DNA of 4,570 bases from a virus (taxonomy: Duplodnaviria > Heunggongvirae > Uroviricota > Caudoviricetes). The DNA is taken from IMG/VR virus record IMGVR_UViG_2634166457_000015; one strand, written 5' to 3'. The translations under genes and the position numbers were made by a program. The stretch's first letter is position 1; the number at the start of each line of letters is the position of its first letter. The notes beneath the pieces are model-generated. The model was not told the origin of the DNA. It worked only from the letters and a program-made list of their open reading frames with translations, and did not search any database. Shown in pieces: positions 1-4,570 of the stretch.

Positions 1-63
1 AGCGTCACGGATAACGTCCGGTACAGTGATTTCAGTTGTACAATTGAACAGGTGGTGAACTGA
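1..63 (+). CDS. M: 3' end of minor tail protein M gene (partial; last 20 codons plus stop)
   Basis: Frame 1 is open from base 1 and translates to SVTDNVRYSDFSCTIEQVVN, then TGA at 61..63. The stop overlaps the L start by one base (TGATG), the coupling arrangement I recall for lambda M/L. The C-terminal ..EQVVN matches my recollection of lambda gpM. Only 20 residues are visible, so family assignment is weak. Confidence 0.55.
   Translation, partial: SVTDNVRYSDFSCTIEQVVN
50..58 (+). promoter_or_regulatory. Shine-Dalgarno-like element for L (AGGTGGTGA)
   Basis: A purine-rich AGGTGG lies about 7 nt upstream of the ATG at 63, inside the end of M. Confidence 0.5.
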
Positions 64-761
64 TGCAGGATATCCGGCAGGAAACACTGAATGAATGCAC
101 CCGTGCGGAGCAGTCGGCCAGCGTGGTGCTCTGGGAAATCGATCTGACAGAGGTTGGTGGAGAACGTTATTTTTTCTGTAATGAGCTGAATGAAAAAGGG
201 GAGCCGGTCACCTGGCAGGGGCGTAAGTATGAGGCATACCCGATTGACGGCAGCGGCTTTGAGATGAACGGCCGGGGCAGCAGTGCCCGCCCGTCGCTGA
301 CGGTGTCCAATCTGTTTGGCCTTGTCACCGGGATGGCGGAGGACCTGCAGAGTCTGGTGGGGGCCACGGTGGTCCGCCGCCGGGTGTATGCCCGTTTTCT
401 GGATGCGGTGAATTTCGTTGCGGGCAATCCGGAGGCGGACCCGGAGCAGGAGCTGAGTGACCGCTGGGTGGTGGAGCAGATGTCGCAGCTGACAGCCATG
501 ACGGCCTCGTTTGTGCTGGCTACACCGACCGAGACGGACGGAGCGCTGTTTCCCGGTCGCATCATGCTGGCGAACACCTGTATGTGGGATTACCGGGGAG
601 ATGAATGCGGGTATAACGGTCCTGCGGTGGCGGATGAGTTCGATAAACCCACCACCGATATCCGTAAGGACAGATGCAGCAAGTGCATGCGCGGGTGTGA
701 GATGCGCGGCATGGTGGCTAATTTTGGCGGTTTCCTTTCCATTAACAAACTTTCGCAGTAA
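63..761 (+). CDS. L: Tail tip assembly protein L (gpL family, with C-terminal Fe-S cysteine cluster)
   Basis: Complete 232-aa ORF, ATG 63 to TAA 759..761. The N-terminus MQDIRQETLNECTRAEQSASVVLWEIDLTEVGGERYFFCNE and C-terminus GNFGGFLSINKLSQ are recognisable as lambda gpL from memory. Cysteines at residues 173, 182, 205, 208 and 212 (nt 579..698). It sits between M and K as expected. Confidence 0.93.
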   Translation: MQDIRQETLNECTRAEQSASVVLWEIDLTEVGGERYFFCNELNEKGEPVTWQGRKYEAYPIDGSGFEMNGRGSSARPSLTVSNLFGLVTGMAEDLQSLVGATVVRRRVYARFLDAVNFVAGNPEADPEQELSDRWVVEQMSQLTAMTASFVLATPTETDGALFPGRIMLANTCMWDYRGDECGYNGPAVADEFDKPTTDIRKDRCSKCMRGCEMRGMVANFGGFLSINKLSQ

Positions 762-766
762 ATCCA

Positions 767-1510
767 ATGACACAGACAGAATCAGCGATTCTGGCGCATG
801 CCCGGCGGTGTGTGCCTGCGGAGTCGTGCGGCTTCGTGGTGAGAACGCCGGAGGGGGAGCGGTATATCCCTTGTGTGAATATCTCTGCAGAGCCGGAGGC
901 GTATTTTCGTATTGCACTGGAAGACTGGCTGCGGGCAGAGATGCAGGGGGAGATTGTGGCACTGGTCCACAGTCATCCCGGTGGTCTGCCCTGGCTGAGC
1001 GAGGCCGACCGGCGGCTGCAGATAAAAAGTGCACTGTCCTGGTGGCTGGTCTGCCGGGGGGAAATTCATAAATTCCGCTGTGTGCCACATCTGACAGGAC
1101 GGCGCTTTGAGCACGGGGTGACGGACTGTTACACGCTGTTCCGGGATGCCTACCATCTGGCGGGAATTGATATGCCGGATTTTGAGCGTGAGGATGACTG
1201 GTGGCGCAACGGTCAGAACCTTTACCTGGACAATATGGCGGTCACCGGCTTTTACCGGGTGCCCCTGTCCTCTGCACAGGCGGGCGATATCCTGCTGTGC
1301 TGCTTTGGCGCATCGGTGGCCAATCATGCCGCCATTTACTGCGGCAACGGTGAACTGCTTCACCATCTGCCTGAACAACTGAGTAAACGGGAGAGGTATT
1401 CCGAAAAATGGCAACGACGAACGCATTCTGTCTGGCGTCACCGCCACTGGCACGCATCTGCCTTCACGGGGATTTGCAACGATTTGGCCGCCGCCTCAGC
1501 CTGTATGTGA
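767..1510 (+). CDS. K: Tail tip assembly protein K (JAMM/MPN metallopeptidase-like domain fused to NlpC/P60-like domain)
   Basis: 247-aa ORF, ATG 767 to TGA 1508..1510. A JAMM-type motif HSHPGGLPWLSEAD (H-x-H-x7-S-x2-D) lies at nt 968..1009. An NlpC/P60-type Cys sits in DCYTLF (Cys codon 1127..1129), with His residues in NHAAIY and ELLHH downstream. The start is only 5 nt after the L stop and has no clear SD, so translation is probably coupled. The 3' end overlaps I by 103 nt. Confidence 0.88.
   Translation: MTQTESAILAHARRCVPAESCGFVVRTPEGERYIPCVNISAEPEAYFRIALEDWLRAEMQGEIVALVHSHPGGLPWLSEADRRLQIKSALSWWLVCRGEIHKFRCVPHLTGRRFEHGVTDCYTLFRDAYHLAGIDMPDFEREDDWWRNGQNLYLDNMAVTGFYRVPLSSAQAGDILLCCFGASVANHAAIYCGNGELLHHLPEQLSKRERYSEKWQRRTHSVWRHRHWHASAFTGICNDLAAASACM
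1389..1396 (+). promoter_or_regulatory. Shine-Dalgarno-like element for I (GGGAGAGG), inside the K coding sequence
   Basis: A purine-rich GGGAGAGG lies about 11 nt upstream of the ATG at 1408. The spacing is on the long side. Confidence 0.35.
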
Positions 1511-2088
1511 ACACGGCAGCGGAAGCCATCCGGGCGCTGTCGATGCAGATACCGGGATTCCGCCGTCAGATGAACGAAGGCTGGTACCAGATACGTATTG
1601 CCGGTGATGACACGGCACCGGAGGCGGTGTACGCCCGTCTTCACGAACAGCTGGGTGAGGGGGCGGTCATCCACATTGTGCCGCGACTGGCCGGGGCCGG
1701 AAAGGGTGGACTGCAGATTGTGCTGGGGGCGGCGGCCATCGTGGGGTCGTTCTTCACGGCCGGGGCATCAATGGCGTTATGGGGTTCAGCCCTGGCAGCC
1801 GGTGGTTTTTCTGCCACCACGATGCTGTTTTCACTGGGGGCCAGCATGATTCTGGGTGGTGTGGCTCAGATGCTGGCCCCGAAGGCTAAAGTACCGGAGT
1901 ACAAAAGCACGGATAACGGCAGACAGAACACGTACTTTTCCTCGCTGGATAACATGATTGCCCAGGGGAACCCGATGCCGGTGCCTTACGGTGAAATGCT
2001 GGTTGGCTCCCGGCGAATCTCCCAGGACATCAGCACCCGTGATGAAGGCGGTGACGGGAAGGTGGTGGTTATCGGGCGGCAGGCATAA
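1408..2088 (+). CDS. I: Tail tip assembly protein I (N-terminal ubiquitin-like beta-grasp domain, then Gly/Ala-rich hydrophobic segment)
   Basis: 226-aa ORF, ATG 1408 to TAA 2086..2088. ARICLHGDLQRFGRR, AEAIRAL, GAVIHIVPRLAGAGKGG, NTYFSSLDNMIAQGN, YGEMLVGSR and GKVVVIGR are recognisable as lambda gpI from memory. Its first 103 nt lie inside K in a different frame, the same overlap arrangement I recall for lambda K/I. Confidence 0.9.
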   Translation: MATTNAFCLASPPLARICLHGDLQRFGRRLSLYVNTAAEAIRALSMQIPGFRRQMNEGWYQIRIAGDDTAPEAVYARLHEQLGEGAVIHIVPRLAGAGKGGLQIVLGAAAIVGSFFTAGASMALWGSALAAGGFSATTMLFSLGASMILGGVAQMLAPKAKVPEYKSTDNGRQNTYFSSLDNMIAQGNPMPVPYGEMLVGSRRISQDISTRDEGGDGKVVVIGRQA

Positions 2089-2093
2089 AACAT

Positions 2094-2130
2094 AAAAAAT
2101 CCCGCAGTGCTCACGGACAGGAACTGCGGG
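2094..2130 (-). terminator. Intrinsic-terminator-like hairpin plus U-run, read on the minus strand
   Basis: CCCGCAGT (2101..2108) and ACTGCGGG (2123..2130) are exact reverse complements, giving an 8-bp stem with 6 G:C pairs and a 14-nt loop. On the minus-strand RNA the stem is followed by A-UUUUUU (plus-strand A-run 2094..2099). On the plus strand there is no U-run after it, so it is directional. The loop is longer than is typical for a terminator. Confidence 0.4.
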
Positions 2131-2190
2131 AGAGTTACGAAGATTAACTATAGAGAGTTATTCTTATGTCACGACAAAAAACATTAACGC
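2094..2190 (-). ncRNA. Candidate small RNA of about 95 nt, antisense to the late operon, in the I-J spacer (hypothetical)
   Basis: Bounded by the sigma70-like promoter at 2197..2224 (minus) and the hairpin/U-run at 2094..2130 (minus). It contains no ORF longer than a few codons. The region is AT-rich compared with the flanking genes. Sequence inference only. Confidence 0.2.
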
Positions 2191-2196
2191 AGAGAA

Positions 2197-2224
2197 ATTA
2201 TTAGCGCCACAGTCAGTGTGTGAA
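2197..2224 (-). promoter_or_regulatory. Candidate sigma70 promoter on the minus strand (-35 TTCACA, 16-nt spacer, -10 AATAAT)
   Basis: Read on the minus strand, TTCACA (plus 2224..2219) matches TTGACA at 5 of 6 positions and AATAAT (plus 2202..2197) matches TATAAT at 5 of 6, with a 16-nt spacer. The predicted start is near plus coordinate 2190, transcribing leftward. Found by eye and not scored. Confidence 0.25.
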
Positions 2225-2261
2225 AATGTGAAGATATTCAGAATTTTTATTCAGTCATGAT

Positions 2262-2295
2262 ACAGGCATCCTCCGGGATGCCTGTTGTTTTTGTG
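2262..2295 (+). terminator. Intrinsic-terminator-like hairpin plus U-run on the plus strand, 32 nt upstream of the J start
   Basis: ACAGGCATCC (2262..2271) and GGATGCCTGT (2276..2285) are exact reverse complements, giving a 10-bp stem with a 4-nt loop TCCG, followed directly by TGTTTTTGTG (2286..2295). This is the canonical rho-independent terminator shape. On the minus strand the hairpin is not followed by a U-run. Confidence 0.5.
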
Positions 2296-2314
2296 CGTAA
2301 CAGTTATCACAGTA

Positions 2315-2322
2315 AAGGGTGA
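2315..2322 (+). promoter_or_regulatory. Shine-Dalgarno-like element for J (AGGGTGAG)
   Basis: A purine-rich AAGGGTGAG ends 4 to 5 nt before the ATG at 2327. Confidence 0.5.
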
Positions 2323-2326
2323 GACA

Positions 2327-4570
2327 ATGGGCAAAGGTGGCGGCAAGGCGCACACGCCGGTAGAGGCAAAGGACAATCTTAAGTCCACGCAGATGATGAG
2401 CGTGATTGATGCCATTGGTGAAGGGCCGATTGAAGGTCCGGTGAAGGGGCTGCAGAGTATCCTGGTGAACAAAACCCCGCTGACGGACACGGACGGTAAT
2501 CCTGTGATACATGGTGTGACAGCGGTCTGGCGCGCCGGGGAGCAGGAGCAGACACCACCTGAAGGCTTTGAGTCCTCCGGGGCGGAAACCGCACTGGGCG
2601 TGGAAGTGACGAAGGCAAAGCCGGTGACGCGCACCATTACGTCCGCGAACATTGACCGCCTGCGGGTCACCTTCGGGGTGCAGTCACTGTTGGAGACCAC
2701 CTCAAAGGGCGACCGTAATCCCTCTTCTGTCCGACTGCTGATTCAGTTACAGCGTAACGGTAACTGGGTGACGGAAAAGGATGTCACCATTAACGGCAAG
2801 ACCACCTCGCAGTTTCTGGCGTCGGTGATTCTGGATAATCTGCCTCCCCGTCCTTTTAACATCCGGATGGTCCGGGAGACAGCGGACAGCACCTCGGACC
2901 AGCTGCAGAATAAGACGCTCTGGTCGTCATACACCGAAATCATCGATGTGAAACAGTGCTACCCGAACACGGCGATTGTGGGGCTGCAGGTGGATGCGGA
3001 GCAGTTTGGCGGTCAGCAGATGACGGTGAACTACCATATCCGCGGTCGCATCATCCAGGTACCGTCAAACTATGACCCGGAAAAACGCACGTACAGCGGC
3101 ATCTGGGACGGCAGCCTGAAACCGGCATACAGCAACAACCCGGCCTGGTGCCTGTGGGACATGCTGACTCACCCGCGCTACGGCATGGGAAAACGTCTGG
3201 GGGCGGCAGACGTGGACAAATGGGCGCTGTATGCCATTGCGCAGTACTGCGACCAGACGGTCCCGGATGGTTTCGGGGGCACAGAGCCGCGGATGACCTT
3301 TAATGCGTACCTGTCACAACAGCGTAAGGCGTGGGACGTTCTCAGTGATTTCTGCTCGGCGATGCGCTGTATGCCGGTATGGAACGGCCAGACGCTGACG
3401 TTCGTTCAGGACCGCCCGTCGGATGTGGTGTGGCCGTACACCAACTGCGATGTGGTGGTGGATGATAACGGCGTGGGGTTTCGCTACAGCTTCAGCGCCC
3501 TGAAGGACCGCCACACGGCGGTGGAGGTGAATTACACCGACCCGCAGAACGGCTGGCAGACCTCCACGGAACTGGTGGAAGACCCGGAAGCCATACTGCG
3601 CTACGGGCGCAACCTGCTGAAGATGGATGCGTTCGGTTGCACCAGTCGCGGTCAGGCCCACCGTGCCGGGCTGTGGGTGATAAAGACCGGACTGCTGGAA
3701 ACGCAGACGGTGGATTTCACGCTCGGGTCACAGGGGCTGCGTCACACACCCGGTGACATTATTGAAATCTGTGATAACGACTATGCCGGGACCATGACCG
3801 GCGGACGTATCCTGTCCATCGATGCCGCCAGCCGCACCCTGACACTGGACCGTGAGGTGACCCTGCCGGAGACAGGTACATCGACGGTGAACCTGATTAA
3901 CGGCAGCGGTAAGCCGGTGAGTGTGGACATCACCGCACACCCCGCGCCGGACCGGATACAGGTCAGTACCCTGCCGGATGGCGTGGCGACATACGGTGTG
4001 TGGGGACTCTCCCTGCCGTCACTGCGTCGTCGCCTGTTCCGCTGTGTTTCCATCCGGGAAAACACGGACGGCACCTTTGCCATCACGGCGGTGCAGCACG
4101 TACCGGAAAAAGAAGCCATCGTGGATAACGGGGCCAGCTTTGAGCCGCAGTCAGGCACCCTGAACAGCGTTATTCCACCGGCAGTGCAGCACCTCACGGT
4201 GGAGGTGAGCGCGGCTGACGGCCAGTATCTGGCACAGGCGAAATGGGACACGCCGCGGGTGGTGAAGGGGGTGCGCTTCAGTCTGCGACTGACCAGCGGA
4301 AGCGGAGAAGGCAGCCGTCTGGTGACCACCGCCATCACTGCGGATACAGAGCATCGTTTCAGTGGTCTGCCGCTCGGGGAATACACCCTGACAGTCAGGG
4401 CAATTAACAGTTATGGCCAGCAGGGCGAACCGGCCACCACCACGTTCAGGATTAATGCACCTGCGGTACCCGCCACGATTGAGCTGACACCGGGCTATTT
4501 TCAGATAACAGCGGTCCCGCGTCTTGCGGTGTATGACCCGACGGTACAGTTTGAGTTCTGGTTTTCGGAG
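2327..4570 (+). CDS. J: Host specificity protein J / central tail fibre (tip attachment protein), N-terminal 748 codons, truncated by the window edge
   Basis: ATG at 2327 opens a frame with no stop through base 4570 (2244 nt, exactly 748 codons). The translation begins [22 protein letters not shown] and contains [116 protein letters not shown] and [29 protein letters not shown], all recognisable as lambda gpJ from memory. It is missing from the ORF track only because it lacks an in-window stop. The C-terminal receptor-binding region lies outside the window. Confidence 0.95.

Follow-up and report, generated by a model that had tools for sequence, protein, structure and literature searches.

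The window analysed here, a stretch of 4,570 nucleotides (4.57 kb), carries four genes on the plus strand in the order L-K-I-J, as read from its open reading frames (ORFs) and their Pfam matches. Gene L (positions 63–761, 232 amino acids) encodes a minor tail or hub protein (PF05100, 1.6e-92) and is followed by K (767–1510, 247 amino acids), assigned from the ORF list and Pfam as a tail-tip assembly protease, by I (1408–2088), a tip plug or hub insertion protein whose ORF opens with ATG at 1408 and runs for 226 codons to a TAA stop at 2086–2088, and by the 5′ part of J (2327–4570), a central tail fibre or tip attachment protein that leaves the window at its end and matches the Pfam domains FNIII-A_GpJ, Phage-tail_3 and Ig_J. 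The 3′ end of K and the 5′ end of I overlap in different frames over 103 nt (1408–1510, plus strand). Together these genes are the tail-tip module of an Escherichia coli Stx-type lambdoid prophage. As a separate observation, the spacer between I and J (238 nt, compared with 60 nt in lambda) holds a conserved antisense small-RNA unit, which is probably EcOnc22-24. HnrS (EcOnc10-12) was discarded as its identity, since in Sakai Sp9 those loci follow Rz, a lysis gene. PasA, PasC and PasD were discarded because of their location near Q and the lysis genes, and the svsR paper offered no matching context. When all 4,570 nt were scanned against Rfam at E ≤ 1, nothing matched.

On sequence comparison, I is an orthologue of the lambda tail tip assembly protein I (gpI), and an ordinary copy of it. 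Residues 1–224 align with residues 1–223 of PDB chain 8iyk_I (phmmer E = 5e-95), and residues 15–97 match profile positions 3–83 of 83 in Pfam PF06805, Lambda_tail_I (3.3e-16; 59.9 bits against a gathering cut-off of 23.8). The lambda chains 9e7m_Ia and 9e7m_Ic, in which the C-terminal 90 amino acids are modelled, match residues 137–223 (E = 1.7e-37), and 9l9p_A and 25vf_9 are further homologues among PDB entries. The likeness to lambda gpI and gpK (PDB 8IYK, 8IYL, 8K35, 8XCG and 9E7M) is collinear over the full length, with 68% global identity for I, and takes in the three-part layout, the PR[LV]AGA..GG tail, the hydrophobic helices, the plug domain, the K-I overlap and the L-K-I-J order. The differences, AGAKSGG in lambda where I reads AGAGKGG and a two-residue insertion in the hydrophobic segment, make I only an allelic variant of lambda gpI. 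ATG 1408 is the sole canonical start that retains strands β1 and β2 of the ubiquitin-like domain described below; distant homologues of I start at the position of residue 14, and within the overlap (1408–1510) conservation relative to lambda is 23/34 in the I frame and 26/34 in the K frame. The PGAP start, GTG at 1507, drops residues 1–33 of I, and this start and at least four others in public databases cut the ubiquitin-like domain short in E. coli prophage records numbering in the thousands. Databases also contain natural fusions of K and I (P0007, P0019, P0084 and P0100), which are missing the N-terminal portion of the JAB domain of K and seem to be gene calls affected by frameshift or recombination.

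The K protein combines a Prok-JAB domain (residues 3–105; PF14464, 1.2e-14) with an NlpC/P60 domain (residues 111–224; PF00877, 2.8e-13). The JAMM-type peptidase motif that the first-pass annotation attributed to K is present and intact: the zinc-site motif H-x-H-x7-S-x2-D is matched exactly by regular expression (HSHPGGLPWLSEAD, K residues 68–81, plus strand 968–1009), and the upstream catalytic glutamate, Glu19 in PAESCG, was read in the sequence at 821–823 on the same strand. The JAB homologue 2kks_A aligns with K with the catalytic residues retained; this distant JAB domain was the sole structural match, and the search turned up no experimental structure for K, either alone or in complex with I.

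The same annotation had read the N-terminal part of I as a ubiquitin-like β-grasp and named structure prediction as a check, and such a prediction returned that fold. With an alignment of 80 sequences, AF2 confidently models residues 14–95 (1447–1692, plus strand) as a β-grasp of the ThiS/MoaD type, with pLDDT values of 87–93 over residues 14–92, strands at 14–19, 29–33, 60–64 and 87–92, and helices at 37–47, 51–57 and 71–78; beginning with residue 96, pLDDT drops to less than 50, and confidence is low overall (45–62) across residues 96–226. The best Foldseek matches of the domain were MoaD, SAMP1, CysO, ThiS, Urm1 and ubiquitin, and almost all of the top 40 were MoaD, ThiS, SAMP, Urm1 or ubiquitin; the sulfur carriers and modifiers ThiS, MoaD, CysO, SAMP and Urm1 fit it best (TMt 0.65–0.77; 0.73 for the MoaD 6jc0_A). 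MoaD, whose C-terminal sequence is PPVTGG, likewise has a conserved glycine four residues past a conserved proline, where the last strand ends. Unlike in these proteins, the glycine is internal in I, which continues for about 130 residues further, and unlike their systems the window encodes no E1-like adenylating enzyme (no ThiF/MoeB domain was detected by Pfam in the ORFs L, K, I and J of the 4.57 kb) and gives no sign of thiocarboxylation or conjugation.

The Gly/Ala-rich hydrophobic stretch that had been described directly after a Gly-Gly pair is where it was placed, is uncharged and is conserved in homologues. It occupies residues 102–157 (1711–1878, plus strand; nucleotides 1711–1875 translate to LQIVLGAAAIVGSFFTAGASMALWGSALAAGGFSATTMLFSLGASMILGGVAQML) within the longest run of I free of D, E, K, R and H (residues 100–158), and its 56 positions hold zero charged residues and 22 glycines or alanines (39%). 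With 22.9% charged residues in the rest of I, the chance of 56 uncharged residues is ~5e-7. In a set of 68 homologues sampled from clusters at 50% identity, the segment is uncharged in 42/68, and its median length and median G+A content are 51 amino acids and 37%. Kyte-Doolittle maxima over 19 residues (1.64–1.66) fall at residues 100–118 and 139–157, AF2 places low-confidence helices at 102–117, 122–129 and 138–153, and among the glycines G107 and G144 show no variation and G151 hardly any. The segment corresponds to helices H1 and H2 of lambda gpI, for which insertion into the outer membrane has been proposed (PMC11101478, PMC10721106), and of the two characters earlier suggested for it, membrane-interacting and glycine zipper, the former agrees with this match. 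The latter was rejected, as residues 102–157 contain no strict GxxxG and the count of 13 [GAS]xxx[GAS] motifs is what 5000 shuffles give (12.7 ± 1.9, P = 0.54); the label should not be carried forward. The remainder of I (residues 158–226; 1879–2085, plus strand) is the C-terminal plug and β-strand domain (TAPI-C), near-invariant at F177, N182, G187, P191, Y194, G195, G200 and S205, and in lambda this part of gpI, threaded through gpJ, blocks the lumen of the tip.

The pairing of a ubiquitin-like domain with a JAB peptidase, and the cleavage of I by K, are already known. Iyer, Burroughs and Aravind predicted in 2006 that the JAB domain of K releases the ubiquitin-like domain of I (PMC1779556), and a 2025 talk from the Davidson laboratory, according to a meeting report that does not state the cut site, demonstrated gpK cleavage in lambda both biochemically and genetically (PMC12908700); a literature search for a full paper from that laboratory on gpK and gpI found the meeting report only. 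Cryo-EM of virions shows only the hydrophobic helices and C-terminal plug of gpI, reportedly resolved from residue 101 onward (PMC11101478), gpK is missing from lambda virions (PMC10721106), and in F-pyocins, N-terminal peptides from the homologue were detected by mass spectrometry solely in tips stalled during assembly (bioRxiv 10.64898/2026.02.24.707460). We hold it very probable that I is a three-part precursor from which K removes the ubiquitin-like prodomain during assembly, leaving the rest to plug the tip. Identity, fold, motifs, conservation and gene context in this reading come from the present analysis, and cleavage, checkpoint, plug and membrane insertion from the lambda and F-pyocin literature. 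The three parts would be a removable prodomain with the ThiS/MoaD-like ubiquitin fold (residues about 14–95), two uncharged Gly/Ala-rich helices (about 102–157) and a plug and β-strand domain threading into J and L (about 158–226). During tip assembly I would join J, with L, after which K, a non-structural JAB metalloprotease with an NlpC/P60 domain, would cut the flexible tail just past the ubiquitin fold, a cleavage that reportedly depends on the tip complex. Release of the prodomain would license the next step, in which the tube and the C-terminus of the tape measure dock. In the virion the second and third parts of I would form a trimer that plugs the tip lumen and holds the tape-measure C-terminus; upon receptor binding the plug would open, and the hydrophobic helices would, by the published proposal, insert into the outer membrane.

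Where K would cut is a narrower question, and it turns on the glycines that follow the β-grasp. Residues 92–101 of I read PRLAGAGKGG and comprise a tail motif, P92-R-L-A-G96-A97 (1681–1698, plus strand), defined by family conservation, and a short flexible linker, G98-K-G100-G101 (1699–1710, plus strand), ending in the Gly-Gly encoded by GGT GGA at 1705–1710; both candidate C-terminal glycines, G96(-A97) and G100-G101, are internal to the protein. The first-pass annotation had likened this Gly-Gly to the C-terminus of ubiquitin, and while the pair is indeed present, its conservation argues against it as the equivalent residue. Across 72 diverse homologues, P92 is found in 72/72, G96 in 70/72 (97%) and A, S or G at position 97 in 67/72, compared with 29/72 for G100 and 58/72 (81%) for G101; among the 68 cluster-derived homologues, P-x-x-x-G occurs in 66/68 and the GG dipeptide in 39/68 (57%). 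The family motif P-x-x-x-G-[A/S] directly follows the last β strand, and the linker varies in length among homologues (inner spacing 9–18). Sequence alignments set G96 opposite the last residue of the CysO-like 4n6e_B (90 of 90), G80 of MoaD and G75 of ubiquitin; individually these alignments are weak (HMMER E ~0.9, hhalign probability ~5%), and they disagree by a single residue. The Gly-Gly was also rejected as a statistically special feature: I holds 4 GG against 3.45 expected at 12.4% glycine, and GG within 10 residues past the last strand arises in 12% of shuffles. From these alignments and counts, G96(-A97) is more likely than G100-G101 to be the counterpart of the ubiquitin C-terminus in I, and we lean towards G96(-A97) as the scissile bond as well.

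The suggestion that K cuts exactly after G100-G101, in the manner of a deubiquitinase acting at ubiquitin G75-G76, so that mature I starts at L102, is possible but doubtful. It would suit JAMM enzymes, which typically cleave past a C-terminal glycine, and it draws on the occurrence of GG at the same positions here and in lambda, on the retention of G101 in most homologues and on a lambda virion model that reportedly begins at about residue 101 (PMC11101478). Against it stand the limited conservation of G100 and of the dipeptide across the family, the absence of GG from the homologue of solved structure 25vf_9, which reads ...PLVIGSKQSGLFQ, the absence of GG enrichment over composition, and the near-universal G96, the glycine that aligns with the ends of ubiquitin-like proteins. 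The same virion model also points the other way, because residue 101, if truly modelled in lambda virions, places the cut N-terminal to it. Of the earlier proposal that K cleaves I after Gly-Gly, K-dependent removal of the domain thus agrees with the literature (PMC1779556, PMC12908700), and the site after G101 is disfavoured (PMC11101478).

As to which domain of K makes the cut, we think it improbable that the NlpC/P60 domain, a papain-like cysteine peptidase, is responsible and that JAB serves only as a module binding the ubiquitin-like domain. Some phages flank I with a K that has NlpC/P60 only, Iyer et al. write of processing ‘by the peptidase domains’ (PMC1779556), and lambda K is annotated in RefSeq as 199 amino acids, compared with the intact 247 here, without the first ~48 residues that include the JAMM glutamate. 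However, the absent residues are encoded in an adjacent frame, so that a one-base frame problem appears to lie behind the short annotation, the JAMM motif is fully intact in K here, and the meeting report calls the relevant gpK domain deubiquitinating (PMC12908700). We give very little credence to the view that the ubiquitin-like domain stays attached, flexible and invisible to cryo-EM while K targets something else, such as peptidoglycan through its NlpC/P60 domain: that domain is present, and the cryo-EM papers go no further than calling the N-terminus unresolved (PMC10721106, PMC12617516), but gpK cleavage has been reported biochemically and genetically (PMC12908700), the N-terminal peptides of the F-pyocin homologue occur only in stalled tips (bioRxiv 10.64898/2026.02.24.707460), virions contain no gpK (PMC10721106), and a JAB next to a ubiquitin-like domain with a conserved glycine is a recurrent pairing (PMC1779556). 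Equally remote is a second role for the β-grasp freed by a cut at G96(-A97) and then ending in a glycine like those of MoaD and ubiquitin, for example as a diffusible chaperone or timer in the assembly of further tips, or as a modifier attached to a phage or host protein.

I and K have partial parallels in other systems. The F-type pyocin protein PA0640 (THIP), which occurs with the gpK homologue PA0639, is a distant family homologue, likened here from publications (bioRxiv 10.64898/2026.02.24.707460; PMC12874032): particles show just the C-terminal part of this tip plug protein, two hydrophobic helices are predicted for it, and proteolytic removal of its N-terminal region serves as a checkpoint, but it comes from a tailocin rather than a phage and its sequence has strongly diverged. 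JAMM/MPN+ deubiquitinases acting on linear ubiquitin-like fusions (Rpn11 and CSN5, and prokaryotic JAB proteins by ThiS/MoaD fusions) resemble K in that a JAB of the form E...HxHx7Sx2D adjoins the gene of its ubiquitin-like substrate, with predicted release of that domain from a C-terminal extension (PMC1779556), and differ in that the JAB of K is fused to NlpC/P60 and that in the phage its action would time the assembly of the virion, in place of a role in signalling or sulfur transfer. The plug domain of phage T5 pb3 occupies the same position and is likewise a trimeric plug that closes the tip lumen, with outer-membrane contact proposed (PMC10721106), but it is an insertion inside the hub protein rather than the product of a separate gene and has no ubiquitin-like prodomain.

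The arrangement in this prophage is thus real but not new, as the prediction dates from 2006 and experimental reports of it have followed, and with the pairing described, cleavage reported in lambda and a proteolytic checkpoint shown in F-pyocins it carries little weight as a discovery. What it offers to work on this family of tail-tip proteins is a target for mutagenesis in mapping the cut, namely G96/A97, ahead of the conspicuous Gly-Gly.

The window spans four collinear plus-strand genes, identified from open reading frames and Pfam matches: L (63–761; Phage_tail_L, 1.6e-92), K (767–1510; Prok-JAB, 1.2e-14, and NlpC/P60, 2.8e-13), I (1408–2088; Lambda_tail_I, 3.3e-16) and, from 2327, the 5′ 748 codons of J (FNIII-A_GpJ, Phage-tail_3 and Ig_J). 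Together they constitute the lambda tail-tip assembly module. At the DNA level it shares 95–97% identity with the tail modules of lambdoid E. coli prophages, Stx-converting ones among them; of 5426 complete E. coli genomes, 4575 contain matches, the median being three copies per genome. I is collinear with lambda gpI at 68% identity, and published findings on lambda gpI and gpK therefore transfer directly to it.

Annotation of the I start is inconsistent, with near-identical proteins in public databases having at least five N-termini (226, 209/210, 204, 197 and 193 aa). In the closest genome, the RefSeq pipeline (PGAP) begins I at GTG 1507, giving 193 aa and removing strands β1 and β2 of the ubiquitin-like (Ubl) domain. 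Distant homologues begin at the position of residue 14, directly before strand 1, residues 14–33 are required for a confident AlphaFold2 model of the N-domain, and no canonical in-frame start other than ATG 1408 precedes strand 1 here. This codon, also the start in the first-pass annotation, is therefore the best supported, and the resulting 103-nt K/I overlap (1408–1510) is dual-coding, with both frames conserved relative to lambda. AlphaFold2, given an alignment of 80 sequences from diverse homologues, predicted a confident domain at residues 14–92 (block pLDDT 87–93), ordered as strand 14–19, strand 29–33, helix 37–47, helix 51–57, strand 60–64, helix 71–78 and strand 87–92, with confidence <50 from residue 96 on. 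Foldseek matches of this domain in the PDB were MoaD (6jc0_A, TM 0.73 on target), SAMP1, CysO, ThiS and Urm1, followed by many ubiquitins; model and matches alike bear out the beta-grasp fold proposed previously. The PDB also contains two further solved chains named 'putative (phage) tail assembly protein', 9l9p_A and 25vf_9 (199 and 200 aa), which are homologous to I and whose deposited sequences contain the Ubl domain.

Nucleotides 1711–1875 encode the Gly/Ala-rich hydrophobic peptide that the first-pass annotation had located, at exactly these coordinates, after a Gly-Gly. The uncharged run covers residues 100–158, and 56 consecutive uncharged positions have a probability of about 5e-7 given 22.9% charged residues in the remainder of I. 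The segment is conserved across 68 near-full-length homologues drawn from 50%-identity cluster representatives (median length 51 residues, median Gly+Ala 37%), 42 of which carry no charged residue in it. The suggested glycine zipper is ruled out, as the segment lacks any strict GxxxG and has as many small-xxx-small motifs (13) as its shuffled versions (mean 12.7 ± 1.9).

The Gly-Gly itself (G100-G101, nt 1705–1710) ends the decapeptide PRLAGAGKGG at residues 92–101; its position, like every coordinate of the earlier description, was exact. I contains four GG dipeptides (3.45 expected from composition), and 12% of shuffled I sequences place one ≤10 residues from the last strand, so that Gly-Gly alone is no more than composition predicts. 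Among 72 diverse homologues, P92 and G107 are invariant, G96 is conserved in 70, position 97 is A, S or G in 67, and G101 and G100 are conserved in 58 and 29, respectively. The motif P-x-x-x-G occurs in 66/68 homologues, while a GG dipeptide among the nine residues following it occurs in only 39/68; the G96-to-G107 linker varies in length, and the homologue of solved structure 25vf_9 reads ...IRIVPLVIGSKQSGLFQ, without GG. Position 83 of the I domain profile aligned to residue 89 of the 90-residue CysO-like 4n6e_B (an alignment weak alone), and G96 therefore falls on the C-terminal residue of that protein. Using hhalign, G96 was placed opposite MoaD G80 and ubiquitin G75, in alignments that are individually weak. 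All three placements agree within one residue, also with the onset of model disorder. Based on this conservation, the concordant weak alignments and the disorder onset, we read I ...H-I-V-P-R-L-A-G96-A97 as the counterpart of ubiquitin ...H-L-V-L-R-L-R-G75-G76, with G100-G101 belonging to a short variable linker. In the ubiquitin-like C-terminus proposed earlier, the conserved glycine is G96 rather than the GG. We infer, with a slight preference, a cut at G96/A97; cleavage exactly after the GG, as first suggested, is possible but appreciably less probable, and the lambda model, reported to start at residue 101 (PMC11101478), fits cleavage at G96/A97 or following G100, but not cleavage after G101.

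The protease assignment follows published work, in which a Ub-like domain with a conserved C-terminal glycine, a glycine-rich region and a separate C-terminal domain were described beside a K carrying JAB and NlpC/P60 domains, with JAB probably liberating this domain through cleavage at the most C-terminal of its glycines (PMC1779556). In the window, K carries a JAMM motif, as the first reading had recognised; it is an exact H-x-H-x7-S-x2-D at residues 68–81 (HSHPGGLPWLSEAD), with Glu19 upstream. K also bears the NlpC/P60 domain, which is improbable as the active peptidase in place of JAB. That the Ubl domain is never removed is highly improbable, being contradicted by a 2025 meeting report summarising work from A. 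Davidson's group, in which gpK is reported to cleave the domain off lambda gpI (PMC12908700), and by mass spectrometry of F-type pyocins, in which N-terminal peptides of the gpI homologue PA0640 were found in assembly-stalled tips, not in mature particles, and the protein was visible only from residue 127 (bioRxiv 10.64898/2026.02.24.707460).

The lambda RefSeq record annotates K at 199 aa, and the first ~45 JAB codons (MTQTESAILAHARRCAPAESCGF...), including the catalytic Glu, are out of frame with it. When lambda NC_001416 14120–14299 is compared with window 755–935, a single-base discrepancy around window nt ~905 accounts for this; the reference carries either an erroneous sequence or a frameshift of the lab strain, and K of the window is intact. 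The I–J spacer (2089–2326) is 238 nt, against 60 nt in lambda. Its minus strand carries a promoter-like TTCACA, 16 nt, AATAAT (2224..2197) and, about 95 nt downstream, a GC-rich hairpin with a T-run (2130..2094). This block is kept in seven diverged Stx-type phages and between I and J of Sakai prophage Sp15. It matched no Rfam model. Tree et al. (2014; PMC4104026, Table S2) reported there an antisense Hfq-bound peak, EcOnc22, seen at about 85 nt on northern blots and destabilised without Hfq, with homologues EcOnc23 and EcOnc24 in Sp14 and Sp11; the ~95-nt unit very likely corresponds to these sRNA candidates, the coordinate match being uncertain as the Sakai assembly version changed. On the plus strand, a strong terminator-like hairpin (2262–2285; 10 bp, 6 GC) followed by TGTTTTTGTG lies within the late tail operon, ~40 nt before the start codon of J. 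Most aligned relatives share it, and read-through would presumably need Q antitermination. Sakai Sp9 (L011:8148-8773) is annotated with a shortened L-like ORF, then spacer and J, without K or I, and databases hold L-I and K-I fusions (P0003, P0007, P0019, P0084, P0100); such cases have the appearance of deletion or frameshift products from the tail modules of decaying prophages, not of designed fusions.

The initial observation is thus confirmed and its interpretation, already published, largely right; the corrections are the conserved glycine, G96 instead of the GG, and the absent zipper. Identity, fold, motifs, conservation and context of I rest on our own evidence; its processing and timing are taken from the literature. 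By cryo-EM, lambda virions contain gpI, not gpK (PMC10721106); gpI residues 135–223 (PMC10721106) or 134–222 (PMC12617516) were modelled as a plug, a trimer that holds the C-terminus of the tape measure. Two transmembrane-like helices were predicted in the F-pyocin gpI homologue (PMC12874032), and the hydrophobic helices H1 and H2 of lambda gpI are stated to vanish upon opening, with insertion into the outer membrane proposed (PMC11101478). [quoted passage not shown]

Follow-up and report, generated by a model that had tools for sequence, protein, structure and literature searches.

The 238-bp spacer between the tail genes I and J of this lambda-like phage is, in all likelihood, a moron-type cassette for an Hfq-dependent small RNA (sRNA) of the PasB/EcOnc22-24 family, which would be transcribed antisense to the tail operon, and the hairpin on the plus strand ahead of J would be a separate terminator. 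This high confidence applies to the explanation as a whole, including the assignment of the window allele to the family and its character as a moron-type sRNA. The evidence comes from homology, from position and strand, from the terminator and the promoter motifs, and from the pattern of conservation, as found in the window (the whole stretch of 4,570 nucleotides of Caudoviricetes DNA that was analysed) and in its relatives. The element thus adds an allele to a family of prophage sRNAs that is already known, if still little understood, and is not a new type of element.

The tail genes of the window are tightly packed, with a gap of 5 nt between L and K and an overlap of 103 nt between K and I in the coordinates of the open reading frames (ORFs), and I and J are set apart by the spacer at 2089-2326; the first 748 codons of J lie inside the window. 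An earlier note on this DNA had described the same packing and had called the spacer AT-rich, and the coordinates and base composition agree with both statements, the GC content being 0.399 in the spacer versus 0.585 in L, 0.583 in K, 0.606 in I and 0.598 in J, with a dip to 0.32 in the GC profile at mid-spacer. The two hairpins with U-runs on opposite strands that the note had reported were also found where it had placed them (Table 1). Its description of them as convergent, however, has to be corrected: the terminators face outward, the minus-strand one at the left edge of the spacer and the plus-strand one at the right edge. The gap in phage lambda, which it had put at a few tens of bp, is 60 bp. 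No ORF of at least 30 amino acids lies wholly within the I-J spacer in the ORF list of the window.

Table 1 Positions of genes and predicted elements at and around the I-J spacer in the window
Feature	Position	Strand	Basis
L, lambda-like tail gene	63-761	+	ORF list
K, lambda-like tail gene	767-1510	+	ORF list
Tail assembly gene I	1408-2088	+	ORF; Pfam Lambda_tail_I
I stop codon (TAA)	2086..2088	+	ORF 1408-2088
Predicted sRNA, ~97 nt	2094..2190	-	Covariance model match, EPEC/Sakai homology, fold; 3' end from terminator
Rho-independent terminator of the sRNA	2094..2130	-	Terminator scan and fold
Motif GUUAAUCUUC, conserved within the sRNA; candidate seed	2139..2148	-	Invariant columns in alignment A4; conservation profile
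Second conserved motif AAUAACUC	2155..2162	-	Alignment A4; allele list
-10 box AATAAT	2197..2202	-	Promoter scan, 10/12 matches
-35 box TTCACA	2219..2224	-	Promoter scan; 16 nt between the two boxes
AT-rich block upstream of the -35 box, UP-element-like, with CRP-like palindrome	2224..2250		Sequence, conservation
Intrinsic-terminator-like hairpin	2262..2295	+	Terminator scan, fold, pairing across variants
J ribosome-binding region (AAAGGGTGAG) and ATG	2314..2329	+	Sequence
J start codon ATG	2327	+	tblastn anchoring of the J N-terminus; Pfam J domains

Two sets of published sRNAs map to the same junction. PasB (E2348CN_0006) was described in prophage PP6 of EPEC O127:H6 E2348/69 (Pearl Mizrahi et al., Sci Adv 2021; PMC8550237), where Table S6 places it on the minus strand at NC_011601.1 1466343..1466261, with E2348C_1436 and E2348C_1437 as its neighbours, and its length was given as 83 nt by RNA-seq coverage and by Northern analysis with the probe AATCCCGCAGTGATCGCGGAGCT (PMC8550237). 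We found that in PP6 gene I ends at 1466255 and J starts at 1466496, leaving an I-J spacer of 240 bp in which PasB lies antisense with its 3' end beside the I stop codon. The window spacer can be aligned with this EPEC spacer over the full length at a mean column identity of 88%. In the published EPEC RNA-seq data the DESeq2 baseMean is 482 for pasB versus 4.8 for I and 15 for J, implying that the RNA is made in lysogens in which the tail genes are silent. The same data give a log2 change of pasB in the hfq deletion of -6.8 under activating and -2.4 under non-activating conditions, and PasB was reported to be more abundant in the non-activating condition. They also contain 37 RIL-seq interactions of PasB, which is nearly always the second RNA in the chimeras, as expected for an sRNA.

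EcOnc22 (Sp15), EcOnc23 (Sp14) and EcOnc24 (Sp11) of EHEC O157:H7 Sakai are listed in Table S2 of Tree et al. (Mol Cell 2014; PMC4104026), and EcOnc22 was shown there to be ~85 nt by Northern analysis, to be destabilised in the hfq deletion and to be bound in Hfq-CRAC (PMC4104026). All three lie in the I-J spacers of their prophages on the strand opposite the tail genes, and the window spacer is homologous to each of these spacers. The Northern probe for EcOnc22/23/24 (GGGAGAGAACGATGAAGATTAAC...) has its match in the Sakai spacer on the tail-sense strand, at the equivalent of window 2126-2158, indicating that the detected RNA is antisense to the tail operon. The Sakai coordinates in Table S2 are ~140 nt lower than those of NC_002695.2, as can be seen for AgvB1 (1941783-1941835 versus 1941920-1941981 in Rfam). 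At face value they would put the EcOnc Hfq peak antisense to the plus-strand hairpin, a placement that we rejected because the coordinates belong to an older Sakai version with the ~140-nt shift and the probe lies on the sRNA body; once shifted, the peak falls on the sRNA body as well. The earlier note had left open whether any known Hfq-dependent prophage sRNA maps to this position, and PasB in EPEC and EcOnc22-24 in EHEC do, which supports its idea of a small insertion (moron) or sRNA locus. Comparison of the junctions likewise bears out the extra DNA relative to lambda (238 versus 60 bp), in a spacer homologous to those of EPEC and Sakai. As for the catalogues that it had thought worth searching, Rfam returned no match and the published prophage sRNA tables returned PasB and EcOnc22-24.

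PasB and EcOnc22-24 represent a single family whose alleles occupy a fixed place in the tail operon, a connection that has apparently not been made before. The literature that we searched contains no such link: the note field of PasB in Table S6 is empty and no EHEC homologue is listed there (PMC8550237), and a 2026 preprint (Zhu, Shabalina and Storz, bioRxiv 10.64898/2026.05.13.724894) makes no mention of EcOnc. The survey of PasB distribution in that preprint comprises 24 phage genomes, with variants said to differ by a few nucleotides (10.64898/2026.05.13.724894). Identity of the window allele to EPEC PasB and to Sakai EcOnc22 is ~70% in either case, versus ~74% between those two. An 83-nt PasB query with a BLAST filter of >75% query coverage, as used in the 2026 survey, would probably miss the window allele. 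As judged by alignment, there are at least three major alleles with ~70-75% mutual identity, of which that of the window is the third, uncharacterised one. No experimentally established seed or target was found in the literature for any member of the family, and a 2021 review lists the target of EcOnc22 as unknown.

Membership in the family was assessed with a covariance model (R1) made from 18 alleles of viral contigs, in which the EPEC and Sakai types were included and the allele group of the window was left out. R1 matched the window on the minus strand at 2190..2093 over its full length (72.3 bits, E 1.9e-12) and gave no match in phage lambda. Like the reference members, the matched segment is antisense and lies between I, which ends at 2088, and J, which starts at 2327. 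The decoys, 80 unrelated loci with the same terminator stem that were collected with a terminator-only pattern (AAAAATCCCGCAG..CTGCGGG), scored at most 32.5 bits on R1. This pattern was itself discarded as a probe for the family, being so generic that it picks up unrelated terminators from many phyla.

The family proved to be widespread at this position. Among 80 viral loci picked solely by a close relative of the J N-terminus, the sRNA was present just upstream of J, antisense, in 76, with scores of 57-111 bits. Matches to the spacer occur in 1765 of 5426 complete E. coli genomes, in 345 of them over most of its length, and E. coli O55:H7 DEC5A and DEC5B as well as FDAARGOS_946 agree with the window at 100% identity over 2080-2345. 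Distant blastn with the whole spacer yielded 149 phage records, mostly of Stx1a, Stx2a and Stx2c converting phages. Rfam reported nothing for the whole window at E up to 1, and at gathering thresholds the EPEC and Sakai loci gave only AgvB and STnc100, both in the control locus. The window RNA is also set apart from AgvB/AsxR (RF02702/RF02703), as the window has no Rfam match and AgvB, which Rfam did detect at the Sakai control locus, was not detected at any of the I-J loci.

The predicted sRNA ends in a Rho-independent terminator whose GC-rich stem of 8-9 bp is formed by CCCGCAGU (2130-2123) and ACUGCGGG (2108-2101) around a 14-nt loop and is followed by A and U6 (2099-2094). The U-tract, for which we had set a minimum of four residues adjoining the I stop codon, lies 6 nt from that codon. 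The terminator is also shaped like a 3' Hfq-binding module. Folding of the 97-nt RNA gave -22.4 kcal/mol, with z = -2.67 relative to shuffled controls. From the position of the -10 box, the 5' end is predicted to be the G at 2190, and the true end may lie anywhere between 2176 and 2190. Starting at 2190, the RNA would be 97-98 nt long, versus 83 nt reported for EPEC PasB and ~85 nt for EcOnc22; a true 5' end that lies ~14 nt downstream, or processing of the RNA, may account for the difference. An independent hint of a transcription-unit boundary near 2190 comes from a spacer variant with a sodC gene, which diverges from the window type from ~2194 onward, beside the predicted transcription start.

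Read 5' to 3', the alleles share a layout of a conserved GCGUUA, a U-run, a variable linker, two motifs, a variable spacer and an invariant terminator stem with a variable loop. The stem CCCGCAG/CTGCGGG and the A-run are kept in nearly all alleles, and the loop differs. Both motifs are nearly invariant, being AAUAACUC(C) at 2162-2155 and (G)UUAAUCUUC at 2148-2139. The core UAAUCUU of the latter hardly varies among alleles, and the former reads AAUAACUC in the window and AAUAACUCC in most other alleles, where it resembles an anti-Shine-Dalgarno sequence. No conserved structure was detected in the sRNA body, as RNAalifold retained the terminator stem alone. Hfq-dependent sRNAs usually consist of an unstructured seed region followed by an Hfq-binding terminator, and on the strength of this layout we take the two motifs as candidate seeds.

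The promoter scan revealed TTCACA-16-AATAAT as the sole strong promoter-like site near the spacer, and it points at the minus-strand terminator. The window as a whole holds 3 promoter-like sites versus 2.1 +/- 1.6 expected from shuffles. The -10 box is TATAAT in the EPEC PasB allele; on the plus strand it reads ATTAT[TAC] in most variants and TATCAT in another group. The -35 box is kept in the EPEC-type and window-type alleles and is degenerate in the Sakai type. As far as sequence can tell, the sRNA would have a sigma-70 promoter of its own, which is what autonomous transcription in a lysogen requires.

Conservation is highest in the block on the upstream side of the -35 box, which includes a palindrome resembling a CRP site, TGTGA-AGATAT-TCAGA at 2227-2242, or AAATGTGA-AGATAT-TCAGAATTT with its flanks, which agrees with TGTGA-N6-TCACA at 9 of the 10 core positions. 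It is the only match to this consensus with at most one mismatch in the window, where 0.14 would be expected, and at least one such match occurs in 26 of 200 shuffles. The half-sites are unchanged in all 66 of the 66 spacers with this promoter, and variation is confined to the central N6. In CRP-dependent promoters the centre of the site is at -41.5, at -61.5 or, in helical phase, still further upstream. Here 32.5 bp separate the centre of the palindrome from the first -10 base, which puts it near -44.5, ~3 bp off the class II position.

The junction occurs in three forms among the 76 J-selected loci in which both I and J are present. In 44 loci the spacer is window-like and 234-260 bp long. 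In 22 loci it is ~342 bp long, with the same sRNA, promoter and upstream AT-rich block up to ~2248 and an unrelated right part beyond. In 9 of the 76 loci it is 851 bp long and carries, on the minus strand, a gene for Cu/Zn superoxide dismutase (sodC) with its own terminator, which takes the place of the sRNA promoter and of everything to its right up to J. By definition, a moron is additional DNA that separates two genes lying side by side in a related phage and that brings a promoter and a terminator of its own (Juhala et al. 2000). In the window, 238 bp with both of these signals stand at a junction where lambda has 60 bp and no match to the model; the extra DNA is a self-contained promoter-sRNA-terminator cassette and fits this definition.

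The plus-strand hairpin has the form of an intrinsic terminator, a GC-rich stem-loop followed by a U-rich tract. Its stem (2262-2271/2276-2285) comprises 10 bp with 6 GC pairs and is closed by the loop TCCG (UCCG); the tail, TGTTTTTGTG, extends to 2295 and reads UGUUUUUGUG in the RNA, so that the element ends 31 nt before the J start codon. It folds at -20.5 kcal/mol (z = -3.81), a value that none of 200 shuffles equalled. Across 14 sequence variants, 98.6% of the cells are paired, and one pair changes in a compensatory manner from U-A to C-G via U.G intermediates. This covariation is modest, being reached by 26 of 500 shuffles. In eight cells the pair is G.U; read from the minus strand, these would turn into C.A mismatches, and such wobbles, fitting the plus strand only, favour selection on the plus-strand RNA. 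In lambda, too, the 60-bp spacer contains a stable hairpin on the plus strand, with TTTTGTCATTT after it; the terminator scan did not flag this hairpin despite its stable fold. The 342-bp class has an unrelated plus-strand stem-loop with a T-rich tail at the same place. Three unrelated sequences of this form at one place support a shared role. The scan of the spacer found no plus-strand promoter before the hairpin, and none that is conserved. We infer that the hairpin would end transcription ahead of J and that Q-modified polymerase would pass through it.

The conservation pattern also bears on whether the RNA is mainly a cis antisense regulator. It would then pair with the I-J late mRNA of its own phage after induction, or of a superinfecting phage with the same allele, and bring about RNase III cleavage or altered J expression. 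Given the position of its gene, the sRNA is indeed complementary over its whole length to the part of the late mRNA that lies between I and J, and strong differences in the body among alleles that keep promoter and terminator are what a cis antisense RNA can tolerate, because both strands change together. However, the near invariance of two short motifs in bodies that otherwise diverge suggests a constraint from trans targets, and in EPEC the Hfq-mediated chimeras join PasB to other RNAs while the tail genes are almost silent. We thus consider a mainly cis-acting RNA unlikely. Cis and trans roles of the sRNA are not mutually exclusive. It is less likely still that the spacer holds two back-to-back sRNAs, with a plus-strand RNA of ~60 nt that starts near 2235 and ends at the 2262-2295 terminator. 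The conservation of the plus hairpin and its U-run, with wobbles that suit only that strand, would agree with such an RNA, as would the U-rich stretch that precedes the hairpin, as in Hfq-binding modules, and an extended -10-like sequence, TGTGAAAAT, on the plus strand at 2219-2227. Yet this candidate -10 is not conserved in the Sakai-type spacer and the scan found no plus-strand promoter in the spacer. Furthermore, the Sakai CRAC table contains no tail-sense Hfq peak in these spacers, no entries for I or J locus tags appear among the EPEC RIL-seq interactions listed, and lambda, which lacks such a cassette, also has a hairpin on the plus strand here.

A spacer without function, consisting of coding sequence in decay or of neutral AT-rich DNA whose hairpins arose by chance, would be compatible with the lack of an Rfam family for it and with a count of promoter-like sites in the window that does not rise above shuffles. 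The earlier note had named degraded coding sequence as an outcome that would speak against its idea, and what we found is different: no ORF of at least 30 amino acids lies wholly in the spacer, and conservation is patterned, with promoter, motifs and terminator kept and loops and linkers free to vary. The cassette also recurs in 76 of the 80 J-selected viral loci, matches to the spacer are found in 1765 of 5426 complete E. coli genomes, and the homologues are RNAs that have been detected by Northern, CRAC or RIL-seq in published work and depend on Hfq. It is therefore very improbable that the spacer is non-functional.

We propose that the sRNA cassette would work as follows. On the minus strand, the AT-rich upstream block would be followed by the sigma-70 promoter, a transcript of ~97 nt and the terminator with U6, and the transcript would have a U-rich 5' part and the two conserved motifs, which have little structure. 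That the window allele is expressed and depends on Hfq is inferred from its characterised relatives. As in these, its own promoter would drive the sRNA in the lysogen while the tail genes are silent, Hfq would stabilise it, and it would base-pair in trans with mRNAs of the host and of the accessory genome. The plus hairpin would stop polymerase that has not been modified by the Q antiterminator from entering J, and Q-modified polymerase would ignore it in lytic growth. One may go further and regard the junction as a hot spot of exchangeable sRNA alleles under a fixed, possibly cAMP-CRP-responsive promoter and a fixed terminator. In the lysogen the RNA would then act in trans as an Hfq sRNA, and it would also restrain, as an antisense RNA and only where the alleles agree, the I-J late mRNA of the phage that encodes it or of one that superinfects. 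The plus-strand terminator ahead of J would be a general feature of lambda-like tail operons, reinvented in at least three unrelated sequences. We put forward this wider picture as a speculation with only a small chance of being right in full.

The locus is very common in E. coli and Stx phages, yet it is unannotated in RefSeq and absent from Rfam, and the family is broader than BLAST with the 83-nt PasB suggests. This bears on the annotation of prophages in pathogenic E. coli and on the choice of allele for target identification; the view of how such sRNAs work is unchanged.

Compared with known systems, the window element is closest to PasB, with which it shares the locus in the I-J spacer, the antisense orientation, a terminator abutting the I stop codon, the promoter layout, the conserved motifs and a plus-strand hairpin downstream. 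It differs from PasB in the RNA body, which is ~70% identical and contains indels, and in the terminator loop. With EcOnc22-24 it has in common the locus, the strand, the motif GUUAAUCUUC and the terminator stem, but identity is again ~70% and the degenerate -35 box is a property of the Sakai allele. AgvB and AsxR of EHEC lambdoid prophages are likewise short, Hfq-bound and prophage-encoded, with promoters of their own that are used in lysogens, and their alleles combine a conserved 3' part with a variable remainder, as in the family of the window. In contrast to the window element, they are located downstream of PR' and the Q gene rather than in the tail operon, and their sequences are unrelated to it. 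Like the morons of lambdoid phages, for example sodC at the same junction, the cassette is inserted DNA with its own promoter and terminator of a kind that is expressed from a repressed prophage; unlike typical morons, its predicted cargo is a non-coding RNA on the antisense strand and not a protein gene.

The sRNA, its promoter and the upstream block of the window are shared, as far as about window position 2248, by the 342-bp spacer class, which comprises 22 of the 76 surveyed loci. Beyond the equivalent of that position, the 342-bp spacer consists of sequence unrelated to that of the window, and this part contains a further stem-loop on the plus strand, its tail rich in T (AAAACCCCGGTATC-TGCT-GATACCGGGGTTTCTCTTT); the 59-nt segment containing it folds at -30.8 kcal/mol.

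The I-J spacer measures 851 bp in nine of the 76 loci (the tabulated example and the viral loci L127, L163, L167, L176, L177, L196, L197 and L206). On its minus strand lies sodC, a gene for Cu/Zn superoxide dismutase (Pfam Sod_Cu, E 4e-32) that has a terminator of its own and stands in place of the sRNA promoter and of the hairpin on the plus strand. Past the terminator of sodC, at a distance of ~55 nt downstream, the body of the sRNA and the sRNA terminator are kept. Since sodC replaces the promoter while the body is retained, the sRNA in sodC-type spacers is either promoterless or a product of read-through.

Upstream of the sRNA promoter lies a CRP-like palindrome whose half-sites are identical in 66 of 66 spacers, the differences among them being confined to the central six bases. 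Its centre falls at about -44.5, offset by ~3 bp from the usual class II position. TGTGAA is present as two tandem copies.

Coordinates of the features discussed
Feature	Position	Remark
851-bp spacer, viral locus	L185:650-1500	
342-bp spacer, viral locus	L161:1159-1500	
CRP-like palindrome	window 2224-2245	AAATGTGA-AGATAT-TCAGAATT; upstream of sRNA -35 box
TGTGAA copies	window 2219-2224, 2227-2232	
AgvB1, Tree et al. 2014	1941783-1941835	
AgvB1, NC_002695.2	1941920-1941981	
Gene I, window	1408-2088	longest ORF
Gene I, EPEC PP6 (RefSeq)	L001:1375-1956	582 bp
I-J spacer, lambda	L126:746-805 (lambda 15445-15504)	60 bp

For the E. coli O157:H7 Sakai loci (L002, L003, L004 and L005), Table S2 of Tree et al. 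2014 (PMC4104026) gives coordinates that lie ~140 nt below the current record, as AgvB1 shows, and EcOnc22-24 spacer positions taken from the unshifted values are therefore wrong. A connection between EcOnc22-24 and PasB was not found in the searchable literature.

RefSeq now starts gene I of EPEC PP6 later, with a K overlap of 4 nt. The longer ORF, with the 103-nt overlap seen in the window, is the form of the older EPEC PP6 annotation and of lambda.

The lambda I-J spacer has its own GC-rich plus-strand hairpin, after which comes a run rich in T (AAACCGCC-TGCG-GGCGGTTTTGTCATTT); a simple terminator scan made no call on this hairpin. With it, a terminator-like element immediately 5' of J is seen repeatedly, in three unrelated sequences.

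What the first reader, a model, noticed from the sequence alone, without database searches (positions are those of the whole stretch)
2094..2224. Candidate antisense small RNA of about 95 nt with its own promoter and intrinsic terminator
On the minus strand a near-consensus sigma70 promoter (-35 TTCACA at 2224..2219, 16-nt spacer, -10 AATAAT at 2202..2197) points toward a hairpin and U6 tail ending near 2094. This predicts a transcript with no meaningful ORF (longest is about 6 codons). The hairpin is directional, with a U-run only on the minus strand, and abuts the 3' end of I, so it could instead simply block antisense read-through into the tail genes. The plus strand of the same interval is CA-rich at 2168..2190 and GU-rich at 2211..2230, the kind of low-complexity seed seen in sRNA-target or sRNA-sponge pairs, but this is speculative.
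Basis: inference. Interest (0 to 1): 0.6.

Follow-up and report, generated by a model that had tools for sequence, protein, structure and literature searches.

The report
Prophage tail-operon small RNA (PasB family)
The predicted antisense small RNA between tail genes I and J of this lambda-like E. coli prophage is real in sequence terms, but it is a divergent allele of a small RNA family already detected by experiment (PasB in EPEC, EcOnc22-24 in EHEC), so it is a correct but largely known finding.

Summary
On the minus strand, TTCACA-16 nt-AATAAT (2224..2197) lies 68 nt upstream of a 9-bp GC-rich hairpin (2131..2100) with a U6 tail (2099..2094). This predicts a non-coding RNA of about 97 nt in the 248-nt gap between tail genes I and J. 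No promoter-terminator pair of this kind appeared in 3000 shuffles of the window.

It is not new in kind. The same gap, strand and terminator position hold PasB in EPEC E2348/69: 83 nt, seen on Northern blots, Hfq-dependent, 37 RIL-seq partners. The three Hfq-CRAC peaks EcOnc22/23/24 of O157 Sakai (about 85 nt, destabilised without Hfq) also fall in I-J gaps on the antisense strand.

The window carries a separate allele, here called class B. Its promoter region and terminator stem match PasB, but the RNA is only 64% identical overall and 57% identical in the body. About 1,230 of 20,395 records from complete E. coli genomes carry this allele at 90% identity or more, and the hits listed show no annotated feature.

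Every allele class keeps a 5' U-run, three to five ARN triplets (two in two hybrid alleles), UUAAUCUUC and the terminator. Distant phages lack the module, so it looks like an inserted moron.

The most likely mechanism is a trans-acting, Hfq-dependent base-pairing RNA expressed from the lysogen. Its targets are unknown.

The parts
2094..2190 (-). Predicted primary transcript of about 97 nt: a PasB-family small RNA, class B allele. The 5' end is inferred from the -10 hexamer; the 3' end is the end of the U-run.
   Evidence: Aligns with PasB of E2348/69 (L001 1762..1844/1859). Folds at -22.4 kcal/mol, z = -2.67. No ORF longer than 6 codons. No Rfam hit.
2197..2224 (-). Sigma70-type promoter: -35 TTCACA (2224..2219), 16-nt spacer, -10 AATAAT (2202..2197).
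   Evidence: Scores 10 of 12. The -35 and spacer are identical in class A and B alleles. The -10 is TATAAT in every other locus of the 87-locus IMG/VR set (GATAAT in PhiR12_4). It is AATAAT here, in Stx2c/Stx1a phages and in the Sakai class D allele, which is expressed.
2227..2252 (-). AT-rich upstream block (GAATAAAAATTCTGAATATC) plus a first TTCACA repeat. It may be an UP element or a regulator site.
   Evidence: Nearly invariant in all allele classes, even where the -35 and spacer differ (classes C and D). Flanking sequence changes abruptly just upstream of it. Function is inferred only.
2176..2190 (-). Conserved 5' leader GCGUUA followed by a U6 run (2181..2176).
   Evidence: G1, C2, U4, U5, A6 and part of the U-run are invariant over 10 alleles.
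2157..2165 (-). AAG-AAU-AAC, three consecutive A-R-N triplets; a candidate site for the distal face of Hfq.
   Evidence: Eight of the ten alleles compared keep a run of 3-5 ARN triplets here despite sequence divergence; the two hybrid alleles (PhiR12_4, L071) have 2. The role is inferred from known Hfq motifs (Tree 2014).
2139..2147 (-). UUAAUCUUC, the only body segment nearly invariant in all alleles; a candidate seed.
   Evidence: AUCUU is invariant, UUAAUCUUC nearly so, in alignment A2. It lies in the single-stranded zone upstream of the terminator where Zhu et al. 2026 place the PasB seed. In the window allele it is predicted mostly paired (P unpaired 0.33, against 0.44-0.97 in the others).
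2094..2131 (-). Intrinsic terminator: stem 2131..2123 paired with 2108..2100, a 14-nt loop, and a U6 tail at 2099..2094.
   Evidence: Seven stem pairs (CCCGCAG/CUGCGGG) are invariant in 10 alleles with no covariation. The PasB 3' end maps to the equivalent U-run.
2262..2295 (+). Plus-strand hairpin ACAGGCATCC-TCCG-GGATGCCTGT followed by TGTTTTTGTG, upstream of the J start (2337). It belongs to the tail operon, not to the small RNA module.
   Evidence: -19.9 kcal/mol, z = -4.35. Compensatory changes among E. coli alleles. A structurally equivalent hairpin with a T-run precedes J in lambda and in Enterobacter, Rahnella and Pantoea prophages that lack the small RNA.

Best explanation
Window 2190..2094 (minus strand) encodes a member of the PasB / EcOnc22-24 family. 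This is a small non-coding RNA gene carried as an antisense-oriented moron between tail genes I and J of lambda-like E. coli prophages.

In a lysogen the late operon is silent. Host RNA polymerase starts at the sigma70 promoter of the module and stops at its intrinsic terminator, 6 nt short of the I stop codon.

The product is largely unstructured apart from the terminator hairpin. It carries the hallmarks of an Hfq-dependent base-pairing RNA: a 3' hairpin with a U-tail, an internal U-run and an (ARN)3 block. It most likely acts in trans on host or prophage mRNAs through the conserved single-stranded stretch around UUAAUCUUC and the allele-specific sequence beside it.

Because the body of the window allele is only 57% identical to PasB, its target set probably differs from that of PasB.

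Shown here: the anatomy, homology, position, conservation pattern and insertion history. Shown elsewhere, for other alleles: expression, size, Hfq dependence and many RNA partners. Inferred: expression of this particular allele, its exact 5' end, its seed and its targets.
For: Locus identity:
- PasB (NC_011601 1466343..1466261, minus strand, 83 nt) lies between E2348C_1436 (I) and E2348C_1437 (J).
- The first 12 nt of the PasB Northern probe, AATCCCGCAGTG, are identical to window plus strand 2098..2109.
- The two I-J gaps align at 88% overall. The promoter region and terminator stem are near-identical and the body is diverged.

Expression of homologues:
- pasB has baseMean 482 and 1082, against 5-15 for I and J. 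The log2 fold changes reported for pasB in the paper's differential-expression table are -6.8 and -2.4, and the paper reports Hfq-dependent stability by Northern blot.
- PasB has 37 RIL-seq interactions, 30 of them with CDS or 5' UTR regions.
- EcOnc22/23/24 peaks lie in the I-J gaps of Sakai prophages Sp15, Sp14 and Sp11, antisense to I and J. EcOnc22 is about 85 nt and destabilised in a hfq deletion.
- After the coordinate shift between genome versions, the peaks fall inside the predicted RNA. The shift is +137 to +146 at the AgvB anchor; the genome length difference of +128 is from my recollection of the older record.

Conservation pattern: ten alleles share the leader, U-run, AUCUU core and terminator, and eight of them keep 3-5 ARN triplets. 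No consensus structure appears other than the terminator.

Not chance: 0 of 3000 shuffles gave the promoter-terminator pair.

Insertion: distant I-J junctions (lambda, Enterobacter, Rahnella, Pantoea) have only a 45-60-nt gap holding the plus-strand hairpin, with no PasB-like sequence in the Enterobacter/Rahnella/Pantoea loci.

Prevalence: about 1,230 records from complete E. coli genomes carry the class B allele at 90% identity or more, and no feature is annotated under any listed hit.
Against: - No transcript data exist for this exact allele.
- Its -10 is AATAAT rather than the TATAAT of most relatives, and its U-tail is 6 rather than 7. Either could lower expression or Hfq binding. The Sakai allele, which is expressed, also has AATAAT.
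- The window sub-allele is rare: 15 records at 95% identity or more.
- It has a private cluster of substitutions that is predicted to pair the conserved AUCUUC stretch into a hairpin.
- Measured homologues are 83-85 nt, against 91-98 nt predicted from the promoter. The start site may lie elsewhere, or the RNA may be processed.
- The original study found no common target motif for PasB, so the seed is unproven.
Confidence: 0.8

Rival explanations
1. The RNA works mainly in cis. It is a true antisense regulator of the late tail mRNA, because it is perfectly complementary to the I-J spacer. On induction, or on infection by a related phage with the same allele, pairing could trigger RNase III cleavage between I and J. 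The late mRNA could instead soak up the small RNA, or convergent transcription could interfere with late transcription.
For: The full 97 nt are complementary to the late transcript by construction. The module is always in antisense orientation at this one junction. Body alleles are mosaic and sharply bounded, which would fit escape from another phage's antisense RNA.
Against: The RNA overlaps no coding sequence or ribosome-binding site. PasB is abundant when I and J are essentially untranscribed, and it forms chimeras with many unlinked RNAs. Predicted duplexes with the I and J initiation regions are no better than shuffled controls in four alleles.
Confidence: 0.12
2. In this particular window the gene is a decaying copy. 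The promoter and terminator motifs remain by descent, but the AATAAT -10, the U6 tail and the private body substitutions leave it weakly expressed or non-functional.
For: Within the 87-locus IMG/VR set, only the window has AATAAT rather than TATAAT at the -10. The exact sub-allele is found in only about 15 records. The conserved AUCUUC is predicted to be sequestered.
Against: AATAAT and U6 are shared with the Stx2c/Stx1a phage allele B3. AATAAT is also shared with Sakai class D, which gives a Northern signal. The flanking tail genes L, K and I are intact and J is open to the end of the window, so the prophage region is not visibly decaying.
Confidence: 0.06
3. Chance promoter-like hexamers lie next to a hairpin whose only job is to stop antisense transcription from entering the tail genes; no discrete RNA is made.
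For: Single promoter-like hits occur at about the rate seen in shuffles.
Against: 0 of 3000 shuffles reproduce the pair. The promoter region is the best-conserved part of the gap across roughly 100 loci. Homologous loci yield discrete RNAs.
Confidence: 0.02

Closest known systems
PasB (E2348CN_0006), a prophage PP6 small RNA of EPEC O127:H6 E2348/69 (Pearl Mizrahi et al. 2021, PMC8550237; Zhu, Shabalina and Storz 2026, bioRxiv 10.64898/2026.05.13.724894)
   Same: - It lies in the same I-J gap and on the same antisense strand.
- The 3' end falls at the same U-run, 6 nt past the I stop.
- The -35, spacer and upstream block are identical.
- The terminator stem is the same, and both keep the leader, U-run, ARN block and AUCUUC.
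   Different: - The RNA is 64% identical overall and 57% identical in the body.
- The -10 is AATAAT here and TATAAT in PasB; the tail is U6 here and U7 in PasB.
- PasB has a 5' hairpin, whereas the window allele has a central hairpin.
- Published PasB variants are described as differing by only a few nucleotides. PasB-2, which differs at position 27, equals my allele A2. The window allele therefore appears to lie outside the described variant set.
EcOnc22 / EcOnc23 / EcOnc24, Hfq-CRAC small RNAs of E. coli O157:H7 Sakai prophages Sp15, Sp14 and Sp11 (Tree et al. 2014, PMC4104026, Table S2)
   Same: They lie in I-J gaps on the antisense strand. EcOnc22 is about 85 nt and Hfq-dependent. They share the AATAAT -10, the conserved upstream block, AUCUUC and the terminator.
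   Different: They are the class D allele, 64% identical to the window RNA, with a different -35 and spacer. Assigning the peaks to the RNA depends on a coordinate shift of about +130 to +146 between genome versions. I bracketed that shift with anchors rather than reading it directly. I found no paper that equates EcOnc22-24 with PasB.
AgvB / AsxR anti-sRNAs of lambdoid prophages (Rfam RF02702, RF02703)
   Same: They are prophage-encoded, Hfq-binding, expressed in the lysogen and antisense to late transcription. As a family they have a conserved 3' part and a variable targeting part, and they contain ARN motifs.
   Different: They sit at a different locus, the moron site downstream of PR', not I-J. 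They are shorter (51-60 nt). There is no sequence or covariance-model match: no Rfam hit in the window at E = 1 or below, although the same models find AgvB in Sakai. No sponge activity is known for PasB.
Morons of lambdoid phages (Juhala et al. 2000, as summarised in Tree 2014)
   Same: It is an extra DNA module with its own promoter and factor-independent terminator. It is inserted between two conserved late genes and expressed from the repressed prophage.
   Different: The cargo is a non-coding RNA rather than a protein, and it points against the operon.

Membership tests
PasB / EcOnc22-24 small RNA family | Located in the gap between tail assembly gene I and host-specificity gene J of a lambda-like prophage, on the strand antisense to them | tested here: met
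   Window genes: L 63..761, K 767..1510, I 1408..2088, J from 2337. PasB and EcOnc22-24 lie in the same position and orientation.
PasB / EcOnc22-24 small RNA family | Sequence homology to the reference RNA and its promoter | tested here: met
   88% identity over the whole gap. The promoter region is near-identical. The RNA is 64% identical overall, 57% in the body and 76% in the terminator part. Intermediate and mosaic alleles link the classes.
PasB / EcOnc22-24 small RNA family | 3' stem-loop with a poly-U tract (intrinsic terminator and likely Hfq site) | tested here: met
   A 9-bp stem with U6. Seven pairs are invariant in all alleles.
PasB / EcOnc22-24 small RNA family | Conserved single-stranded stretch just upstream of the terminator (the proposed seed) | tested here: inconclusive
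   UUAAUCUUC is retained, but the sequence beside it differs (GUAACUCUC here, AUUUGUCUG in PasB). In this allele the stretch is predicted to be mostly paired.
PasB / EcOnc22-24 small RNA family | A discrete transcript of 80-100 nt, stabilised by and bound to Hfq | not testable with these tools
   Shown only for the E2348/69 and Sakai alleles.
AgvB/AsxR anti-sRNA family | Match to the Rfam models RF02702 or RF02703, 51-60 nt long, located at the PR' moron site | tested here: not met
   No Rfam hit in the window at E = 1 or below. The models do detect AgvB in Sakai control loci. The locus is I-J and the predicted length is 97 nt.
AgvB/AsxR anti-sRNA family | Mimics the target site of a core small RNA and sequesters it | not tested
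One PasB RIL-seq partner seen in the table was an intergenic RNA next to pasA.
Phage moron | Own promoter and terminator; absent from related phages at the same junction | tested here: met
   Promoter and terminator are present. Lambda, Enterobacter, Rahnella and Pantoea I-J junctions lack the module.

The most novel reading that the evidence does not exclude
The I-J small RNA locus is a cassette system. A fixed promoter and terminator frame holds a body of about 50 nt that exists in at least four sharply bounded, recombining allele classes (A to D, plus hybrids). Each class would retarget the RNA to a different set of host RNAs, or to the late mRNA of phages carrying the same allele. The allelic diversity would then reflect diversifying selection, either on host reprogramming or on competition between phages. 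The very common, unannotated class B allele would have a regulon distinct from that of PasB.
Probability: 0.2. Interest if true: 0.55.

Novelty: new member of a known kind. Interest (0 to 1): 0.3.

Why it matters
The family is among the more abundant Hfq-bound prophage RNAs in EPEC and EHEC, yet its targets and function are unknown.

This work adds three things:
- PasB and EcOnc22-24 are the same locus family. The papers I could read do not state this.
- The family has at least four allele classes. The window's class is present in about a quarter of complete E. coli genomes, including ExPEC and O157 strains, and no feature is annotated under any of the hits listed.
- The module is an insertion into an otherwise compact I-J junction.

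These points matter for annotation. They also matter for any study that extrapolates PasB targets to other strains, because the bodies differ by about 40%. None of this changes how prophage small RNAs are understood in general.

Tried and rejected
- Rfam scan of the window at E = 1 or below found nothing, so this is not AgvB, AsxR, IsrG, IS009 or STnc100.
- I first suspected AgvB because of the CA-rich plus strand. I rejected this: AgvB sits at the PR' moron site, and the CA-rich stretch is not on the transcribed strand.
- Looked for pairing of the RNA with the ribosome-binding regions of I and J in four cognate allele-phage pairs. The window against the I region gave -22.7 kcal/mol, a fraction of 0.054 against shuffles. 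All the others were no better than shuffles, so I rejected the idea.
- Looked for a plus-strand promoter that could use the 2262..2295 terminator to make a second RNA. Neither the scanner nor inspection by eye found one.
- RNAalifold on 10 alleles found no conserved structure or covariation beyond the invariant terminator.
- Searched one genome per species with protein I. Only 12 loci were confirmed. The close ones were E. albertii or E. coli contamination in unrelated assemblies, so this gave no evidence for the module outside Escherichia.
- Tried to list the RIL-seq partners of PasB from the stored supplement. The table is too large and was cut when stored, so I abandoned this after seeing only summary counts.
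- My first shuffle simulation timed out. I reran it with faster code.

Full report
**Context.** The window is the tail-tip region of a lambda-like E. coli prophage. It holds L (63..761), K (767..1510), I (1408..2088) and the start of J (from 2337), all on the plus strand. The only sizeable non-coding stretch is the 248-nt I-J gap (2089..2336), and the finding lies in it. Identical or near-identical gaps occur in O55:H7 strains and other E. coli. Copies at about 96% identity occur in many Stx1a- and Stx2c-converting phages.

**Observation.**
- The consensus scan reports TTCACA-16-AATAAT at 2224..2197 on the minus strand. At 10 of 12 it is the best promoter-like site in the window.
- Starting from a predicted start at 2190, RNAfold gives a 9-bp GC-rich stem (2131..2123 with 2108..2100), a 14-nt loop and U6 (2099..2094). 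The U-run ends 6 nt after the I stop codon.
- The 97-nt RNA contains no ORF beyond MFFVVT*.
- Taken singly, such motifs are not unusual. Taken together they are: none of 3000 dinucleotide shuffles of the window had a promoter of 10 of 12 or better followed 40-250 nt downstream, on the same strand, by a terminator with 7 perfect pairs.

**What it is.** Table S6 of Pearl Mizrahi et al. 2021 lists PasB at NC_011601 1466343..1466261 on the minus strand. It is 83 nt, lies in prophage PP6 between E2348C_1436 and E2348C_1437, and has the orientation (> <) >. Its Northern probe is AATCCCGCAGTGATCGCGGAGCT. The first 12 bases of that probe equal window 2098..2109.

Fetching that locus shows that the flanking genes are the tail assembly protein I and gpJ. 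PasB ends at the U-run 6 nt past the I stop, exactly as here. The two gaps align at 88% identity. From the AT-rich block upstream of the -35 through the first 20 nt or so of the transcript, and again in the terminator stem, they are almost identical. The central body is strongly diverged.

In the EPEC data pasB has baseMean 482 and 1082, while I and J sit at 5-15. The log2 fold changes listed for pasB are -6.8 and -2.4, and the paper reports Hfq-dependent stability by Northern blot. PasB also has 37 RIL-seq interactions. The homologous RNA is therefore made from the repressed prophage, independently of the late operon, and is Hfq-dependent.

**A second experimental link.** Table S2 of Tree et al. 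2014 lists three Hfq-CRAC peaks in Sakai:
- EcOnc22: Sp15, 2902714-2902774, plus strand, Northern about 85 nt, destabilised in a hfq deletion.
- EcOnc23: Sp14.
- EcOnc24: Sp11.

In the current Sakai record all three positions fall in I-J gaps, and the plus strand there is antisense to I and J. The table uses an older genome version. The AgvB1 peak, located with the Rfam AgvB model, shows a shift of +137 to +146 at 1.94 Mb. From my recollection of the older record (5,498,450 bp) against the current 5,498,578 bp, the total length difference is +128. Anchors at 2.93 Mb and 3.49 Mb are compatible with this range.

With that shift, EcOnc22 lands at about L111 1643-1721. That is inside the RNA predicted from the promoter and terminator there (1637..1727). 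I regard the equation EcOnc22-24 = PasB family as very likely. It is not proven to the base, and I did not find it stated in the papers I could read.

**Allele structure.** I fetched 87 IMG/VR loci with the -35/spacer motif and took representative phage and genome records. Together they give at least four body classes.

| Class | Representatives | Notes |
|---|---|---|
| A | Canonical PasB of E2348/69; SNP variant A2 (L008) | A2 differs at position 27 and so corresponds to the published PasB-2 |
| B | The window; S88 and other genomes; Stx2c/Stx1a phages | The allele studied here |
| C | Stx1_499 and many Stx2a phages | Different -35 and spacer |
| D | CP-1639; Sakai Sp11, Sp14, Sp15 | Different -35 and spacer; EcOnc22-24 |
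| Hybrids | PhiR12_4, L071 | Mosaic of classes A and B |

The window RNA is 64% identical to PasB overall and 57% identical in the body.

In complete E. coli genomes, about 1,230 records carry class B at 90% identity or more, and about 925 carry class A at 95% or more. No annotated feature lies under any hit listed.

Several elements are invariant or nearly so across all alleles:
- the leader GC(G/A)UUA and a U-run;
- the AUCUU core, with UUAAUCUUC nearly invariant;
- the stem CCCGCAG/CUGCGGG followed by A and U6-7.

Eight of the ten alleles also keep a run of 3-5 ARN triplets; the two hybrids have 2.

RNAalifold finds no conserved structure other than the terminator, and no covariation. This is the pattern expected of a mostly single-stranded, Hfq-dependent base-pairing RNA. 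Zhu et al. place the putative PasB seed just upstream of the terminator, which is where AUCUUC lies.

The window sub-allele is rare, with 15 records at 95% identity or more. It has a private cluster of substitutions that creates a central hairpin pairing this stretch. It also has AATAAT instead of TATAAT, and U6 instead of U7. It shares these with the Stx2c/Stx1a allele, and shares AATAAT with the Sakai allele that is expressed.

**Origin.** More distant homologues of I in Enterobacter, Rahnella and Pantoea, and lambda itself, have an I-J gap of only 45-60 nt. That gap consists of a GC-rich plus-strand hairpin with a T-run lying before the J start. No PasB-like sequence was found in the Enterobacter, Rahnella and Pantoea loci.

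The window keeps such a hairpin at 2262..2295. The small RNA module sits between the I stop and this hairpin. Other loci carry extra or different DNA at the same junction:
- an additional 110-nt segment in S88-type gaps;
- a sodC insertion that replaces the promoter in Stx2_EH1846;
- inserts of 500-600 nt in two enterobacterial prophages.

The module therefore behaves as a moron with an RNA cargo, inserted at a junction that tolerates insertions.

**Mechanism.** The best-supported reading is a trans-acting, Hfq-dependent small RNA expressed in the lysogen. Expression and Hfq dependence are shown for other alleles. For this one they are inferred from the shared promoter, terminator and motifs.

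Its targets are unknown. The original study found no common target motif for PasB, and a review lists EcOnc22 targets as unknown.

A cis-antisense role on the late mRNA spacer cannot be excluded. However, there is no overlap with a coding sequence or ribosome-binding site, and predicted pairing with the I and J initiation regions is no better than shuffled controls.

No similarity to AgvB or AsxR exists.

**Verdict.** The finding is real and was correctly interpreted, but it belongs to a small RNA family that is already described. Three things are new: the link between PasB and EcOnc22-24, the recognition of several allele classes, and the prevalence of the unannotated class B. Interest is modest.

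Noticed in passing
window 2262..2295 (+): A strong plus-strand hairpin with a T-rich tail lies 42 nt upstream of the J start (-19.9 kcal/mol, z = -4.35). A structurally equivalent GC hairpin with a T-run, of unrelated sequence, precedes J in lambda and in Enterobacter, Rahnella and Pantoea prophages. E. coli alleles show compensatory changes in it. It looks like a conserved terminator or mRNA-stabilising element inside the late tail operon, and I know of no description of it.
   Followed up: partly
window 2227..2252 (-): An AT-rich block plus a first TTCACA lies 9 bp upstream of the -35 TTCACA, forming a direct repeat. It stays nearly invariant in all allele classes, even in classes C and D where the -35 and spacer are different. 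It may be an UP element or a regulator binding site. PasB is higher under 'non-activating' growth, so some regulation exists.
   Followed up: no
L109 (Stx2a phage Stx2_EH1846) 401..600: A sodC-containing insertion replaces the small RNA promoter, while the RNA body and terminator remain directly downstream of sodC on the same strand. In that phage the RNA could be made as a 3'UTR-derived species of sodC mRNA.
   Followed up: no
L110 (E. coli S88) 1262..1500; also L008 and many IMG/VR loci: In these loci the stretch between the small RNA promoter and J is a different, longer sequence of about 110 extra nt. It holds a hairpin AAACCCCGGTATC-AGCA-GATACCGGGGTTT flanked by T-runs on both strands, which looks like a bidirectional terminator. 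The sequence break lies immediately upstream of the conserved AT-rich block.
   Followed up: no
L092 and L095 (Pseudocitrobacter faecalis, Enterobacter wuhouensis), about 2110..2700: About 500-600 nt of unrelated DNA is inserted between I and J, so this junction accepts other insertions besides the small RNA.
   Followed up: no
L090, L091, L097: Short contigs labelled Streptomyces flavalbus, Parendozoicomonas haliclonae and a Clostridiales MAG encode an I protein 95-100% identical to the E. coli one, together with the PasB-like gap. This is almost certainly E. coli contamination in those assemblies.
   Followed up: partly
window 1408..1510: The long form of I (ATG at 1408, as annotated in lambda) overlaps K by 103 nt. 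RefSeq annotates the homologues from a GTG at the position equivalent to 1507, which overlaps the K stop codon (GTGA). The true start of I is not settled by sequence alone.
   Followed up: no
L111 and L112 (Sakai Sp15 and Sp14): The J gene of Sp15 is split into two annotated ORFs (ECs_2943 and ECs_2944), and J of Sp14 appears truncated. The tail operons are damaged, yet the small RNA module next to them is intact and identical in Sp11, Sp14 and Sp15.
   Followed up: no

Follow-up and report, generated by a model that had tools for sequence, protein, structure and literature searches.

A probable Rho-independent terminator upstream of the host-specificity gene J in a lambdoid late operon, next to a PasB-family small RNA gene on the opposite strand

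The analysed window, a stretch of 4,570 nucleotides, contains the tail genes L, K and I and the 5' part of gene J, all of them on the plus strand (Table 1). Gene I ends at position 2088 and the ATG codon of J is at position 2327, so that 238 nt of non-coding DNA lie between the two genes and form the sole sizeable non-coding gap within the window. The closest relatives of this gap are found in Stx1a- and Stx2c-converting phages (95.8% identity over the gap) and in prophages of O55:H7 and other E. coli (100% identity). The earlier note treated the gap as empty. In fact, its minus strand carries a gene of the PasB/EcOnc22 family, which explains the signals resembling a promoter and a terminator that lie upstream of the hairpin considered here. 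The hairpin itself is located 173 nt past the stop codon of I, and the U-tract that follows it ends 31 nt short of the start of J. Several tiny ORFs in the gap (10-14 codons, lacking Shine-Dalgarno boxes) were dismissed upon visual inspection.

Table 1. Genes and candidate regulatory features of the window, in the order of position.
Feature	Position	Strand	Basis
Tail gene L	63-761	+	Pfam Phage_tail_L
Tail gene K	767-1510	+	Pfam JAB and NlpC/P60
Tail assembly gene I, upstream gene of the late operon	1408..2088	+	Pfam Lambda_tail_I, E = 3.3e-16; ORF list
PasB-family (EcOnc22-24) Hfq-dependent sRNA gene	2093..2176 (5' end by homology, possibly ~2190)	-	Homology
Own terminator of the PasB-like gene, stem followed by UUUUUU	2131-2123 / 2108-2100	-	Sequence
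Conserved seed-like UUAAUCUUC, just 5' of the PasB terminator stem	2148-2140	-	Sequence
Predicted sigma70 promoter-like TTCACA-16-AATAAT, pointing into the PasB-like gene	2197..2224	-	Consensus scan, 10/12 matches
Candidate CRP-like palindrome TGTGAAGATATTCAGA	2227..2242		1 match against 0.14 expected
Candidate terminator hairpin	2262..2285	+	Sequence, own scan, fold, kept in relatives
U-rich tract TGTTTTTGTG, directly 3' of the stem	2286..2295	+	Sequence
Shine-Dalgarno-like AAGGGTGAG of J	2315-2323	+	Sequence
Tail-tip/host-specificity gene J, 5' part, runs off the window	2327..4570	+	Pfam FNIII-A_GpJ, Ig_J, Phage-tail_3

In the hairpin, a TCCG loop caps a perfect stem of 10 bp, six of them G-C (ACAGGCATCC-TCCG-GGATGCCTGT). 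The adjacent tract UGUUUUUGUG has U in seven of its ten positions, and can also be read as UUGUUUUUGUG, since the last pair of the stem is A-U. It is broken by a G, and therefore the efficiency of termination may be partial. A GC-rich stem (about 5-14 bp), a loop of 3-8 nt and a U-rich tract immediately 3' of the stem are the hallmarks of intrinsic terminators, and all are observed here; the position is also the usual one, in non-coding DNA downstream of a gene (I) on the same strand. Folded alone, the 42-nt element has an energy of -19.3 kcal/mol (z = -4.2), and equally good folds were obtained in 0 of 200 shuffles. Our scan for perfect stems of 9 bp or more followed by a T-rich tail detected this site as the only one in the window; with both strands counted, such a structure arose in 1 of 300 dinucleotide-preserving shuffles of the window. 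The reverse complement of the hairpin folds too, but there it is followed by AUCAUGACUG and has no U-tract, and therefore the appearance of a terminator is confined to the plus strand. Thus the perfect stem, the tetraloop and the T-rich tail described in the earlier note are confirmed by the sequence, the scan and the fold. Pairing of the 5' arm (CAUCCU) with the Shine-Dalgarno box of J (AGGGUG) was also considered and dropped, as it is far weaker than the hairpin.

The I-J junctions were gathered from viral and genome contigs, and about 160 contigs have a gap of this type. The hairpin region is represented in them by 19 sequence variants, all of which retain the stem, and the hairpin is present in 25 of the 26 unique gap variants belonging to the length class of the window. 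In 15 variants, 98.7% of stem cells are paired, compared to 33-49% when the partners are slid. The pair at position 8 of the stem covaries, being C-G in eight variants, U-A in four and U.G in two: the window has the U-A type, the commonest types have C-G, and U.G is the intermediate. A C.A mismatch at the same pair was observed in four contigs. Two further pairs show one-sided changes only, pair 9 (C-G or U.G) and pair 1 (A-U or G.U). The earlier note had looked to compensatory changes in related prophages for verification of the stem. One pair indeed varies on both sides, but six pairs do not vary at all, and the shuffle control yielded 20/500; thus covariation appears to be supportive of the pairing, but thin. 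The loop sequences are TCCG, TCAG, CACG and CGGTGA. A run of four to six T begins one or two bases past the stem in every variant. The T-run is 93-100% conserved at 2286-2292, whereas its 3' flank is divergent.

Some assemblies assigned to unrelated taxa (Streptomyces, Bradyrhizobium, Shewanella, Paenibacillus and others) also contained I-J loci of the lambda type or of E. coli prophages. Most of these loci are on short contigs of low coverage, and contamination with DNA of lambda or E. coli is their probable source.

The minus-strand gene was identified by comparison with two groups of experimentally detected RNAs. The Hfq-dependent RNA PasB of EPEC E2348/69 was mapped by Pearl Mizrahi et al. 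to positions 1466343 to 1466261 (PMC8550237, table S6), in the orientation opposite to that of its neighbours E2348C_1436 and E2348C_1437 (PMC8550237), which according to RefSeq encode the tail assembly protein and gpJ, respectively. The E2348/69 gap is 240 nt long and can be aligned with the gap of the window at 89% mean column identity. The northern probe for PasB (PMC8550237, table S6) starts with AATCCCGCAGTG, which corresponds to positions 2098-2109 of the window. The window variant coincides with E2348/69 PasB in 59 of 83 nt (71%), a divergence exceeding that of the variants described as a few nucleotides apart. The likely seed of PasB was placed by Zhu, Shabalina and Storz (bioRxiv 10.64898/2026.05.13.724894) at the conserved seed-like stretch just 5' of the terminator stem.

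The other group is formed by the Hfq CRAC peaks EcOnc22, EcOnc23 and EcOnc24 of EHEC Sakai (Tree et al. 2014, PMC4104026, table S2). The I-J gaps containing them belong to Sp15, Sp14 and Sp11, respectively, and the peaks are antisense to the tail genes. Northern blots gave a length of approximately 85 nt for EcOnc22, which becomes unstable when Hfq is lacking (PMC4104026). The published coordinates are those of NC_002695.1; in NC_002695.2 the same sites are shifted by about +128, as checked by the Rfam match of AgvB. In Sp15, the counterpart of the hairpin stem is at approximately 2,902,764 to 2,902,741 of NC_002695.2 (minus strand), and that of the U-tract at approximately 2,902,740 to 2,902,731. 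With uncorrected coordinates, an Hfq peak seemed to lie antisense to the hairpin; this was rejected, as the shift of about +128 puts the peaks on the PasB half of the gap. Thus PasB and EcOnc22-24 appear to be one family; the table of the EPEC paper lists no EHEC homologue for PasB (PMC8550237). Rfam contains no PasB model, and no match to any Rfam family was observed in the window at E <= 1. The window resembles the PasB and EcOnc22-24 loci in that the same I-J gap is occupied. In contrast, the hairpin is on the opposite strand and precedes the 5' end of PasB by approximately 85 nt, PasB being nearer to gene I; it lies outside the homology-mapped PasB transcript and does not belong to the PasB/EcOnc22 family.

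The predicted promoter of the PasB-like gene implies a transcription start near 2190, approximately 14 nt upstream of the homology-mapped 5' end, which is based on RNA coverage and on the size in northern blots (83-85 nt). This mismatch may be due to 5' processing, the use of another -10 box (GTTAAT, 2188-2183) or imprecise mapping. The candidate CRP-like palindrome, located between the PasB promoter region and the hairpin, shows 100% conservation in 27 gap variants and belongs to the block where conservation of the gap is highest. From the centre of the palindrome, the distance is 59-62 bp to the homology-mapped 5' end of PasB, but 44.5 bp to the start implied by the predicted promoter. The PasB level is higher in the non-activating than in the activating growth condition, which we take to be LB and glucose-containing DMEM, respectively, and the candidate CRP-like site could account for such condition-dependent expression. 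The segment between this site and the hairpin, TTTTATTCAGTCATGA at 2246-2260, is 81-100% conserved except for the variable position 2253.

The I-J gaps fall into several length classes: 57 nt including the J start codon in lambda (54 nt without it), 237-263 nt (the class of the window), 339-346 nt, and 854 nt. In the E. coli class of 339-346 nt, the PasB gene and a conserved block are common with the window up to approximately 2248 and are followed by unrelated sequence. About 104 nt upstream of J, the latter contains, in 12 of 12 variants, another hairpin, CCCCGGTATC-TGCT-GATACCGGGG, with TTTCTCTTT adjoining it. It may also be read as AACCCCGGTATC-TGCT-GATACCGGGGTT, with T-rich tails on both strands, and thus looks like a candidate bidirectional terminator. 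Between this hairpin and J, there is about 100 nt of unexplained sequence. In the 854-nt class, the PasB promoter region is replaced by a minus-strand sodC gene (Pfam Sod_Cu, 3.9e-32) with its own terminator, located between J and the PasB body stripped of its promoter region. Judging by this arrangement, PasB could only be obtained here via read-through from sodC. In the same class, the strict terminator scan found no sense-strand terminator before J, and therefore the element is dispensable in some phages. The breakpoint between the gap classes is at approximately 2248/2249; hence the hairpin goes with the J-leader module and not with the PasB cassette.

As far as can be judged from these classes, the I-J junction, immediately upstream of the receptor-binding gene J, behaves as an insertion site of morons, the independently expressed inserts of phage late operons. 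This is analogous to the ant moron, which is situated just 5' of the P22-like tailspike gene (PMC2629481). The junction likewise is a variable insertion site 5' of a receptor-binding gene, the inserts being PasB, PasB together with another hairpin, and PasB together with sodC. The plus-strand hairpin does not serve as the terminator of the moron itself, since PasB ends on the other strand and at the opposite end; rather, it behaves as a resident part of the operon.

Terminator-like hairpins are present between I and J in other phages as well. In lambda, the hairpin is AAACCGCC-TGCG-GGCGGTTTTGTCATTT (-16.5 kcal/mol, z = -3.9), and it is followed by a run of only four U. Sense-strand hairpins were found in mEp235 (GGCCACC-TTCG-GGTGGCTTTTTT), phiKO2 (GGCCACC-TTGC-GGTGGCTTTTTTT), phiES15 (GGCCGCC-TCCG-GGCGGCTTTTTT), Serratia phage Swain (AAAGCCCC-TATCCT-GGGGCTTTTTTT) and the virulent T1-like phage BrunoManser (GCCCGC-CTTGC-GCGGGTTTTTTTT). 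A Pasteurella phage has neither the I-J gap nor the hairpin. Among relatives of J from HK97/N15-like phages, a sense-strand terminator-like hairpin was observed 15-35 nt before J in 112 of 115 unique upstream segments, although these 112 examples are mutually homologous, and the number of independent sequence families across phages is about six, not more than a hundred. The control counts in this survey were 3 of 115 for the antisense strand and 60 of 805 for coding windows. The strict terminator scan missed the lambda hairpin, with its 4-U run, and the PasB terminator, with its 14-nt loop, and therefore its counts are conservative. The stems of different gap classes are unrelated in sequence, so that membership in the I|J terminator group is defined by position and anatomy alone. 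In BrunoManser, an extended -10-like sequence TGTATAAT occurs within 6 nt past the I|J hairpin. The arrangement suggests that J may begin a separate transcription unit in this virulent phage.

A search of the literature for a lambda I-J terminator yielded nothing specific. The GenBank entry of phiKO2 (NC_005857, 15298-15320) annotates a "terminator, putative" in the gap that follows the I-like gene 20 and precedes the J-like gene 21. The window hairpin is similar to it in the position after I and 15-35 nt before J, in the strand, and in its structure, a GC stem with a loop of 4 nt and a T-run behind it. The structures of the phiKO2/HK97 type consist of GGCCACC..GGTGGC followed by six or seven T in gaps of about 55-70 nt, and have no sequence similarity to the window hairpin. 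Unlike phiKO2, the window has the stem CAGGCAUCC, a U-tract broken by a G, and the PasB cassette between I and the hairpin.

Conservation in relatives, recurrence at the same position and the phiKO2 annotation all support the proposal of the earlier note that a Rho-independent terminator lies between I and the ribosome-binding site of J. We consider it probable that the hairpin acts as such a terminator in the plus-strand RNA and constitutes the local form of an I|J terminator that is conserved in position. This identification is supported by the retention of the stem and the T-run and by the occurrence of unrelated hairpins at the same position; of the sequence arguments, positional recurrence seems to be stronger than covariation. 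Thus the hairpin most likely represents an already known kind of structure, an ordinary intrinsic terminator inside a lambdoid late operon. With its hairpin and U-tract, it is similar to the canonical Rho-independent terminators of E. coli and to those in Q-antiterminated late operons. It differs from tR', a terminator located immediately past the late promoter and with a 3' end already mapped (StxS / 6S RNA), whereas the window hairpin is many kilobases downstream.

Polymerase modified by Q is expected to ignore terminators. In the proposed mechanism, polymerase unmodified by Q would transcribe gene I and the gap, the latter in the antisense direction across the PasB gene. It would pause on the U-tract, the 10-bp hairpin would form, and the transcript would be released at approximately 2286-2295, before the ribosome-binding site of J. 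During lytic growth, Q-modified polymerase coming from the late promoter would read through, and J would be made. The PasB cassette, comprising the sRNA, the promoter region and the CRP-like site, would in this arrangement be enclosed between the stop codon of I and the terminator. In Stx phages, expression of the late genes requires antitermination by Q at PR' (PMC7547250; PMC2629481). Since the late genes of these relatives are Q-antiterminated, read-through in lytic growth is consistent with established knowledge.

The benefit of such a terminator may be insulation of J and the downstream genes in the prophage, or else a transcription boundary before J. Insulation in the lysogen was the rationale offered in the earlier note. 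Insulation cannot, however, be the full explanation, since this arrangement is found in a virulent T1-like phage, too. A boundary or an attenuator before the large, low-copy J would be a more general reading.

One alternative is that the hairpin is an element of RNA stability or processing, either a barrier to 3' exonucleases protecting the tail mRNA or a 5' stabiliser of a processed J mRNA, and that it sets the relative amounts of tail proteins instead of terminating transcription. The stability of the fold (-19.3 kcal/mol) and the occurrence of the same arrangement in a virulent T1-like phage, which has no lysogeny, are in line with this, and if terminators are ignored by Q-modified polymerase, any role in lytic growth would be post-transcriptional. 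However, a barrier to exonucleases requires no U-tract, yet the T-run adjoins the stem in every independent version and is conserved while its 3' flank is not. Moreover, the T1-like hairpin is followed by TGTATAAT, which fits a boundary between a terminator and a promoter. A stability element of either type thus seems rather unlikely. It is extremely improbable that the hairpin is a functionless chance palindrome or a recombination scar. Most positions of the stem are invariant, and so their conservation could partly reflect recent common ancestry, but such a stem arose in only one of the 300 shuffles, non-homologous equivalents recur at the same position, and the compensatory change in the stem has a U.G intermediate.

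The remaining alternatives involve small RNAs. The hairpin might form the 3' end of a dedicated plus-strand sRNA, as the earlier note had also suggested. If transcribed divergently from the PasB promoter region, such an RNA would start near 2211-2236 and have a length of approximately 60-85 nt, similar to the prophage sRNAs AgvB and AsxR. Indeed, the region 2225-2292 is one contiguous, highly conserved block ending in the terminator, a hairpin with a U-run is a 3' end of the Hfq type, and direct reading reveals the weak -10-like sequences GAAAAT (2222-2227, preceded by TGT) and TATTAG (2199-2204). On the other hand, the consensus scan yields no plus-strand promoter, in agreement with the earlier note, where no convincing sigma70 promoter had been seen upstream on this strand. 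Data for homologous loci give no support either: none of the Sakai I-J gaps has a tail-sense Hfq CRAC peak, whereas the antisense peaks EcOnc22-24 are seen, and from this gap the EPEC RIL-seq table contains only PasB. There is no Rfam match. Finally, the 339-346-nt class shares the block only up to approximately 2248 and then has a different hairpin, and so the block behaves as regulatory DNA of PasB and not as the body of an RNA. Overall, a plus-strand sRNA is quite unlikely, and the conserved block 2225-2292 more likely serves the regulation of PasB. As regards the known prophage RNAs, AgvB and AsxR (RF02702, RF02703) are likewise short and end in an intrinsic terminator, but they are encoded at the PR' moron site and not in the tail region. 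Their covariance models had no match in the window at E <= 1, AgvB scoring 96.5 bits in the Sakai control. AgvB (anti-GcvB) had been suspected because of the minus-strand stretch CACAAAAACAACA near the hairpin; this was rejected, as AgvB maps to the PR' moron site and the stretch is upstream of the PasB promoter.

It is also conceivable, but very unlikely, that the terminator produces a discrete cis-antisense 3'UTR of I, fully complementary to PasB, which would titrate the latter. The argument is one of geometry only: the terminator is just beyond the whole PasB gene of the opposite strand, and in 25 of 26 variants of the window gap class both are present together. However, the same kind of terminator is found in lambda, HK97-like, N15-like and T1-like phages, which lack PasB, making an anti-PasB role unnecessary. 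In addition, the tail genes are nearly silent in the EPEC lysogen, with base means of 3-15 for E2348C_1433-1438 compared to 482-1082 for pasB. Even taken jointly, the two possibilities, that the terminator and the antisense PasB form one functional unit or that a divergent plus-strand sRNA of 60-85 nt originates from the PasB promoter region, are unlikely. If the terminator and PasB did act as one unit, low-level non-antiterminated transcription from I would be stopped to give a discrete I 3'UTR complementary to PasB, and rising activity of the late operon would neutralise the host-directed PasB before lysis.

Returning to the preferred reading, an I|J terminator, the hairpin helps to delimit the PasB locus: PasB and sodC are inserted between gene I and this boundary, which shows annotators where the cassette ends. 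By-products of the analysis are the location of a PasB-family gene in the window, the equation of PasB with EcOnc22-24, and the observation that a terminator before J is widespread by position. Within the I-J gap, PasB on the opposite strand is more interesting than the hairpin. As for the hairpin, a terminator just before the receptor-binding gene J is observed in lambda-like, HK97/N15-like and virulent T1-like phages, and is represented by at least about six unrelated sequences. This recurrence suggests a selected transcription boundary before J that has been little noticed so far.
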